Assembly (NCBI GenBank): GCA_041396885.1
Contig: JAWKXS010000006.1
Location: 60,655 to 124,654 of the forward strand
From: Blastomonas sp.
GTDB taxonomy: Bacteria > Pseudomonadota > Alphaproteobacteria > Sphingomonadales > Sphingomonadaceae
Direction: 5' to 3'
DNA: 64,000 nt
Shown: one piece after another, positions 1 to 64,000 of the stretch
Layout of the letters: every line of letters begins with the position of its first letter
Position numbering within the stretch: the stretch's first letter is position 1
Position numbers and translations under genes: made by a program
Notes under the pieces: generated by a model
Told to the model about the DNA's origin: nothing
Database searches by the model: none
The model's input: the letters and a program-made list of their open reading frames with translations, nothing else

Positions 1-93
1 GCACCATATGCATGGCGGCTGTTCGGGCGCGCTCAATACCGGTCGCACAGCTGTTCATGAACCGCCTGATAGCAGCAAACGACATGATTGCCA

Positions 94-101
94 GCATATT
101 G
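94..101. repeat. 8-bp direct repeat GCATATTG, left copy of a target-site duplication
   Basis: This octamer directly abuts the left inverted repeat. The identical octamer at 2868-2875 abuts the right inverted repeat. Confidence 0.85.
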
Positions 102-120
102 GGTAGTGGGTCAGTTTGAA
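102..120. repeat. Terminal inverted repeat GGTAGTGGGTCAGTTTGAA at the transposase-distal end
   Basis: It is the perfect 19/19 reverse complement of 2849-2867. It begins GGTAGTG, which fits the GGnnnTG termini of the IS1 family. The transposase stop codon (111-113) lies inside it. Confidence 0.85.
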
Positions 121-1004
121 TTAGATTTCTTTTTGTAGGGTCCGCGCGCCTTCGGTTCGGCCTCTTCCTCGGCCGCTTCGACCAAGGCCACAATATCGCT
201 CACTTCCCAAAGCTTGTCCGACACGCCAGCGGCCATTGCGGGCGACATGCGCAACTTCCCGTGAACGCGGACGAAATTATAATACATCATGTGGAGCGCT
301 ACGGCGTGGGCATGGTTCTCGACTTTCTTGCTAAAGCCGTTTGTCAACCGCGTGAAGCGACGCATGTGCATCCGCATCGTGAGATTGTTGCGCTCGACAT
401 AAGACGTGCTAACATGACCTGCGTCAGGATTGCCTTCCACGCGCCGCTTGCGCGTGCCCGTACATTCAGCAGGACTGTAACGAACCTCGCTCGTTTTGCC
501 GCCCTCTGAGCCGTAGAGCTTAACAAGCTGCGCGTAGTCCACGTCGCAACCAAAAGCGCCCTCAACCGCTTCAAGATAGGCACGGTGCCCGTCGCTGGTT
601 AGCTGTACGCGATTAGCCAAGCGTGCAGCCAGATCGTCCATGAACCACATGGCGTATTCAGCGTCGCGACCGCCAACCAAGTAGGACAGGATCATCTTGC
701 TGTCGGCGTCGATGGCCGTCCAAGTCCAAGTGTCCCCAGCGGCTTCCGGAGCGGACTTAGCGGTCGCGACATTCTTCTGCTTGGCATAGGTGAACGACCA
801 GATTTCATCGACCTGCACGCGCGCCGCTTCGACGTTGCGCACGTTGGCATCGTGATAGGCAGCGCAAGCCTTGCCCGCGTCGATCAGCAGCTTGGCAACA
901 GTGTTCTTGCTAGCACCCGTCAGCCGCGTGATCGCACGGATGCTCTGCCCTTCACAAAGAAGGTGGAGGATGCGGGCGCGATCGTCGTTCGAGAGCCTGT
1001 TCAT
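111..1004 (-). CDS. DDE transposase, IS1-family-like single ORF (IS1595 family is the alternative)
   Basis: The N-terminal HTH is SIRAITRLTGASKNTVAKLL. DDE-region motifs are VDEIWSF, AIDADSK and TSDGHRAY. YVERNNLTMRMHMRRFTRLTNGFSKK resembles the IS1 InsB segment [25 protein letters not shown]. Confidence 0.85.
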   Translation of the reverse strand: MNRLSNDDRARILHLLCEGQSIRAITRLTGASKNTVAKLLIDAGKACAAYHDANVRNVEAARVQVDEIWSFTYAKQKNVATAKSAPEAAGDTWTWTAIDADSKMILSYLVGGRDAEYAMWFMDDLAARLANRVQLTSDGHRAYLEAVEGAFGCDVDYAQLVKLYGSEGGKTSEVRYSPAECTGTRKRRVEGNPDAGHVSTSYVERNNLTMRMHMRRFTRLTNGFSKKVENHAHAVALHMMYYNFVRVHGKLRMSPAMAAGVSDKLWEVSDIVALVEAAEEEAEPKARGPYKKKSNSN

Positions 1005-1011
1005 AGGCCCT

Positions 1012-1041
1012 TTTATAATGACCCTTATGCTTGAGTGTCAA
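1012..1041 (-). promoter_or_regulatory. Putative sigma70-type promoter for the transposase
   Basis: The minus strand reads TTGACA (1041-1036), an 18-nt spacer, then TATAAA (1017-1012), just upstream of the ATG at 1004. Confidence 0.4.
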
Positions 1042-1220
1042 GCACGAAGGGTCAGTTTGGAAACGGCCTCTTCAAAGCCTGCCGCGTAGCGGCGGATCAC
1101 TTCTTCCGCCACCGCGCGGGGATTTGCTCCTACATCACGACGAGGGAAGACCTGAGCGACAATATCGGCATCGCTCACCCTAGCGACTGTGCTTTCTGGT
1201 GCATCTTGCCTCTTGATCAT
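1038..1220 (-). CDS. Hypothetical 60-aa protein, third passenger gene
   Basis: Its ATG overlaps the upstream gene's stop codon as ATGA (1217-1220). I recognise no motif, so coding status is uncertain. Confidence 0.4.
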   Translation of the reverse strand: MIKRQDAPESTVARVSDADIVAQVFPRRDVGANPRAVAEEVIRRYAAGFEEAVSKLTLRA

Positions 1221-2503
1221 CGCCGTTGCTCCGTTGCCAATTTTTGTCGAACAAAAAATCTCCCGTTAAGTTCCGACGGGAAATAATGCTTTCTTTGAAT
1301 CCAGACGAAACCCTCAGATTTGGAGATTACCGCCACATCAACCTCACCGCCGACCGTCTCCTGCATCCTACTGACCTTACGCTTTAAAGACGTAACTTCG
1401 ACTAGCGACGTCGCAAGCGTAGCCAATTCTTGCTTGGGCATGGATCGTATCATATCTCTGATGGGGTTACTAGAGCTTGTTTTAATCTTTTCATCCGCCT
1501 TATCTTTTAAATCTGCGACAATTTTCTTGAGTGTTCCTTCGAACGCATTAATTGCCCTTCCCTTTTCATCATCAGAATTTGTAAATGCACCAAATAGCAT
1601 GTCGGTAGTTGTACGTATTGAAGACTCGATCAGCTCTTCGAAATAATCCCTGAGGTAGGGATCAACTCCATCAAGGAAACTGCGGATCATATCATCCTGG
1701 GCAAAGCCCAAAATTTCAGCTTCCGGGCCAGAGCGCTTGATGTCCACCGCTGGCTCGGCGTGCCATTTCAATTTTCCGTCGATTATCCCATCAGTTTCGA
1801 ACGAAATAAGCGTCGGAAGCATTTCCCTTTGACCAAAACCAGCAATAACAATACCAGTGCGACTTCCGGATAGCTCGTCCTTTGCGAGCAGATAACCAGC
1901 TAGCTTGTGCAAGAGTTCCCTTGTAGCCTTGTTCGGGTAGTGGTGCTCGAAATGACGGTCTATCAATATGTCCACGACACCCGTGTAACCTGTCGGAAGC
2001 ACAACTCTATTGAATCCGTTCGCGAATGAAGCACGCTGTAGCTTGGTGATCTCGGCACGGATCGCAGTCTGTGCCATGCCGTTGATTTTACTTTTGAGGA
2101 ACTTACCATCATCCCGAATGCGACGAATTAGCGCTGACTCGATATCTTGCGACAGTTCGGAAAAGCGATCAGCCAGACAGAAAACAATATTCTTCCTGCT
2201 CTCTTCTTCGGAAAATGTGATTGTCTTCAAATACTCTTTGAAGTGATCGACATACTCCCCAATATAGTCAAATTTCAAATCACCAATTGAACGCCTATAC
2301 TCTTTTATTAGAGGCTCATAAGGCACGCCCATAAAATCTAAGCGGCCATAGACCATTATACCGACCGGCTCGCAGCTACTCAGCTCGAATATTTTATTTA
2401 CTGTATTGTAAATTTTGATGTTCGGCGGTCGACCAATCGTAACAGCGCTATCTGCCGCCAACGCGACAGCCATCTTGTTGAGTATGGCGATCTCGGCTGT
2501 CAT
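1217..2503 (-). CDS. HslV/proteasome-beta-like Ntn-hydrolase family protein, atypically long at 428 aa
   Basis: I start it at ATG 2503, which forms an ATGA overlap with the upstream stop. The product begins M-TAEIAILNKMAVALAADSAVTIG, giving Thr1 and Asp17, with NKIF Lys at 36. GIVIAGFGQREMLPTLISFETDG and VGGEVDVAVISKSEGFVWI resemble proteasome-fold strands. G+C is visibly lower than in the flanks. Confidence 0.6.
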   Translation of the reverse strand: MTAEIAILNKMAVALAADSAVTIGRPPNIKIYNTVNKIFELSSCEPVGIMVYGRLDFMGVPYEPLIKEYRRSIGDLKFDYIGEYVDHFKEYLKTITFSEEESRKNIVFCLADRFSELSQDIESALIRRIRDDGKFLKSKINGMAQTAIRAEITKLQRASFANGFNRVVLPTGYTGVVDILIDRHFEHHYPNKATRELLHKLAGYLLAKDELSGSRTGIVIAGFGQREMLPTLISFETDGIIDGKLKWHAEPAVDIKRSGPEAEILGFAQDDMIRSFLDGVDPYLRDYFEELIESSIRTTTDMLFGAFTNSDDEKGRAINAFEGTLKKIVADLKDKADEKIKTSSSNPIRDMIRSMPKQELATLATSLVEVTSLKRKVSRMQETVGGEVDVAVISKSEGFVWIQRKHYFPSELNGRFFVRQKLATEQRR

Positions 2504-2751
2504 TTTTTCCACCGTTTTTCGGCAGCAGCTCGGGCGATCTCACTACGCCGTTCGGGAGATAGCTTCGCGGCTCGGGCCCGTCCGCCTTTGAGGCCACCCC
2601 TACGCCCGAGCAGTACGGCAGCGAGATCGCGGCCATCCTCGGTAGTGATCCGGTCTTCTATCTCACCAGTCGCAATATCAGCCACCAGCTTCGCAAGCTG
2701 GTTGGCATCGCGTGGACGCGGCAGTCGCTTTGACTCTGACATATTCCCCAT
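2500..2751 (-). CDS. Small basic protein with a KGG/ARAxxLSPERRSEIA C-terminal motif, first passenger gene
   Basis: The C-terminus is LGRRGGLKGGRARAAKLSPERRSEIARAAAEKRWKK. I trimmed the start to the internal ATG (MGNMSESK...) because the longer ORF would begin inside the IR. The start is uncertain; 2742 is an alternative. Confidence 0.55.
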   Translation of the reverse strand: MGNMSESKRLPRPRDANQLAKLVADIATGEIEDRITTEDGRDLAAVLLGRRGGLKGGRARAAKLSPERRSEIARAAAEKRWKK

Positions 2752-2848
2752 ATGCAGGGGAAAATCCCTCATTGCAATGCTTGACCGGACACGCAATTGT
2801 CTGAACTTGGTGAGACGACATGGAACATCATGAGACATCGTGGCTATT

Positions 2849-2867
2849 TTCAAACTGACCCACTACC
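2849..2867. repeat. Terminal inverted repeat TTCAAACTGACCCACTACC at the passenger-proximal end
   Basis: It is the perfect reverse complement of 102-120. Confidence 0.85.
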
Positions 2868-2875
2868 GCATATTG
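2868..2875. repeat. 8-bp direct repeat GCATATTG, right copy of the target-site duplication
   Basis: It is identical to 94-101 and directly abuts the IR. Confidence 0.85.
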
Positions 2876-2905
2876 CCGCCATGCCGCCCGTGCCCGCCCG
2901 GTCTG

Positions 2906-4183
2906 TCAGCCGGGGGTTAGCTCGCTCAGGCCGCCGGTATAGGGCAACAGCGCGTCGGGCACCCGCACCGAACCATCGGCACGCTGGTAGTTCTCGATAA
3001 TGGCAACCAGCGTCCGTCCGATGGCAAGCCCTGAACCATTGAGCGTATGGAGGAATTCCGTGCCTTTAGGCTCGCCTTCGGGGCGATAGCGCGCCTGCAT
3101 CCGCCGGGCCTGGTAATCGCCGCAATTGGAAATGCTCGAAATCTCGCGATAGGCGCCTTGCCCCGGCAGCCACACCTCCAGATCGAATGTCTTGCGAGAC
3201 GCCTGGCCCATATCGCCCGCGCACAGCAGCATCTTGCGATAGGGCAGCCCGAGCGCCTGCAGGATCGCTTCAGCATCGGCCACCATCTTCTGATGCGCAG
3301 CCTCGGACTGGTCGGGCCGTGCAATGGTGACCAGTTCCACCTTTTCAAACTGGTGCTGGCGGATCAGGCCGCGCGTATCGCGCCCCGCCGCTCCTGCCTC
3401 CGAGCGGAAACAGGGGGTCAGCGCCGTCAGCCTGATCGGCAGTTCGTGCGATGCCAGAATCTGCTCGCGCACGGTGTTGGTAAGGCTCACCTCGGAAGTC
3501 GAAATCAGCCAGCGGCCATCGGTCGTCTGAAACAGGTCTTCGGCAAATTTGGGGAGTTGCCCAACGCCGAACACCGCCTCATCGCGTACCAGATAGGGCG
3601 TCGCGCATTCGGTATATCCAGCCGCCACCTGCTGATCGAGCATGAATTGCCCCAGCGCCCGGTTGAGCCGGGCCATTGCCCCGCGCAACAGGGTAAAGCG
3701 TGCGCCGGAGAGCTTTGCCCCGGTCTCGAAATCCATGCCCAGTGCCGGGCCGATATCGGCATGTTCGCGTGGTTCGAAATCAAAACTGCCCGGTTCTCCC
3801 CAGCGCGACACCTCGACATTGCCGGACTCATCCGCGCCATCGGGAACATCCTCCGCCGGCAGGTTAGGCAAGGCCGCCAGCCGGTCGTTCAGTTGCCCGG
3901 CTGCGTTGCCGCTCTTGTCCTCCAGCTCGGCAAGGCTGGTCTTCAGCGTGGCGACTTCGGCCTTCAGCGCCTCTGCACCGTCCTTGTCGCCGCTGGCCAT
4001 CGCCTGCCCGATCAGCTTCGAGGCTTCGTTGCGCCGCGCCTGTGCCTGCTGCATTGCAGTGGCGATTTCGCGCCTTTCCGCATCCAGTGCGATCAACTCA
4101 GCAGATTGCGGCTCCAGCCCCCGGCGCGCCAGTGCGGCATCGAAAGCGGTGGCATTTTCGCGGATGAATTTGATGTCGTGCAT
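2906..4183 (-). CDS. serS: Seryl-tRNA synthetase
   Basis: Full-length 425 aa. It has the N-terminal coiled-coil arm [15 protein letters not shown] and class II core motifs ([33 protein letters not shown]). Confidence 0.95.
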
Positions 4184-4239
4184 GGCCGAGCGCTATGCCG
4201 CGACCGACCGCTGCCTGCAAGTATCGGCTGATGTCCGGA

Positions 4240-4277
4240 CAAAAATAAAGGGCGACGTGGGTTGAACGCCGCCCTTT
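4240..4277 (-). terminator. Rho-independent terminator after the Ser-rich protein gene
   Basis: The minus strand reads AAAGGGCGGCG-ttcaaccca-CGTCGCCCTTT, an 11-bp stem with one G-U pair. It is followed by ATTTTTGT. Confidence 0.65.
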
Positions 4278-4324
4278 CAGTGTGGCCGGATACGGAGGTT
4301 CCGGCCCTGTTATTGGCAATGCTG

Positions 4325-5815
4325 TTATGTGACGTCTTCGCCCTGCTTTTTCTTGGCGAGGCGACGGCGCGCGGCCAGGGCTGCTGCACCAGCGCCGAAC
4401 AGCAGGACGATCGGCGGTGCCGGAACCGGGGTGCCGCCCGACGATCCGGTGCTGCCGCCGCCGGTGGAGCCGGTCGAGCCGCCGCTGCTGGACGAGGAGC
4501 CGCTGGACGAGCTGCTGCTCGAGGAACTGCTAGACGAAGAGCTGGAACCGCTCGAACCGCTGCTGCCGGTCGAGGTGCTGCCAAAGCTCGACGAACCGGT
4601 TGCGCCCGAAGAGGTCGCGCCAGAGGACGTGCCGCCCGACGATCCGCTGCTCGACGAAGACGAAGAGCTGGAAGAACTGGACGAGCTTGAAGACGATCCC
4701 GAAGAACCACTCGACCCCGACGAACCGCTGGAACCACTCGATCCGCTGGAACCCGACGAACCGCTCGATCCGGTGGAACCGGTCGAGCCATAGCTGGAGG
4801 AGCCGTAGCTGCTCGAACCATAGCTCGACGAGCCATAGCTGCTCGATCCGTAGCTGCTCGATCCGTAGCTGGAGGAACCATAGCTCGATGATCCATGGCT
4901 GCTGGAGCCATGGCCGGGCTTTCCGGGCCTGCCGCCGTTGGAACCGCCATTCGATCCGCCGCTGCTGCCCGATGAGGACGAGCTGGAGCTGGACGAACTG
5001 GAAGAGGAGGACGAGCTGGACGAACTGCTCGACGAGGATGACGAAACATTGCCCGATGACGTTGAGACGTTGCCCGACGAAGAGGAGACGTTACCCGAAG
5101 ACGACGAGACATTGCCCGAGGAGGTGCTGACACCGCCGGTCGAGGTCGAAACGCCACCCGTTGATGTGCTCACGCCACCCGTCGAGGTGGAAACGCCGCC
5201 CGTGGAGGTCGAAGTCGAAACGCCGCCGGTCGAGGTGCTGACCCCGCCCGATGTGCTCGACGTGCTCGAAGAACCGCCGGTCGATGTGCTGGAAAAGCCG
5301 CCGGTCGAGGTGCTGGACGAACCGCCCGTGCTGCTGAAACCGCCGGTCGAAGTGCTGGTCGAGCCGGTGCTGGTGGACGAAATAACCACGCTGCCGCCGC
5401 TGCTGCCGCCACCGCCGAAGAAACCGCCAAAGAAGCCGCCTCCGAAACCGCCGCCAAAGCCGCCGCTACCGCCAACGACAACGGGGATCGATCCGCCGGA
5501 TACAAAGCCCTGGGGCTGTGGTGCCGGGGGAAGCGGGGGCGGAAGCGGGATGGGAATCGGTGCAGCCTGCGTGGCGACCGTCACCACCGATGGGGTGCAG
5601 GTCGACGTCGTGGTCGTGCGGACTACCTTGCGGACACGCTTCACCTTACGGGCGGGCTCGCCCCGGGCGATCTGCCTGCCGCGAACCTTGGTCTTCGATT
5701 TCTGGACCGAAACCTGGGCGGGCGGGGTATCTGCAACATGAACCGCGCCGCCGCCAATCAGGGCGCCGCCGCAGGTGCAGGCACAAAGTTTCGCCAGAGC
5801 CATCCGTACTGACAT
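4325..5815 (-). CDS. Ser/Gly/Thr-rich low-complexity repeat protein with a PEP-CTERM-like C-terminal anchor
   Basis: 496 aa. It has a hydrophobic N-terminus, a basic block, a Pro-rich linker and a GGF block. Repeat units are GGVSTST, SGNVSSS and GSSSY. The C-terminus is VPAPPIVLLFGAGAAALAARRRLAKKK. Confidence 0.7.
   Translation of the reverse strand: MSVRMALAKLCACTCGGALIGGGAVHVADTPPAQVSVQKSKTKVRGRQIARGEPARKVKRVRKVVRTTTTSTCTPSVVTVATQAAPIPIPLPPPLPPAPQPQGFVSGGSIPVVVGGSGGFGGGFGGGFFGGFFGGGGSSGGSVVISSTSTGSTSTSTGGFSSTGGSSSTSTGGFSSTSTGGSSSTSSTSGGVSTSTGGVSTSTSTGGVSTSTGGVSTSTGGVSTSTGGVSTSSGNVSSSSGNVSSSSGNVSTSSGNVSSSSSSSSSSSSSSSSSSSSSSSSSGSSGGSNGGSNGGRPGKPGHGSSSHGSSSYGSSSYGSSSYGSSSYGSSSYGSSSYGSSSYGSTGSTGSSGSSGSSGSSGSSGSSGSSGSSGSSSSSSSSSSSSSSSSSGSSGGTSSGATSSGATGSSSFGSTSTGSSGSSGSSSSSSSSSSSSSSSGSSSSSGGSTGSTGGGSTGSSGGTPVPAPPIVLLFGAGAAALAARRRLAKKKQGEDVT
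4410..5530 (-). repeat. In-frame coding tandem repeats with 9-, 15- and 21-bp periods plus poly-Ser tracts
   Basis: A 15-bp unit (GSSSY/H) is repeated about 9 times around 4788-4912. 21-bp units lie around 5040-5260 and a 9-bp GSS unit around 4690-4785. Ser codon usage is mixed. Confidence 0.8.
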
Positions 5816-6240
5816 AATCCGATACTCTCTTCAGCCTTGGGAAGCCGTGGAGCTTGTCGGATCAAGTCCTTTTGCCCGCTCCACTCACTTCCGGATATGG
5901 CCAACAAGGCAGAAGAAATCGTTAATCTCAATCACGTTAACCCTGTTTCCAGCCGCCTCCATACGGAAAGTTACGCATATCCGGGCCGTGTCTGGGTTAA
6001 TGTCCCGATTTGGAACCGAATTGGGGCAGGAATGTTAACGATGGGGCCTCCTGGCCCGCACCCATGCCTTCCAGATGCGCAATTCGCTTCAGCAATAGCG
6101 CTTCAGTGAAAAAGCAAGCACAAAATTTGCGCTTTCCCGCAGTATTGCAACTTGTATGCGCAACTTAGCATGGCTATAGGCCGCCGCAATCACGGCCTGT
6201 TCTGAAGCATATCGGACCTGCCGTCTTGAATTCGGAGAGC

Positions 6241-6708
6241 ATGATGGCGTCCCTTCCGACGGCTGAATCCAATATAGACGTGCTGGACAAGGCACGTCGC
6301 GCGCTCGAAACCGATTACACCCCTTCCGCTGACGAGGAATATATGAATTCCCGGCAGCTGGACTATTTCCGCGACCTGCTTGTAGAATGGAAGCGCTCCA
6401 TCCTGAGTGCATCCAGAGGCACGTTGCAGCAGTTGCAGGATGGTCCGATGCGCGAGCCCGATCTCAATGATCGTGCGTCGAGCGAAACGGACTGGGGAAT
6501 CGAGCTGCGTACCCGCGACCGGCAGCGCAAGCTGATCACCAAGATCGATTCCGCCCTGCGGCGCATCGATGAGGGCGAATATGGCTATTGCGAGGTTACC
6601 GGCGAGCCCATCGGGCTGGGTCGTTTGATCGCGCGTCCGATCGCGACGATGACGGTCGAGGCGCAGGAACAGCATGAGCGCCGCGAAAAGGTTTCCCGCG
6701 ACGATTGA
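6241..6708 (+). CDS. dksA: RNA polymerase-binding transcription factor DksA
   Basis: It has the DxxDxA tip (DLNDRA) and the motif GEYGYCEVTGEPIGLGRLIARPIATMTVEAQ. I placed the start at the ATG after GGAGAG rather than the TTG at 6226. Confidence 0.9.
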   Translation: MMASLPTAESNIDVLDKARRALETDYTPSADEEYMNSRQLDYFRDLLVEWKRSILSASRGTLQQLQDGPMREPDLNDRASSETDWGIELRTRDRQRKLITKIDSALRRIDEGEYGYCEVTGEPIGLGRLIARPIATMTVEAQEQHERREKVSRDD

Positions 6709-6804
6709 ACCGCTCGCTTCGGCTTGCCGGTTAACCATTTGGCGACACTTCGCTTCTATACCATCAGCCTGATCTGATCACGGGCTGTATGGATCTTTTT
6801 TGAC

Positions 6805-7194
6805 ATGATTGAACCGGACAAACTGACCGGAACACCATTGGATGACGCGGATGCGGGCAATCGTGCGCGGGAGCGCGACAGCCTGTTCCTGCTCACCGAA
6901 ATCTCGCTGGATGGTGACAGCCAGACGTACAAGGCGCGCGTCCGCAATCTTTCCGAAGGCGGCATGATGGTCGAATGCGACATGCACGCCGCAAAGGATC
7001 AGGGCCTGTCAGCCGATCTTCGCAACATCGGCAATGTCAGGGGCCGGATCGCCTGGGCCAAGCCCGGCCGCTTCGGCATCGCCTTTGACACGCCCATCGA
7101 TCCCAAGCTGGCGCGCAAGCCGGTGACCGGTGGCCAGCATGAACCGCGCTATACGCGAACGATCATTACCGGTCGCACGTACCGCCCGCGCTGA
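6805..7194 (+). CDS. PilZ domain protein
   Basis: RxxxR (RARER) and D/NxSxxG (NLSEGG) motifs are at typical spacing. Confidence 0.8.
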   Translation: MIEPDKLTGTPLDDADAGNRARERDSLFLLTEISLDGDSQTYKARVRNLSEGGMMVECDMHAAKDQGLSADLRNIGNVRGRIAWAKPGRFGIAFDTPIDPKLARKPVTGGQHEPRYTRTIITGRTYRPR

Positions 7195-7206
7195 TCGCAG
7201 CTCAGG

Positions 7207-8079
7207 TCATTTGCGGGCCGGATAAAGCTGATCGGGTCCGGGGAAAGTGCGCGCGCGCACCTCTGTCGCATAATCGACAACAGCCTTTTCAATGGTTTCG
7301 GCCAGCGCTTCATAGCGCTTCACGAACCGCGGCACCCGCTCGAACATGCCCAGCAGATCCTCGGTCACCAGAACCTGGCCGTCGCACTGCGCTGAAGCAC
7401 CGATGCCGATAGTCGGACAGCCAACCGCCCCGGTAATGGCAATGGCGATTTCCTCCACCACCCCCTCGATCACGATGGCAAAGGCACCCGCCTCATCCAG
7501 AGCGACTGCATCGCTCCGGATTTTCGCCGCCTCGGCATCGCTGCGCCCCCGCGCCGCATAGCCGCCCAGCGCGTTGACCGCCTGGGGGGTCAGGCCGACA
7601 TGCCCCATGACCGGAATGCCGCGCTCGGACAGGAATCTGACGGTTGGCGCCATCGCCTGACCACCCTCCAGCTTCACCGCAGCGGCACCCGTCTCCTTCA
7701 GGATGCGCGATGCGCTCGCAAATGCCAGTTCGGGCGATGCCTCATAGCTGCCGAACGGCATATCGACCACGACAACGCTGTGATAGCTGCCCCGGACCAC
7801 CGCTGCGCCATGCGCGCACATCATCTCCAGCGTCACCGGAATGGTCGATGGCAGGCCATAGATGACCTGGCCCAGCGAATCGCCGACCAGCAGGACATCG
7901 CAATGCGGATCGAGAATCTGTGCCTGTCGCGCGGTATAGGCGGTCAGCATCACAATCGGCTCGGCCGTCTTGCCGTCCTCCTTGCGCCGCCGGATGGCCG
8001 GTGCGGTAAGACGCTTCATCGGTGCCGGTGTCGGATTTGCGCGGCTGGTCGATGTATCGAGCGTAAAGGTCGTGGACAT
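7207..8079 (-). CDS. panB: 3-methyl-2-oxobutanoate hydroxymethyltransferase
   Basis: Motifs are [29 protein letters not shown] and KLEGG. I trimmed the start to MSTTFTL (ATG at 8079). Confidence 0.9.
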
Positions 8080-8187
8080 GATTTCCCCAAATAATCTGCT
8101 GCACGGCGCGCTTGCAACGCCATGCATTTTCGTGCGTAAACAATGCTGACAACAGCATAGCCCCCCAATCCGACAGGCAAAGCGCAA

Positions 8188-9255
8188 ATGTTGCGGACGA
8201 TTATCCTTGCAGGCGTGTTACTGCTTGCCGCCATCACCCTGGCGAGCATGATCCCCAGCTATCGCTGGTGGCTGCGCATATGGGATTTTCCGAGACTGGC
8301 CGTCTTGGCGCTGGCCGCTGTCCTGCTGGTTGCATCGCTGGCCAGCCTCAGCGGACACAGCCGCCTGCTTGCCGCGCTGGCCATGGCGGCGGTGGTCCTG
8401 TGGCAGGGCTGGCGAATATATCCCTATACTCCGCTCGCCAGCAGCGAAGTTGCCATTGCGCTGCCCGACCGGACCAACTGCATCAAGGCGATGTCTTTCA
8501 ATGTCCTGCAGACCAATCGCAATTTCGATGCGACGATACGCGCCATCGAGGCTGAGAATCCGGACATATTGCTGTTGCTGGAAACCGACAGCAAATGGAC
8601 CGAAGCGCTCGAACCCGTCACGTCACGCTATCCACACCGTCTGCTCGCACCGCTGGACAATCTCTATGGCCTCGCCTTTTACACACGGCTGGATATGGCG
8701 GCTGGCGAGGTGCGTTACCTTGTCGATGATGAAACGCCGTCGGTCGCGGCCGAACTTAGCACAGGCGGCAGCGCGCAATTTCTGTTTCTCGGCCTTCATC
8801 CGCGTCCACCGCGACCGGGGGAGGACACGGAGCAGCGCGATGCGGAAATCGCGATAGCCGCGCGCCAGGCCGCGCGCCAGCCGCAGCCGGTGCTGGCCAT
8901 GGGCGATTTCAACGATGTCGCATGGTCACGCACCTCGCGCCTGTTCAAGCGGATTGGCGGCTATGTCGACCCGCGCATCGGACGCGGCTTCTATGCGACC
9001 TTTCCGGCCCGGCTGCCGGTCTTTCGCTGGCCGCTCGATCATCTGTTCATGACACCTGATTTCACGGTCGCCGAAATGAGAGTCATGGAAAATCTGGGTT
9101 CCGACCATCTGCCAGTCGTGGCAACGCTCTGCCTTGCACCGAAAGTTGCCAAGGTACTCAACGACGCGCCGCCTGCGCCGAACGCCAGCGATGTTCAGGA
9201 AATGCGCGAGACAATCGCCGACGGCAAAGCCAGCGCCCGGGATGACAAGGATTAG
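8188..9255 (+). CDS. Endonuclease/exonuclease/phosphatase (EEP) family membrane protein
   Basis: It has N-terminal TM helices and the motifs [17 protein letters not shown] and GSDHLP. Confidence 0.8.
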
Positions 9256-9271
9256 CTAAACGCCCGTCGCA

Positions 9272-10354
9272 CTATTGGCCGTCAAGCGCCGCGACGGTCT
9301 CGGCCACATTGTCCGAAATCAGGCCATCAACCCCGGCGGCGACAAAGGCCGCAACCTCTCCAGCAAGGTCGCCCGTGCCATTCGCGGCAGCGCCCATGCG
9401 GAAATTGCGCGGCAGATAGCGGTTTTCCCGCCGCAGCGTCCAGATATGCACCTCCAGCCCCAGCGCATGCGCGCGCTCGACCAGTTGCGTGGGCGCACCC
9501 AGATTGCCCTCGTCATCCAGCGCAATCACCAGCGGCTTTTCCGCGCCTATGGCATCGGCATAGCTGGCAATCTCGGCAATGCCCTCCGCGCTGGACACGT
9601 CCGCCCTTGGTCCAGCGGTCGCGCCCCTGGGCACAGCGGCAAGCTGCAACAGGCGCAGCTTTGTCTGGCTGCGGAGCGCCTTCAGATTGGCGATCTCGAA
9701 ACTCTGGATGAACACCGGATCATCGCGGTCCTCATAGCCTGCTTCTTCGCGCAAAATGCGCAGCAATTCGCCCTCAAGCGGCATGCCGATCGATTCGAAA
9801 TAGGATGGATGCTTGGTTTCCGGATAAATGCCGATCACCCTGCCCGTCTCGACCTGCTTCGCCTTGACCAGCTGGATCACCTCCGAAAAGGTGGCAATGG
9901 GATAGAGATCATCGAACGCCATGGCCAGTGGCCGGAATGCTCCCATGGGCTCGCGGGCGCGCAGGGTCTTCAGCTCGGCTAGGGTGAAATCCTCGCTGAA
10001 CCAGCCAGTGACATCCTTGCCATCAATGGTCTTGGTTACCTTGCGGTCGTCAAATTCGGGATGATCGGCAATATCGGTCGTGCCCGACAATTCATGCTCG
10101 TGGCGAACGATGAGAACTCCGTCCCGGGAGATGACCAGATCGGGCTCCACATAATCGGCGCCTTCGTCAATCGCGACCTCATAGGCGGCAAGGGTATGTT
10201 CGGGCCTTGCCCCGCTGGCCCCGCGATGGGCGATGACGAGCGGCCGCCGGGCCTCAGCGCCGGTTTCATGCGCAAGGGCGGGCACCGGCATCAGTGCAGC
10301 GCTGATGATCAGCCCAAATACGGTCAGTCCAGTCCGCAACAGCATTGCACGCAT
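9272..10354 (-). CDS. Glycerophosphodiester phosphodiesterase, periplasmic GlpQ-like
   Basis: It has a signal peptide and the motif VIAHRGASGARPEHTLAAYEVAIDEGADYVEPDLV. Confidence 0.85.
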   Translation of the reverse strand: MRAMLLRTGLTVFGLIISAALMPVPALAHETGAEARRPLVIAHRGASGARPEHTLAAYEVAIDEGADYVEPDLVISRDGVLIVRHEHELSGTTDIADHPEFDDRKVTKTIDGKDVTGWFSEDFTLAELKTLRAREPMGAFRPLAMAFDDLYPIATFSEVIQLVKAKQVETGRVIGIYPETKHPSYFESIGMPLEGELLRILREEAGYEDRDDPVFIQSFEIANLKALRSQTKLRLLQLAAVPRGATAGPRADVSSAEGIAEIASYADAIGAEKPLVIALDDEGNLGAPTQLVERAHALGLEVHIWTLRRENRYLPRNFRMGAAANGTGDLAGEVAAFVAAGVDGLISDNVAETVAALDGQ

Positions 10355-10454
10355 CCCCTCATATCCTTACAAGATGAGTGGTATATCATTGAATCGCATC
10401 TGTCATTGGCAGATCACAATGCCAGGCGCTCAAATCTGATCAGCGCGTGACCCG

Positions 10455-10799
10455 TCAGTCGAGCAATGCCTCATATTCGGACGCCTTGAAGCCGACATGC
10501 ACCATGCCGTCATGCTCCAGCACGGGGCGCTTTATCATCGACGGGTTTTCCAGCATCAGCATGATCGCCTTGCCTTCATCGATATTCTGCTTGTCGGCAT
10601 CGGGGAGTTTCTTGAAGGTGGTTCCGCCCTTGTTGAGCAGCTTCTCCCAGCCCAGCTCGGCGCTCCACTCCTGCAATTTGTCGCCGGTAATGCCGGCCTT
10701 TTTATAGTCGTGAAACTGATAGGAGGCGCCGCGCCCTTCCAACCATTTCCGGGCCTTTTTGATCGTGTCGCAATTGGCAATGCCGTACAGGGTCGTCAT
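10455..10799 (-). CDS. ArsC/Spx-family reductase, YffB-like
   Basis: 114 aa with LYGIANCDTIKKARKWL and MIKRPVL. Confidence 0.8.
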   Translation of the reverse strand: MTTLYGIANCDTIKKARKWLEGRGASYQFHDYKKAGITGDKLQEWSAELGWEKLLNKGGTTFKKLPDADKQNIDEGKAIMLMLENPSMIKRPVLEHDGMVHVGFKASEYEALLD

Positions 10800-10859
10800 G
10801 TCATTTCCTGAAAATTGAGGGTGTAGCGTAGGGTTTGCGCGAAAGCGCCCGGGCTATGA

Positions 10860-12425
10860 TCATTCCCACTCGATGGTGCCGGGCGGCTTGCTCGTATAAT
10901 CATAGACGACGCGGTTGATGCCCTTGACCTCATTGACGATCCGGGTGGCCGTCTGGGTCAGGAAAGCGGCATCAAAGGGATAGACGTCCGCCGTCATGCC
11001 ATCGGTGCTGGTCACGGCGCGCAATCCGCACACACTGTCATAGGTGCGGCCATCGCCCATCACGCCGACCGTCTTGACCGGCAGCAGTACTGCAAAGGCC
11101 TGCCATATCGCATCATACAGACCAGCATTTCTGATCTCTTCCAGATAGATGGCATCGGCTTTTCGCAATATGTCGCACCGTTCCTTGGAGACTTCGCCAG
11201 GGATGCGGATTGCCAGGCCAGGCCCTGGAAAGGGATGTCGGCCAACGAAGATATCCGGCAGGCCCAGCTCCCGGCCCAGATCGCGGACCTCATCCTTGAA
11301 CAGTTCGCGCAGCGGCTCGACAAGCTTCATGTTCATCCGCTCGGGCAGGCCACCGACATTGTGATGACTCTTGATCGTCACGCTCGGCCCGCCGGTAAAG
11401 GACACGCTCTCGATGACATCGGGATAGAGCGTTCCCTGCGCCAGAAAGGCGGCTCCGCCTATCTTCCTCGCCTCATCCTCGAACACATCGATGAAGGTCT
11501 TGCCGATGAATTTGCGCTTCTGCTCCGGATCGGTGACGCCTTTCAGCCCGCCCAGGAACAGTGTTTCCGCCTTCACATGCACCAGCGGGATATTATAGCT
11601 GCCCCGGAACAGGCTGACCACCTGATCGGCCTCGCCCTCGCGCATCAGGCCATGGTCCACGAACACACAGGTCAGCTGATCGCCGATCGCCTCATGGATA
11701 AGAACCGCCGCGACGGCGCTGTCGACGCCGCCGGAAAGACCGCAAATCACCTTGCCATCGCCGACCTGCTCGCGAATCTCGGCAATCTTGGTCGCCTTGA
11801 ACTCGGCCATGGTCCAGTCACCCGCACAGCCACATACATGACGCACAAAATTGGCGATCAGCCGCGCACCGTCGGGCGTGTGGACCACTTCGGGATGAAA
11901 CTGCATGGCGTAGATGCAGCGCTCGTCATCGGCGATCACCGCATAGGGTGCTCCAGGCGAGGTCGCGACCACCCGAAAGCCGGGCGCCAGTTCGGAAACC
12001 TTGTCGCCATGGCTCATCCAGACCTGATGGCGCTCATTTTCTTTCCATAATCCGTCGAACAGGCGACAGCGATCATCAATCTCGATAAAGGCGCGGCCAA
12101 ATTCGCCGCCGCCATCTCCGCCGCTTTCGACGCGACCGCCCAGCTGTTCCATCAGCACCTGCTGGCCATAGCAGATGCCGAGGATCGGCAGGCCGCTTTC
12201 GAGGATCTCCAGCGGTGCGCGCGGACTATCCTCATGCGTCACCGAGGCCGGGCTGCCCGAAAGGATGATCCCTTTCGGCTTCATCCGCCCAAAGGCTTCG
12301 AGTGCGGTGCTGAACGGGGCGATCTCGCTGTAAACGCCCGCCTCGCGGACACGGCGGGCAATAAGCTGCGTCACCTGGCTGCCGAAATCGACAATCAGGA
12401 TGGATTCGGATGGCTGGATGGTCAT
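10860..12425 (-). CDS. guaA: GMP synthase (glutamine-hydrolysing)
   Basis: It has a GATase domain (GICYGQQ) and an ATP-PPase domain (SGGVDSAV), and the C-terminus is PPGTIEWE. I trimmed the start to MTIQPS. Confidence 0.95.
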
Positions 12426-12498
12426 GGCGGCTGAATAGTTGCGCACCCGGCATGAGTCCAGCCGCTTGCCCGCATTGAATTGCGGAAAACCGGCGCGA

Positions 12499-14058
12499 TC
12501 AGCCGGTGCCGAGCATCGCCCTCAGCTCGGTTTTCAGCACCTTGCCGATATGGCTGCGCGGCAATTCATCAATTGCCCGGATTTCCGCCAGCCGCTGGGT
12601 CTTGCCCAGTTCGGAATTGACCCGCTGGCGCAGCGCCTCGCAATCCAGCGCCTGTCCGGGCGCGCCCACCACAAATGCCACCGGGGTCTCGCCCCATTGT
12701 TCAGACGCCATGCCGACCACAGCAGCGTCTGCCACCTCGGGTTCGGCCATCAGCGCATCTTCCAGGTCCTTGGGATAGATGTTGAAACCGCCCGAAATGA
12801 TCATGTCCTTGGCGCGCCCGACAATGGCCACGAACCCGTCTTCATCGACGATGCCGATGTCGCCCATCCGGTACCAGAGGCCGCCTTCGCTGTCATACCA
12901 GTGCATCTCGCGGGTCTTGTCGGGCTGGTTCTGATAGCCCGACATCATCGTGCCGGAACGGCCGACGAGCTCGCCCTTGGAACCGGGCGGAAGCTCCCTG
13001 CCATCCTCATCGATCACCCGCACCTCATGGCCGGTTGCCGGACGACCCACGGTATGCAGCTTGTCAGGAAACTGATGGGCCAGCAGCATGCAGGCGACCC
13101 CGCCCTCGGTCATGCCGTAAATCTCAACAAGGCCGCCGGGAAACCGCTTTAGCGCCTCGGCCTTCAGCTCGGCACTGAAAGGTGCGCTGGTGCAGAATTT
13201 GAGCTGCATCGATGACAGGTCATGCGCATCGAAATCGGGATGGTTGAGCAGCCGCTGATACTGGACGGGAACCAGCATGGTGTGGGTTGCACGCATCGCC
13301 TCCGCCAGATCGAGCCAGCGCGTCGCATCGAACTTGCCCATCAGCCGGACCATGCCGCCATTGACGATGGTCGGCAGGAAACAGGCCAGCGTGGTATTGG
13401 AATAGAGCGGGGTCGAGAGGATCGAGCGGCTGTCGGGCGAATAGATGGACTGAAAGCCCAGTACCGATTGCCGCCAGCGCATGGCATGCGAATGGACGAT
13501 CCCCTTGGGCGTGCCCGTCGTGCCGCTGGAATAGATGATGTTGAACGGATCGCGGGGTTCGGGCGCCGGAACGTCAGGACTGGAGCCTGGCGGCGCCATC
13601 CAGTCGCCCAGCGCCGGTGCATCGCCGTCCGCGCCATCCAGCATCACTGTCCTGAGCGGCGGGATCGCAATCCCGCTCTCGACAAGCTCATCACGCTTGG
13701 GCTTGTCGATGAACAGATGGATCGCACCGCTATCCGCCATCATATTCGCAAGCTGCCGCGGCGTGGCACTGGTGGTGAGCGGCGCGGCACATCCGCCGGC
13801 CCGAATGGCGGCAAGATAGACGAGTGCATAGGCGATGCCCGTTGTTCCCAGGATCGCAACCGCCTGCCCCCGCTGCAGGCCGTCGGCGAGCAGCTGCACC
13901 GCGATGCGGTCGACCTGGTCAACCATTTCGCGCCGGGTCAGCGAACCATGATCGTCCTCCAGCGCCGCCGCATCCGGTCGCCTTTCGGCCCAGGCGGCAA
14001 CCAGACCCGGCCAGTTGCCAAATTCCTTTACGACTTCCGCTTCGATATCCATGCCCAT
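12499..14058 (-). CDS. AMP-dependent acyl-CoA synthetase/ligase
   Basis: AMP-binding motifs [17 protein letters not shown] and GDIG are present. Confidence 0.85.
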
Positions 14059-14149
14059 CCTCTAATATTCCTGTTTTCAATCAGACCGCTAATCGAAACC
14101 AATGGGCCGGGCAATGCCCTCTGCCAGCAACTTGAAGATGCAGGGAGAA

Positions 14150-14647
14150 TCAGCCGGCGATGAGCTGAACGAAATTGCTCTCTACCCAGCCGCTGGTGCA
14201 CGGTCCGTCATAGGAACGCTTGCTGCGAACCGGAGAAGATACGCCGCAATCGACCGGCGGCGGCGCCTCTTGCGATCCATCGGCTTCCGCGACGGATTCA
14301 GATTCGAGCACTACACCCAGCCATTGCTGGTCAATGCTGCGCGTGCAGATCCACAACCGGTCGCCTTCGGCCAGATTGGCAATCGATGCGGCGCGATCAT
14401 CGGGCGCGTCATGCAGATCGAGTGTCCGACCGCCAAGGCCGCGAATGCGGCCGACCGCCTGGCATGCATCGAAGCGCGGACCGCCTTCGCCTATCCGCAC
14501 GGGCCGGGCACCGATGGCATCATCGGGCGCGCCCAGACGTTCCCCGGCAGGTTCGGCAGCGGGCGAATCCTCGGTAATCCGCTCCCCTTCTCCACAGGCA
14601 GCGAGAGCCAGCGACAGGATGGCAACGGGCAATGTCATGCGCTTCAT
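14150..14647 (-). CDS. Lipoprotein of unknown function
   Basis: It has a signal peptide with the lipobox LALAAC. Confidence 0.6.
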   Translation of the reverse strand: MKRMTLPVAILSLALAACGEGERITEDSPAAEPAGERLGAPDDAIGARPVRIGEGGPRFDACQAVGRIRGLGGRTLDLHDAPDDRAASIANLAEGDRLWICTRSIDQQWLGVVLESESVAEADGSQEAPPPVDCGVSSPVRSKRSYDGPCTSGWVESNFVQLIAG

Positions 14648-14761
14648 GACCGCAAGTATAGGGCACGCGACCGGGCGATCAAGGCGGCTCGCCCTGCAAC
14701 CGGCAAGACTGGTGCGAAACGGCGCTGTCAGCCTGCCGCGGAATATCGCATAAGCAACTGA

Positions 14762-17332
<2,571 letters not shown>

Positions 17333-17352
17333 TCGGCAACGCTAGCGCGAGC

Positions 17353-17823
17353 ATGAAACCGATCCACCTGCTCTACCGGATCGCGCAAAATCTGCGGATG
17401 CTGTGGTGGCGCATCGCCAGGCCGACAGTGCATGGCGTCAAGATCATCGCGCTCCGCAATCGCCGTGAAGTCCTGCTGGTGCGGCACAGCTACCAGTCGC
17501 CCGACACCTTCATGCTGCCCGGTGGCGGCATTGCGAAGGGCGAGGATGGCGCCATCGCGGCTGCGCGCGAACTGATCGAGGAAACCGGCTGCCGGATTGA
17601 CGATCTGGCGCTGCACGGCCAGTTTCTCGATACCTCGAAAGGCGCGCAGAGCCATATCGCCGTCTATATCGGTGCAACCCGCGACGAACCGCGATGCGAC
17701 GGACGAGAGATCATTGATGCGCGATTCTTCCCGCTCGATGCCCTGCCGGAAAAGGTCAGCGCGCCCAGCGCCCGACGCATTGCGGAAATCGGAACCGGAA
17801 GCGGTTTCGGTCCGGACTGGTAA
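17353..17823 (+). CDS. NUDIX hydrolase
   Basis: The Nudix box is GGGIAKGEDGAIAAARELIEETG. Only the last 156 codons of the listed 343-aa ORF are used, from the ATG at 17353. Confidence 0.8.
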   Translation: MKPIHLLYRIAQNLRMLWWRIARPTVHGVKIIALRNRREVLLVRHSYQSPDTFMLPGGGIAKGEDGAIAAARELIEETGCRIDDLALHGQFLDTSKGAQSHIAVYIGATRDEPRCDGREIIDARFFPLDALPEKVSAPSARRIAEIGTGSGFGPDW

Positions 17824-17830
17824 TCGGGGC

Positions 17831-17872
17831 TAGAGCGCGTTCGGTTTTGATTGAATCAAAACCTGCGCTCTA
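17831..17872. repeat. REP-like nested palindrome
   Basis: TAGAGCGC...GGTTTTGATT-G-AATCAAAACC...GCGCTCTA lies between convergent genes. Confidence 0.5.
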
Positions 17873-17901
17873 TGCTCTTGTTTTACCGTATTTTCCGAGT
17901 C

Positions 17902-17921
17902 GTCAGATGTATCCATCTGAC
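17902..17921. repeat. 8-bp stem hairpin GTCAGATG-tatc-CATCTGAC
   Basis: It is a perfect inverted repeat. Neither side has a convincing U-tract. Confidence 0.4.
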
Positions 17922-17944
17922 TTGAAAATACTCTAGGAAGCCGG

Positions 17945-18349
17945 TTATTGATAGGGTTCGATCATTGCGTCGATTTCGGCGGAATAGGTTTCTTCCAGAA
18001 CCGCGCAGGTCACCGCATCCTCGATAATGCGATTGGAAAATGCATCGGGATTGCTCTCTATATTCTCGATCAGCCCCAGCAACACGCCTGTTTCCGCTTC
18101 ATAAGAGGCTTCGGCGGCCTCCATATTGCCGCCCGCCAGCGCATAGGCATAAAGCAGCCAGTTGGTGCCCTTGGTCTCGAAATCCGCCGCTTCCTCCGGC
18201 GTATTGTCATCGGTTGCGCTCATCACCGTGTAAAAGCTCGCACAGCGAATGGCGGCATCATAATCGGGAGGGCTGTCATCCTGAGCCATTGCCGGTGCGG
18301 CAAGCATCAGGCCACCCAGCGCGGCAAGGAAAGTAATCGGCTTCAACAT
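17945..18349 (-). CDS. Secreted hypothetical protein
   Basis: It has the signal peptide MLKPITFLAALGGLMLAAPAMA. I recognise no domain. Confidence 0.55.
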   Translation of the reverse strand: MLKPITFLAALGGLMLAAPAMAQDDSPPDYDAAIRCASFYTVMSATDDNTPEEAADFETKGTNWLLYAYALAGGNMEAAEASYEAETGVLLGLIENIESNPDAFSNRIIEDAVTCAVLEETYSAEIDAMIEPYQ

Positions 18350-18486
18350 TGAAATTGGCTTTCACAAGAGGATCGCGGCCCGGCGTGTCGCAGGAATTGC
18401 AGCATCGCCTGCAAATTGCAATCGGGATTATCATGGGCGGAAGCCAGGGTCGCAGCGAATGCTGGCTCACAGATATTCAGGCAAGA

Positions 18487-19953
18487 CTACCACAGCGAAC
18501 GCGATGGATTTTTCGCCCGGGCAGCATGCTCCTCAATCTGTTTCGGAATAATGGCATCCAGAGTACCGCTATCGGCAAATTCGGCCAGTTCGGGAACTCT
18601 GCTGAACGCGATTTTGACACCCAGATAATTGAGATCCAGCCCGGCCTGTGATGCCAGACCGATTTTCTGGACTCCATAACGCTGGTTGAGGCCGTCTATA
18701 CGCCTCCACAATTCCGCCTCGCATCCATCCCGCATGTCGGCATCCGGTGCGATGAACAAATCCCGCTCTGGCGGCCCAGCCTGCAGATCGTGCAGATATA
18801 CCGTCACCGATTTGAAGGAAATGGCCGCTCCCCCTGCCATGGCCCGCTGTTTCCGAACCGCCTGCATGACATTTTGCCAGGCCTGATCCAGCGCATCGAG
18901 AAACCGCCAGCTGTTCTGAGAGTGCCTGAATGCCGTTTCAGCCTCACATCTGCCGGTCGGATAGAATCGCACCGATACGTTCATCCGCCCAGCATAAAGA
19001 CGGTAATAGCGCAGACGGCTCGCCGCCTTGAGCAGCAAGGCACGGGTTACGATACGCGCGCCCTGCGGCCTTCGATGAATGCCGGACAAGACCCTGCTAT
19101 GGCCAATCATGCGCTTGCGTGCTTCGGCCTGTTCGGGGATGTCATAGCCTTTGAGGCCATAGATGAAGCGTTCTCCATTCACCGAACCCCAGATGCTGCG
19201 CGCCTCTTTGGGCTGAAGCCTCCAAAGCGACAGGAAATCGGTGATCCCGGCCCTGTCGAGCCGCCGGGCAACGCCGCCGCCGATGCCAGGAATCGCCTGC
19301 AGCGGCAGGTCCCTGAGCAGATCGGGCAATTGCTCTCTGGTGATCGCCACCAGGCCATCGGGTTTTTCCATATCGCTGGCCAGTTTCGCAAGCAGGCTGC
19401 TAGGTGCAAGACCAATCGAACAGCGCAGGGCAGATCCTACATTATGCGCAATTCCCCGCTTGATTTCCTGCGCCTTGGCACGGGCAAGGATCATATCGGC
19501 TTCGCGCGGTTCGAGCCTGCAAACGCATTCGTCAATCGAGCATATTCTCGATATCGGCAGGTGCCTTTCGATTTCGCGCATCAATTCATGGTGAACGATT
19601 ACATACCGGTCATGTCTGGCGGGACGGACAGCAATGCCGGGGCATAGCTGTCGCGCTTCACGAACTGTTGTGCCGCGCCTTATGCCCAGCGCCTTGGCTT
19701 CATAGCTCGCTGCAATCGCCCCGCTATGTTCCGATTCCAGGGGTGTGACGATAACCGGCCTGCCGCGCAAAGCCGGATCGTCATGCTGCTCGACACTGGC
19801 AAAATAGGCATTGAAGTCGACAAACAGGTAGCGAAGTCCCTCAGCATCGGGAGAAAAACCCAATCCTTCACGATGATCCTCAATGTCCCGGAATGAATCG
19901 AGCATGAGAACATAATAAGAACATTTGAATTGATCCGCAAAGATTTCCTGCAA
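18487..19953 (-). CDS. Divergent Y-family DNA polymerase
   Basis: Motifs are LFVDFNAYFASVEQ, SIDECVCRLEP and a little-finger-like region. The start is ambiguous: a TTG at 19953 one nt after the dinB stop, or an ATG at 19905. Confidence 0.75.
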   Translation of the reverse strand: MQEIFADQFKCSYYVLMLDSFRDIEDHREGLGFSPDAEGLRYLFVDFNAYFASVEQHDDPALRGRPVIVTPLESEHSGAIAASYEAKALGIRRGTTVREARQLCPGIAVRPARHDRYVIVHHELMREIERHLPISRICSIDECVCRLEPREADMILARAKAQEIKRGIAHNVGSALRCSIGLAPSSLLAKLASDMEKPDGLVAITREQLPDLLRDLPLQAIPGIGGGVARRLDRAGITDFLSLWRLQPKEARSIWGSVNGERFIYGLKGYDIPEQAEARKRMIGHSRVLSGIHRRPQGARIVTRALLLKAASRLRYYRLYAGRMNVSVRFYPTGRCEAETAFRHSQNSWRFLDALDQAWQNVMQAVRKQRAMAGGAAISFKSVTVYLHDLQAGPPERDLFIAPDADMRDGCEAELWRRIDGLNQRYGVQKIGLASQAGLDLNYLGVKIAFSRVPELAEFADSGTLDAIIPKQIEEHAARAKNPSRSLW

Positions 19954-21051
19954 TCAGCCGTCGAAATCGAACGCGGTCTGCGCCGGTGCCGCCATGTCCC
20001 CGTCCCGCAAAGCCGATGTCTCCAGCGCGCCCTCAAGGCCGGAAAGCGTGAGACCCAGCAGCCTGATACCGTTCTCGACCGGCAATATCTGGTCGAGCAG
20101 TTCATGGCCAAGCTCCGCGAATTCCTCGCGTGTCTCGATCCAGTGGTCCATGGTCCGCGCCCGGGTGATGGTGCGAAAGTCGGCATAGCGGGCCTTGAGC
20201 GTGATCGTGCGGCCGCGCGTGCCGACACCGGCAATCCGCTCCCACGTCACATCAATGATATGTTCGATTGCCTCGCGCAGCTCAGTCTCGGTCCATTTGT
20301 CTTCGAAATAGGTGCGTTCCGCCCCGACCGACTTGCGGATGCGGTCGGGCCTGACCGGCCTGTCGTCCCGGCCACGCGCAGCACCATAGAGATAGGTGCC
20401 CCAGCTGCCGAAATGACCAGTCAGCCAGGCCTCGTCCTTCTCCACTAGATCCGCGCCGGTTTCGATGCCCAGCCGCGCCATTTTCTCGGCTGTGCGCGGC
20501 CCGACACCATGGAACCGGCGGACCGGCAGCGCCGCGACAAAGGCTGCGCCCTGATCGGGCAGGATGACGCACATGCCATCGGGCTTGTTCTGGTCGCTGG
20601 CAAGCTTTGCAATGAATTTGTTGTAGGAAACGCCGGCGCTGGCGGTCAGCCCGGTCTGGCTGTGAATATTGGCCCTGATGATCTCGGCAATGCGGGTTGC
20701 AGAGCCAATACCCTGCTTGTCGCGAGTCACATCAAGATAGGCCTCGTCCAGCGACAATGGCTCAACCAGATCGCTGTGCTGCGCGAATATCGCGCGGATC
20801 TGGCGCGAGACTTCGCGATACACCTCGAAACGCGGCTTGACGAAGATCAGGCCAGGGCACTGGCGCTGGGCAGTGATGGAGGGCATTGCCGAGCGCACCC
20901 CGAACACCCGCGCCTCATAGCTGGCCGCCGCCACCACGCCGCGACGGGACGATCCGCCCACCGCCACCGGCTTGCCGCGCAGTTCGGGATTGTCGCGCTG
21001 TTCGACGCTCGCAAAGAACGCATCCATATCGATATGGATGATCTTGCGCAT
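19954..21051 (-). CDS. dinB: DNA polymerase IV
   Basis: It has MRKIIHIDMDAFFASVEQRDNPELRGKPVAV and SLDEAYLDV. I trimmed the start to MRKII. Confidence 0.9.
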   Translation of the reverse strand: MRKIIHIDMDAFFASVEQRDNPELRGKPVAVGGSSRRGVVAAASYEARVFGVRSAMPSITAQRQCPGLIFVKPRFEVYREVSRQIRAIFAQHSDLVEPLSLDEAYLDVTRDKQGIGSATRIAEIIRANIHSQTGLTASAGVSYNKFIAKLASDQNKPDGMCVILPDQGAAFVAALPVRRFHGVGPRTAEKMARLGIETGADLVEKDEAWLTGHFGSWGTYLYGAARGRDDRPVRPDRIRKSVGAERTYFEDKWTETELREAIEHIIDVTWERIAGVGTRGRTITLKARYADFRTITRARTMDHWIETREEFAELGHELLDQILPVENGIRLLGLTLSGLEGALETSALRDGDMAAPAQTAFDFDG

Positions 21052-21213
21052 GCCGGACGCATCGTCATCCTTTTCACCGACGACCACCATCTTCTCCGCA
21101 TGACGTGCCGAACCCGCAGCACAAAGCCTGCCCATCAGCCTTACAAGGATTGATTGGCCGCATTAACAGTAAAAATCATGGCATTGTACGGCAAACCTGC
21201 TCATTATGCTGCA

Positions 21214-22479
21214 ATGCAAAATGAAATGACCTCCCCCAATGCCCGGACAATGCCAGCGGGTTTCCCGATAGGGCGCCGCGAATTCGTCATCATGATGGCC
21301 TCGCTCATGGCGCTGAACGCACTTGCAATCGACGCGATGCTGCCTGCATTTCCGGCAATTGGCGAGGCACTGGGGGTGGAGGATCACAATCGCCGCCAGT
21401 TCCTGATCAGCATCTATCTGCTCGGCATGGGGCTGGGCTCGCTGGTCTATGGACCGCTGGCGGATCGATTCGGACGCCGTCCGATCCTGCTCATCGCAAT
21501 CGCATCCTATATTCTCTTTTCCATCGCCAGCATGGTCGCGCCAAGCTTTGATTTCCTGCTGACAATGCGTCTGTTTCAGGGGCTGGTGGCCGCGGCCCTT
21601 GGCGTACTGGTCGTGTCGATCATCCGCGACATTTATGCTGGCGACCGCATGGCGCGACTGATGTCGATCATCTTTCTGGTGTTCATGGCGGTGCCAGTCC
21701 TGGCCCCGACAATCGGCCAGATCATGCTGGTCACCGGCGGCTGGCGCAGCATATTCGGCCTGTTCGCGGTGATGGCCGCGCTGGTCGGCCTGTGGGTCTG
21801 GCATCGGTTGCCCGAAACGCTTGAGCCGGAGCGATCCATCCCGATCAGTCCGGCGAGCATTGTCACCATATGGAGCCAGGTGATCTTCAACCGCACGGGT
21901 TTCTTCTATGTGGTCGCCGCAGGCACGGTAATGGGGGCGATGTTCGGTTTTCTGAACAGTTCGCAGCAGATTTTTGCCGATGTTTTCGACGCTGCCGACA
22001 TCTTCCCCTATGCATTTGCCTGTGTCGCGGGGACCATGGCGCTTTCCAGCTGGTTCAACAGCACCATTGTCGAGCGCTTCGGTGCGCGCCGTGTGTCACA
22101 TGCCGCCTTGTGCGTCTTCCTGCTGCTATCCCTGCTGCAGATCGCGGCGACGCGGCTGGAGCCGGAGCCGATGCCGCTGTTCCTGACGCTGCTCGCCGCC
22201 AATATGGGTGTTGTGGGCTTTATTGGTGCGAATTTCGGCTCGATCGCGATGGAGCCGTTTTTCGACATGGCGGGGGCAGCTTCCTCCTTCCAGTCATTCG
22301 TTCGCACAGTGATGGCAGCATTGATCGGAGCCGCGATCGGCCAGCGCTTCGACGGATCGACGCTGCCGCTGACCGAAGGCTTTCTGGCGAGCGGCCTGAT
22401 GGCACTGGCGCTGATATTGATAGCGGAAAAGGGGCGGTTGTTCCGCCGCCCCCATACCTGCCCGAACTCGCCTTATTAG
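21214..22479 (+). CDS. MFS transporter, Bcr/CflA-type drug-resistance subfamily
   Basis: It has 12-TM-like hydrophobic periodicity and the motif GPLADRFGRRP. The start is uncertain: 21154 TTG, 21178 ATG or 21214 ATG. Confidence 0.75.
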   Translation: MQNEMTSPNARTMPAGFPIGRREFVIMMASLMALNALAIDAMLPAFPAIGEALGVEDHNRRQFLISIYLLGMGLGSLVYGPLADRFGRRPILLIAIASYILFSIASMVAPSFDFLLTMRLFQGLVAAALGVLVVSIIRDIYAGDRMARLMSIIFLVFMAVPVLAPTIGQIMLVTGGWRSIFGLFAVMAALVGLWVWHRLPETLEPERSIPISPASIVTIWSQVIFNRTGFFYVVAAGTVMGAMFGFLNSSQQIFADVFDAADIFPYAFACVAGTMALSSWFNSTIVERFGARRVSHAALCVFLLLSLLQIAATRLEPEPMPLFLTLLAANMGVVGFIGANFGSIAMEPFFDMAGAASSFQSFVRTVMAALIGAAIGQRFDGSTLPLTEGFLASGLMALALILIAEKGRLFRRPHTCPNSPY

Positions 22480-22480
22480 G

Positions 22481-23911
22481 CTATCCCATAAGATTGGGGA
22501 AAAGTCCCAGCACAAGGATCAGCGTCAGCGCGACCGGGCACAGCCAGGCCACCAGAAAACGCCAGGTAAGGTGCAGCCCTCCGCTGATGCCATTTTCCGC
22601 ATCGGTCAGCTTGCGATCAGCAACCCAGCCGACAAAGATCGCGGTCAGCAGCCCGCCCAGCGGCAACAGCATCTGGCCGGTGAACTTGTCGACAATACCA
22701 AAGAAATTCTGCCCTTCGAACAGGGGCACGAAATTCAATGGAAACCAGTTTGCGAGCGAGTTGAACGACAGCGCCGACAGAATCCCGATTGCAAAGGCCA
22801 GCAGGCCCAGGCCGATGGCTGCATTGCGACGGCTCCACCCGAATTTATGCGTTGCCCAGCTTGTCGGTGCCTCAAGCAGCGATACCGAGCTTGTCAGCGC
22901 GGCGAAGAACACCATCACGAAGAACAGCAGCCCGATCAGCGATCCAGCGGGCATTGCCTGAAATGATTCAGGCAGCGTCTGGAACATCAGCGTGGGACCG
23001 GCGGCGACATCAAGACCGGCAGCGAATACAATCGGGAAGATTGCCAGACCCGCAATGATTGCAACCGCTGTATCGGCACCGGCGATGATTGCCGATGTCC
23101 CCGCCAGATTGGTCTGCCGGTCGGCATAGGCACCATAGGTAATCATCAGCGCCGAGCCGAGCGAGAGCGAGAAAAACGCCTGGCCGAGCGCGGAGAGCAT
23201 GACCGGGCCGTGCAGCAACCGGGCGGGGTCGAAAGCGAACATGAACCGCAATGCCTCGGCAAAGGCCCCGGTAAATGCGCCATAGACGGTAATCCCGACG
23301 ATCAGCACGAAAAAGCTTGGCATCAGCCACGTCGCCACCTTCTCAATGCCACCAGACACCCCGCGCGCGACCGCATAGACGGTTGCCAGCATGAACAGGG
23401 CATGCATGCCGATCATCGTGACATTATTCTCGAACAGGGCAGGCAAAAGCGCCTGAACCTCATCGGCCTGCTGTCCGGCAAAGGCCCCGCCAAGCAGGTT
23501 GCCGCTGCTGAGCGAGGACAGCAGATCGCCTGCAAAAACGCCGATATAATAGAATACCCAGCCGGCAATGACGCTGTAGAAACTGAGGATCAGGAAGGCC
23601 GCAAGCGTGCCGATGGTCGCAAGGATGGACCAGTGTTCGGATGCACCCGATTCGCGCGCTACCTTTCGCGTGCTGCCGACTGCCGATGAGCGGCCATGAC
23701 GCCCGATAAGCGCCTCTGAAAGAAGCAGGGGAATACCGATGAGCAGGACACACAGGATATAGAAAATCACAAAGGCGCCGCCGCCATTGGAACCTGCTTC
23801 GGATGGAAAGCGCCACAAATTACCCAGTCCAACCGCTGAGCCCACTGCAGCCATGATGAACGCCCAACGTGACGACCAGCCTTCCCCCGAAGCGCCTGCC
23901 TGTCCTGCCAT
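22481..23911 (-). CDS. Sodium-dependent transporter of the NSS/SNF family
   Basis: It has the motif GSAVGLGNLWRFPSEAGSNGGGAF. The start is the ATG after GGAGAG. Confidence 0.85.
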   Translation of the reverse strand: MAGQAGASGEGWSSRWAFIMAAVGSAVGLGNLWRFPSEAGSNGGGAFVIFYILCVLLIGIPLLLSEALIGRHGRSSAVGSTRKVARESGASEHWSILATIGTLAAFLILSFYSVIAGWVFYYIGVFAGDLLSSLSSGNLLGGAFAGQQADEVQALLPALFENNVTMIGMHALFMLATVYAVARGVSGGIEKVATWLMPSFFVLIVGITVYGAFTGAFAEALRFMFAFDPARLLHGPVMLSALGQAFFSLSLGSALMITYGAYADRQTNLAGTSAIIAGADTAVAIIAGLAIFPIVFAAGLDVAAGPTLMFQTLPESFQAMPAGSLIGLLFFVMVFFAALTSSVSLLEAPTSWATHKFGWSRRNAAIGLGLLAFAIGILSALSFNSLANWFPLNFVPLFEGQNFFGIVDKFTGQMLLPLGGLLTAIFVGWVADRKLTDAENGISGGLHLTWRFLVAWLCPVALTLILVLGLFPNLMG

Positions 23912-23990
23912 ATTATTCTCTCCCCGAATGTGCGGGGACATTAGCCGGTGCGCGACGTTCGGCCAAGCGAAACCCGATTGTCCGCAATTC

Positions 23991-25619
23991 TCACGGACGC
24001 CATTCCGGATCGACGCGATAGCGCGCTGCAATCGCCGGATCGACCATGATGCGCCGCATCACCGGGAATGATGCCCGCATGCCACAGCTCACAAAATCGA
24101 CCGCCGCCGGCTCTTCCTCATAATCCGGATGGCCATTGTCGATAATATCCATTTCATCGCCGATCAGGCGAAAGATGCGGGCAAAGCTGGCGCTTTCGTC
24201 ATGCGGCACAATATACCATCCGGTCTTGCCGTCGCGATGGGCGCCGCTTGCACCGAGGCCGCAGGTATGTGCGTTCGCGCCAACCGCCTCGCCTTCAATA
24301 TCATAGCCGCCATTCGCCCTCGCAATAAGCACGACATGCACATAGGAATCGGCCGCCAGCACCGGCGCGATGCGCGCAAAAAGTGCTGACCCACGCATGG
24401 CATCGGTGAGCGGCAGGACATCATCGACGAACAGCGCCGCCTCCCCTTCGGCAAGGCCGGTCATATCATCCAGCGGGGCCAGCAATTCGCCGATCCTGCC
24501 ATTATAGCTGTCCACCACGCATTGCCGCGCGGCATATTCGTCCGGATCAGCCATGCACGCATTGCGCTCGCGCAACCATGTGCGCTGTGCCTCGCGATGG
24601 GGCTGTGGCGGCAGCTTGCCAGAGGCCGGATTGGAATCAATGACCGGCTGGCGGGCGTACAGCCACGCCATCTGGCGATCGAGACGCCGCAATTCGCTCT
24701 CATACTCGCCGCAGATCAGCTTCTCGACCGGACTCGCTGCCTTTGCGCAATCAAAGGACGGGGCGTTGCCAGCCTTGGCCGCAATCGCATGATCGGCGAT
24801 CAGCTCCCTGGCTTCATCCGCGCTGACGGACACCATTGTATCGCCACCTGCAAGGATCAGCGGACCCGCGAATTCCGCTGCGGCGAAATCCGGCAACTGG
24901 CCGGGTCCAATGCGCGTCCCGTGAAGCCGCGCCCTCGCCACATCCATGTCATACAGGTGATAGCTCTCCAGCATCGCGCCGGAAAAATCGGTTCCCCGGG
25001 CGCTCACCGCCTCATCGCCGGTATAGACCGGGCAGCCATCATCGAGCGTGATGCCGCAGTCAAAGCGAAAGCCGCGCATGTTTGCGCCATCAATGCGCCA
25101 GCCGGAAATCGAGGATTCAAACCAGCCGCCATCAAACTGGCCGTCTGAAAAATCGGCCCCGCTGGCGTCCACATTCACCAGATTGGCGTTGCGAAACAGC
25201 ACGCCCGGCATGTGCGCATCGCGCAGCACTGCCCCCTCCAGATCAGCACCGACAAAGCCGATGGAAGGCGCATGCACGCCCGTCCAGTTCGTTCCGGCCA
25301 GCTTTGTCCCGCTGAAGCAGAGCCTGGCAAATGCCGTTCCGCTGAAATCCCGGCCGGAAAAATCACCGCCTTCGACAATCACCGTCCGCTTGCCGACAAG
25401 CCGGTTATCGACCGCCTCTGCGAGTTCCTGCACCGAAGCCAGATTTGCACCATCAAGCCGGTAGAGCGAGGCATCCGTGCCGGCCTCCCCCCAGACATCA
25501 CCAAGTGCCGCGGCGCATTGCACCTCGCCTGCTTCCTCTGCCAGTGCAGAATTTCCGGTGAGAAACAGGAACAATGCCGCAAGCAAACCAGCCAGTTTCG
25601 AGTTGGATGCCATCATCAA
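23991..25619 (-). CDS. Secreted pentapeptide-repeat protein with a DUF1311/LprI-like module and an unknown C-terminal domain
   Basis: It has a signal peptide. Pentapeptide-like repeats include ADLEGAVLRDAHMPGVLFRNANLVNVDASGADFSDG. The Cys-containing segment is FDCAKAASPVEKLICG...QRTWLRERNAC. Confidence 0.7.
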   Translation of the reverse strand: MMMASNSKLAGLLAALFLFLTGNSALAEEAGEVQCAAALGDVWGEAGTDASLYRLDGANLASVQELAEAVDNRLVGKRTVIVEGGDFSGRDFSGTAFARLCFSGTKLAGTNWTGVHAPSIGFVGADLEGAVLRDAHMPGVLFRNANLVNVDASGADFSDGQFDGGWFESSISGWRIDGANMRGFRFDCGITLDDGCPVYTGDEAVSARGTDFSGAMLESYHLYDMDVARARLHGTRIGPGQLPDFAAAEFAGPLILAGGDTMVSVSADEARELIADHAIAAKAGNAPSFDCAKAASPVEKLICGEYESELRRLDRQMAWLYARQPVIDSNPASGKLPPQPHREAQRTWLRERNACMADPDEYAARQCVVDSYNGRIGELLAPLDDMTGLAEGEAALFVDDVLPLTDAMRGSALFARIAPVLAADSYVHVVLIARANGGYDIEGEAVGANAHTCGLGASGAHRDGKTGWYIVPHDESASFARIFRLIGDEMDIIDNGHPDYEEEPAAVDFVSCGMRASFPVMRRIMVDPAIAARYRVDPEWRP

Positions 25620-25661
25620 TATCCCGAAAGGTTCAACCTGCCGACGCTATCTCCGGAATGC

Positions 25662-26042
25662 TTAATCGCGCATGAGCATCGGCCCAAGAGGCTTGCCGCC
25701 AAAGATATGTATATGAAGGTGCGGAACCTCCTGATGACCATGCTTGCCGATATTGGCGAGCAGCCTGTAACCCGGCTCGACCAGCCCCAGCGACCGGGCG
25801 ACATGGCCGACACCGCGCACAAAGCCGCCAATTTCAGCATCGCTTGCCCGCGCGCTGAAATCGTCCCAGCTCACATAGCTGCCCTTGGGAATGACAAGCA
25901 CATGATCGGGCGCCTGCGGATTGATATCGTGAAAGGCGAGGCAATGCTCGTCCTCATGTACCTTGTTGCAGGGAATTTCGCCGCGCAGGATTTTCGCGAA
26001 GATATTCTGGTCATCATAGGGAAGCGTCGGATCAATCGGCAT
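25662..26042 (-). CDS. HIT-family (histidine triad) protein
   Basis: The HxHxHxx motif HLHIHIFGG is present. Confidence 0.85.
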   Translation of the reverse strand: MPIDPTLPYDDQNIFAKILRGEIPCNKVHEDEHCLAFHDINPQAPDHVLVIPKGSYVSWDDFSARASDAEIGGFVRGVGHVARSLGLVEPGYRLLANIGKHGHQEVPHLHIHIFGGKPLGPMLMRD

Positions 26043-26060
26043 GGTTTGGTTTCCCCTGTA

Positions 26061-26381
26061 TCAGGCCCGGGTCCGTGAGGATTTTTCGGCAATGCCCGAT
26101 ACGCCTTCGCGGCGGCGCAGCTCGTCGAGCACATCGTCAAAGGACAAATCCATGTCAGCCAGCAGCATGAGCAGATGAAAGACCAGGTCCGCTGCTTCCG
26201 ATATGGTGGCGTCATCATCGCCCGCCACAGCAGCAATGACCGTTTCCACCGCCTCCTCGCCCAGTTTCTGGGCCAATTTCGCGCGGCCCTTGGCGGCAAG
26301 CGAGGCGACATAGCTGTCGCTCGCACCGGCGGCCCGGCGTTCGCGGATGGTCTGTTCAAGCTGTTCGATAAAGTCTGGCAT
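26061..26381 (-). CDS. hisE: Phosphoribosyl-ATP pyrophosphatase
   Basis: Motifs are SYVASLAAKGRAKLAQKLGEEAVE and EAADLVFHLLMLL. I trimmed the start to MPDFIEQL. Confidence 0.85.
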   Translation of the reverse strand: MPDFIEQLEQTIRERRAAGASDSYVASLAAKGRAKLAQKLGEEAVETVIAAVAGDDDATISEAADLVFHLLMLLADMDLSFDDVLDELRRREGVSGIAEKSSRTRA

Positions 26382-26416
26382 CACCGCCGCATCTCTGCGC
26401 GCTCCGCCGATGCGGG

Positions 26417-26746
26417 TCAAGAGGAGCCGCTGCCCGATTTTTTGCCGGTGCCGTCGCTGATCCGCCGCTTCGCGGCCCAGCGGCCAAAAACCAGGCCGAC
26501 CAGACCCATCAGCAGCAATGCAAAGTTGGTGGGCTCATCGATCGTGACCCAGGGTTTGGACTTCACAGGTTCGCCGGCTTTTGCATCCGCCTTTTGTTGC
26601 GCGTTACTTTCCGCACAGACCGCATCATTCGCACATGAAATATCGGCGGCCTCAGCCTTTTCAACAGGCATGGCATTGCCCGCCAGCCCCGGTGACGACA
26701 GGGCGAGCAGCAAAAATGCGGTGAACAGGTGAACGGCTTTCCTCAT
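26417..26746 (-). CDS. Small secreted protein with a PEP-CTERM-like C-terminal anchor
   Basis: It has the signal peptide MRKAVHLFTAFLLLALSSPGLAG. The tail is IDEPTNFALLLMGLVGLVFGRWAAKRR. It lies between hisF and hisE. Confidence 0.5.
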   Translation of the reverse strand: MRKAVHLFTAFLLLALSSPGLAGNAMPVEKAEAADISCANDAVCAESNAQQKADAKAGEPVKSKPWVTIDEPTNFALLLMGLVGLVFGRWAAKRRISDGTGKKSGSGSS

Positions 26747-26900
26747 TGCCCGGCAACATCGCAAGAAACCTGCCAGTTTCGGCAAGCAAAGCCTGTCTGC
26801 GGCTTGCAAAGGTTAACAGCCCGGCCGCAAAGCTGGTTAATGTAAAATCCGCCGACGTTTACCGATTAAACCCCTGTAATATAAGGGTCGGTCACGGCTG

Positions 26901-27674
26901 CTATGACAGAGGCGTTCGCGCCGCGACACCGGCGGCGCGCAGCGCGGCATGCGCCTCTGCCATGGTGACTTCGCCAAAGTGAAAGATCGACGCGGCCAGC
27001 ACCGCGCTTGCGCCGCCAAGCGTCACGCCTTCCACAAGATGCTCCAGATTGCCTACACCGCCGCTCGCAACCACCGGCACATCAACCTGGCCGGAAATGG
27101 TGCGGATCAGATCGATATCATAGCCGATCTTGGTGCCGTCACGGTCCATCGAGGTGACCAGCAACTCCCCTGCCCCCAGTTCGGCGAGGCGCAGGGCATG
27201 CGACACGGCATCGATGCCGGTCGGCTTGCGCCCGCCATGGGTGAAAATTTCCCAGCCCGAGCCATCGGCATGGCGCCGGGCATCGACACTGGCAACGACG
27301 CACTGGCTGCCAAAGCGTTCGGCCATGTCGCCGACCAGTTCGGGCCGCGCCACTGCCGCGCTGTTCACCGCGACCTTGTCTGCCCCGGCAAGCAGCAGCG
27401 CGCGGGCATCATCGGCGCTGCGTACGCCGCCGCCGACGGTCAGCGGCATGAAGCAGACCGCAGCTGTCCGTCGCACGACATCGATGATAGTCCCGCGATC
27501 CTCATGGCTGGCGGTGATATCGAGAAAGCACAGCTCATCCGCGCCTGCCGCGTCATAGGCGCGCGCCTGCTCGACCGGATCGCCCGCATCCTTCAAATCA
27601 ACGAAATTGACACCCTTCACGACCCGGCCATTGGCAACGTCGAGACACGGAATGACCCTGATGCGAACCGTCAC
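26901..27674 (-). CDS. hisF: Imidazole glycerol phosphate synthase cyclase subunit
   Basis: Motifs are [16 protein letters not shown] and GGGVRS. Confidence 0.95.
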
Positions 27675-28414
27675 GTCCGGCCCGCCATGGCGATTGCGGT
27701 CGCCAGATCGAGCCGTCCGTCGTACAGAGCCCGCCCGGTAATCACGCCCTCAATCCCGTCATCGGCATGCAGCGCCAGCAGGCGAATATCGTCCAGCCCC
27801 TTGACCCCGCCGCTGGCGATCACCGGAATATCGGTCGCCCGCCCAAGTTCGAGCGTCGCATCGACATTGCAGCCTTTGAGCAAGCCGTCACGGCCGACAT
27901 CGGTGAACAACAGGCTGGCGACCCCGGCATCCTCAAACCGGCGCGCCATATCGGCTATCGGCACTTCGGAAACATCGGCCCAGCCATCGGTGGCGACAAA
28001 CCCGTCGCGCGCATCAACCGCAACGACAATGCCATTTTCATATTCGCGCGCCATGTCGCGGACGAATTGCGGATCGCGCAGCGCAGCAGTGCCGATCACC
28101 ACCCGGGCCGCGCCCAGATCGAACCAGCCTGCAACCGCCGCTGGCTCGCGAATGCCGCCGCCAACCTGTACATGACCCGGAAAGCCGGTGATGATCGACG
28201 CGACCGCATCGCGATTGACGGCATGACCGGCAAAGGCACCGTCCAGATCGACGACATGCAGATGTTCGGCGCCAGCCTGCGCAAACAGCATCGCCTGGGC
28301 CAGCGGATCGTCGCCATAAACCGTCGCGCGATCCATATCGCCTTCGGCAAGACGCACCACCTGACCCTGTTTCAGATCGATTGCGGGAAAGACGATAATG
28401 CTCATGGCGTCCAC
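27671..28414 (-). CDS. hisA: ProFAR isomerase
   Basis: Motifs are [16 protein letters not shown] and SGGV. It overlaps both hisF and hisH. Confidence 0.9.
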
Positions 28415-29016
28415 TCGCGAAAGCGCTGCAGAAAGGCAAGGCCGTATTTCTGGCTCTTTTCCGGATGAAACTGCACGCCGATCATATTGTCGCGCGCGAC
28501 CGCCGCGACCAGCGATCCGCCATGATCGGTAGTGGCGGCAATATCCTCGGCATGAAGCGGATGGAAATGATAGCCATGGAGGAAATAGGCCTCGCCCGGC
28601 TCGATCAGCCCTGCCGACACCGGCTGCACGTCATTCCAGCCCATATGCGGAACCTTGACGCCTTCGTCCGGTAGGATTTCTTCGACGGTTCCGGCGATCC
28701 AGCCCAGCCCCTTATGTGCGCCATGTTCGACACCGGCATCGGCCATAAGCTGCATGCCGACACAGATGCCCAGAAACGGCACACCGTCACGGCGCACCCG
28801 CTGCTCCAGCGCCTCCACCATCCCGTCAAGCGCGGCAAGCCCGCTGGCGCATGCCCCGAACGCTCCGACTCCGGGCAGGACGATACGGCTCGCGCGCATG
28901 ACTGCATCGGGGTGCGCGGTGATCACGACATTATCGGCGCCACTCGCGGCAAGGGCGTTGGCGACGCTGTGCAGATTACCCGCGCCATAATCGATCAGGG
29001 CGATACTATCGGCCAT
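28402..29016 (-). CDS. hisH: Imidazole glycerol phosphate synthase glutaminase subunit
   Basis: Motifs are IALIDYGAGNLHSV, GICVGMQ and HMGWN. Confidence 0.95.
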   Translation of the reverse strand: MADSIALIDYGAGNLHSVANALAASGADNVVITAHPDAVMRASRIVLPGVGAFGACASGLAALDGMVEALEQRVRRDGVPFLGICVGMQLMADAGVEHGAHKGLGWIAGTVEEILPDEGVKVPHMGWNDVQPVSAGLIEPGEAYFLHGYHFHPLHAEDIAATTDHGGSLVAAVARDNMIGVQFHPEKSQKYGLAFLQRFREWTP

Positions 29017-29034
29017 TTGTCTCAGGTACCCCGG

Positions 29035-29628
29035 CTAGCCGCCAAGCTGGCCCTTGGTCGAAGGGATAGCGCCCTGCTTGCGCGGATCGATCTCGACCGC
29101 CAGCCGCATGGCGCGGGCAAATCCCTTGTAAATGCTTTCGCAAATATGATGGTTGTTCTGGCCATAGAGCAGTTCGATATGCAGCGTCAGCCCGGCAGAC
29201 TGGGCGATGGAATGGAACCAGTGCTCGAACAGCTCGGTATCCATTTCGCCCAGCCGTTCCTGGGTAAAGCCAGCTTTCCAGACCAGAAAGGGCCGCCCCG
29301 AAATATCGACCGCCACCCGGCTCAGCGTCTCGTCCATCGGCGAATAGGCGCTGCCATAACGGACGATGCCCGCCTTGTTGCCGAGCGCCTTGTCGATCGC
29401 CTGGCCGATGGCAATCGCGCAATCCTCGGTCGTGTGGTGCTGATCGACATGCAGGTCGCCGCTGATCCGGCAGTCGATATCGATCAGCGAGTGGCGCGAA
29501 AACTGCTCCACCATATGATCGAGAAAGCCGATTCCGGTTGAAATCGAATAGGCACCGGCTCCGTCCAGATTGACGGCAACGGCGATTTCCGTCTCGCGGG
29601 TATTGCGTTCGATACTGGCTGTGCGCAT
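29035..29628 (-). CDS. hisB: Imidazoleglycerol-phosphate dehydratase
   Basis: Motifs are [16 protein letters not shown] and [14 protein letters not shown]. Confidence 0.95.
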
Positions 29629-29742
29629 GCGCCCCCTATAGCCGCGCGCAAGGGCTGTGCAACTGGTTTGCGGGTCGCCGCCTGCAGAATTTCAGACCAT
29701 AACCGACTTGACCCTTTTACCCTGAAGGGCCACCTGTACCGC

Positions 29743-30228
29743 ATGAGCGACCAGTTGCCCGACAGTATGATTCCCTATGACGAGATCGTGCAGGAGGCCC
29801 TGCGCGCCGTTGTCGGCCGCGTGCTGGGCGAGGTGGAGCTTAGCGGACTGCCGGGCGATCACCATTTCTATATCACCTTCAAGACCCAGGCCGCCGATGT
29901 CGAAATTCCCGCGCATCTGGTCGAGCGTTTTCCCGATGAGATGACGATTGTCCTGCAACAGAAATTCTGGGACCTGAAGGTCGGCGAGGACGGTTTTTCC
30001 GTCGGGCTGAGCTTCAACCGCGTCCCCGCCCATCTGTTCATCCTCTATGGCGCGATTACCGCCTTTGTCGATCCTGCGGTCGATTTCGGCCTGCAGTTCC
30101 ATGTCGCACTCGATGACAAGCCCGAACCGCATGACAGTGCCGAAAATGATGCACCCGATGGGGCTGGCGGGGATGGCGATGATGATGGATCGAATGTCGT
30201 GACCATCGATTTTCGGGGCAAGAAATAA
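29743..30228 (+). CDS. sspB: SspB-like ClpXP adaptor, alphaproteobacterial type
   Basis: It has YDEIVQEALRAVVGRVL...HHFYITF and an acidic tail. I trimmed the start to MSDQLPD. Confidence 0.65.
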   Translation: MSDQLPDSMIPYDEIVQEALRAVVGRVLGEVELSGLPGDHHFYITFKTQAADVEIPAHLVERFPDEMTIVLQQKFWDLKVGEDGFSVGLSFNRVPAHLFILYGAITAFVDPAVDFGLQFHVALDDKPEPHDSAENDAPDGAGGDGDDDGSNVVTIDFRGKK

Positions 30229-30246
30229 TCACAAGGCGATTGCGCC

Positions 30247-31641
<1,395 letters not shown>

Positions 31642-31700
31642 GGCAGGCTGGAGACGTCGCAGGGATCGAATGACGGCGTGCAGCGTATTGAGGGAGAGCC

Positions 31701-32108
31701 ATGAGCATCGACAAGCCCGATGAAACGGCATCCGAAACGAACAATGAGCAGGACATGCCAGCGGATTCCACTGCGATACCCCAGGACGCGACCCGCGTGG
31801 CAATCACCGAAGTCGCCACCCGCAGCGCCGCCCTGGTCGCGCGTCGGGCAATTTCCGACACGCTGTTGCGGCAGTTCGTCAGTTCAGAGGCGCGTCGCCA
31901 GGCAAAGAAGATGTCGCTTGGCGGCTCGCTGGTCGGCATCGTCGCATCGCGCATCGCAACACGGTCCGTACCGGGCGCACTGCTGGTCGGCACGATCCTG
32001 GCAGGCAAGGCCTATGGCGATTATCGCAGGGCGAAAAAGGCCCGCAAGGCTGAAGAAACCGGTCCCATCACGGACGAGGTAGCAGACGGGAAACCGGAAA
32101 AGAACTGA
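31701..32108 (+). CDS. Hypothetical protein
   Basis: It is a 135-aa ORF in an otherwise empty gap. One hydrophobic segment is present and no motif is recognised. Confidence 0.4.
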   Translation: MSIDKPDETASETNNEQDMPADSTAIPQDATRVAITEVATRSAALVARRAISDTLLRQFVSSEARRQAKKMSLGGSLVGIVASRIATRSVPGALLVGTILAGKAYGDYRRAKKARKAEETGPITDEVADGKPEKN

Positions 32109-32121
32109 TTGAGCCTGATGG

Positions 32122-32724
32122 CTAGCCGGACTTGCCCGTGACCCAATAGCCGCTCGCGCCGTCCTGCCACTGCTTCACAGACTCGAGCGGATAGCTGAGC
32201 ATCAGGATATTGAGCGCCAGATTGTCGCGTATCGCCCAGGCCGTCAGCGCCTCGAACACCAGCGCCAGCGCCACTGTCGCCTTCCAGGGGAGACGCGACG
32301 CCATGAAGAAGCCCAGCACCATCCAGCACATGTCGGCCATGCTGTTGATGATCGAATCCCCTTCATAGCCGTAAGAGATCGTCACCTCGCGATAGCGATC
32401 GATGATGATCGGGCTGTTTTCCAGAACTTCCCAGCTGCCCTCTGCCAGCAGCGCCGCGCACAAGGCAACGCCGAGCGGCCAGCGCCGCAGCAAGAGGCCG
32501 CCAAGGCCGAAAAAAATGAAGCCATGAATGATATGGCTGGGCGTGTACCAGTCGGCAATGTGCTGGCTGTTTTCCGATGACTGCACGATGAGGTGCAACA
32601 GCTTCACCTCGCCACAGGTGCAGATCGGCGGACGGTCCATCGCGAACAGGATGACGGCAAAGGCAATGAAGATAAGCAGCGCGATCGCCGCACTCCGCTT
32701 GCTGATTTTCAACGGCCAATGCAT
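32122..32724 (-). CDS. DUF2585/UPF0314-family membrane protein
   Basis: It is multi-TM. The segment HIADWYTPSHIIHGF...EVLENSP resembles the UPF0314 family. Confidence 0.6.
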   Translation of the reverse strand: MHWPLKISKRSAAIALLIFIAFAVILFAMDRPPICTCGEVKLLHLIVQSSENSQHIADWYTPSHIIHGFIFFGLGGLLLRRWPLGVALCAALLAEGSWEVLENSPIIIDRYREVTISYGYEGDSIINSMADMCWMVLGFFMASRLPWKATVALALVFEALTAWAIRDNLALNILMLSYPLESVKQWQDGASGYWVTGKSG

Positions 32725-32771
32725 CGGCCCTGCCCCCCTTTGCTCAGCGCCCGCCCAAAAGGCTTGACGCC

Positions 32772-33455
32772 ATGGCCGGGTTTCGCCCAGTAGCGGCTAT
32801 GGCTCAAGCGAATAATGACGCCTCGATAAAGCTGCACCGCAGGGGGCTTTTGTTCATCCTCTCATCGCCCTCGGGTGCTGGCAAATCGACGATTGCCCGT
32901 ATGCTGCTGGAGGCGGACGAGGATATTTGCCTGTCCGTCTCTGTAACGACCCGTACCCCGCGCGAGGGCGAAGTAGACGGGCGCGATTATCATTTCATCG
33001 ATGAAGCCGAATTTCGCCGAATGGTCGATGCCGGCGAACTGCTCGAATGGGCTGAGGTGTTCGGGCATTATTACGGGACACCCAAGGCTGCGGTTAAACA
33101 AGGCCTGCGCGAAGGCCGCGATTTCCTGTTCGATATCGACTGGCAGGGCACGCAGCAGCTGTATCAGCGCGCCGAGGGCGATGTCGTGCGCGTCTTCATC
33201 CTGCCGCCGTCCATCGAGGAACTGAATGCGCGCCTTCTCAAGCGCGCGACCGACAGCCAGGACGTCATTGCCGGGCGCATGGCCCGCGCCCGCGACGAGA
33301 TCAGCCATTGGGACGGCTATGACTTCGTCGTCATCAACGACAATGTCCAAAACTGTTTCGAGAAGGTCCGCGAGATTCTCCACTCGGAGCGGATGCGCCG
33401 CAACCGCCAGACCGGACTGATCGACTTTGTGCGCGGGCTGATGACCCGCGACTAA
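32772..33455 (+). CDS. gmk: Guanylate kinase
   Basis: It has the P-loop SSPSGAGKST. An alternative start is the ATG at 32799. Confidence 0.9.
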   Translation: MAGFRPVAAMAQANNDASIKLHRRGLLFILSSPSGAGKSTIARMLLEADEDICLSVSVTTRTPREGEVDGRDYHFIDEAEFRRMVDAGELLEWAEVFGHYYGTPKAAVKQGLREGRDFLFDIDWQGTQQLYQRAEGDVVRVFILPPSIEELNARLLKRATDSQDVIAGRMARARDEISHWDGYDFVVINDNVQNCFEKVREILHSERMRRNRQTGLIDFVRGLMTRD

Positions 33456-34169
33456 TCACAATATCCCTTCCAGCAGCTTCTTGCCCTTGCCGATCGGATC
33501 GCTGCGCACTCTGGCCTCTTCCGAGCCGATATAGGCAAAAATGCCCGACAGCGCCTGATCCGTTACGCTGTCCGTCAGCCCGTCATGGCTGAGGTCAAGA
33601 CCGCCCAGCCTGCTCAGCTGCTTGAGCGAACCCAGCCTGTCCAGCTGCTCATAGGCCCCGGCTTCACCCAGCGCCGTGACAATCAGCGGACGCAGCTTGC
33701 CCCGCAAGACACCGCCCGAGGTCCGCTTCAGATAGTCAGTCGCTGCCGTATCGCCACCAGTGACGATGCCGACGCCATCAGACAGGGTCATTTCATCAAT
33801 GGCGGCACGGAAAACCGGTTTTGCCTCCTGCGCCGCAAGCCCTGCCGCATCATTGATCGAGCGCGTCAGATCGCCGGTAAGTCCCGCCTTGCTGGTGAAC
33901 TTCAGCAGCTTTCCGGCTTTCTTGAGCGGACCGGGCAAAAGGATGCGAACCGCCTTGTCGGCATAGAATGCGCCCGGCTGCGATAGCTTGTCCAGCGCGC
34001 TGTCCGACGCATTACCGAGCAATCCCTTGACCGAAAACCCGGATTTGGACGAACCCTGCCAGGCAGCATGGACAGGCGAGACGGCAAGCATGGCGAGCGC
34101 CGGAACCGCCAGCGCCATGCCGAGCGCACATGATGTTTCAAGCAACAGCCTGCCAGCACGAATATTCAT
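33456..34169 (-). CDS. DUF4197-like secreted protein
   Basis: It has a signal peptide and repeated helical segments (ALDKLSQPGAFYADKAVRILLPG). Confidence 0.55.
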   Translation of the reverse strand: MNIRAGRLLLETSCALGMALAVPALAMLAVSPVHAAWQGSSKSGFSVKGLLGNASDSALDKLSQPGAFYADKAVRILLPGPLKKAGKLLKFTSKAGLTGDLTRSINDAAGLAAQEAKPVFRAAIDEMTLSDGVGIVTGGDTAATDYLKRTSGGVLRGKLRPLIVTALGEAGAYEQLDRLGSLKQLSRLGGLDLSHDGLTDSVTDQALSGIFAYIGSEEARVRSDPIGKGKKLLEGIL

Positions 34170-34228
34170 GTCCCCTCCTTCTCGCCGCAATGAGGCCGAT
34201 GGGAGGCTACACCGGAACCGGAGCGAAG

Positions 34229-35029
34229 TTAATGCCCTTCGGGATCGTATTTGTCGCTGGGTATCCAGGCATTGACGACGCCGCCATCGACCGGAATGGT
34301 CGTGCCGATCACGTAATTGCCCGCGCGGCTGGCAAGGAAAATCGCCGCACCGGCCATATCCTCGGTATTGCCGACCCGCTTGTTGGGTATCGACTTCGAC
34401 ACCAGGGCTTCGGCGTCACGCGCTGCCTTGTTCATGTTGGACGGAAACGCACCCGGCGCAATTCCGGTGACATAGATATCGTCGCGCACCAGCCGGACGG
34501 CCATACGCTTGGTCAACTGGATCAATGCCGCCTTGCTCGCCTGGTAGCTGTAGGTTTCCCAGGGATTGATCCGCATCCCGTCGACCGAGGCAATGTTGAT
34601 GACCTTGGCGGGTTCGTCCGCGCTCGCCCCGGCCTTGAGCAGGCCGTGCAGCGCCTGGGTCAGGAAAAAGGGCGATTTGACGTTGAGGTCCATCACCTTG
34701 TCCCAGCCGCTTTCGGGAAATTCGTCAAATTCCGCACCCCAGGCTGCACCGGCATTGTTGACCAATATGTCGAGGCGGGATTCGCGCGCCGCGATTTCCG
34801 CAGCCAGCGCCTTGGCTCCTTCGACAGTCGAAATATCGGCCGGCAGGGAAATGCAGTTGTCGCCAAGATCGGCGGCGGTTGCGTCACAGGCATCGGCCTT
34901 GCGCGCGCTGATATAGACCTTGGCCCCGGCAGCAATATAGCCCTCGGCGATCATCCGGCCAATTCCGCGCGAACCGCCGGTCACCAGGGCGACCTTGCCC
35001 TTCAGCGAAAAGAGTTTGTTGAAATCCAT
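34229..35029 (-). CDS. SDR-family oxidoreductase
   Basis: Motifs are VALVTGGSRGIGR and YSYQASK. The start follows GGGAGAGAAG. Confidence 0.85.
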   Translation of the reverse strand: MDFNKLFSLKGKVALVTGGSRGIGRMIAEGYIAAGAKVYISARKADACDATAADLGDNCISLPADISTVEGAKALAAEIAARESRLDILVNNAGAAWGAEFDEFPESGWDKVMDLNVKSPFFLTQALHGLLKAGASADEPAKVINIASVDGMRINPWETYSYQASKAALIQLTKRMAVRLVRDDIYVTGIAPGAFPSNMNKAARDAEALVSKSIPNKRVGNTEDMAGAAIFLASRAGNYVIGTTIPVDGGVVNAWIPSDKYDPEGH

Positions 35030-35060
35030 TTCTTCTCTCCCTGATTGCAGGCCCGGCGCC

Positions 35061-36197
35061 TCAATAGCCGTGCAGTTCGGCGACACGATTGGCATGGAAG
35101 TTGGCGTCTCCCATGAATTCATTGAGTGCCCGGTCGCGCTTCATGTAGAAACCGATATCATATTCGTCTGTCATGCCGATACCGCCATGCATCTGCACGC
35201 CTTCGCGCACCGCAAGATTTGTCGTGCGGCCCGCCTTGGCCTTGGCCACGGAAACATAGAGATCGGCATTGTCGGCACCCTCGTCGAGCAGCTGTGCCGC
35301 CTTGAGCACCGCCGCGCGGGCAATTTCCATCTCGGAGTAAAGATGCGAGGCGCGATGCTGGAGCGCCTGGAACTCGCCAATCAGCGTGCCGAACTGCTTG
35401 CGCTGCTTGAGATAATCGACGGTCATGTTCATCGCGCCGGTACCGACACCGACCAGCTCCGCAGCCGAACCGGCGCGGCCTGCGCTCAGCAGAGCCTTGA
35501 GCACCTCGCCGCCCTGATCGACCTCGCCGATCACCGCATCGGCATCGACCATGACATTGTCGAGCGCAACATGCGCCGCCATCGAGCTGTCGACCAGCCG
35601 GGTCGCATCGGCGGATAGCCCGGCACTGTCGCGATCCACCGCAAACAGGGTCAGGCCCTCGGCATCATTCTCGCCGCCCGCAGTGCGCGCAACGACGATC
35701 AGCATGTCCGCGCTGGCGCCATGGATGACAAACTGCTTCCTGCCGTTCAGCTTGAAACCATTGCCCGCACGTTCTGCTTTGGTGGCAATGCGGTTGGGAC
35801 GATGCTTCGGGCCTTCGTCAATGGCTAGTCCCAATACGGTATCGCCCGCAAGGATGCCCGGCACATAGCGATCGCGCAGCGGCTTGCCGCCCGCATTCAG
35901 GGCCGCCACCCCGGCAATGGCGGTGGTCAGGAATGGCGAGGGCGAGAGATTGCGCCCGATTTCCTCCATGACCACGCCTGCTTCGACATGGCCAAGGCCA
36001 AGACCGCCCTCATCTTCCGACACCAGAATGCCGGTGAAACCCATTTCGGCAAACTGCTTCCACAGATTGTGGCGAAAGCCATCCTTGCAGTTGATATCGC
36101 GAAGCTCGCGCATATGGGAAACGGGCGCCTCGCCCGAAATGAAATCGCGTGCGCTGTCCTGCAGCATCGCCTGATCTTCGTTGAGAAAAAGTGGCAT
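35061..36197 (-). CDS. Acyl-CoA dehydrogenase
   Basis: It has three-domain ACAD architecture and QMHGGIGMTDEYDIGFYMKR. Confidence 0.85.
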   Translation of the reverse strand: MPLFLNEDQAMLQDSARDFISGEAPVSHMRELRDINCKDGFRHNLWKQFAEMGFTGILVSEDEGGLGLGHVEAGVVMEEIGRNLSPSPFLTTAIAGVAALNAGGKPLRDRYVPGILAGDTVLGLAIDEGPKHRPNRIATKAERAGNGFKLNGRKQFVIHGASADMLIVVARTAGGENDAEGLTLFAVDRDSAGLSADATRLVDSSMAAHVALDNVMVDADAVIGEVDQGGEVLKALLSAGRAGSAAELVGVGTGAMNMTVDYLKQRKQFGTLIGEFQALQHRASHLYSEMEIARAAVLKAAQLLDEGADNADLYVSVAKAKAGRTTNLAVREGVQMHGGIGMTDEYDIGFYMKRDRALNEFMGDANFHANRVAELHGY

Positions 36198-36318
36198 GTA
36201 TTGCCCTTTCGTTCGGTCCGTCATTCCTGCGATAATCTGGCAGATATGCGTGCCATCTGCATGAAATCAGGATAATAGTGGAACCCGCGACTATGAGCGG
36301 GAGAATTGCGAAAACCGG

Positions 36319-37500
36319 CTATGCGCCCGGCAGGTCGAGTATCCGCTTGGAAATGACGTTCAGCATGACCTCGCTGGTGCCGCCCTCGATACTGTTGGCC
36401 TTGGTCCTCAGCCAGGTTCTCGGCTTCGCACCCTGTCCCGATGCCTCGCTTTCCCATTCCAGCGCATCCGATCCATTGCCGGCCATGATGAGTTCATGAC
36501 GCCGCTTGTTGAGCTCGGTACCGGCATATTTCATCATATTGGGCTGGGCAGGATGCCCCTTGCCCGCCTTCATTTCATCGATGAAGCGTTCCGACATCGC
36601 CCGATAGGCAAGCGCATCGACATCGAAATTCGCGAGATCGGCGCGAAGCAGCCCATCATCCATCTGGCCAAGATCATTAAGCCCGATGGTGGCGACGATC
36701 TGCGCGCCTAGCGAGGGCGCACCATCGCCAAGTCCGCCTCCGGAAATCATCTCGCGCTCATGGCCGAGCAGATATTTGGCAACATCCCAGCCGCGATTGA
36801 GCTGGCCGACAATCTGGTGCTTGGGCACCTTCACATTGTCGAAAAACGTCTCGCAAAATGGCGAGTTGCCCGAAATCAGCTTGATCGGCTTGGTCGACAC
36901 GCCTTCCGACGCCATGTCGAACAGCAGGAAGGAAATACCGCGATACTTGTCATTCTTGTCGGTCCGGACAAGGCAGAAAATCCAGTCGGCTTTGTCGGCA
37001 TAGCTGGTCCAGATCTTCTGGCCATTGACCACCCAGTGATCGCCCTTGTCCTCGCCAAAGGTCTGCAGCGACACCAGATCCGATCCGCTGCCCGGCTCCG
37101 AATAGCCCTGGCACCAGCGAATCTTGCCCTGGGCAATGTCATTGAGATAATGGACCTTCTGCTCTTCACTGCCGAAATGGAGCAATGCCGGGCCAAGCAT
37201 CCATATGCCAAAGCTGGAAAGCGGCGGACGTGCCTTGATGCGCGCCATTTCCTGCCGGAAAATCTTTGTTTCCGCCGGGTTCAGTCCGGCACCGCCATAG
37301 GCTTTGGGCCAGTCGGGCACGGTATAGCCCTTGGCGACGCAGCGTTCGAGCCACTGCTTCTGCGCTTCATTCTTGAAGGTCCAGTTGCGTCCGCCCCAGC
37401 AGACGTCATCCTCGGCCCGCACCGGCTTGCGCATTTCAGCCGGGCAGTTCTCCTCCAGCCATGCGCGAATCTCGGAACGGAAAGACTCGGGGTCGCTCAT
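36319..37500 (-). CDS. Acyl-CoA dehydrogenase
   Basis: Motifs are WCQGYSEPGSGSDL and WVVNGQKIWTS. I trimmed the start to MSDPESF (ATG at 37500). Confidence 0.85.
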   Translation of the reverse strand: MSDPESFRSEIRAWLEENCPAEMRKPVRAEDDVCWGGRNWTFKNEAQKQWLERCVAKGYTVPDWPKAYGGAGLNPAETKIFRQEMARIKARPPLSSFGIWMLGPALLHFGSEEQKVHYLNDIAQGKIRWCQGYSEPGSGSDLVSLQTFGEDKGDHWVVNGQKIWTSYADKADWIFCLVRTDKNDKYRGISFLLFDMASEGVSTKPIKLISGNSPFCETFFDNVKVPKHQIVGQLNRGWDVAKYLLGHEREMISGGGLGDGAPSLGAQIVATIGLNDLGQMDDGLLRADLANFDVDALAYRAMSERFIDEMKAGKGHPAQPNMMKYAGTELNKRRHELIMAGNGSDALEWESEASGQGAKPRTWLRTKANSIEGGTSEVMLNVISKRILDLPGA

Positions 37501-37663
37501 ACTCGCTCTCCTGTAATTTTGGCGGAATTGTAGGATTTTCGTCGTGGCGATTGCAAGCGGCAATCCCCCCTTCCCGCGTGCCGTAGCGTCAACGGCATGT
37601 CGATTGACACGACCAGCCGCCATGCCCAGCATGCAAGGCCAAAAGCGACATGGAGAGTGCCTG

Positions 37664-38521
37664 ATGCGATTCGCAGGAAAGATCGCCATTGTGACCGGAG
37701 CCGCATCGGGAATCGGCTATGCCACGGTCCTGAAACTGGCCAGCGAAGGCGCCACGGTCTATGCCGCCGACATTGACGAGGACGGCGGCAATGCCCTGGC
37801 ATCGGCATCGAACGGCCATATCCTTTTCCAGCGCTGCGATGTCACCAATGTGGCCGATATCAAGGCCCTGATGGATCGCGCCGCCACTGAACAGGGCGGC
37901 ATCGACATTGTCTTCAACAATGCGGGCGCAGGCGGGGATCGCGCGCCGATTGACGAGATCGAAGCGGAAGGCTGGGACCGGACCATGGACCTGTTGCTGC
38001 GCTCGGTCGCCATGGGCATCCGCTATGCCGCGCCGCATATGAAGGGGCGCAAGGGCGCCTCGATCATCAACACCGCCAGCGTCGCCGCACTTGGCAGCGG
38101 CTATGCACCGACGGCCTATGCGGTTGCCAAGGCAGGCGTGCTGCATCTTTCGAAGATCGCCGCGACCGACCTTGCCCAATATGGCATCCGCGTCAATGCG
38201 ATCTGCCCCGGCTTCATCAACACCAACATCTTCACCGCTTCGCTGGAAATCAGCGACGACAACAAGCAGACAGCCAAGTCGGTCATCGCCGGAATGTCCG
38301 CCGCTGCGCAGCCGGTCGCGCGTGGCGGGCAGCCCGATGATATCGCCAATGCCGTTGCCTATCTGGCCAGCGAGGATTCCTCCTTCATGACCGGCACCCA
38401 TTTGCTGGTCGATGGCGGCCTCACCATTGGCGAGCGGCACAGCTGGGACCCTGAAACGCCCGGCCTGTTCGATGCTCTCGTCGCGATGGAAGAAGCGAAC
38501 AAGGCGAACCAGACGGCATGA
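37664..38521 (+). CDS. SDR-family oxidoreductase
   Basis: Motifs are IAIVTGAASGIG and YAVAKAG. The start follows GGAGAG. Confidence 0.85.
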   Translation: MRFAGKIAIVTGAASGIGYATVLKLASEGATVYAADIDEDGGNALASASNGHILFQRCDVTNVADIKALMDRAATEQGGIDIVFNNAGAGGDRAPIDEIEAEGWDRTMDLLLRSVAMGIRYAAPHMKGRKGASIINTASVAALGSGYAPTAYAVAKAGVLHLSKIAATDLAQYGIRVNAICPGFINTNIFTASLEISDDNKQTAKSVIAGMSAAAQPVARGGQPDDIANAVAYLASEDSSFMTGTHLLVDGGLTIGERHSWDPETPGLFDALVAMEEANKANQTA

Positions 38522-39966
38522 CGGCTTTGGCTGCACCTGCCTCTCCTGCCCCGCTTCCGATCTGGCTGAAGCTGGCCCATGGCCTCGGCTCGATCGCCTA
38601 TGGCGTCAAGGATAACGGTTTTTCGACATTTCTGCTGCTGTTCTACAATCAGGTTGTCGGGCTCGATGCGGGGATTGTCGGCACTGCGATCATGGCGGCG
38701 CTGATATTCGACGCATTCATCGACCCGGTAATCGGCGAAATGACCGATCGCACCCGCAGCCGATGGGGTCGCCGCCTGCCATGGCTTTATGGCGCGCCGA
38801 TTCCGCTGGCCATCGCCTGGATGCTGCTGTGGAGCCCGCCGGAAATGAGCGACGCGATGACCATCGGCTGGCTGATCGGCTTTGCCATCATCGTGCGCAT
38901 CCTGGTATCGATGTGCGAGGTGCCCTCGGTCGCGCTGGTCCCCGAGCTTACGCCCGATTATGACGAGCGCACGCTGGTCATGCGCTACCGCTTCCTGTTC
39001 GGCTGGGGCGGCGGGCTGCTGATCCTGGTGCTCGCCTATGGCGTGTTTTTCCAGGCGAACGGCGAAACCGACCCGGACGGCTATTTCGCCTATGCGCTGA
39101 CCGGCGCACTGATGATGTCCGGCGCCGTACTGCTATCCGCGGCGGGGCAGCATCGCCGTATCGCCCATCCATCCCCGTCGGCCAGCGCCACCAAGCACAA
39201 GCTTTCGGACGTTCTCGGCGATATGCGGCGCACGCTTTCCAACAAGGCCTTTTTGTGGCTGATCGCCGCCGCCCTGTTCGGCTTCATCAACCAGGGCATC
39301 ACATTTTCCCTGACCAACTATCTGATCGGCTTTTTCTGGCAGCTCGATCAGGGCGAGAAGGTCGCCTATGCGCTGATGCTGTTCGGAACGATGATCGCCG
39401 CATTCCTGCTGGTCGAACCACTGTCAAAGCGGCTCGGCAAGCGCGACGCAGCAATCGTCGCGGGCGCATTGTCGCTGCTGGTCAACAGCGGCATGTACCT
39501 CGCCTATATTGCCGGAGAATTTCCCGGACAGCCCGGACGTCCCGACATCGCCGTCATGTTCGCGCTGTTTTTTGTCGCCAACACCTTTGCGATCATCCTG
39601 ATGATCCTGTCATCCTCGATGATGGCCGATGTTGTCGAGGCGTCGCAGAGCGAAACCGGCAGGCGGTCCGAAGGGTTGTTTTTCGCAGGCTATTTCTTCA
39701 TGCAAAAGCTGGCGACCGGAATCGGTATCTTTCTGGCGGGGCAAATCCTGTCCTGGGCAGCATTTCCGGCGGCCGCGGTTCCCGGATCGGTCTCTTCCGA
39801 CGTTCTGACGGGCCTGGCCTGGGGCTATATGCTGACCCTGCTGGCCGTCGGCATCACCGGCCTCCTCATCTTCCGGCGCTTTCCGATATCGAGGGCGGAT
39901 CATGAGGAACGGGTGCGCAATCTGGCCATAATGTCTTCACTGCCGGACAATCAGGACTCACAATAG
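38518..39966 (+). CDS. MFS transporter, GPH (glycoside-pentoside-hexuronide)-like
   Basis: It has 12-TM-like periodicity and [13 protein letters not shown]. Its start overlaps the upstream SDR stop as ATGA. Confidence 0.75.
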
Positions 39967-40018
39967 CCTCCTGTCTCTGGCATTTAACCGCGCGATTAAG
40001 AATAGAGAGGAAACCCCC

Positions 40019-41305
40019 ATGGACTTTGATCTTACCGAACGGCAGCAATATTGGCGCGATCGCGTCCGCGACCATCTGGAAAATCACGTCTATCCGCGCC
40101 GCCAGGATTATTACGATCAGCAGGCCGAAGGCAGCCGCTGGAAAGTCCTTCCCGTGGTTCAGGAGGAAAAGGTCAAGGCCAAGGCTGCGGGCATATGGAA
40201 CCTGTTCATGCCGCCGCCAAACCCTGCGGTTTCGCACCTCGAACACAGTTTCGAATTTGACGGCCCTGGTCTCACCAACCTTGAATATGCGCTGTGCGCC
40301 GAGGAAATGGGGCGCATCGAATGGGGCAGCGAAGTGTTCAACTGCTCCGCGCCGGATACCGGCAATATGGAGGTTCTGCATCGCTACGGCACGCTGGAAC
40401 AGAAGGAGCAATGGCTCCGTCCGCTGATGGACGGCGAAATCCGCTCGGCCTTTCTGATGACTGAACCGGCGGTGGCGTCGTCCGATGCCACCAATATCCA
40501 GACCTCGATCAGGCGCGAAGGCGATGAATATGTCATCAACGGCACCAAATGGTGGTCGTCGGGCGCGGGTGATCCGCGCTGCAAGATTGCCATCGTCATG
40601 GGCAAGACCGATTTCGAGGCACAGCGCCACCAGCAGCAGTCCATGCTGCTGATGCCGCTCGATGCGGAAGGCGTGAACATCAAGCGCTTCCTGCCAGTCT
40701 TTGGCTTTGACGATGCCCCGCATGGGCATATGGAGATCGAACTCAAGGATGTCCGCGTGCCTGTTTCCAACATGCTGCTCGGCGAAGGACGCGGGTTCGA
40801 GATTGCCCAGGGCCGCCTCGGACCGGGCCGCATCCATCACTGCATGCGCACCATCGGTGCCGCCGAACATGCGCTCGAAAAGATGATCAAGCGGCTCCAG
40901 TCGCGCATCGCTTTCGGCAAGCGCATCTCTGAGCACAGCCTGTGGGAAGAACGGGTTGCAACCGCCCGTATCGACATTGAAATGTGCCGGCTGCTGTGCC
41001 TCAAGGCTTCCGATATGATGGACAAGGTCGGCAACAAGCATGCCAAGGGCGAGATTGCGATGATCAAGGTCGCCGCACCCCGCATGGCGCTGAAGATCAT
41101 TGACGACGCGATCCAGGCCCATGGCGGCGGCGGCGTTTCCAATGATTTCGGCCTCGCCAAATCCTATGCCGGCATCCGTACCGTGCGGATCGTCGATGGC
41201 CCCGACGAGGTTCACAACCGGACCATTGCCCGCATGGAATTCGGCCGGTTCGGACCTGTCGAAGATGCGGGTATCAGCTCTGGCGATATCGGAGCCACAC
41301 GATGA
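40019..41305 (+). CDS. ACAD10/ACAD11-type acyl-CoA dehydrogenase
   Basis: Motifs are [37 protein letters not shown] and VDGPDEVH. Confidence 0.85.
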
Positions 41306-42387
41306 AGGCAGCCGTTCTGATCGAACCGGGCAAGCCGCTGGAGATCGAAGATCTGCAGATCGACAAGCCCGGTCCCCATGAAGTGCTGATCCGGACGGCC
41401 GCCTGCGGGCTGTGCCATTCGGACCTGCATTTCATAGAAGGGTCCTACCCGCACCCCCTGCCCGCCATCCCGGGACATGAGGCAGCCGGAATCGTCGAGG
41501 CGGTCGGCAGCGAAGTCCGCACGATCAAGCCCGGCGATGCCGTGGTGACCTGTCTTTCGGCCTTTTGCGGTCATTGCGAATATTGCGTGTCCGGGCGCAT
41601 GTCGCTGTGTCTGGGTGGCGAGACCCGCCGTGCCCCGGACCAGCGTGCCCGCATCACGCGGCCCGATGGCAGCACGGTCAACCAGATGCTCAACCTGTCG
41701 GCCTTTGCCGAACAGATGCTGGTGCACGAACATGCCTGTGTGGCAATCAACCCGGACATGCCGCTGGACCGTGCCGCTGTCATCGGCTGCGCGGTAACGA
41801 CGGGTGCCGGTACCATCTTCAACACCTGCAAGCTGACACCAGGTGAGACCGTCGCGGTGATCGGTTGCGGCGGGGTTGGCCTCGCCACCATCAATGCTGC
41901 GAAGATTGCCGGTGCCGGACGGATCATTGCTGCCGATCCGGTTCCCGAGAAGCGGGCGCTTGCGGCAAAGCTGGGCGCGACCGATACCGTGGATGCGGCC
42001 AGTGCCACCGCGGCAAAGGAAATCATCGACCTGACCGGTGGCGGCGTCGATCACGCAATTGAAGCAGTTGGACGTCCTGCCTCGGCCTCGCTGGCTGTCG
42101 GATCGCTCAAGCGCGGCGGGACTGCGACGATCCTGGGCATGATGCCGCTCAGCGAAAAGGTCGGCCTTGGCGCAATGGACCTGCTGTCGGGCAAGAAGCT
42201 GCAGGGCGCGCTGATGGGCGGCAATCGCTTCCCCGTCGACATTCCGCGCCTGGTCGACTTCTATCTGCGGGGACTGCTTGATCTCGACAGCATTGTTGCC
42301 GAGACCATCCCGCTAGCGGATATCAATTCGGGCTTTGACAGGATGAAGCGCGGCGACAGCGCCCGCTCTGTCGTCACCTTCGGCTGA
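41302..42387 (+). CDS. Zinc-dependent alcohol dehydrogenase
   Basis: It has GLCHSDLH...[12 protein letters not shown] and GCGGVG. Its start overlaps the upstream stop as ATGA. Confidence 0.85.
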
Positions 42388-42419
42388 GACCGGCCAGCAA
42401 ATCATCAAGAGGGATTATC

Positions 42420-43499
42420 ATGCCGACGGACAATATCGACGCCCAGGCATCCATGACAGGCACCATGTCCGTGCCCGAAAAGGATCGCCTTGACGAAGCC
42501 CGGCTGACCGACTGGATGGCCGCGAATGTCGATGGATTTGCCGGGCCGCTGAAGCTCAGCAAGTTCAAGGGCGGACAGTCCAACCCCACCTACAAGGTGG
42601 AAACGCCGGGGCAGAGCTATGTGCTGCGCCGCAAACCATTCGGCCCGCTCCTGCCGTCCGCCCATGCCGTTGATCGCGAATATACGGTGCAGGCTGCGCT
42701 CCATGGACAGGGCTTTCCGGTGTCGCGGCAATTCGGCCTGTGCGAAGATGACAGTGTCATCGGCTCCATGTTCTACGTCATGGCGTTTACCGATGGCACC
42801 ACCTATTGGGACGGGACGCTGCCCGGCAAGACGCCCGGGGAACGGACCGCCATCTACAACCAGATGATCGATACGCTGGCCCGGCTGCACAGCTATGATC
42901 CCGCCACTATCGGCCTTGGCGAATATGGCAAGCCGGGCAATTACTGCTCCCGCCAGATCAGCCGCTGGTCGAAGCAATACCGCCTTTCCGAAACAGATAC
43001 GATCCCGCAGATGGACCGGTTGATCGACTGGTTGCCGCAAACCACCCCTGAGCAGCTCGGCTTTGGCATTGCGCATGGCGATTTCCGGATCGACAACATG
43101 ATCTTCGCCAAGGATGAGCCGCGCATACTCGCCCTGCTCGACTGGGAATTGTCGACGCTGGGCGATCCGATTGCAGACCTTTCCTATTTCCTGATGAGCT
43201 GGGTCCAGCCGGCCGAGGGCCGCAATGGCCTGCTGGGTGTCGATACCGCAGCGCTCGGCATCCCCTCGATGGAGGAAGCGCGTGACCGCTATGTCGAGCA
43301 GGCAAAACTGGACAAGGTGCCGCCCATGGACTGGTATATGTCCTATAACCTGTTCCGGCTGGCGGCGATCCTGCAAGGCATCAAGAAACGCGTGATCGAC
43401 GGCACCGCTTCGTCCGACCAGGCCGAAAAAATGGCGCAGCGCGTCGTGCCGCTTGCCGAATCCGCATGGGATTTCGCGCAGCGCGCCGGGGCGAAATAG
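42420..43499 (+). CDS. Phosphotransferase (APH-like kinase) family protein, like the ACAD10/11 N-terminal domain
   Basis: It has [11 protein letters not shown] and [10 protein letters not shown] kinase motifs. Confidence 0.8.
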
Positions 43500-43537
43500 C
43501 CCGAACGGGCAAAGGCAACCAGTCAGGGAGACAGCAA

Positions 43538-44332
43538 ATGGGAGACCTATCAGGCAAGGTCGCGATTGTGACCGGCGCAGGCAGCGGCATTGGTCGGCGC
43601 AGCGCGCAGCTTTTCGCCGAACAGGGCGCAAGGGTCATCGCCGCAGACATTACCGGCAAGCAGGATGAGACCGCCGCCGCCAATCCCGACGCCATCACCG
43701 CCGTTCAGGCCGATGCAGGCAGCGAGTCCGATGTCCAGATGCTCGTCGCAAAGGCGCTGGAGCTGCATGGCGACCTTGATGTCTTTTTCGCCAATGCCGG
43801 GGTTTCGGGCGGCGTAAACGGCATCTTCGACCAGAGTGTCGAGGAATGGGAACGCATTTTGCGGATCAACCTTATCGGTCCGTTCCTGGCCATCAAGCAT
43901 GCCGGCAAGGCAATGGCCGACAAGGGCCATGGCGGATCGATCATCTGCACGGCCTCGGTCGCCGGCCTTCGCTCAGGCGCGGGTGGCCCTGCCTATTCCG
44001 CGTCCAAGGCGGGGGTCGTCAATCTCGTCCGGGTCGGTGCCCAGCAGTTCACCGGCAGCGGCATACGCTGTAACGCGATCTGCCCCGGCCTTATCGAAAC
44101 CGGCATGACCGAGTTCATCTTCAACACCGCCCGCGAACGCGGGACCGAGGACCGGCTGGGACAGCTCAACCCGCTGAAGCGCGGCGGCATGCCCGAGGAG
44201 ATTGCGCAGGCGGCATTGTTCCTGGCCTCTGACCGGTCCAGCTATGTGAACGGCCATGCGCTGGTCGTCGATGGCGGCCTCACCAGTTCGCACCCCTATA
44301 GCCGCCAGCGCTTCGGACAGACCGCGATATGA
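43538..44332 (+). CDS. SDR-family oxidoreductase
   Basis: Motifs are [12 protein letters not shown] and YSASKAG. The start follows GGGAGA. Confidence 0.85.
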
Positions 44333-45555
44333 GCATGTCAGTTGCCAATCCCGCGGAACTGGGGTTCAGCGCCGAACGCCTGTCGCGCATCGATGCGCAT
44401 CTCAAGGGCAAATATCTCGACACTGGCAGGTTCCCCCATGCCGCGCTGCTGATCGGGCGTGGCGAGGAAATCGCGCATCTCTCCGTCCAGGGCGAGGCTG
44501 CTCCCGGCACTCCCTTGCAGGAAGATGCCATTTTCCGCATCGCCAGCATGACCAAGCCGGTCACCTCCATCGCCATCATGCAGCTGGTCGAACAGGGGCT
44601 GATCGCGCTCAGCGATCCGGTCGCCCGCTATATTCCCGAATTTGCCGATCTCGGCGTGTTCGTATCGGGCGGCGGAAACCAGCCGTTCATGACCCGCTCC
44701 CCGGCCCGGCCCATGCAGGTGATCGACCTGCTGCGCCACACATCGGGCCTCACCTACAGCTTTCAGGAACGCTCGCCGGTCGATGCCGCCTATCGCAAGA
44801 CCGATCTTGAGCACTGGAACAATAATGACAATGGCGAATTCCTGGCCAAGCTCGCCTCCATTCCCCTCGAGTTCGATCCGGGGTCAAGCTGGAACTATTC
44901 GGTTTCCTGCGACGTTCTGGGCATCATCATTTCCCGGCTGTCGGGCCTGACGCTGGGCGATTATTTCCGGCAAAGGATCTTCGCCCCAATCGGCATGGAA
45001 GACACCTGCTTCCATGTCCCCGCCGACAAGGCTCACCGCCTGCCAATCGCCTATGCCTTTGACCCAAAGGATCGCAAGAAGCCGGTCGATGCAGCGGGCA
45101 GCGAGAGCCAATGGGCCAAGGGCTTCCGTTTTGAATCGGGCGGCGGCGGCCTCGCGTCGACGCTGAAGGACTATCACCTTTTCTGCCGCATGCTGCTCAA
45201 CCAGGGCAGTCTGGATGGCGAGCGGATCATCGCGCGCAAGACGCTGGACCTGATGACCGCGAACCACCTGCCGGGCGGAGGCGATCTGACCCGGCACAGC
45301 AAATCGCTGTTCAGCGAGGCGGAAAATGCCGGGGTCGGCTTTGGCCTCGGCTTTGCCACGACCATGCAGCCCGAACTGACCATGGTGCCCGGCTCATCGG
45401 GCGATATCTATTGGGGCGGCATGTATTCGACCGCCTTTTTCGTCGACCCGGTCGAGGAGATTATCATGGTCTTCATGACCCAGCTCATGCCCTCAAGCGC
45501 TTATCCCGTAAGGCGAGAGATCAGGACAATGCTCTACGCCGCCCTGGAAGATTGA
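44329..45555 (+). CDS. Serine hydrolase of the beta-lactamase/esterase family
   Basis: It has the SxxK motif in [12 protein letters not shown]. Its start overlaps the upstream stop as ATGA. Confidence 0.8.
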
Positions 45556-45568
45556 AAAGGACTATTTC

Positions 45569-47590
45569 ATGCAATCGGTCACCACCCAGATTCACGATGA
45601 TGTGCTCGTCATCCTTGTCAACAATCCCCCCGTCAACGCGCTCAGCTGGCACGTCCGCCAGGGCATCAAGGACGGGATCGATCAGGGCCTTGCCGATGAC
45701 AGCGTCAAGGCCATCGTGCTGCGCTGCGACGGCAGCACATTTCTGGCCGGTGCCGATATCACCGAATTCGGCAAGCCGCCCCAGGGTCCCGATTTCGGTT
45801 CGGTGCTCGGCAGCATGGAGGACGCCTCCAAGCCGATCATCGCCGCCATCCACGGCACGGCGCTCGGCGGCGGCCTCGAGACCGCGCTAGTCTGTCACTA
45901 CCGCATAGCGGTTCCGTCGGCAAAGCTGGGCGTGCCCGAGGTCAAGCTGGGCCTTCTCCCCGGTGCGGGCGGCACCCAGCGCCTGCCGCGCGTGGTCGGC
46001 ATCGAACAGGCGGCCATCATGTGCTCGCTGGGCGATCCGATTTCAGCATCGAAAGCTCTTGAGACCGGTCTTGTCGACAAGCTTGCCGGAGAAGACAGTC
46101 TCGCCGAGGATGCTGTCGCCTTTGCCCGGAAGATGATTGCCTCCGGACCGCGCCCGACGCGCGAACGCCCGGTGACGGGCAGCACCGCCATCATCGCCGA
46201 ACTTGAGGCGAAGAATGCCCGCAAATGGAAGGGCTTTGATGCGCCCTATGCCAATCTGCGCTGTGTCGCCGCTGCAGCCGAGAACCCGGACATTCGCGAC
46301 GGCCTGAAATTCGAGCGCGCCGAATTCGACAAGCTGATGGCGGGCAGCCAGTCGGCGGCCCAGCGCCATATGTTCTTTGCCGAACGCCAGGCGGCGAAGA
46401 TTGACGGCCTGCCCCGCGACATCGCGCTGCGCGATATCCGCAAGGTCGGCATGATCGGCGCGGGCACCATGGGCGGCGGCATTTCGATGAACTTCCTCAC
46501 TGCCGGGATCCCCGTGACCATCGTCGAGCAGCAGCAGGAAGCGCTGGATCGCGGCGTCGGCCTGATGCGCAAGAATTATGAAGCAAGCGCCGCCAAGGGC
46601 AGGTTCACAAGCGAACAGGTGGAAGGCGCAATGGGCCGCCTGACGCCGACGCTCAGCCTCGAAGACCTGGCCGATTGCGACCTCATCATCGAGGCTGTGT
46701 TCGAGAATATGGACGTCAAAAAAGAGGTGTTCGGCAAGCTCGACAAGATCGCCAAACCCGGCGCAATCCTGGCCAGCAACACCAGCTATCTGGACGTCAA
46801 CGAAATTGCCGCCGCGACCAGTCGTCCGCAAGACGTTCTGGGCATGCATTTCTTCTCGCCCGCCAATGTCATGAAATTGCTGGAGGTGGTTCGCGGCGAC
46901 AAAACCGCTGATGATGTGCTGGCAACCGTCATGAAGCTCAGCAAGAAGATCGGCAAGGTCGCGGTTGTCGCGGGCGTATGCCATGGCTTTATCGGCAATC
47001 GCATGCTTTCCCCGCGCCAGTTGCAGGCAACCGAATTGCTGTTCGAAGGGGCAACGCCCGAACAGGTCGACCGCGTGCATGTCGAATTCGGCATGCCGAT
47101 GGGACCGTTCCAGATGAGCGATCTCGCCGGTGTCGATATTGGCTGGCATCGCGATCCCACACGGATCGAAACCATCCGAGACGCGCTGGCCGCCGAAGGG
47201 CGCTGGGGACAGAAAACCCAGAAGGGTTTTTACGATTATGATGACAAGCGCCGGCCCTCGCCCAGCCCGCGTGTCGCCGAGATCATCGCCGAGTTCCGCA
47301 CGAAGAAAGGCGTCACCAGCCGCGAGATCAGCGATCAGGAAATCGTCGAACGCACGCTTTATCCCATGGTCAATGAAGGCGCGCTTATTCTCGAGGAAGG
47401 CAAGGCCCAGCGTGCCAGCGACATCGATGTGGTGTGGATCTATGGCTATGGCTGGCCGGTCTATCGCGGCGGCCCGATGTTCTGGGCGGGGCTGGAGGGT
47501 CTCGACAAGATCGTTACCGCGCTCGACAAGCACGGCTTCACGGTGTCACAGCTGCTGCGCGACAAGGCCGCCAAGGGCGAAACCTTCTGA
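45569..47590 (+). CDS. Bifunctional enoyl-CoA hydratase / 3-hydroxyacyl-CoA dehydrogenase, FadB/FadJ-like
   Basis: The N-terminal half is crotonase-like and the C-terminal half has a Rossmann motif ([12 protein letters not shown]). Confidence 0.85.
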
Positions 47591-47608
47591 CATTGCGAAC
47601 AATAAAGC

Positions 47609-47648
47609 AAAGGCCCGGCTGGATCCCTCCCGCCGGGCCTTTTCTTTG
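47609..47648. terminator. Bidirectional Rho-independent terminator between convergent genes
   Basis: AAAGGCCCGGC-12 nt-GCCGGGCCTTT forms an 11-bp stem. TTTTCTTTG follows on the plus strand and a T-rich run follows on the minus strand. Confidence 0.7.
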
Positions 47649-47669
47649 CAGAACGCGCCTGATTGGCGA

Positions 47670-48647
47670 TCAGCCGGGCACGCTATCCTGCAGATGTTCA
47701 CGCACGAAATCGACGCTGTCCTGCCCTTTCGCATCGAGGCGCGCGCTGCCCAGCCGGGCTGCCCAGAAGCTCTCGGATCCGAATGCAAGCTGCCCCTGTT
47801 TCAGGCGGCGCGTGACAAGCTGAAGATCATATTCCTCGGTCACGCCAATCGCGCCATGCACCGCATGAGCAATCGCCGCGACCATATGCGACGCCTCCGA
47901 AACACGGCATTTCGCCATCGCCACCCTGAGCGGCGAGAACAAATCGCCCGACATGCCGATCCGCGCCGCGACATGCGCCGAGGCGGTCTGCTCCGCCATG
48001 ACGGCCAGCTGATGCTGGATTGCTTGAAACCGTCCCAGCGGCCTGCCAAATTGCTGGCGTTCGCCGACATAGCTCACCGACATGTCAAGCAGCCGCGTCA
48101 TCATTCCTGCCATCTGTGCTGCCGTAAGTGCAGCTGCACAGACCAGCAGGTCAGCCGATCCGCCATCCACGGACGTAATCGTCTTGCCAGCCGAACGCAT
48201 CTGTCCGCCGCCCGCACCAAACACATCGGCACCGCTGTCATCAATCTCGACAAGCGCCAGCTTGCCGTCGTCCTCGACAAGGGCATGGGTTGCCTGTTTG
48301 ATGAAAGGCACGACAGGCGATTGCGGAGCCAGCACGATAACCGCGCCATCCGGAATGTCCGCTCCTCCCCGTAACAGCAGCGCCCGGGCAACCATGGTTT
48401 CGGCAAAGGGGCCGGGCAAGACATGCTCGCCAGCCGCAGTGACCAGCGGAAATACTTCCGACAGGGAAAGACCTGCACCACCCTCTTCCTCGGCGACCAG
48501 CGCGTCGAGAAATCCGGATGCCTCGATATCCGCCCATAATGGCGCAGGCCCTTCGCTCCGTTCCGCCAGCCGGATGGCTTCGGGGGTGACGATATCGGCC
48601 AGCAAGCGCCGAAACGGCTCGACCAGAAGTTCGTGTATGTCGTTCAT
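47670..48647 (-). CDS. Acyl-CoA dehydrogenase family protein, short beta-type subunit
   Basis: 325 aa. The C-terminal ACAD helices are kept (ERQQFGRPLGRFQAIQHQLA) but the middle domain is reduced. The ATG at 48647 overlaps the upstream stop as ATGA. Confidence 0.75.
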   Translation of the reverse strand: MNDIHELLVEPFRRLLADIVTPEAIRLAERSEGPAPLWADIEASGFLDALVAEEEGGAGLSLSEVFPLVTAAGEHVLPGPFAETMVARALLLRGGADIPDGAVIVLAPQSPVVPFIKQATHALVEDDGKLALVEIDDSGADVFGAGGGQMRSAGKTITSVDGGSADLLVCAAALTAAQMAGMMTRLLDMSVSYVGERQQFGRPLGRFQAIQHQLAVMAEQTASAHVAARIGMSGDLFSPLRVAMAKCRVSEASHMVAAIAHAVHGAIGVTEEYDLQLVTRRLKQGQLAFGSESFWAARLGSARLDAKGQDSVDFVREHLQDSVPG

Positions 48648-49798
48648 CGCAGTCCCAGCCCCCGCGCTATCATGCCGCGCAGAATTTCCCGCGTTCCACC
48701 CCGCAATGAAAAGACATGATTGAGCTGCAGCAGAAAGGCGAGCGTCTTCATCATCTCGGCATCGGGCACAAGATCGGGCCGGGCGGCAATGGCGTCGGCC
48801 AGTTCGGCGGGAATGGCCTGCTCGAATTCGGTTCCGAGGTCTTTCACCACTGCGGCTTCGACCAGCGGCGACTGCCCCTCGACAAGCAGCGCGGTAATCG
48901 AGAGCGACATTGCGCGCAGCGGTGCCAGCCGGGCGGTCAGCTTGCCAAGCCTGATCCGGTCCTGCTCCGGCGCATTGCTGCCCAGCAGGGCGGCCCATTG
49001 ATCGAGCAGCACCATGCTCGAATAGATGCGTTCGGGTCCGCTGCGTTCAAAGGCCAGTTCAGCATTGACCTGGGCCCAGCCATTGCCTTCCTCGCCGACC
49101 AGCGCATCATCGGGCAGCAGCACATCCTCGAAATGGACCTCGCTGAAATCGCTGTCGCCGGTGCCGATCGTAATCGGCCGGATGGTGATCCCCGGCAGAG
49201 ACAGGTCGATGATGAATTGCGAAAGGCCTTTTTGCCGGTCGTCGGGCGAACCGGAAGTTCGCACCAGCGCAATCATGAAATGCGATTTGTGCGCATAGGT
49301 GGTCCAGATTTTCGAACCGTTGAGCAACCAGCCATTGCCTTGCCGAACCGCGCGGGTCCGCACGCTGGCGAGATCGGACCCTGCATTAGGTTCGCTCATG
49401 CCAATACAGAAAAAAATTTCGCTTCGGCATATTCTGGGAAGGAAATATTGCCGCTGCTCCTCCGTCCCGAAGCGTAGCAGCAGGGGCGCGCTTTGCCGGT
49501 CGCCGATCCAGTGAGCCGCAATGGGCGCACCCGCCGCCAGCAATTCCTCCACCAGCACGAACCGCGAAAAGGCGTCCTTGCCGCCGCCGCCATAGCGTTC
49601 CGGCATGGTCAGCCCCATCCAGCCCTGTTTGGCCAGGGCCTGGCTGAAACCGGTATCAAAGCCGCTCCATGTCCGGGCACGCTCATTGGCAGGCATGCCC
49701 GACAGTTTTTCGGCCAGAAATGCTTTGACCGGCGCGCGCAGCGCCTCGGCCTCTGGCGGGATGGACGCCGGACGAAATGCATCGAGAAGAACTGTCAT
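48644..49798 (-). CDS. Acyl-CoA dehydrogenase, alpha-type subunit
   Basis: 384 aa with CIGMSEPNAGSDLAS and WLLNGSKIWTT. Confidence 0.85.
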   Translation of the reverse strand: MTVLLDAFRPASIPPEAEALRAPVKAFLAEKLSGMPANERARTWSGFDTGFSQALAKQGWMGLTMPERYGGGGKDAFSRFVLVEELLAAGAPIAAHWIGDRQSAPLLLRFGTEEQRQYFLPRICRSEIFFCIGMSEPNAGSDLASVRTRAVRQGNGWLLNGSKIWTTYAHKSHFMIALVRTSGSPDDRQKGLSQFIIDLSLPGITIRPITIGTGDSDFSEVHFEDVLLPDDALVGEEGNGWAQVNAELAFERSGPERIYSSMVLLDQWAALLGSNAPEQDRIRLGKLTARLAPLRAMSLSITALLVEGQSPLVEAAVVKDLGTEFEQAIPAELADAIAARPDLVPDAEMMKTLAFLLQLNHVFSLRGGTREILRGMIARGLGLR

Positions 49799-49869
49799 CT
49801 GTTTATCCGATTAGGCAATCAAGGCTGGGCTATTCTCAAGCGGCTTAAACCGATTCATGCAAGCCCCTG

Positions 49870-50043
49870 TCACCTGGGTGCCATGCGGAGTGCTCCGTCA
49901 AGGCGGATCGTTTCCCCGTTAAGCACCGGATTCTCGATGATCTGTGTTGCCGTCAGAACATATCCAAAAACGCCCGTTACAGCGAACGGCGCCCGTACTG
50001 GCGATGCATATTGCACCAGCCACCCCTTCTCCCAGGTCACAAG
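49870..50043 (-). pseudogene. C-terminal remnant of an HSD10-type 3-hydroxyacyl-CoA dehydrogenase (SDR)
   Basis: My own translation ends ...[24 protein letters not shown]. This matches the characteristic C-terminus [22 protein letters not shown]. A TAA lies 57 codons upstream and there is no start or N-terminal part. Confidence 0.5.
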
Positions 50044-50092
50044 TTAAGGAGTTTTTCTGTTCGCAAGATTTGCCAGTCCGGCTTCAGGTCCC

Positions 50093-50126
50093 GGCATTGA
50101 GGCTGAGGGAGGTCAGCCTCAATGCC
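50093..50126. repeat. Perfect 14-bp stem hairpin downstream of the TonB receptor gene
   Basis: The sequence is GGCATTGAGGCTGA-gggagg-TCAGCCTCAATGCC. There is no U-tract. Confidence 0.5.
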
Positions 50127-50168
50127 AAGCTCGTCCGTTCACAGCACGATCCGGCCGGAAACTCGGCC

Positions 50169-52697
50169 CTAGAATTTGGCTGTGACGCTTACACCATAGG
50201 TCCGGGGCTCATTGCGCGATCCGGAAATATATCCGACTGGCGCGACAAGCAGATTGTTCACGAAAGTGCGGTCATTCGTAAGATTTCGACCGAAGATCGC
50301 AACCTCATAGGCATCATCGTTGAAGCTGAGCGATGCCCGCGCTCCGATCAGGTCCTGAGCCTTGCGCGTTGTCGCCGCAATGATTGCCGCATTCTGGGTG
50401 TTGACCGCGCCGGCTGTTGCCGTCGAACCGGCGGGAACGGTCGCAGCATTTTGCGGGAAGTTATAGGAGTTGGTCGGGCTGGCCGCAAAGTGGCTGTAAT
50501 CGGCATGCAGTTTCAGGCGTGCCCCGCCAAAATCATGGTCGAAGTCCAGAGCCGCGCCCCATTGCCACGGCGTCACTGAATCAAAGCGCTCAAAAGAGCG
50601 GTCGCCGGTCAAGTCGGCATATCGAATATATTTGGGCGATACATGCGACAGAAATCCGCTGAAGCGCAAACCGTCGGTAACCGCCAGCACTGCCTCGCTC
50701 TCAAATCCTCTGAAGCGTGCCTTGCCGGCATTGCCCAATACGGTGGCGGTTGCACCGGTACCGTTGGGATTGGCGATCAGGGTTGATCGCTGGATGTTGT
50801 TCACATCAGTCTGGTAGACGGAGAGGTTGAACCGCAGCCGCCGGTCAAAAAACTCGCCCTTGAAACCGGCCTCGTATGAATAGGCGATTTCCGGCTGGAA
50901 TGGGATGACGAAAGCCGCGGTCGGCGCGCGCAACTGCTGGCCTCCGGACCGGAATCCCTTGGCGGTCTTGATATAAAGCAGCGTGTCGAAGGTGGGCTTG
51001 AATTCAAACCCTGCCGTGTAGGACCAGCCCGAGAAACTGTCCCGCCGTCTGACGGCACAAGGCGGCTCGCGCAGCATTTGCGCGCCGACAATTGCTGGCA
51101 CGGTGAGCAGCGAACAGGTTGTCAGTCCGGTATTGCGATTGAAATTGTTGTTGAAGCTGGTGATACCCTTGTCATCCACAGAATAGCGCAATCCGCCTGT
51201 GAAGGAGAACCGGTCATCGAAATGCCAGGTTCCCTGCGCATAAGCGCCGATGCTGTCATTGTCGATTTCGCCATAGGTCTGGGCTGTATTCGGATTGAGC
51301 AGCGGAGCGACGATTGAAATCGACTGATCAAAACCCGTTTCGTGAAAGGCGAAAAAGCCTGCCGCGAAATCAAGCGCATTGTCGAATGCTTCCCCGGTAA
51401 CCTGAAATTCTCCGGAATATTGCTCGACGCTTTGCTGGCTCTCGGTGAAGTGAATCTGCTGGGGGCTGCCGTCAAGATCGACACCGGCATAGGCATCGAT
51501 CTTGCGATAGCCGGTAATCAGCTGCATCTGACCGAAGCTGGTGTCGAGAATTCCGGTAAAACCATATGTCTGGGTCTTGGCAAAGCTGTAGGGGACTTCG
51601 TTGGTCGAGGTGATCCCGGGATTTGCAGCCAGATTGGCAATGACCGGAATGAGCAGCCCCAGGCCGATGCCGATATCCTGTCCGGCATTTGCCGGTGAGT
51701 TGGGCACCGGCCCGCCATTTGCAAAACCCGTATGAATGGCAGCGGTCCCGGCGAGGGTGTAAGTAGAATTCGATGCCGTAAAGGGTGTGGTTGCGAGCAG
51801 TATTTCACGCGAAGGGCCCGCCTCGTCCATGCGGAAATACTCGCCCGAAAACCGCAATGTCAGGTTGTCGGTCGGCATGATGTCCAGCTTTGCGCGACCG
51901 GTCCAGCGGTCCTTGTCATCAAATTTCAGCCCGTTCGGAGAACCGGCAAACGGGGTCTTCGCGACTACCGGAATATTGGCGGGAAGGACGCTGACCGCAC
52001 CGGCCGGAACGACATTCCTCGTATATCCGTCGCGACTGACACGCTGTCCTGCCAGGCGCAGCGCAACCTTTCCGGGTACAATCGGCAGATTGACCACACC
52101 GGTTGCCTGAAACTCGTTGAAACGGCCATAGGTCAAGGAAACCCTGCCGGAGAAATCATCCATGTCGGGGTTGTTCGAATTTATGAGCATCGCCCCGCCG
52201 GTCGTATTGCGACCGAACAGCGTGCCCTGCGGCCCTTTGAGGACCTGAACGGACTGGATATCAAGAAAATCGCCGTTGAGGCCATAGGACCGCGCCCAAT
52301 ATACGCCATCGACATAGGTGCCGACCGACGGATCAAGCGTGATGATCGTGTCCGTCTGCACCTGACCGCGCAAGGAAATCGTCATGGCGGCAGGCGTATT
52401 CTGGCCGGTCCGGATAAGCAGACCCGGCGTAAAATTGGCAATATCCTGCACGCGCTGAACACTGCGGTCGGTCAGGTCGTTTTCGGAAAGCGCAGTAATC
52501 GCGACCGGCACGTCCTGAAGGTTCTCGCTCACCTTCCGTGCCTGGACTATGATCACATCCAGCCCGGCATCGTCGGCCTCCTCTTCCGTACTGGCCTGCG
52601 CCATTGCAGGTGCAGAAAGTGCGAGCCCGATGGCCAGAGCCGAGCTTGATATAAGCATGCGGACATTGCGGTAGCGATGGTCTTGAGTGTTGGTCAT
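50169..52697 (-). CDS. TonB-dependent outer-membrane receptor
   Basis: It has a signal peptide, a plug domain (IIVQARK...DVPVAITAL) and a terminal aromatic residue (...VSVTAKF). Confidence 0.9.
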   Translation of the reverse strand: MTNTQDHRYRNVRMLISSSALAIGLALSAPAMAQASTEEEADDAGLDVIIVQARKVSENLQDVPVAITALSENDLTDRSVQRVQDIANFTPGLLIRTGQNTPAAMTISLRGQVQTDTIITLDPSVGTYVDGVYWARSYGLNGDFLDIQSVQVLKGPQGTLFGRNTTGGAMLINSNNPDMDDFSGRVSLTYGRFNEFQATGVVNLPIVPGKVALRLAGQRVSRDGYTRNVVPAGAVSVLPANIPVVAKTPFAGSPNGLKFDDKDRWTGRAKLDIMPTDNLTLRFSGEYFRMDEAGPSREILLATTPFTASNSTYTLAGTAAIHTGFANGGPVPNSPANAGQDIGIGLGLLIPVIANLAANPGITSTNEVPYSFAKTQTYGFTGILDTSFGQMQLITGYRKIDAYAGVDLDGSPQQIHFTESQQSVEQYSGEFQVTGEAFDNALDFAAGFFAFHETGFDQSISIVAPLLNPNTAQTYGEIDNDSIGAYAQGTWHFDDRFSFTGGLRYSVDDKGITSFNNNFNRNTGLTTCSLLTVPAIVGAQMLREPPCAVRRRDSFSGWSYTAGFEFKPTFDTLLYIKTAKGFRSGGQQLRAPTAAFVIPFQPEIAYSYEAGFKGEFFDRRLRFNLSVYQTDVNNIQRSTLIANPNGTGATATVLGNAGKARFRGFESEAVLAVTDGLRFSGFLSHVSPKYIRYADLTGDRSFERFDSVTPWQWGAALDFDHDFGGARLKLHADYSHFAASPTNSYNFPQNAATVPAGSTATAGAVNTQNAAIIAATTRKAQDLIGARASLSFNDDAYEVAIFGRNLTNDRTFVNNLLVAPVGYISGSRNEPRTYGVSVTAKF

Positions 52698-52713
52698 GAT
52701 TTCCCCCTGTCTA

Positions 52714-55062
52714 TTATTGAGCCAGAGTCACTTTCACGTGACTTATCTTTCCTGAAAAAATTCCCCATTCGTTCGCATAGGCGGTCACCGGAACACCGGT
52801 ATCGCGGCCGATATCGAGCGTTTCGCCAATCCCGGCCATGGCGCTGGCGGTGCGCTCGATACGGCCTTCCGCGAGCAACCGGTCACCGGCAAAAATCTGC
52901 ATTGTTCCGCCGGTTCCGGGGGCAGCGCGGTCTGCTGCAAAGACAAAGCGCAGGCTGTGTTGGCCGGGTTCCAGCACCTGTGTCGCCCGGACAGCATATT
53001 CCTCACCCTTGCGCTGCGAATAGGCGTGGACAGCTGCCGGGCGTCCGCCTTCGAGCAGAAAGGCCCATCCGCCAAACTTGCTGCCGTTTGCAAGGATCGC
53101 TCCCGACGCCGCCACCGGCAAATCAATCTCAGCAGTCAGCTCGAAGGAACGACCGGCCAGAACAGGTGCGGCGGACTGGCTGACGCTGGTATCCGCACCC
53201 CAATATTCAAATACCGAACGGGAAACCATATATGGCGGCCGCGGTTGCCCACGGGTCCGGTTGTAGCTGAACCGGTCGTCAAGCGGGAAAACGCCATTTT
53301 GCTTCGCTTCCCTGGCAAAAATTTCCTGCATCTCTCTGAGCTTTTCCGGATATCGGGACGCCAGATCGACCGACTGGCTGAAGTCCTGATCGAGATTATA
53401 GAGTTCCCAGTCGGGCTGGCTCTCCGGCGCGTCGAACTCCCATGGCATTCTTCCGGTCCAGCGTCCGGCAAACCACCCCTCGGAATAAATTCCGACCGAA
53501 CCGGAGATTTCATAATATTGGGTGCGCGGCGCATTCGGGCTGCCGGGTGAAAAGGACGGGAGCAGGCTGATACCGGCATAGGGAATCTGGTCGACGCCAT
53601 AGACCTTTTCGGGGCGAGGCAATCCTGCCGCATCGAGAATGGTCGGGGCAATATCGATCAGATGGGCATATTGGTTGCGGATTGCGCCGCCGTCCTGGAT
53701 GCGCTCCGGCCATGAAACAACCATGGCGTTGCGGACGCCTCCGACATGGGATGCGAACTGCTTGACCCATTGAAACGGCGAATTCATCGCCCAGGCCCAT
53801 CCCAGCGGATAATTCTGATAGCTATCGGGACCGCCCATGGCATCGCGCTGTTCCGTCAGCGTTTCTTCCGTATCGTCCACACCGCTGATCAGGGCACCAA
53901 GCTCATTGCTCGTTCCGACTGGTCCGGCCTCTCCGCTTGCGCCATTATCTCCCTCGATGAAGATGACCAGCGTATTGTCGAGCTCTCCCATCCGCTGCAG
54001 TTCGTCCAGCAGTCGCCCGAACTGATAGTCCTGAAAGGCCAGCTGCGCCGCGGCAACCTCCATCATGTGCGCCGCGTTCTTTTGCTGATCCGATGAAAGG
54101 CTGTCCCATGCCGGTATTTCGGCGGGTCGCGGCGTAAGGCTCGTGCCTTGGGGAATGATTCCCGAAGCCAGCTGCCGCTTGTAGATCTCCTCGCGCTGAA
54201 CGTCCCAGCCCTGATCAAACCTGCCCGCAAACCGGGCGATCCAGTCCGCAGGAGCGTGATGGGGGGCATGCAGCGTGCCGGGCGCAAGATATATCATGAA
54301 CGGCTTGTCGGGCGCAGCGGCCTTCTGATTGTGAATCCAGCCGATCGCATCCTCGATCAGGCGCTGGTCCAGCATTTCGCCCTGACGCTCCGTATCAGGA
54401 ACCCGGCTTGTTTCCCGGAACAGGCGGGGTAGGAACTGGTGGACGTCACCGCCGATAAAGCCGTAGAAATAGTCGAAACCAATGCCAGTGGGCCATTGGC
54501 CGAACGGACCTGCTGCCGACTGTTGCCAGGGCGGCAGGTCATGATGCTTGCCAAACATTGCCGTACTGTAGCCGTTCAGCTGCAACACCCGTGCAATCGT
54601 TGCGGCAGAACCTGGCCAGCGGGCATTATAGCCAGGAAAGCCCTGCGGCGTATCCGTCAGATTTCCGGTGCCAACCTGATGGGCATTGCGGCCCGTCAGC
54701 AGAGCCGCCCGGCTTGGTGAACAAATCGCGGTGGTATTGAACCTGTTGAAGCGCAGTCCGGTTTCAGCCAGCCGGTCCAAATTTGGAGTCGGAATCGGCC
54801 CTCCAAATGCGCTGGTCGTTGCAAAGCCGACATCGTCCGTCATGACCAGCAGGATGTTTGGCGCTTCTGATGGAGCCGAAAGCGACGGAGACCAATCGGC
54901 ACGCGACGATGTAATGTCGGGCGCCAGAGCGCCTTCAAAAGGCGCGTCCGGCAAGGGTAGCACCGTCCGGTCCTGGGCAAAGCCTGTGGCTGCACAGGAC
55001 ACGGCCGCCATTGCAGCGATCACCACAGCATTTCGAAGCGTCCGCCCCAAGAAATCCTCCAC
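52714..55062 (-). CDS. Arylsulfatase-family sulfatase, Cys-type, with a long C-terminal extension
   Basis: Motifs are VMTDDVGF and the formylglycine motif CSPSRAALLTGR. It is 782 aa and lies 16 nt upstream of the receptor gene. Confidence 0.85.
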   Translation of the reverse strand: MEDFLGRTLRNAVVIAAMAAVSCAATGFAQDRTVLPLPDAPFEGALAPDITSSRADWSPSLSAPSEAPNILLVMTDDVGFATTSAFGGPIPTPNLDRLAETGLRFNRFNTTAICSPSRAALLTGRNAHQVGTGNLTDTPQGFPGYNARWPGSAATIARVLQLNGYSTAMFGKHHDLPPWQQSAAGPFGQWPTGIGFDYFYGFIGGDVHQFLPRLFRETSRVPDTERQGEMLDQRLIEDAIGWIHNQKAAAPDKPFMIYLAPGTLHAPHHAPADWIARFAGRFDQGWDVQREEIYKRQLASGIIPQGTSLTPRPAEIPAWDSLSSDQQKNAAHMMEVAAAQLAFQDYQFGRLLDELQRMGELDNTLVIFIEGDNGASGEAGPVGTSNELGALISGVDDTEETLTEQRDAMGGPDSYQNYPLGWAWAMNSPFQWVKQFASHVGGVRNAMVVSWPERIQDGGAIRNQYAHLIDIAPTILDAAGLPRPEKVYGVDQIPYAGISLLPSFSPGSPNAPRTQYYEISGSVGIYSEGWFAGRWTGRMPWEFDAPESQPDWELYNLDQDFSQSVDLASRYPEKLREMQEIFAREAKQNGVFPLDDRFSYNRTRGQPRPPYMVSRSVFEYWGADTSVSQSAAPVLAGRSFELTAEIDLPVAASGAILANGSKFGGWAFLLEGGRPAAVHAYSQRKGEEYAVRATQVLEPGQHSLRFVFAADRAAPGTGGTMQIFAGDRLLAEGRIERTASAMAGIGETLDIGRDTGVPVTAYANEWGIFSGKISHVKVTLAQ

Positions 55063-55106
55063 CCAATCGACGATCCAGCCGTCCAGTTGTATAACTAACT
55101 ACACTA

Positions 55107-55121
55107 CCTTAAATTTTAAGG
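55107..55121. promoter_or_regulatory. Palindrome CCTTAAA-T-TTTAAGG, candidate TetR operator
   Basis: It has perfect 7-bp arms and lies in the 121-bp divergent sulfatase/tetR intergenic region. Confidence 0.35.
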
Positions 55122-55183
55122 CAAGTGACTTCACGGGCTTGCCCGGAAGGCGGCAAACCTGCTAGTTCCGCGAGAAACTTGAG

Positions 55184-55807
55184 GTGGACATGGCATCCAG
55201 AGCGAATTTTCGAGGTACGGCGGAAGACTTGATCAATGCAGCCGAGAGACTTTTTGCCGAGTCTGATTCGGAACCTTCGTTGCGCGAAATTGGCCAGGCA
55301 GCGGGGTCGGCGAACAAGAACGCCATCCAGTATCATTTCGGTGATCGGCGCGGCCTTATCGATGCAGTTTTCAAAAGCCGATTACCGCTGGTCGAGAGCC
55401 ATCGCGTCCGATTGCTGATGGAGGCAACGCCCAATGGCGAAAATCTTGATCTGCGCCAGCTGCTGGAGATCCTGTTCCGCCCTATCGCCGAGCTGAAAAG
55501 CGCAGACGGCAAGAGACTATTCGCAGGATTTCTGAGGAAAACTGCGGACCTCCGCCGTGATGGCGAGCTCTCGCGCGATATCACGCCGATGACGATCTAC
55601 ATCGTGCATCTCATCTACGCGAATATCGAAATTTCGGATCGAGCGATCTGTCAGCAACGCATATTGGCCTGTACGCGATTTTTCCTTCAGGCGCTGAGCA
55701 ATTTTGACAGCGGCAATTCGGTTTTTTCGGAAGAGCAGACCATTGAAGAGGCATTGAACCAATGTGCCGCGATACTGGTCACGCCGCTGCCGTCAGGCAT
55801 AAGCTGA
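55184..55807 (+). CDS. TetR-family transcriptional regulator
   Basis: The N-terminal HTH is SLREIGQAAGSANKNAIQYHFGDRRGL. Confidence 0.85.
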   Translation: MDMASRANFRGTAEDLINAAERLFAESDSEPSLREIGQAAGSANKNAIQYHFGDRRGLIDAVFKSRLPLVESHRVRLLMEATPNGENLDLRQLLEILFRPIAELKSADGKRLFAGFLRKTADLRRDGELSRDITPMTIYIVHLIYANIEISDRAICQQRILACTRFFLQALSNFDSGNSVFSEEQTIEEALNQCAAILVTPLPSGIS

Positions 55808-55950
55808 CCAGCTCAACTGCAAGGCCAGCTTGCCAAGAGCTCCGGAACTGCTTTCTGCCAAACCAGCACCGGTGTATGAGCTCGAAAGGCTGGACGATTA
55901 CCGTGAACCGGGTGTGCATATTATTTTATGGATCCAGCCGGATTTCCACT

Positions 55951-57102
55951 TCAAATATGCAACGCCCTTCCCAGTCCCTTGAGCGCCGCTTCCTGCAATG
56001 TTTCGCCGAGTGTAGGATGTGCGTGAATCGTGTCGGCGATATCGGTCAGCGTCGCGGCCATCTCGATTGCAAGGACGAACTGTGCCGCCATTTCCGAAAC
56101 GCCCTGGCCGACCGCCTGAATGCCGAGCACGAGATCGTTTGAAGGGTCGGAAACGATACGGATCAGGCCATCGCTGCGCTCCATTGTCATCGACCGGCCA
56201 TTAGCGGCAAAGGGAAAGACACTGGACTTCGCGCCCTCCGCCTCGGACGGCAGCTTGCCGACGACGACGATTTCCGGGTCCGTAAAACAAACAGCGGGGA
56301 TCGCGTGCTTGTCCCAAGCCTTGGCCTGACCCGCAACGACCTCGGCCACCAGGCTGCCCTGCGCCATCGCGCGGTGGGCAAGCATAGGATCGCCCGTCAC
56401 ATCCCCAATCGCATAAACCCCATGCATGGATGTGGCGCAACGCTGGTCAATGGCGATATGCGCACCGTTCATCGTGAGGCCTAACGTTTCCAGCCCGAAG
56501 CCCTGCGTGACCGGTTTGCGTCCCACGGTGACGAGGATGAAATCCGCCGGGATATCTATTGCCCCGTCGATTGTCTCGACAGCCAGCGACTTCCCGTCCT
56601 TGCTCAAGCCCCGGGCCTTGGCGGAAATGTGGACGGCGATGCCAAGCTTGGCAATGCGGGCGCTCACCGGTGCGGTCAGCTCCGCATCATATTGTGGCAG
56701 GATACGCTCGGCTGCCTCTACCACCGTCACGTTCGCGCCGAGTTTGGCCATCGCCGTGCCTATTTCAAGACCGATATAGCCACCGCCGACGACCGCCAGT
56801 GCTTTCGGCACCTGCCGCAGGGCAAGTGCATGGGTGGAACTGATGACCTTGCCGCCAAAGGGCAGGAACGGCAGCTCGAAGGGAACAGAGCCCGTTGCGA
56901 TCACCAGATTTTCCGTACGGATGCGCACCGGCCCGTCCGCCGTCTCAACATCGACAGTCTTGCCATCGACGACGGTCGCCTTGCCCTGCATTGTGCGAGT
57001 CCGGGCCTTCCTGAGCAAGCCGGAGACGCCGCCGGTCAGGCGTTTTACGACGCCATCCTTCCAATCAACTGTCCTACCAAGGTCAATCGCGGGCTTCGCT
57101 AC
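55951..57102 (-). pseudogene. lpdA: Dihydrolipoyl dehydrogenase, C-terminal ~383 codons, split from its 5' part by an IS
   Basis: Motifs are AVVGGGYIGLEIG and HAHPTLGE. Reading across the IS after removing one CTAC copy restores ...DLGISVAKPAIDLG... Confidence 0.85.
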
Positions 57103-57165
57103 TGATCTGCCCCCTTCTGAGTGGCCCAATTTTTATTTTAGGAATGGCCACGAAGGAGGAATGGA

Positions 57166-57441
57166 ATGGCAAGGAAGCACAGGCCGGAAGATATCATTGG
57201 CAAGCTGCGTGAGGCGGAGATCGTTCTGGCGCAGGGCGGGACGGTTGCAGATGCATGCCGGCGGATCGGAGTTACCGAACAGAGTTATTATCGCTGGCGC
57301 AAGGAGTACGGCGGCTTGAAGATGGATCAGGCTCGACGGATGAAAGAGCTGGAAAAGGAAAATACACGGCTGCGTCGGGCCGTGTCTGATCTGATGCTAG
57401 ACAAGTTGATCCTGCAGGAAGCTGCCAAGGGAAACTTCTGA
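57166..57441 (+). CDS. IS3-family transposase OrfA
   Basis: It has an HTH (VADACRRIGVTEQSYYRWRKEY) and a leucine-zipper-like end. Confidence 0.9.
   Translation: MARKHRPEDIIGKLREAEIVLAQGGTVADACRRIGVTEQSYYRWRKEYGGLKMDQARRMKELEKENTRLRRAVSDLMLDKLILQEAAKGNF
57429..57435 (+). promoter_or_regulatory. Programmed -1 frameshift heptamer G_GGA_AAC
   Basis: It fits X_XXY_YYZ in the orfA frame. The orfB frame is open from 57390. The hairpin CCTGCG-cgc-CGCAGG lies 8 nt downstream (57444-57458). Confidence 0.6.
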
Positions 57442-57482
57442 GCCCTGCGCGCCGCAGGCGCTGTATCGATCATATAAGGGAC

Positions 57483-59330
<1,848 letters not shown>

Positions 59331-59364
59331 TGACCGGCCCCCACCGAGTGGTCCGTGTTGTTTG

Positions 59365-60216
59365 TTAGTGCATAATTGCCTCCGACGCCATGGCTGCCCG
59401 TAGGTGGAGCGAAGCGGAACCGGAGGGCAGCCATGGTGGTGTCGCTGCTTCCGGGGCCGGTGGTCGGTAGCCAAGTGAGCTGTGCGGTCTGATGGTGTTG
59501 TAATGCCGCCGCCAGGCTTCGATCAGGATCTGAGCCTCGGCCAGGGTGTAAAAGATCTCCCCGTTCAAGAGTTCGTCTCGCATCGAGCCGTTGAAGGACT
59601 CGCAGTAGCCATTCTCCCAAGGGCTGCCGGGTGTAATGTAGAGCGTCTTCACACCGATCTTCGCCAGCCATTGCTGCACGGCGTTGGCGATAAACTCAGG
59701 GCCGTTGTCTGACCGTATATGTGCCGGCGGCCCACGGGTGACGAACAGTTCAGCCAGCGCTGACAGCACATCCTCGCTACGCAGTCGTCGCGCAACTGGT
59801 AGGGCCAGGCACTCCCTGCTGGCTTCATCGATGATCGACAGGATACGGAACTTGCGACCATCGTGCGTCCGCCCCTCGACAAAGTCGTAGGACCATACGT
59901 GCCCCGGATACTCTGGTCGCAGTCGGATGCATGATCCGTCATTGAGCCAAAGCCGAGAGCGTTTGGACTGCTTGTGCGGCACCTTGAGCCCTTCACGGCG
60001 CCAGATGCGTTCTACCCGCTTGCGGTTCACATGCCAGCCGGCATCCCGCAGCAGGGCGGTCACCCGGCGATAGCCGTAGCGACCATATTGTCTGGTCAGG
60101 GCGATGATGTCTTCAGTGAGTGCGGCTTCGTCATCTGCCCCACGCGGCGTCTTGCGCTGTGTCGATCTATGTTGCCCAAGCACACGGCAGACCCGCCGCT
60201 CGGACACTGGCATCAT
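59365..60216 (-). CDS. IS3-family transposase OrfB, copy 2
   Basis: Its 283-aa translation is identical to copy 1. Confidence 0.9.
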   Translation of the reverse strand: MMPVSERRVCRVLGQHRSTQRKTPRGADDEAALTEDIIALTRQYGRYGYRRVTALLRDAGWHVNRKRVERIWRREGLKVPHKQSKRSRLWLNDGSCIRLRPEYPGHVWSYDFVEGRTHDGRKFRILSIIDEASRECLALPVARRLRSEDVLSALAELFVTRGPPAHIRSDNGPEFIANAVQQWLAKIGVKTLYITPGSPWENGYCESFNGSMRDELLNGEIFYTLAEAQILIEAWRRHYNTIRPHSSLGYRPPAPEAATPPWLPSGSASLHLRAAMASEAIMH

Positions 60217-60257
60217 GTCCCTTATATGATCGATACAGCGCCTGCGGCGCGCAGGGC

Positions 60258-60533
60258 TCAGAAGTTTCCCTTGGCAGCTTCCTGCAGGATCAACTTGTCT
60301 AGCATCAGATCAGACACGGCCCGACGCAGCCGTGTATTTTCCTTTTCCAGCTCTTTCATCCGTCGAGCCTGATCCATCTTCAAGCCGCCGTACTCCTTGC
60401 GCCAGCGATAATAACTCTGTTCGGTAACTCCGATCCGCCGGCATGCATCTGCAACCGTCCCGCCCTGCGCCAGAACGATCTCCGCCTCACGCAGCTTGCC
60501 AATGATATCTTCCGGCCTGTGCTTCCTTGCCAT
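60258..60533 (-). CDS. IS3-family transposase OrfA, copy 2
   Basis: Its 91-aa translation is identical to copy 1. The slippery heptamer maps to 60264-60270. Confidence 0.9.
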   Translation of the reverse strand: MARKHRPEDIIGKLREAEIVLAQGGTVADACRRIGVTEQSYYRWRKEYGGLKMDQARRMKELEKENTRLRRAVSDLMLDKLILQEAAKGNF

Positions 60534-60665
60534 TCCATTCCTCCTTCGTGGCCATTCCTAAAATAAAAATTGGGCCACTCAGAAGGGGGCAGATCATTGC
60601 CTTGCACAGCGCTTTGGTGAGGGTGGCCAGCCTCAGGCACAAAACGAAAGCCCGGCCACCATCTC

Positions 60666-61055
60666 CTAATCGTCTTGCGGCATGTTCTGGTGAGCCGCCA
60701 TCTGCTCCATCATGTCGTGCATCATCATCATGCGCTGGTGACAGGCCGCCATCATATCGGCGTTGTCCCCCTGCATCATGCCCGTCATGTGTTCCTGCAT
60801 CGCTGTGCGGTGCTCGGCCATAAGCCTTTGGCGTTCGGCAGGATCGCTCGCCGCGTGGGCCTGCTGCATCAGCGCGCGCATTTCTGCCATCTTCTCGCGA
60901 TGGGCCGCCATAGCGTCGGAATCCTGCATCATGTGGCCAGCGTGATCCTGCTGCTGTGCCGCAGCTTGAGCTCCGTGGTCATGCTGTTGCTGGGCCATCG
61001 CCGGAGTGGCTGTCAGGCCAGTGGCGAGTATGAGAGCTAGAACTGTCCGTTTCAT
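60666..61055 (-). CDS. Met/His-rich periplasmic protein, probably metal-binding (PcoE/SilE-like composition)
   Basis: It has the signal peptide MKRTVLALILATGLTATPAMA followed by many MxxH and HxxM motifs. I trimmed the start to MKRTV. Confidence 0.55.
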   Translation of the reverse strand: MKRTVLALILATGLTATPAMAQQQHDHGAQAAAQQQDHAGHMMQDSDAMAAHREKMAEMRALMQQAHAASDPAERQRLMAEHRTAMQEHMTGMMQGDNADMMAACHQRMMMMHDMMEQMAAHQNMPQDD

Positions 61056-61233
61056 AATCGATTTCCTTTCGTCGGTCATGCGATGGGTGCTGTGCGCATT
61101 CATTCTCTTTACGCAGCCGGTAGCTCCTCCCCTCAAACAATTACCGCGCCCACCGGAGACGGCTGAGCCGATCGCACAGCCGGTTGCAGGAATGGTGTTT
61201 TTCGGTCACCCTTTTTGACCGAAGCCTGTAGAG

Positions 61234-61569
61234 ATGAATGGGACAGATCATGGTGACAACAGAGCCGTCGGAGAAGCAGTCGTGAGCACGGTCAATGAGA
61301 ACGGCAGCTGGGATATCCCGGAGCCCGATCATGCCGAACTGGTGCAAATGCGCATTCGCCTCATAACTCTCGAGAACATAGTTCTCGGCCTTTTGTCCGG
61401 GGCGAGCGATGAACAGATCGAACAGATCAGGAAACGAGCGGACATGATCGAACCGCGCCCTGAGGCGAGCCGACATCCGCTTACCGAACTGGCAGCAGGT
61501 GACATGCGGAAATTTCTCGAACGCGCTGCTCGCATGGCCAAGACCGAGAGCCGCGAAGACCGTGACTGA
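61234..61569 (+). CDS. Hypothetical protein
   Basis: Its codon pattern looks more coding than the overlapping 178-aa minus-strand ORF. No motif is recognised. Confidence 0.35.
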   Translation: MNGTDHGDNRAVGEAVVSTVNENGSWDIPEPDHAELVQMRIRLITLENIVLGLLSGASDEQIEQIRKRADMIEPRPEASRHPLTELAAGDMRKFLERAARMAKTESREDRD

Positions 61570-61662
61570 TTCACGCTTCGGGGCGGCAAGGACTCTGTCC
61601 GGGACCTGGAAATCCGGACGATCGCTATTTGCTTGCGCAGATTTTTCGGGCGTACCTGCAGC

Positions 61663-62103
61663 ATGACCAGAACCCATTGGCTGATCTTTTTTTGTGGAAG
61701 CCTGATCGCGTTCGTCTGGGAGATTTTCCAGATGCCGTTTTTCAAGCCGGGAAATCTCGAGCCTTATGAGCAGACCATTCGCTGCGGCATTGCAAGCCTG
61801 GGCGATGGCGTGATCCTGCTGACAGCGTATAGCCTTGCAGCATTGCGCGGCGGGCGCGCGTGGCCCTGGCAGTCAGACAAACTACCCTATGCGATCTATT
61901 TCGGCTTCGGGCTTGTCGTCGCGATCGCCGTCGAAATGATCGCCACATCGCTTCCGGCAAACAGTTTCCTGAGCTGGCGCTACAGCGAGTTGATGCCGCA
62001 CGAGCCAGTGACGGGACTGGCGCTGATCCCGATCGCGATGTGGACGATCGTGCCGGCGCTAACGATCCTTCTGGTCCGCTTTGCCCGAGCCGAACCTGAT
62101 TAA
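61663..62103 (+). CDS. Hypothetical membrane protein with about 4 TM segments
   Basis: Hydrophobic segments are present. I trimmed the start to MTRTHWLIFF. Confidence 0.45.
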   Translation: MTRTHWLIFFCGSLIAFVWEIFQMPFFKPGNLEPYEQTIRCGIASLGDGVILLTAYSLAALRGGRAWPWQSDKLPYAIYFGFGLVVAIAVEMIATSLPANSFLSWRYSELMPHEPVTGLALIPIAMWTIVPALTILLVRFARAEPD

Positions 62104-62116
62104 ACTGGGAGCGGCT

Positions 62117-62851
62117 TTAGGGGGCATTCGGCACATGTTTCGCCCGCCGCCTGATCCAAGGGAACCGGTTGGCAAGCAAGACAAAGCCCGAAACCGCGAT
62201 GATTGTCCCGCCGATCCCGAACAACAGCAGCCACCAGCTGTTGATCCGGTCGCGCTGCGTCCAGTCCATAATATGCAGCCCCCAGACAAAGTCGAACAAG
62301 CGCCAGGTGTCGCTGCGGGCAGCGAGCACCGAGCCGCTGGATGCATCGATGTAGACGCGGGTATTATCCTCATCGCCGTAAGTGATCTGCCACGCCGGGA
62401 GCGGACCACGGAATTCGGTCCCGACAGCGTCTTCGATGAGGCGTGTGGTCGCTACGGTGGTCGGTGGCCCGGTCCAGGCACGTCGGGCGATGGCCCGTGC
62501 GCTCGCGGCGGGAAGGGGCGAGAGGAGCATGCCGCTATCCGGGTCGCGGAGCGTGACGCTTCCATCGTCCCGGCGGACCTCGGTTACGGCCCTGCCGGCG
62601 ACCGCGCGCGTCGCAAGGGAAACCACCCCCTCTCTGCTATCGAGCCATTCTGGCATGACAGCATCGGCGGGCAGAACCTCCGGCGCGCGCGAAACGACAT
62701 GTTCGGACCGAACCTCTTCGATGTCGAGGAACGACATCAGCGCCCCGGTGATCATCCACAGTAGCACCTGGACGCCGACAAAGACTGCCAGCCATTTGTG
62801 AAGCTTGCTGCCCAGCACATGAAGACGCAGCTTGAAAGAGCGTGTCGCCAA
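62117..62851 (-). CDS. PepSY-associated transmembrane protein
   Basis: It has terminal TM helices (KLHKWLAVFVGVQVLLWMITG and WWLLLFGIGGTIIAVSGFVLL). Between them is a PepSY-like periplasmic segment. Confidence 0.6.
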   Translation of the reverse strand: MATRSFKLRLHVLGSKLHKWLAVFVGVQVLLWMITGALMSFLDIEEVRSEHVVSRAPEVLPADAVMPEWLDSREGVVSLATRAVAGRAVTEVRRDDGSVTLRDPDSGMLLSPLPAASARAIARRAWTGPPTTVATTRLIEDAVGTEFRGPLPAWQITYGDEDNTRVYIDASSGSVLAARSDTWRLFDFVWGLHIMDWTQRDRINSWWLLLFGIGGTIIAVSGFVLLANRFPWIRRRAKHVPNAP

Positions 62852-62871
62852 TCGGTGTTCCCCCGATCAGA

Positions 62872-63432
62872 TCAGTTATTACGCGGTGCGCGTGACGATG
62901 AATGGTACTGAACGATCTTCCAGCCATCTGCATCATGGGCGAGGACCGAGGTCGCAACCCCTTCGCGGTCGATTACGCGGCCGTCGGCCAGTTCGATCCG
63001 ATAGGTGTAAGTTTCGCGGCCATAAGCCATATGTCCCATCCGGGTGACTGCGAGCGTCGGTTCGCCGAAGGTGAAGCTGGTTATTGCATCGAGTTCCGGT
63101 CCCAGGTGATGCTCCATGTAATACGTGAAGCTGCCTTCCGCCTTGCCGTTTTCGTAAACGAAGGATTCCTCGGCAAACAGCGCGGCCATGGCCTCTGCAT
63201 CGCGCGACGTCAGGGCATCGCGATACGATGTCAGGACCGCTACGGCTCCGGCCACGTCATCGTTCATCGCAGCCATATGCTCAGCGTGGTTCATGCCCTG
63301 CTCCGTATGGTCCATCTGCGTCGAAGCCGTAGGGTCCGAGTGCGCGGAATGATCCATGGATTGTGCCAGGGCGGGAGTGCCGCCTGCAGCCAAGGCCAGG
63401 GCGACCGCGCTTAGAGATAGTCTTATCCTCAT
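62872..63432 (-). CDS. Secreted SnoaL/NTF2-like (DUF4440-type) protein with a His/Met-rich N-terminal stretch
   Basis: It has a signal peptide, MDHSAHSDPTASTQMDHTEQGMNHAEHM, then an NTF2-like core. Confidence 0.55.
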   Translation of the reverse strand: MRIRLSLSAVALALAAGGTPALAQSMDHSAHSDPTASTQMDHTEQGMNHAEHMAAMNDDVAGAVAVLTSYRDALTSRDAEAMAALFAEESFVYENGKAEGSFTYYMEHHLGPELDAITSFTFGEPTLAVTRMGHMAYGRETYTYRIELADGRVIDREGVATSVLAHDADGWKIVQYHSSSRAPRNN

Positions 63433-63448
63433 TGGATATTTCCTTCCT

Positions 63449-64000
63449 TTAAAACCAGAATCGCAAGCCCACGACGTAATTCGTCACGCTCGCGTCTTCC
63501 CCTGCGGCGCGTGCAAAATCGGCGCTTTGTCCAATCCGCCATTCCTGGGAAACGCCGACATAAGGCGCGAATTCGCGTGCGAACTCGTAGCGAAGACGCA
63601 GACCTGCCTCGATCCGGTCGAGACCTGAGCCGATACCCAGTTCAGGAATATCCTGCGCCGAAAGAGCGATTTCGGCACGCGGCTGAAGGATCAGCCGCTG
63701 CGTGATGCGCTGATCAAGCTCGCCCTCAAAGCGCGCGGTTACATCACCCTTGTTCGATACGAACGCCGCGACGTCTACCTCGAACTGGTAGGGAGCAATG
63801 CCCTGTATGCCAATGACAGCATGGGTGCGCTCGGGTCCTGTTAAATCCTGGCGCACACCTGTCTGTAGGTCGAAAAAGGGAGCGATCGCCCGGCTCCAGA
63901 GTGCCTGGACTTCGGCTCCCTCGACAGGCTCACCGAAGCTGCCTTCGCCCTCGGATTTGAACCAGAACTTGTCGATATCACCACCATAATAGCCCTGGAT
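63449..64000 (-). CDS. copB: Copper resistance protein B (outer membrane), 5'-partial at the window edge
   Basis: The frame is open to position 64000. My translation of the extension gives IQGYYGGDIDKFWFKSEGEG...AEVQALWSRAIAPFFDLQTGVRQD. The C-terminus is GLRFWF. Confidence 0.8.
   Translation of the reverse strand: MQGYYGGDIDKFWFKSEGEGSFGEPVEGAEVQALWSRAIAPFFDLQTGVRQDLTGPERTHAVIGIQGIAPYQFEVDVAAFVSNKGDVTARFEGELDQRITQRLILQPRAEIALSAQDIPELGIGSGLDRIEAGLRLRYEFAREFAPYVGVSQEWRIGQSADFARAAGEDASVTNYVVGLRFWF

Follow-up and report, generated by a model that had tools for sequence, protein, structure and literature searches.

Positions 102-2867 of the window (the whole 64-kb stretch that was analyzed, from a MAG contig of Blastomonas sp.) are, with high probability, an intact IS1-family transporter IS (tIS) of 2766 bp, which has an 8-bp target duplication and is inserted shortly after serS, on its downstream side, in a genome that is Blastomonas-like. 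Its terminal inverted repeats (IRs) enclose four genes, all on the minus strand, for an 80-aa protein (p80), a 428-aa proteasome-like protein, a 60-aa protein (p60) and a 297-aa transposase (Table 1). The first three had been predicted to be co-oriented, ATGA-coupled ORFs between an IR and the transposase promoter, and both overlaps are present (1217-1220 and 2500-2503). The 428-aa gene has an alternative to its ATG at 2503, namely an upstream GTG at 2512 that would give 431 aa. The element has a single transposase gene and a single pair of IRs, rather than the two IS copies flanking cargo of a composite transposon; passenger genes lie inside IS-type IRs with one duplication around the whole unit, here and at other sites, as in a tIS.

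Table 1. Features of the element in the window, and target duplications of related insertions (L numbers are our labels for related loci).
Feature	Position	Strand	Sequence	Remarks
Target-site duplication, left copy	94-101		GCATATTG	same octamer at 2868-2875; adjoins IR outer end
Terminal IR, transposase end (IRR in element orientation)	102-120		GGTAGTGGGTCAGTTTGAA reading inward	
IS1-family DDE transposase	111-1004	-		single ORF, 297 aa; N-terminal HTH; D66, D138, E204; Pfam DDE_Tnp_IS1
Promoter/operator block	1005-1062	-		right edge of cargo slot; conserved among related elements
-10-like box	1012-1017 (read 1017-1012)	-	TATAAA	7 nt before transposase ATG
Palindrome	1027-1043		TGCTTGA-CAC-TCAAGCA	around -35 box
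-35-like box	1036-1041 (read 1041-1036)	-	TTGACA	18-nt spacer to TATAAA
p60	1038-1220	-		60-aa ORF, ATGA-coupled to 428-aa gene; ends KLTLRA*; small ORF conserved by position
IR-core-like site	1049-1062		GGGTCAGTTTGGAA	upstream of transposase gene
Predicted proteasome-beta/HslV-fold Ntn-hydrolase homologue	1217-2503	-		428 aa; two large helical insertions; AF2 and Foldseek
p80	2500-2742	-		80-aa basic protein, ATGA-coupled to 428-aa gene; homologues beside cargo-side IR
Terminal IR, cargo end (IRL in element orientation)	2849-2867			exact reverse complement of 102-120
Target-site duplication, right copy	2868-2875		GCATATTG	30 nt from serS stop codon (2906-2908)
L001-L007 insertion			CCGCTCCG	3.66 kb
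L009 insertion			GAGCATTA	3168 bp
L011 insertion			CGGCTCCC	3938 bp
L012 insertion			CCCACCCT	2694 bp
L018 insertion			TGTGGTTC	
L089 insertion			CACCAGCG	
L090 insertion			TGTGGTCG	
L095 insertion			GCCGAGAG	
L226 insertion			GGAACTCG	

The original prediction gave the element perfect 19-bp inverted repeats with the same octamer outside each as an 8-bp duplication, and a sequence search reproduces this arrangement: the two repeats are identical at 19 of 19 positions, and the octamer abuts both IR tips. With up to three mismatches allowed, the 19-mer has only two matches in the 64 kb and none in 100 shuffles, and by this search the window holds one copy of the element. The octamer on its own is not rare (the window has 5 copies, versus 2.8 expected); the chance of a match of 8 bases beside two fixed points is approximately 4^-8, or 1.5e-5. 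Both termini read GGTAGTG inward and so match, as predicted, the IS1-family end consensus GGnnnTG of the ISfinder tables, and the transposase gene extends with its 3' end into the IRR. The distance of about 30 nt to the serS stop codon is likewise as originally described, and 93 nt of left flank fall inside the window. The nearest relatives, with 81% identity in SerS, have a convergent gene for a TonB-dependent receptor after serS, and lack p80, the protease and p60 beside serS. The DNA downstream of serS in these relatives is unalignable, so the empty site could not be reconstructed from them; an exact search of JGI metagenomes for the empty site as reconstructed from the window, ATTGCCAGCATATTGCCGCCATGC, gave no match.

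With a MAG contig as the source, and with a G+C content of 42-50% in the cargo and 57-60% in the transposase gene, below the 62-67% of the host flank, an assembly or binning artefact might be suspected, for example a foreign mobile element collapsed into the contig. We consider this very unlikely. A mis-join would not leave the tips of both IRs with exact copies of one 8-bp duplication, the same structure is found in isolate genomes (Methylobacteriaceae, Hansschlegelia and a Mesorhizobium loti plasmid), and cargo acquired by horizontal transfer normally has a lower G+C.

The element had been called IS1-family-like, and the transposase places it in IS1 and not in IS1595. In Pfam it matches DDE_Tnp_IS1 (PF03400; 34.8 bits, cut-off 24.1) as well as HTH_38 and HTH_23. 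Its best NCBIfam match is transpos_IS1 (62.8 bits, E 4e-17), which is below the equivalog cut-off of 100 and therefore suggests a distant IS1 subgroup. Members of the IS1595 family reportedly also produce 8-bp duplications, and several carry passenger genes, but an assignment to that family is most improbable: there is no Pfam match to the DDE_Tnp_IS1595 (ISXO2-like) domain at E <= 0.1, the top matches in both databases are IS1, the ends agree with the IS1 consensus, and the close homologues (at least 8000) are labelled "IS1 family transposase" by the source databases. D66, D138 and E204 are invariant in an alignment of 12 diverse members, and the IERHN motif of InsB from E. coli IS1 aligns at E204. 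Residues 1-60 contain only two cysteines (C17 and C47) and no Cys-rich zinc finger, and one uninterrupted ORF takes the place of the classical insA/insB' arrangement with its -1 frameshift and InsA zinc finger; judged by its sequence, the transposase fits a single-ORF IS1 subgroup rather than classical IS1. As in IS1, it would bind the IR core via its N-terminal HTH, and cut and join with D66, D138 and E204.

A search for more copies in relatives, with or without cargo, had been proposed, and such copies exist. The same IRs and 8-bp duplications bound at least 8-9 other independent transposase-bearing insertions in different targets (Alphaproteobacteria and metagenomes), and several more IR-bounded elements have no transposase. 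The 19-mer, with 0-2 mismatches, ends elements L001, L009, L011, L012, L018, L089, L090, L095, L225 and L226; eight duplications that were read are unrelated in sequence, and metagenomes contain further pairs of IRs with duplications. Because whole units of the same design are inserted at many different sites elsewhere, the cargo evidently travels with the transposase, in line with the original view that both moved as one unit.

The main alternative to unit transposition is a plain IS of about 1 kb beside resident chromosomal genes that were never mobilized, the distal IR and octamer being a solo end or a coincidence. Such a 1-kb unit could once have existed, since both the IR-core-like site at 1049-1062 and a degenerate IRL-like sequence (GGGTCATTAT) are located just upstream of the transposase gene, and the G+C content of the cargo is unlike that of the transposase gene. 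The outer IRs, however, are 19/19 identical and have the 8-bp duplication that the internal site lacks; the same cargo and transposase lie within the same IRs, with different duplications, at at least five other sites; and the nearest relatives do not have these genes beside serS. There is thus scarcely any likelihood that the genes are resident ones, and we treat the four-gene unit as the mobile element.

The p80/428-aa/small-ORF cargo is present in seven related elements, with the gene order p80, 428-aa gene, small ORF and transposase in L001, L009, L011, L012, L018 and L225 (in L015 the contig end cuts off the upstream part). The tIS-borne 428-aa proteins all fall in one clade, and two transposase-less members of this clade, L010 and L038, retain remnants of the junction block. 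The set appears to have co-diverged with the transposase in an element clade, rather than to be a one-off capture. Other elements carry HTH-Peptidase_M78 with or without HigB, Fic, GmrSD, or an SDH-type protease; Abi_2 occurs inside an IR-bounded element in which no transposase was detected, and other IR-bounded members of the lineage carry a dCTP-deaminase-like protein or an Eco29kI-type nuclease. There are also MITEs of 68-507 bp that lie between such IRs and have target duplications. When the element was compared with plasmids by megablast, the only matches were to the transposase gene, in Mesorhizobium. The element lineage is widespread in Alphaproteobacteria, with a slot that holds mostly defence or toxin-type genes.

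The transposase is 93% identical to that of L226, in which the SDH-type protease is followed by a ~60-aa ORF like the protease here, versus at most 86% to the transposases of same-cargo elements. At the DNA level, the similarity to other-cargo elements begins exactly at the promoter block and continues to the IR. Together with the G+C step at the cargo, these relationships show an exchange of cargo cassettes between closely related backbones. The comparison also shows a fixed lineage backbone, consisting of IR, p80, variable slot, promoter/operator block, transposase, sometimes a second slot, and IR; the cargo slot is the region between p80 and the conserved transposase promoter block.

Within this block, the promoter TTGACA-18-TATAAA that had been attributed to the transposase is present on the minus strand. 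It is supported by the conservation of TGCTTGAC, which most of 24 distinct elements have approximately 30-35 nt upstream of the ATG of the transposase; a consensus promoter scan omits the TTGACA-18-TATAAA site because the second hexamer does not have the final T. The last 7 codons of p60, and its stop, are inside the block. The IR-like site at 1049-1062 was considered a chance occurrence when a strict pattern search found it absent from sister elements, a view that was overturned by alignment of the transposase upstream regions. The transposase gene may be autoregulated through the IR-core-like half-sites and through the palindrome that surrounds the -35 box.

All three genes upstream of the transposase were originally taken to be passengers. 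This description probably holds for the protease and p60, but p80 appears core-like. Its homologues adjoin the cargo-side IR, reading inward, at 29 of 149 distinct IR ends with any cargo, and the alignments start 29-345 nt inside the IR (100 nt or less in 18 of the 29). Because p80 is found beside this IR whatever the cargo, it appears to be a core gene of the lineage and not a passenger. The protein has the pattern KRPRD.NQLAK ... GRxGGLKGGKARAxxLSPxxRSxIAxKAAxARW; it has no credible match in Pfam, NCBIfam or PADLOC, and a profile search of the PDB gave no relative. It may act as a DNA-binding accessory protein or a regulator of the element.

A broader version of this idea would make all of the extra genes transposition machinery, with p80 as an InsA-like DNA-binding regulator and with the protease and p60 controlling the level or activity of the transposase. 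For p80 this is quite possible: it is kept with every cargo type at what is the position of insA in IS1, it is basic, and the copy on the Mesorhizobium loti plasmid is annotated "histone H1". For the protease part it is improbable. Two different proteases (proteasome-like here, SDH-type in L226) do occur in the slot, and a ~60-aa ORF comes after each of them, but the protease and small-ORF module is found without any transposase in dozens of phyla, archaea and phages, and sister elements with 82-93% identical transposases manage without it, carrying TA or restriction-type genes.

The protease and p60 are accordingly treated here as cargo. The 428-aa protein has no credible Pfam, NCBIfam or PADLOC family, but is matched over its full length by the phage PHROG family phrog_5990 (E 4e-102), and its homologues, of which there are more than 2896, come from archaea as well as from many phyla of bacteria. 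Its AF2 model (pLDDT 90.3, pTM 0.86) predicts a proteasome-beta/HslV-fold Ntn hydrolase with helical insertions. In the Foldseek search of the PDB, the best 21 and nearly all of the 50 matches listed are proteasome or Anbu subunits, mostly beta, with probabilities of at least 0.9, and the best match in BFVD is a phage "proteasome beta" protein. At least 90% of the sequences have T2, and D18, K30 and K37 do not vary across 106 sequences; the two glycines of the TVGG motif are invariant as well; the T2-D18 spacing (16) matches that of T1-E17 in the archaeal (Thermoplasma) beta subunit. The protein probably belongs to the "PMI" homologues, and for PMI-4 (reference HDY66466.1; Fuchs et al. 2021), compared by description only, the insertion positions and the taxonomic spread agree.

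An ORF of 46-78 aa follows the 428-aa gene at 75 of 77 loci, versus 124 of 437 control positions (counted if its start lies within -25 to +80 nt of the 428-aa gene stop). Forty-two of these small ORFs form a single phmmer cluster; p60 of the window clusters with those of L009 and L010, and has no credible Pfam, NCBIfam or PADLOC match. Apart from the small ORF, no conserved neighbours of the protease family were found; outside tIS, the neighbours of the module are heterogeneous, with defence genes a minority.

The slot in this copy is occupied by a two-gene module, comprising the predicted Ntn hydrolase with its helical insertions and the coupled ~60-aa ORF. Because sister slots hold HigB/HTH-M78, Fic and GmrSD, and other IR-bounded members Abi_2, the dCTP-deaminase-like protein and the Eco29kI-type nuclease, we infer a self-contained conflict module of the defence or addiction type, which would benefit the host or stabilize the element; by this analogy the cargo function is possibly defence or addiction. 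More tentatively, and with the balance somewhat against it, the lineage might be a dedicated miniature shuttle for conflict genes, in which restriction, Abi, TA and protease cassettes replace one another in a recombination-prone slot, and with the PMI-type homologue and its ~60-aa partner as a previously unrecognized two-gene defence/addiction system. The literature surveyed contained nothing specific on this IS lineage or on a defence role of proteasome homologues.

If true, this reading would give the orphan PMI-type family its first function. Independently of this reading, the lineage shows that IS-sized elements, beside large transposons, islands and prophages, shuttle defence or TA-type genes as units among alphaproteobacterial genomes, on a simple backbone that is open to experiment. 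The large orphan family gains two clues from its context, the near-universal coupled small ORF and carriage in a conflict-gene slot, and in genome annotation such elements and their MITEs can readily be delimited by p80, by the 19-mer of the IRs and by the TGCTTGAC block.

Compared with IS1 of E. coli and the IS1 family, the element is alike in its DDE transposase (PF03400, transpos_IS1) with an N-terminal HTH, in its GGnnnTG ends, in its 8-bp duplication (8-9 bp in the family), in a transposase 3' end that runs into the IR, and in IR-like sequence in the promoter region. It differs in having one 297-aa ORF versus insA/insB' joined by a -1 frameshift, in lacking the zinc finger, and in its size (2.77 kb with three additional genes, versus ~0.77 kb). 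Tn7-like transposons with defence cargo have a variable slot that holds mostly restriction, Abi or TA-type genes; the present element, in contrast, is IS-sized and has one transposase, but neither targeting proteins nor specificity for an attachment site. Examples of tIS in the ISfinder classes are the passenger-carrying IS1595 subgroups and the single-ORF ISMhu11 group of IS1. The likeness to tIS, a concept that PMC9330008 and PMC7986276 cite, lies in passenger genes enclosed by an IS-type transposase and IRs, with one target duplication around the unit. Relative to those classes, the lineage here is distinguished by p80 at the non-transposase end, an interchangeable cassette slot, a second slot that some members have behind the transposase, and numerous derived MITEs.

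The 428-aa protein resembles HslV, the 20S proteasome beta subunit and Anbu in fold (Foldseek probability 1.0), in an N-terminal Thr right after Met, and in a motif (TVGGEVDVAVISKSEGF) similar to SGGMIDVAVITRKDGY, but is twice their size, with target-normalised TM-scores of 0.5-0.57, and has no AAA+ partner gene. By analogy with the proteins of Fuchs et al., its helical insertions probably preclude classical double-ring assembly. The PMI homologues, for which Fuchs et al. (2021) found the genomic context uninformative, share with it a proteasome-beta-like core, apparent Thr1/Asp17/Lys33-type residues without a propeptide, long helical insertions after H1/H2 and between H3/H4, and a spread over many bacterial phyla, Euryarchaeota and phages. 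What sets the present family apart is its context: nearly all loci have the coupled small ORF, and an IS1-family tIS carries one of the clades.

The element is a genuine IS1-family transporter IS (tIS; an IS carrying passenger genes) that moved as one unit, and it is apparently intact. As the original prediction had it, perfect 19-bp terminal inverted repeats (IRs) are abutted at both outer tips by the same octamer (see table). When up to three mismatches are tolerated, the IR 19-mer is found nowhere else in the 64-kb window and not at all in 100 shuffles of it. Five copies of the octamer are present in the 64 kb versus 2.8 expected, so that the word by itself is weak evidence; the chance of eight identical bases beside two fixed points is ∼1.5e-5. 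Four co-oriented ORFs occupy the space between the IRs, and both ATGA overlaps proposed to couple the three extra ORFs are present in the sequence. The G+C content is 42–50% in the cargo, 57–60% in the transposase gene and 62–67% in the host flank.

Features of the window element and of related loci in other genomes and metagenomes (L-numbers); positions without a locus are those of the window
Feature	Position	Strand	Length	Target duplication	Remarks
IR GGTAGTGGGTCAGTTTGAA	102-120; 2849-2867		19 bp		second copy is the perfect reverse complement
Octamer GCATATTG	94-101; 2868-2875		8 bp	GCATATTG	abuts outer tips of both IRs
Transposase	111-1004	minus	297 aa
p60	1038-1220	minus	60 aa
Protease gene	1217-2503	minus	428 aa		from ATG; 431 aa from GTG at 2512
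p80	2500-2742	minus	80 aa		ATG chosen agrees with homologues
Small-ORF 3′ ends, KLT..A*	1038-1062; L226:1460-1483; L225:1777-1798				in promoter block, AAACTGACC...TGCTTGA
Hansschlegelia element	L009		3168 bp	GAGCATTA	same IRs and cargo
Methylobacterium element	L011		3938 bp	CGGCTCCC	same IRs and cargo
Litoreibacter element	L012		2694 bp	CCCACCCT	same IRs and cargo
Hyphomicrobium element	L018:4465-10062		two tandem copies	TGTGGTTC	same IRs and cargo
HTH_3 + Peptidase_M78 type	L090			TGTGGTCG
HTH_3 + Peptidase_M78 type	L095			GCCGAGAG
HTH_3 + Peptidase_M78 type	L089			CACCAGCG	Mesorhizobium loti plasmid
SDH-type element	L226:39-2419		2381 bp	GGAACTCG	SDH-type (PF01972) serine protease + 61-aa ORF
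MITE-like derivatives	L109:735-1084; L171:4898-5171; L129:1281-1787; others				same 19-bp IRs and 8-bp duplications

Assignment to an IS1-like family likewise holds: the transposase matches Pfam DDE_Tnp_IS1 above the gathering score (with an N-terminal HTH_38/HTH_23), the ends (GGTAGTG) agree with GGnnnTG, the duplication is 8 bp, and no IS1595 domain was found by Pfam search. The best NCBIfam match is transpos_IS1 (E 4e-17, under the equivalog cut-off). Residues D66 (VDEIW), D138 (TSDGH) and E204 (YVERNN) are invariant across 12 members that are 55–84% identical, and in an alignment with InsB of E. coli IS1, E204 falls in the IERHN motif. There are at least 8000 close homologues; the best 120 are all at least 81% identical, the organisms named among them are sphingomonads, and their source names, where given, are mostly “IS1 family transposase”. 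The protein is encoded by one ORF without a frameshift and has no zinc finger, and is therefore a single-ORF member of the family.

That cargo and transposase form one mobile unit, as had been proposed, is borne out at other sites, where the same IRs and 8-bp duplications enclose both. In the Methylobacteriaceae insertion (L001–L007), a homologue 48% identical to the 428-aa protein lies in the same gene order as in the window (p80-like, 430 aa, 63 aa, 295-aa IS1 transposase); the ends of that element match the window IR at 19/19 and 18/19 positions, with CCGCTCCG on both sides. Such units also occur at four other loci (see table). One of these, in a Hyphomicrobium MAG, consists of two complete head-to-tail copies with the duplication at left, between and right; the arrangement may reflect a tandem dimer, unequal exchange at the target duplication that doubled the element, or an artefact of assembly. 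The nearest whole-element relative, L225, has a transposase 86%, a p80 80% and a protease 61% identical to those of the window.

The tIS-borne 428-aa proteins all fall within one alphaproteobacterial clade, and relics occur in members without a transposase. L010 keeps AAATTGAC..GCGCTTGAC..GGTGGTCAC 3′ of the small ORF (7240-7330), and in L038 an IR-like 19-mer, p80 and TGCTTGAC persist (5610-7540). With their junction-block remnants, or IR and p80, these loci resemble decayed elements, which suggests decay of former tIS copies. The single clade and the relics argue for one cargo capture with subsequent co-divergence, rather than an accident at the window locus. The reconstructed empty site is ...GATTGCCAGCATATTGCCGCCATGCC..., with serS beside the cargo-end duplication. 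In the nearest SerS relatives (81% identical), a convergent TonB-dependent receptor gene comes after serS, and none of the window cargo genes is present there. On the left, the window includes 93 nt of flank, in which position 85 is a possible start for an ORF on the minus strand. Elsewhere in the window, a 496-aa minus-strand ORF (4325-5815) is nearly all Ser/Gly/Thr repeats (GGxSTST, SSYGS and SGS runs); its C-terminus, a hydrophobic stretch plus RRRLAKKK, may recall a PEP-CTERM-type sorting tail.

An IR scan of metagenomes gave at least 120 loci, and among those listed the duplication-flanked IR pairs enclose anything from MITEs (68–507 bp) to elements of 2.2–3.25 kb. Short MITE-like elements account for 28 of the 149 distinct IR ends. 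Cargo in the listed IR-bounded loci includes Peptidase_M78/HTH, Fic, GmrSD, RhuM, FRG, RusA, dCTP-deaminase-like, Schlafen/AlbA_2-like and short proteasome-like proteins and an Eco29kI-type nuclease; Abi_2 lies in an IR-bounded element where no transposase was detected. Three elements (L089, L090 and L095) with the perfect IRs and 8-bp duplications of the window lineage carry HTH_3, Peptidase_M78 and a 157–163-aa protein; a HigB-like toxin is present in some and absent from others. The SDH-type element, L226, is a second “protease plus small ORF” cargo, with a fold unlike that of the window protease.

Whatever the cargo, p80 homologues adjoin the cargo-side IR, reading inward, at 29 of the 149 distinct ends, with alignments starting 29–345 nt inside the IR (≤100 nt in 18 of the 29); the transposase gene lies directly at this IR at only three ends. 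DNA similarity between the window and elements with other cargo is found only at the IRs, part of p80, and from ∼1060 through the transposase-side IR. Since similarity is confined to these parts, the backbone runs from one IR and p80 through the cargo slot, promoter block and transposase to an optional second slot and the other IR. The second slot is taken up in L001 by a RusA-like gene and in L011 by one with an FRG domain. In L118 (8177-9064) and L191 (2149-2844) it holds, on the opposite strand between transposase gene and IR, genes for short proteasome-like proteins (231–295 aa, starting MTICI..., with weak PF00227 matches). The transposase closest to that of the window (L226, 93% identical) accompanies different cargo, and transposases ≤86% identical accompany the same cargo. 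This mismatch, together with the G+C step, indicates that cargo cassettes were exchanged between backbones.

The TTGACA-18-TATAAA promoter of the original prediction lies inside a conserved block 5′ of the transposase ATG. Its second hexamer has A as the final base, which is why a simple consensus promoter scanner misses it. In most of 24 distinct elements TGCTTGAC is kept ∼30–35 nt upstream of the ATG, often within the palindrome TGCTTGA-N3-TCAAGCA (window position 1043-1027). On its 5′ side is AAACTGACC, the IR core oriented as at the transposase end; on its 3′ side is a sequence resembling GGTCAnnTTGAA, the IR core oriented as at the cargo end. The block is predicted to be an autoregulated transposase promoter, and is possibly the relic of an older IR junction. 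It encodes the last seven codons and stop of p60 (KLTLRA*), and likewise the end (KLTFPA*) of the unrelated 61-aa ORF of L226. The small-ORF stop lies inside the −35 box even where the cargo and the remainder of the small ORF are unrelated.

The 428-aa protein matched no Pfam, NCBIfam or PADLOC family; phrog_5990 matches it over its full length. It has more than 2896 homologues in many bacterial phyla and archaea. Across 106 aligned sequences D18, K30, K37 and both glycines of TVGG (in TVGGxVDVAVISK..GF) do not vary, and T2 hardly varies. A confident AlphaFold2 model (pLDDT 90.3, pTM 0.86) matched proteasome/Anbu subunits, mostly beta, in the best 21 and nearly all of the 50 PDB structures listed (probability ≥0.9; TM-score to target 0.5–0.57), and the viral structure it matches best is that of a phage protein named “proteasome beta”. 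From the Thermoplasma beta subunit a profile search recovered only the SGGMIDVAVITRKDGY motif. A 46–78-aa ORF starts −25 to +80 nt from the protease stop at 75 of 77 loci, versus 28% of control positions, and homology places 42 of these ORFs in a single cluster. No other conserved protease neighbour was found; defence families (e.g., mad2/3, DrmMI, PglX, AriA and GajA) account for a minority of the neighbours. By association, a defence or addiction role of the protease/p60 module is possible, though somewhat less likely than not.

The window element is a further tIS of an already known kind. What it adds is a picture of the lineage (backbone, slot, cassette exchange and MITEs) and a hint, from genomic context, about proteasome homologues that form an orphan family. 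Fuchs, Alva and Lupas found no informative genomic context for their PMI homologues (PMC8665760). The modelled 428-aa protein has helical insertions after H1/H2 and between H3/H4, and resembles the PMI homologues in insertion placement and in their distribution over bacteria, Euryarchaeota and phage (PMC8665760); by this placement and its taxonomic spread it is probably a PMI homologue, PMI-4.

Follow-up and report, generated by a model that had tools for sequence, protein, structure and literature searches.

Among prokaryotic enzymes whose catalytic centre is clear but whose task is not known, orphan proteasome homologs make up one of the larger groups. What, then, might such an enzyme do when it is encoded on a transposable element, at twice the usual length and with no unfoldase gene beside it? 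The question is raised by a 428-aa protein encoded in the window, the whole 64,000-nucleotide stretch of Blastomonas sp. DNA that was analysed, and entered in GenBank as 'hypothetical protein' (MEZ5710930.1).

A hydrolase gene carried by an IS1-family element

The gene lies within an insertion sequence (IS) of 2,766 bp, bounded by 19-bp terminal inverted repeats (IRs) and flanked by an 8-bp target-site duplication (TSD). The features of the element and its edges, numbered from the first letter of the window, are as follows.

94–101: first copy of the 8-bp TSD, GCATATTG; the identical 8-mer abuts both IS ends
102–120, plus strand: terminal IR at the transposase end, GGTAGTGGGTCAGTTTGAA; perfect inverted copy of 2849–2867
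111–1004, minus strand: IS1-family DDE transposase, 297 aa, a single ORF with an N-terminal HTH (Pfam/NCBIfam)
1038–1220, minus strand: partner gene, 60 aa, ATGA-coupled to the hydrolase gene
1049–1068: a third but only partial copy of the IR core (CAAACTGACCC), located within the partner gene's 3' end, in the orientation of the IR at 102–120
1217–2503, minus strand: proteasome-beta-like Ntn (Thr1) hydrolase, 428 aa, PMI-type (defined below), with two helical insertions; ATG start
2500–2742, minus strand: basic protein of 80 aa (RPRDANQLAK...GGLKGGRARAAKLSPERRSEIA..RW), ATGA-coupled to the hydrolase gene
2849–2867, minus strand: terminal IR at the cargo end; perfect inverted copy of 102–120
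2868–2875: second copy of the TSD, GCATATTG, 30 nt downstream of the serS stop

For the 20-nt pattern used in the IR search, no chance match is expected. The partial third copy was not found in three related elements, those at loci L001, L003 and L004. The transposase matched PF03400 (E 2.4e-8, above the cut-off) as well as HTH_38, and its match to NF033558 (E 4e-17) falls below NCBI's curated cut-off. In L001, L003 and L004, as in the window, IRs and 8-bp TSDs, with different 8-mers, enclose cargo and transposase together; two identical tandem copies are present at L010. All told, the cargo-carrying IS occurs in at least four alphaproteobacteria besides the one analysed here. Transposases of the elements at L001, L003, L004 and L007 are 63–77% identical to that of the window, and the cargo is 43–55% identical between IS elements, with the IRs unchanged. 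The element is an IS1-family transporter IS, which we call active, with the hydrolase cassette as its passenger. Cargo and transposase gene point the same way, no terminator lies between them, and a scan for promoters and terminators inside the IS gave nothing above chance. No AAA+ gene and no Pup- or ubiquitin-like gene was found inside the element, and a search of the literature on IS1 passenger genes returned nothing useful.

The hydrolase ORF has an alternative GTG start at 2512. ATGA overlaps join it to a neighbour at each end: aaaaaATGAcagcc upstream, shared with an ORF ending in ...EKRWKK before the stop codon, and cggcgATGAtcaag downstream, shared with the 60-aa ORF. An earlier note on this DNA, made from the sequence alone, had described the 428-aa ORF with both overlaps and had taken it for the cargo of a transposable element; the ORF and overlaps are present, and the perfect IRs and TSD bear out the second point. 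It had also contrasted an AT-rich gene with surroundings above 60% G+C. The contrast holds against serS (0.42–0.50 in the hydrolase gene, 0.62–0.66 in serS), whereas the figure of 60% is exceeded only outside the element, the transposase gene lying at 0.55–0.60.

Active site and predicted fold of the hydrolase

Read from the sequence, the enzyme without its initiator Met begins TAEIAILNK... and carries Asp17, Lys36 (in NKIF) and Gly47. We assessed conservation in a family set of 334 sequences, where each count refers to the sequences that cover the position in question. Thr (position 2, after Met) is present in all 321 covering relatives, and both Asp17 and Lys36 are present in 326 of 326; Gly47 is kept in 303 of 326, the other 23 having Ala. 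Lys36 aligns with Lys33 of proteasome beta (NK-IFEL versus KK-LFQI), and the alignment with the Thermoplasma beta subunit places ETVGGEVDVAVISK of the hydrolase opposite ASGGMIDVAVITR. Thr stands directly behind the start codon in 286 of the 334 family sequences. The remaining ones are mostly fragments or have an in-frame M, V or L start immediately before Thr, which suggests miscalled starts. Conservation peaks in the first 23 residues of the enzyme, and the catalytic residues are invariant or near-invariant among ~320 sequences with ~35% overall identity. With Thr1, Asp17 and Lys intact, the enzyme is, as judged from these residues, a putatively competent member of the proteasome-beta/HslV superfamily (MEROPS T1).

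Other parts of the canonical active site differ. The Gly-Ser129-Gly motif and the support residues Asp166 and Ser169 are not kept; GFAQ and RETVGG stand in their place, in regions that are themselves conserved, with A268 and Q269 invariant in the family. Owing to these replacements, the chemistry of the enzyme could differ from simple proteolysis.

An AlphaFold (AF2) model of the 428-aa enzyme (pLDDT 87, pTM 0.84) predicts an alpha-beta-beta-alpha sandwich of the proteasome-beta/HslV-type Ntn fold. Comparing this model with the PDB in Foldseek gave 29 matches at E ≤ 1e-3, all of them 20S proteasome subunits (mostly beta) or Anbu; the best had E 2.4e-5 and probability 1.0, with TM ~0.5–0.55 per target. 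Against BFVD, the best match was a phage 'proteasome beta' protein (E 2e-5, TM 0.67).

Two helical insertions account for the double length of the enzyme. In the model, insertion 1 comprises four helices at about residues 95–212 (helices 99–207) and follows H2 (81–93); insertion 2 is a long helical hairpin at about 282–353, between H3 (270–278) and H4 (357–377). H1 (62–73) and H2 are both present, and the S3–S4 loop is short, only ~3 residues longer. When mapped onto the 20S proteasome, insertion 1 falls at the site of the 'pore loop' and insertion 2 at the ring–ring contact. The insertions would thereby cap the enzyme at these sites, making a classical stacked-ring, unfoldase-fed particle unlikely. 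The insertion domain modelled alone (residues 94–212) is predicted confidently (pLDDT 91). No known or sensor domain is assigned to it, as Foldseek against the PDB returned nothing more specific than generic bundles of helices, the best at E 0.22; the 'NIT' tags that two homologues carry in precomputed Pfam annotation are probably helical noise.

Sequence comparison was less informative than structure. Pfam and NCBIfam scans of the large protein gave noise matches only, with no match to Pfam Proteasome (PF00227), and phmmer against PDB sequences gave no match. The best PDB match of the family profile was Thermoplasma beta, at a non-significant E of 0.23, aligned at the Thr1 region and the SGGxIDVAVI motif; hhalign of the profile against E. 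coli HslV (from MG1655) produced no alignment. With no profile match reaching significance, the case for homology is built on structure, on the order of the motifs and on the 2021 cluster analysis introduced below.

Much of this had been anticipated. The earlier note named the Thr1/Asp17/Lys catalytic set, the GFAQ in place of GSG and an HslV- or 20S-beta-like fold, all of which agree with the results above. Its two helical inserts exist as well, within narrower limits than the 75–215 and 290–385 it gave.

The enzyme most likely belongs to PMI-4

The earlier note did not recognize the architecture as that of a described family, and on this point it has to be corrected. A 2021 computational catalogue by Fuchs, Alva and Lupas (Bioinformatics, PMC8665760) defines PMI, the 'Proteasome homolog with Multiple Insertions'. 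Its PMI-3 and PMI-4 groups, with cluster representatives OGZ26396.1 and HDY66466.1, respectively, lack a propeptide and are interrupted twice, by a long insertion behind H1/H2 and by another between H3 and H4 (PMC8665760). PMI-4 is the biggest PMI cluster and ranges over all major bacterial phyla, Euryarchaeota and phages (Table 1 of PMC8665760).

Our model agrees with this description, having no propeptide and both insertions at the PMI-3/PMI-4 positions. The family comprises 6,307 clusters at 50% identity, spread patchily over Proteobacteria, Firmicutes, Actinobacteria, Bacteroidetes, PVC, Cyanobacteria, Euryarchaeota and phages, and its taxa, phages and size are in keeping with Table 1 of PMC8665760. 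In addition, phrog_5990 (PHROG) was matched over the full length of the enzyme (E 4e-102). By architecture and distribution, the enzyme family fits the already described PMI group, most likely PMI-4, which its range and cluster size fit better than PMI-3. The accession of the PMI-4 representative was not returned by the family cluster look-up. For PMI, the catalogue reports no informative genomic context (PMC8665760), and our literature search found neither experimental work on PMI proteins or family members nor proteasome-like defence systems.

A small gene follows the enzyme gene throughout the family

The genomic context becomes informative directly behind the enzyme gene. A same-strand ORF of 46–78 aa starts between −45 and +60 of the enzyme stop codon in 78 of 79 loci, compared with 102 of 397 control genes (26%) that have a small ORF at the same position (Fisher p 1e-37). 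The partner occurs across bacteria, archaea, phages and satellites, from Alphaproteobacteria to methanogens. Among the four phage or satellite records examined, three have an annotated 55–58-aa CDS behind the enzyme gene and one an unannotated 46-aa ORF. Fifty partners form one HMM-detectable family that includes both bacteria and archaea, and phmmer ties the window partner to those of L001 and L002. The enzyme tree has two main halves, and partner type follows this division; the partner evolves fast and co-diverges with the enzyme. Comparison of partner types A and B by hhalign was not significant (E 0.018, probability 2.5%), leaving their shared origin unproven, and the phage partners are matched by neither the type A nor the type B HMM.

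The partners share a layout: a variable N-terminal region, basic in many of them, is accompanied by an 'aromatic-F-P' motif and by a helix that starts '(D/N)Pxxh(G/A)', and the C-terminal helix is amphipathic. Searches against Pfam assigned them to no family and revealed no recognizable DNA-binding or antitoxin domain. A Pup- or ubiquitin-like tag was considered and rejected: the C-termini vary in length and sequence, with no conserved GG end and no Pfam match.

The upstream gene behaves differently. Its start at 2742 was picked by comparison with homologues, 2751 being also possible, and its 80-aa product has a weak match to phrog_2384 (E 7e-6). It is found in only ~7 of 81 loci (the window, L001, L003, L004, L010, L029 and L059) and is an accessory gene limited to a few lineages, not a family-wide partner. 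The three-gene unit proposed in the earlier note thus holds across the family for its downstream member and not for its upstream one. What appears to be new here is the ~60-aa fast-evolving gene at the enzyme stop codon, present family-wide.

Mobility and gene neighbourhoods

Carriage by an IS holds only for the closest alphaproteobacterial relatives, and ~70 of 81 loci have no adjoining transposase or phage gene. The cassette is nevertheless compositionally distinct from its surroundings: in 71 of 76 loci its G+C is lower than that of the flanking DNA (median −11.5 points), and in none is it higher by more than 3 points. Family members are present in 13 phage or satellite records and in 10 plasmids. 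In a lambdoid phage the gene occupies the Q-to-holin slot, and in Streptococcus satellites it lies at the ends; in two phages, the enzyme gene adjoins lysis or late genes. At L049, an intact copy has a decayed second copy alongside.

Apart from the gene pair, nothing recurs in the neighbourhoods. The nearest neighbours are heterogeneous and mostly housekeeping genes, a few being transposases or defence genes. No AAA+ family appears among the 25 commonest Pfam families of the 142 nearest neighbours at 80 related loci, in keeping with the earlier note, which had seen no AAA+ or tag partner near the gene. Of the 142 neighbours, just a handful match defence models and most are housekeeping genes, which gives no classical defence-island signal; a PADLOC 2.0 scan of the large protein yielded no significant match.

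Proposed function and alternatives

Building on the fold, the catalytic residues, the gene pair, its co-divergence and its mobility, we infer that the enzyme is a threonine hydrolase that works independently of an ATPase and is gated by the small partner, and that the two form a mobile conflict or addiction module, a reading that we hold with belief and doubt in about equal measure. Methionine aminopeptidase would expose Thr1 as the nucleophile, making a propeptide unnecessary, and Asp17, Lys36 (equivalent to Lys33) and Gly47 would complete the active site. The four-helix bundle and the helical hairpin of the model may jointly form a cap. Rather than relying on an AAA+ partner, the enzyme would act with the co-translated ~60-aa protein, which could physically bind the variable helical cap and control access to the invariant active site, whether by inhibiting the enzyme or by being its first substrate. 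The two genes would then constitute a self-contained, horizontally mobile cassette, here the cargo of an IS and elsewhere lodged in the accessory ('moron') slots of prophages, on plasmids and at the ends of satellites. Its role could resemble that of a toxin–antitoxin or of an abortive-infection or exclusion system, in which loss or displacement of the small partner would lead to proteolysis of a conserved cellular or viral target, and hence possibly to toxicity. Mobile carriage and AT-richness relative to the hosts point to such a conflict or addiction role rather than to housekeeping proteostasis. The invariance of the active site is also compatible with a substrate of the housekeeping kind, which counts against the conflict reading, as do the negative PADLOC scan, the scarcity of defence genes among the neighbours and the partner's lack of a recognizable antitoxin or DNA-binding domain. 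The roles suggested in the earlier note, a toxin or addiction module, a defence module or a maturation protease, each agree with the evidence, which does not single one out.

The best-surviving alternative, which we regard as unlikely, is that the enzyme processes the partner as its specific substrate, cleaving it, or ligating it in a connectase-like manner, at a short internal motif to yield an active peptide or a tagged target. A gene pair adjacent in 78 of 79 loci and co-diverging would suit this, as would the persistence of aromatic-F-P and (D/N)Pxxh(G/A) amid variable partner sequence and the replacement of Ser129, Asp166 and Ser169; connectase, a proteasome homolog acting as a sequence-specific ligase, provides the precedent (PMC8665760). 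However, the motifs are weak, and D-P could be a mere helix N-cap; the partner termini are not conserved and have no Pup- or ubiquitin-like GG end; and a fast-evolving substrate sits oddly beside an invariant active-site region. The connectase signature (no H1/H2, a two-helix S3/S4 insertion) is likewise absent, and identity with connectase was rejected on account of the H1, H2 and short S3–S4 loop of the model. That the Thr1 enzyme, rather than being a degradative protease, is a connectase-like transpeptidase with sequence specificity, acting on its own 60-aa partner and recognizing it through the two motifs, is a long shot. Were this so, the locus would represent a mobile system for peptide activation or protein tagging built on the proteasome fold, which IS elements, phages and satellites spread as a weapon or addiction device.

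We consider it quite improbable that the enzyme is an autonomous, ATP-independent quality-control or stress protease, as proposed for Anbu and BPH, with the small ORF encoding an assembly factor or adaptor and mobility being incidental. An active site invariant from bacteria to archaea does suggest a universal substrate class, the neighbours are often housekeeping genes, and ATP-independent roles of orphan proteasome homologs have been discussed by Fuchs et al. (PMC8665760). Yet the distribution is sporadic, the G+C is systematically foreign, the carriers include IS elements, prophages, satellites and plasmids, a copy has decayed beside an intact one in L049, and a conserved chromosomal context is absent. 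Taken together, these features indicate an accessory selfish or conflict cassette, not core proteostasis.

It is very doubtful that the cassette serves its carrier by processing or degrading the transposase, phage repressors or structural proteins, thereby tuning transposition or phage development. The long-lived link with one IS1 lineage (transposases 63–77% and cargo 43–55% identical, with the same IRs), the shared direction of cassette and transposase gene with no terminator between, and the position beside lysis or late genes in two phages could be read in this way, but ~70 of 81 loci lack a neighbouring transposase or phage gene, and the carriers (IS1-type IS, siphophages, satellites and plasmids) are mutually unrelated. 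A catalytically dead scaffold, a pseudo-protease like the proteasome alpha subunits, is scarcely credible: loss of GSG and of the Ser129/Ser169 equivalents and the missing Pfam Proteasome match would fit it, but the post-start Thr, Asp17, Lys36 and Gly47 stay invariant or nearly so over ~320 sequences at ~35% identity, and the first 23 residues are the best-conserved part.

Whichever reading is preferred, the locus offers two handles on PMI, a coupled, co-evolving partner and mobility. The partner gene recasts PMI function as a two-protein question, of binding, of inhibition or cleavage, and of toxicity with and without the partner. If the gated conflict or addiction module that we favour is real, a threonine-protease effector with the proteasome fold would join the known types of toxin–antitoxin and defence effectors, and the element would be a concrete case of an IS stably carrying such a module.

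Comparison with known systems

The enzyme shares with PMI-4 and PMI-3 the lack of a propeptide, the Thr1/Asp17/Lys33/Gly47 core, both insertions, the missing AAA+ partner and a patchy range. Beyond the PMI description, there is a coupled ~60-aa partner at nearly every locus, and carriage by an IS1-family transporter IS.

E. coli HslV starts MTT..., and its Thr1 is exposed by removal of Met. The enzyme described here resembles HslV in the predicted exposure of Thr1 by Met removal, in its proteasome-beta fold and in being bacterial. HslV, however, has 176 aa and no insertions, forms a double hexamer and needs the adjacently encoded HslU, whereas the present enzyme has 428 aa and no HslU or other AAA+ gene was found beside it.

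Among 20S beta, Anbu and BPH, the last two likewise have no dedicated unfoldase, and 20S beta and Anbu are the best structural matches. Thermoplasma beta can be aligned with the enzyme at the C-terminal 'GGxxDVAVI' strand and in the Thr1 region. In contrast to these proteins, GFAQ and RETVGG replace GSG/Ser129/Asp166/Ser169 here, insertions occupy the pore-loop and ring–ring sites, and the gene belongs to a mobile cassette with a small partner.

Connectase is compatible with a monomer, independent of an unfoldase and made specific through helical insertions; it illustrates that the fold can do more than bulk degradation. It lacks H1/H2, has a two-helix S3/S4 insertion and is restricted to methanogens, while the enzyme described here keeps H1/H2 and carries its insertions elsewhere.

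With type II toxin–antitoxin and protease-based abortive-infection modules, the cassette has in common two coupled genes, a conserved enzyme and a small, fast-diverging partner; the cassette is also AT-rich and mobile, residing on IS elements, prophages, satellites and plasmids. It departs from them in that the enzyme is far larger than usual toxins and the partner shows neither a known antitoxin fold nor a DNA-binding one.

The concept of the transporter IS (tIS), from Siguier and Chandler, covers IS elements with passenger genes. As in IS1-family tIS, the element has a single-ORF DDE transposase, ends that start GGT, an 8-bp target duplication and passengers between its IRs. In contrast to other tIS, the passengers are a proteasome-homolog module and not resistance, regulator or methylase genes, and the association of cargo and IS has been kept while the cargo itself diverged to 43–55% identity.

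An IS1-family element carries the hydrolase gene

The proteasome-beta-like hydrolase gene reported earlier is real: the open reading frame (ORF) at window 1217..2503 (minus strand) starts with ATG, encodes 428 aa and gives a product 100% identical to GenBank MEZ5710930.1 ("MAG: hypothetical protein R3E02_16250 [Blastomonas sp.]"). Both ATGA overlaps were also seen in the sequence, joining it to an upstream ORF ending ...EKRWKK-stop and to a downstream 60-aa ORF (1038..1220). The G+C content is 0.42–0.50 in the hydrolase gene, 0.55–0.60 in the neighbouring transposase gene and 0.62–0.66 in serS. Perfect 19-bp terminal inverted repeats (IRs; GGTAGTGGGTCAGTTTGAA), for which no chance matches are expected with a 20-nt search pattern, flank four co-directional genes:

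102-120, inverted repeat
111-1004, co-directional with the hydrolase, single-ORF IS1-family transposase (PF03400 above cut-off; NF033558, E 4e-17)
1038..1220, minus strand, 60-aa partner ORF downstream of the hydrolase (ATGA overlap)
1217..2503, minus strand, hydrolase
2500-2742, minus strand, 80-aa basic protein (ATGA overlap with the hydrolase)
2849-2867, inverted repeat

The 8-mer GCATATTG abuts both ends of the element (94-101 and 2868-2875) and is therefore a target-site duplication (TSD). The same IRs and gene order, with clean 8-bp TSDs of differing sequence, define homologous units in three other genomes, those of Hansschlegelia (locus L001; GAGCATTA), Methylobacterium (L003; CGGCTCCC) and Litoreibacter (L004; CCCACCCT). 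Locus L007, whose contig is truncated, shows the transposase and a single IR. In a Hyphomicrobium MAG (L010), two identical 2,795-bp copies stand in tandem (4465-7259 and 7268-10062), 8 nt apart and bounded by 24-nt perfect IRs (GGTAGTGGGCTAGTTTGAAATCTC), an arrangement suggestive of recent activity. Between elements, transposases are 63–77% identical and hydrolases 43–55%, and hence the association is long-standing and the unit transposes as a whole. The element is an active, cargo-carrying IS1-family element, a transporter IS. The description of the hydrolase as IS cargo holds for the window, with its IRs and TSD, and is limited to an alphaproteobacterial lineage (~6–7 of 81 loci).

Several further features were observed. 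An IS1595-family transposase gene lies just upstream of the tandem elements in L010, and the L003 element (5460-9397) has an extra passenger, an FRG-domain protein (8395-9324, minus strand; PF08867, E 1.5e-17). In the window, the IR core recurs a third time as a partial copy (CAAACTGACCC) at 1049-1068, inside the final codons of the 60-aa gene. It is oriented like the IR at 102-120 and is followed by TTGACA-N18-TATAAA immediately before the transposase ATG. This copy is absent in L001, L003 and L004; it might derive from an earlier IS end or be a binding site for the transposase.

The IS inserted 30 nt beyond the serS stop codon. Judged from their translations, the following appear to be ordinary chromosomal neighbours:

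2906-4183, minus strand, seryl-tRNA synthetase (serS)
6226-6708, plus strand, DksA/TraR-type zinc-finger protein
6805-7194, plus strand, PilZ-like protein
7207-8187, minus strand, PanB

In addition, a 496-aa ORF (4325-5815, minus strand) consists almost wholly of Ser/Gly/Thr runs, and its translated end (...PVPAPPIVLLFGAGAAALAARRRLAKKK) resembles the sorting signal of PEP-CTERM (exosortase) proteins.

Fold and active centre of the hydrolase

Profile searches were of little help in placing the protein. Scans against Pfam, including the family profile check proposed in the earlier note, NCBIfam and PADLOC gave no match, phmmer against the PDB found nothing and hhalign of the family profile against E. 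coli HslV gave no match. The family profile ranked Thermoplasma 20S beta subunits top in the PDB, though at a non-significant E of 0.23, in an alignment that pairs "tVGGevDvAvIsk" with "ASGGMIDVAVITR" and also takes in the Thr1 region. Structure comparison was decisive for the predicted proteasome-type Ntn-hydrolase identity. An AlphaFold2 model built with 52 homologues (pLDDT 87.2, pTM 0.84) retrieved only 20S proteasome subunits, mostly beta, or Anbu from the PDB with Foldseek (29/29 matches at E≤1e-3; top match E 2.4e-5, probability 1.0, TM ~0.5–0.55 normalised to targets of 190–235 residues), bearing out the Ntn-hydrolase reading. These alignments cover the entire query, with the inserts appearing as gaps. 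In BFVD, a phage "proteasome beta type-2" protein came out on top (E 2e-5, TM 0.67).

The catalytic residues named earlier proved invariant among 334 family sequences, with each count taken over the sequences that reach the position in question: Thr after the initiator in 321/321, Asp17 in 326/326 and Lys36 in 326/326. Lys36 is the Lys33 equivalent, as NK-IFEL aligns with KK-LFQI. Position 47 is Gly in 303 sequences and Ala in 23. Residues 1-23 form the most conserved stretch in a family whose members share only ~35% identity overall. The GSG/Ser129 and Asp166/Ser169 support residues are absent, with invariant GFAQ and RETVGG in their place. Relatives with an apparent N-terminal extension mostly have an in-frame start right before the Thr, or are fragments, indicating a family without propeptide; Met removal should consequently expose Thr1, given the established specificity of MetAP. 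Conservation at these positions supports an active enzyme, and a dead scaffold is highly improbable.

In the model, a four-helix bundle (~95-212) follows core helix H2, and a long helical hairpin (~282-353) lies between H3 and H4; both insertions sit where the 20S proteasome lines its pore and makes ring–ring contacts. Modelled alone, the bundle folds confidently (pLDDT 91), with no specific structural resemblance to PDB entries. One homologue, P0097, carries a 37-aa internal tandem duplication (MGVPWETLIKKYRSSIGSESKETIRQYVAHFMGGINT, twice) at ~54-127, across core H1/H2.

A small partner gene accompanies the hydrolase

We surveyed 80 genome loci and the window, 79 of which were testable. A same-strand ORF of 46–78 aa (median 64), starting −45 to +60 relative to the hydrolase stop, is present in 78 of the 79, compared with 102 of 397 other genes of ≥200 aa in the same loci (Fisher p 1e-37). 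Fifty of these partners form one HMM-detectable family across bacterial phyla and archaea (type A), with a basic N-terminus, the motif x-S-x-x-E-aromatic-x-K/R-x-aromatic-F-P, a charged linker, then D-P-x-x-h-G-x-x-L-A and an amphipathic helix. The window partner is one of a proteobacterial set (type B) that keeps a hydrophobic residue just before a Pro, plus the amphipathic C-terminal helix, which begins N-P in the window copy; its similarity to type A by hhalign is not significant. Partner type tracks the main split of the hydrolase neighbour-joining tree into two halves, all type B in one and all type A in the other, with 16 loci that could not be typed. In phage and satellite records, the small gene is annotated in three of four examined (55–58 aa), and the fourth, a Stenotrophomonas phage, has an unannotated 46-aa ORF at the same place. 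None of the partners matched Pfam.

The conserved unit is a pair and not the trio proposed earlier, because the upstream 80-aa gene occurs only in the window and in L001, L003, L004, L010, L029 and L059. Its product (KRPRDxNQLAK...GGxKGGxARAxKLSxExRxxIAxxAAxxRW) matched no Pfam family and showed only a weak match to the phage protein family phrog_2384 (E 7e-6). It may act on the element as a DNA-binding regulator.

The cassette is a mobile accessory unit

Beyond the pair, nearest neighbours are heterogeneous (ThiC, citrate synthase, NADH dehydrogenase subunits, peptidases); a few are IS1 and IS4 transposases and a few are defence-type (MADS, methyltransferases, HEC-06, PDC candidates). No AAA+ family is among the 25 commonest Pfam families of these neighbours. 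The G+C content of the cassette is more than 3 points below its flanks in 71 of 76 loci (median difference −11.5 points) and never more than 3 points above. The family occurs on 10 plasmids, among them rhizobial megaplasmids and one of 41 kb from Enterococcus faecium, and in 13 phage records:

Streptococcus prophages
seven Streptococcus satellites, cassette always at the extreme element end, after terS and a regulator (in Javan103, locus L081, the last gene pair, 4001-5380; also six other Javan satellites)
one lambdoid Providencia phage, with the cassette lying between Q/Dam and the holin gene
a Porphyromonas phage
two Stenotrophomonas phages, adjoining lysis genes

The satellite position after terS and a regulator is often the site of anti-phage systems. 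At L049, a decayed C-terminal remnant of a second family gene (5062-5823; FVWVNRKHYFQPELNPR) directly upstream of the intact gene hints at cassette turnover at one site. Taken together, heterogeneous neighbours, low G+C, carriage by phages, satellites and plasmids, and this remnant characterise the cassette as an accessory unit, self-contained and horizontally mobile.

Possible functions

We consider the chances about even that the cassette has a role in conflict or addiction. The proposal builds on a proteasome-beta fold with a complete, invariant Thr1/Asp/Lys/Gly centre, a near-universal, co-diverging small partner gene, mobility and the lack of an unfoldase gene nearby. The variable helical cap and variable partner would form an interface, as both are poorly conserved and the active-site region is invariant. 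The partner may gate the hydrolase, as inhibitor or first substrate, and the freed enzyme would act on a conserved target, to the benefit of the carrier element through addiction or exclusion. Against this stand the lack of a match to PADLOC models, a weak defence-island association and a partner without an antitoxin-like fold.

That the hydrolase is an enzyme dedicated to maturing or ligating the partner, a reading that also takes in the near-constant pairing, is possible though unlikely. We regard an autonomous quality-control protease, for which the intact centre would serve equally, as rather doubtful. A role in the life cycle of the carrier element itself is improbable; the IS1-family elements carry the cassette in only a minority of loci.

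Relation to described proteasome homologs

The architecture, previously thought undescribed, was already catalogued: Fuchs, Alva & Lupas (2021) described 22 new proteasome homologs (PMC8665760), and the hydrolase also matches phrog_5990, of unknown function, over its full length (E 3.9e-102). It is a "Proteasome homolog with Multiple Insertions" (PMI), a type catalogued bioinformatically. PMI-3 and PMI-4 lack a propeptide and have a long insertion after H1/H2 and another between H3 and H4 (PMC8665760), exactly the architecture of the hydrolase. PMI-4, the largest PMI cluster, spans Proteobacteria, Firmicutes, Actinobacteria, Bacteroidetes, PVC, Cyanobacteria, other bacteria, Euryarchaeota and phages (PMC8665760), and our family has the same spread, with >3,900 matches in a word-indexed search and 6,307 clusters at 50% identity in an exhaustive one (3,676 at E≤1e-30). 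Matched by these published descriptions of architecture and distribution, the family is very likely PMI-4. In our literature search, neither later work on PMI proteins nor any paper on proteasome-like defence systems turned up. The 2021 survey found no genomic context, co-occurrence or AAA+ partner and stated the function to be unknown (PMC8665760). To that catalogue the present locus adds the near-universal small partner gene, not reported there, and the cassette as a passenger of an active IS1-family element, phages and satellites; together, partner gene and mobility make the function experimentally approachable.
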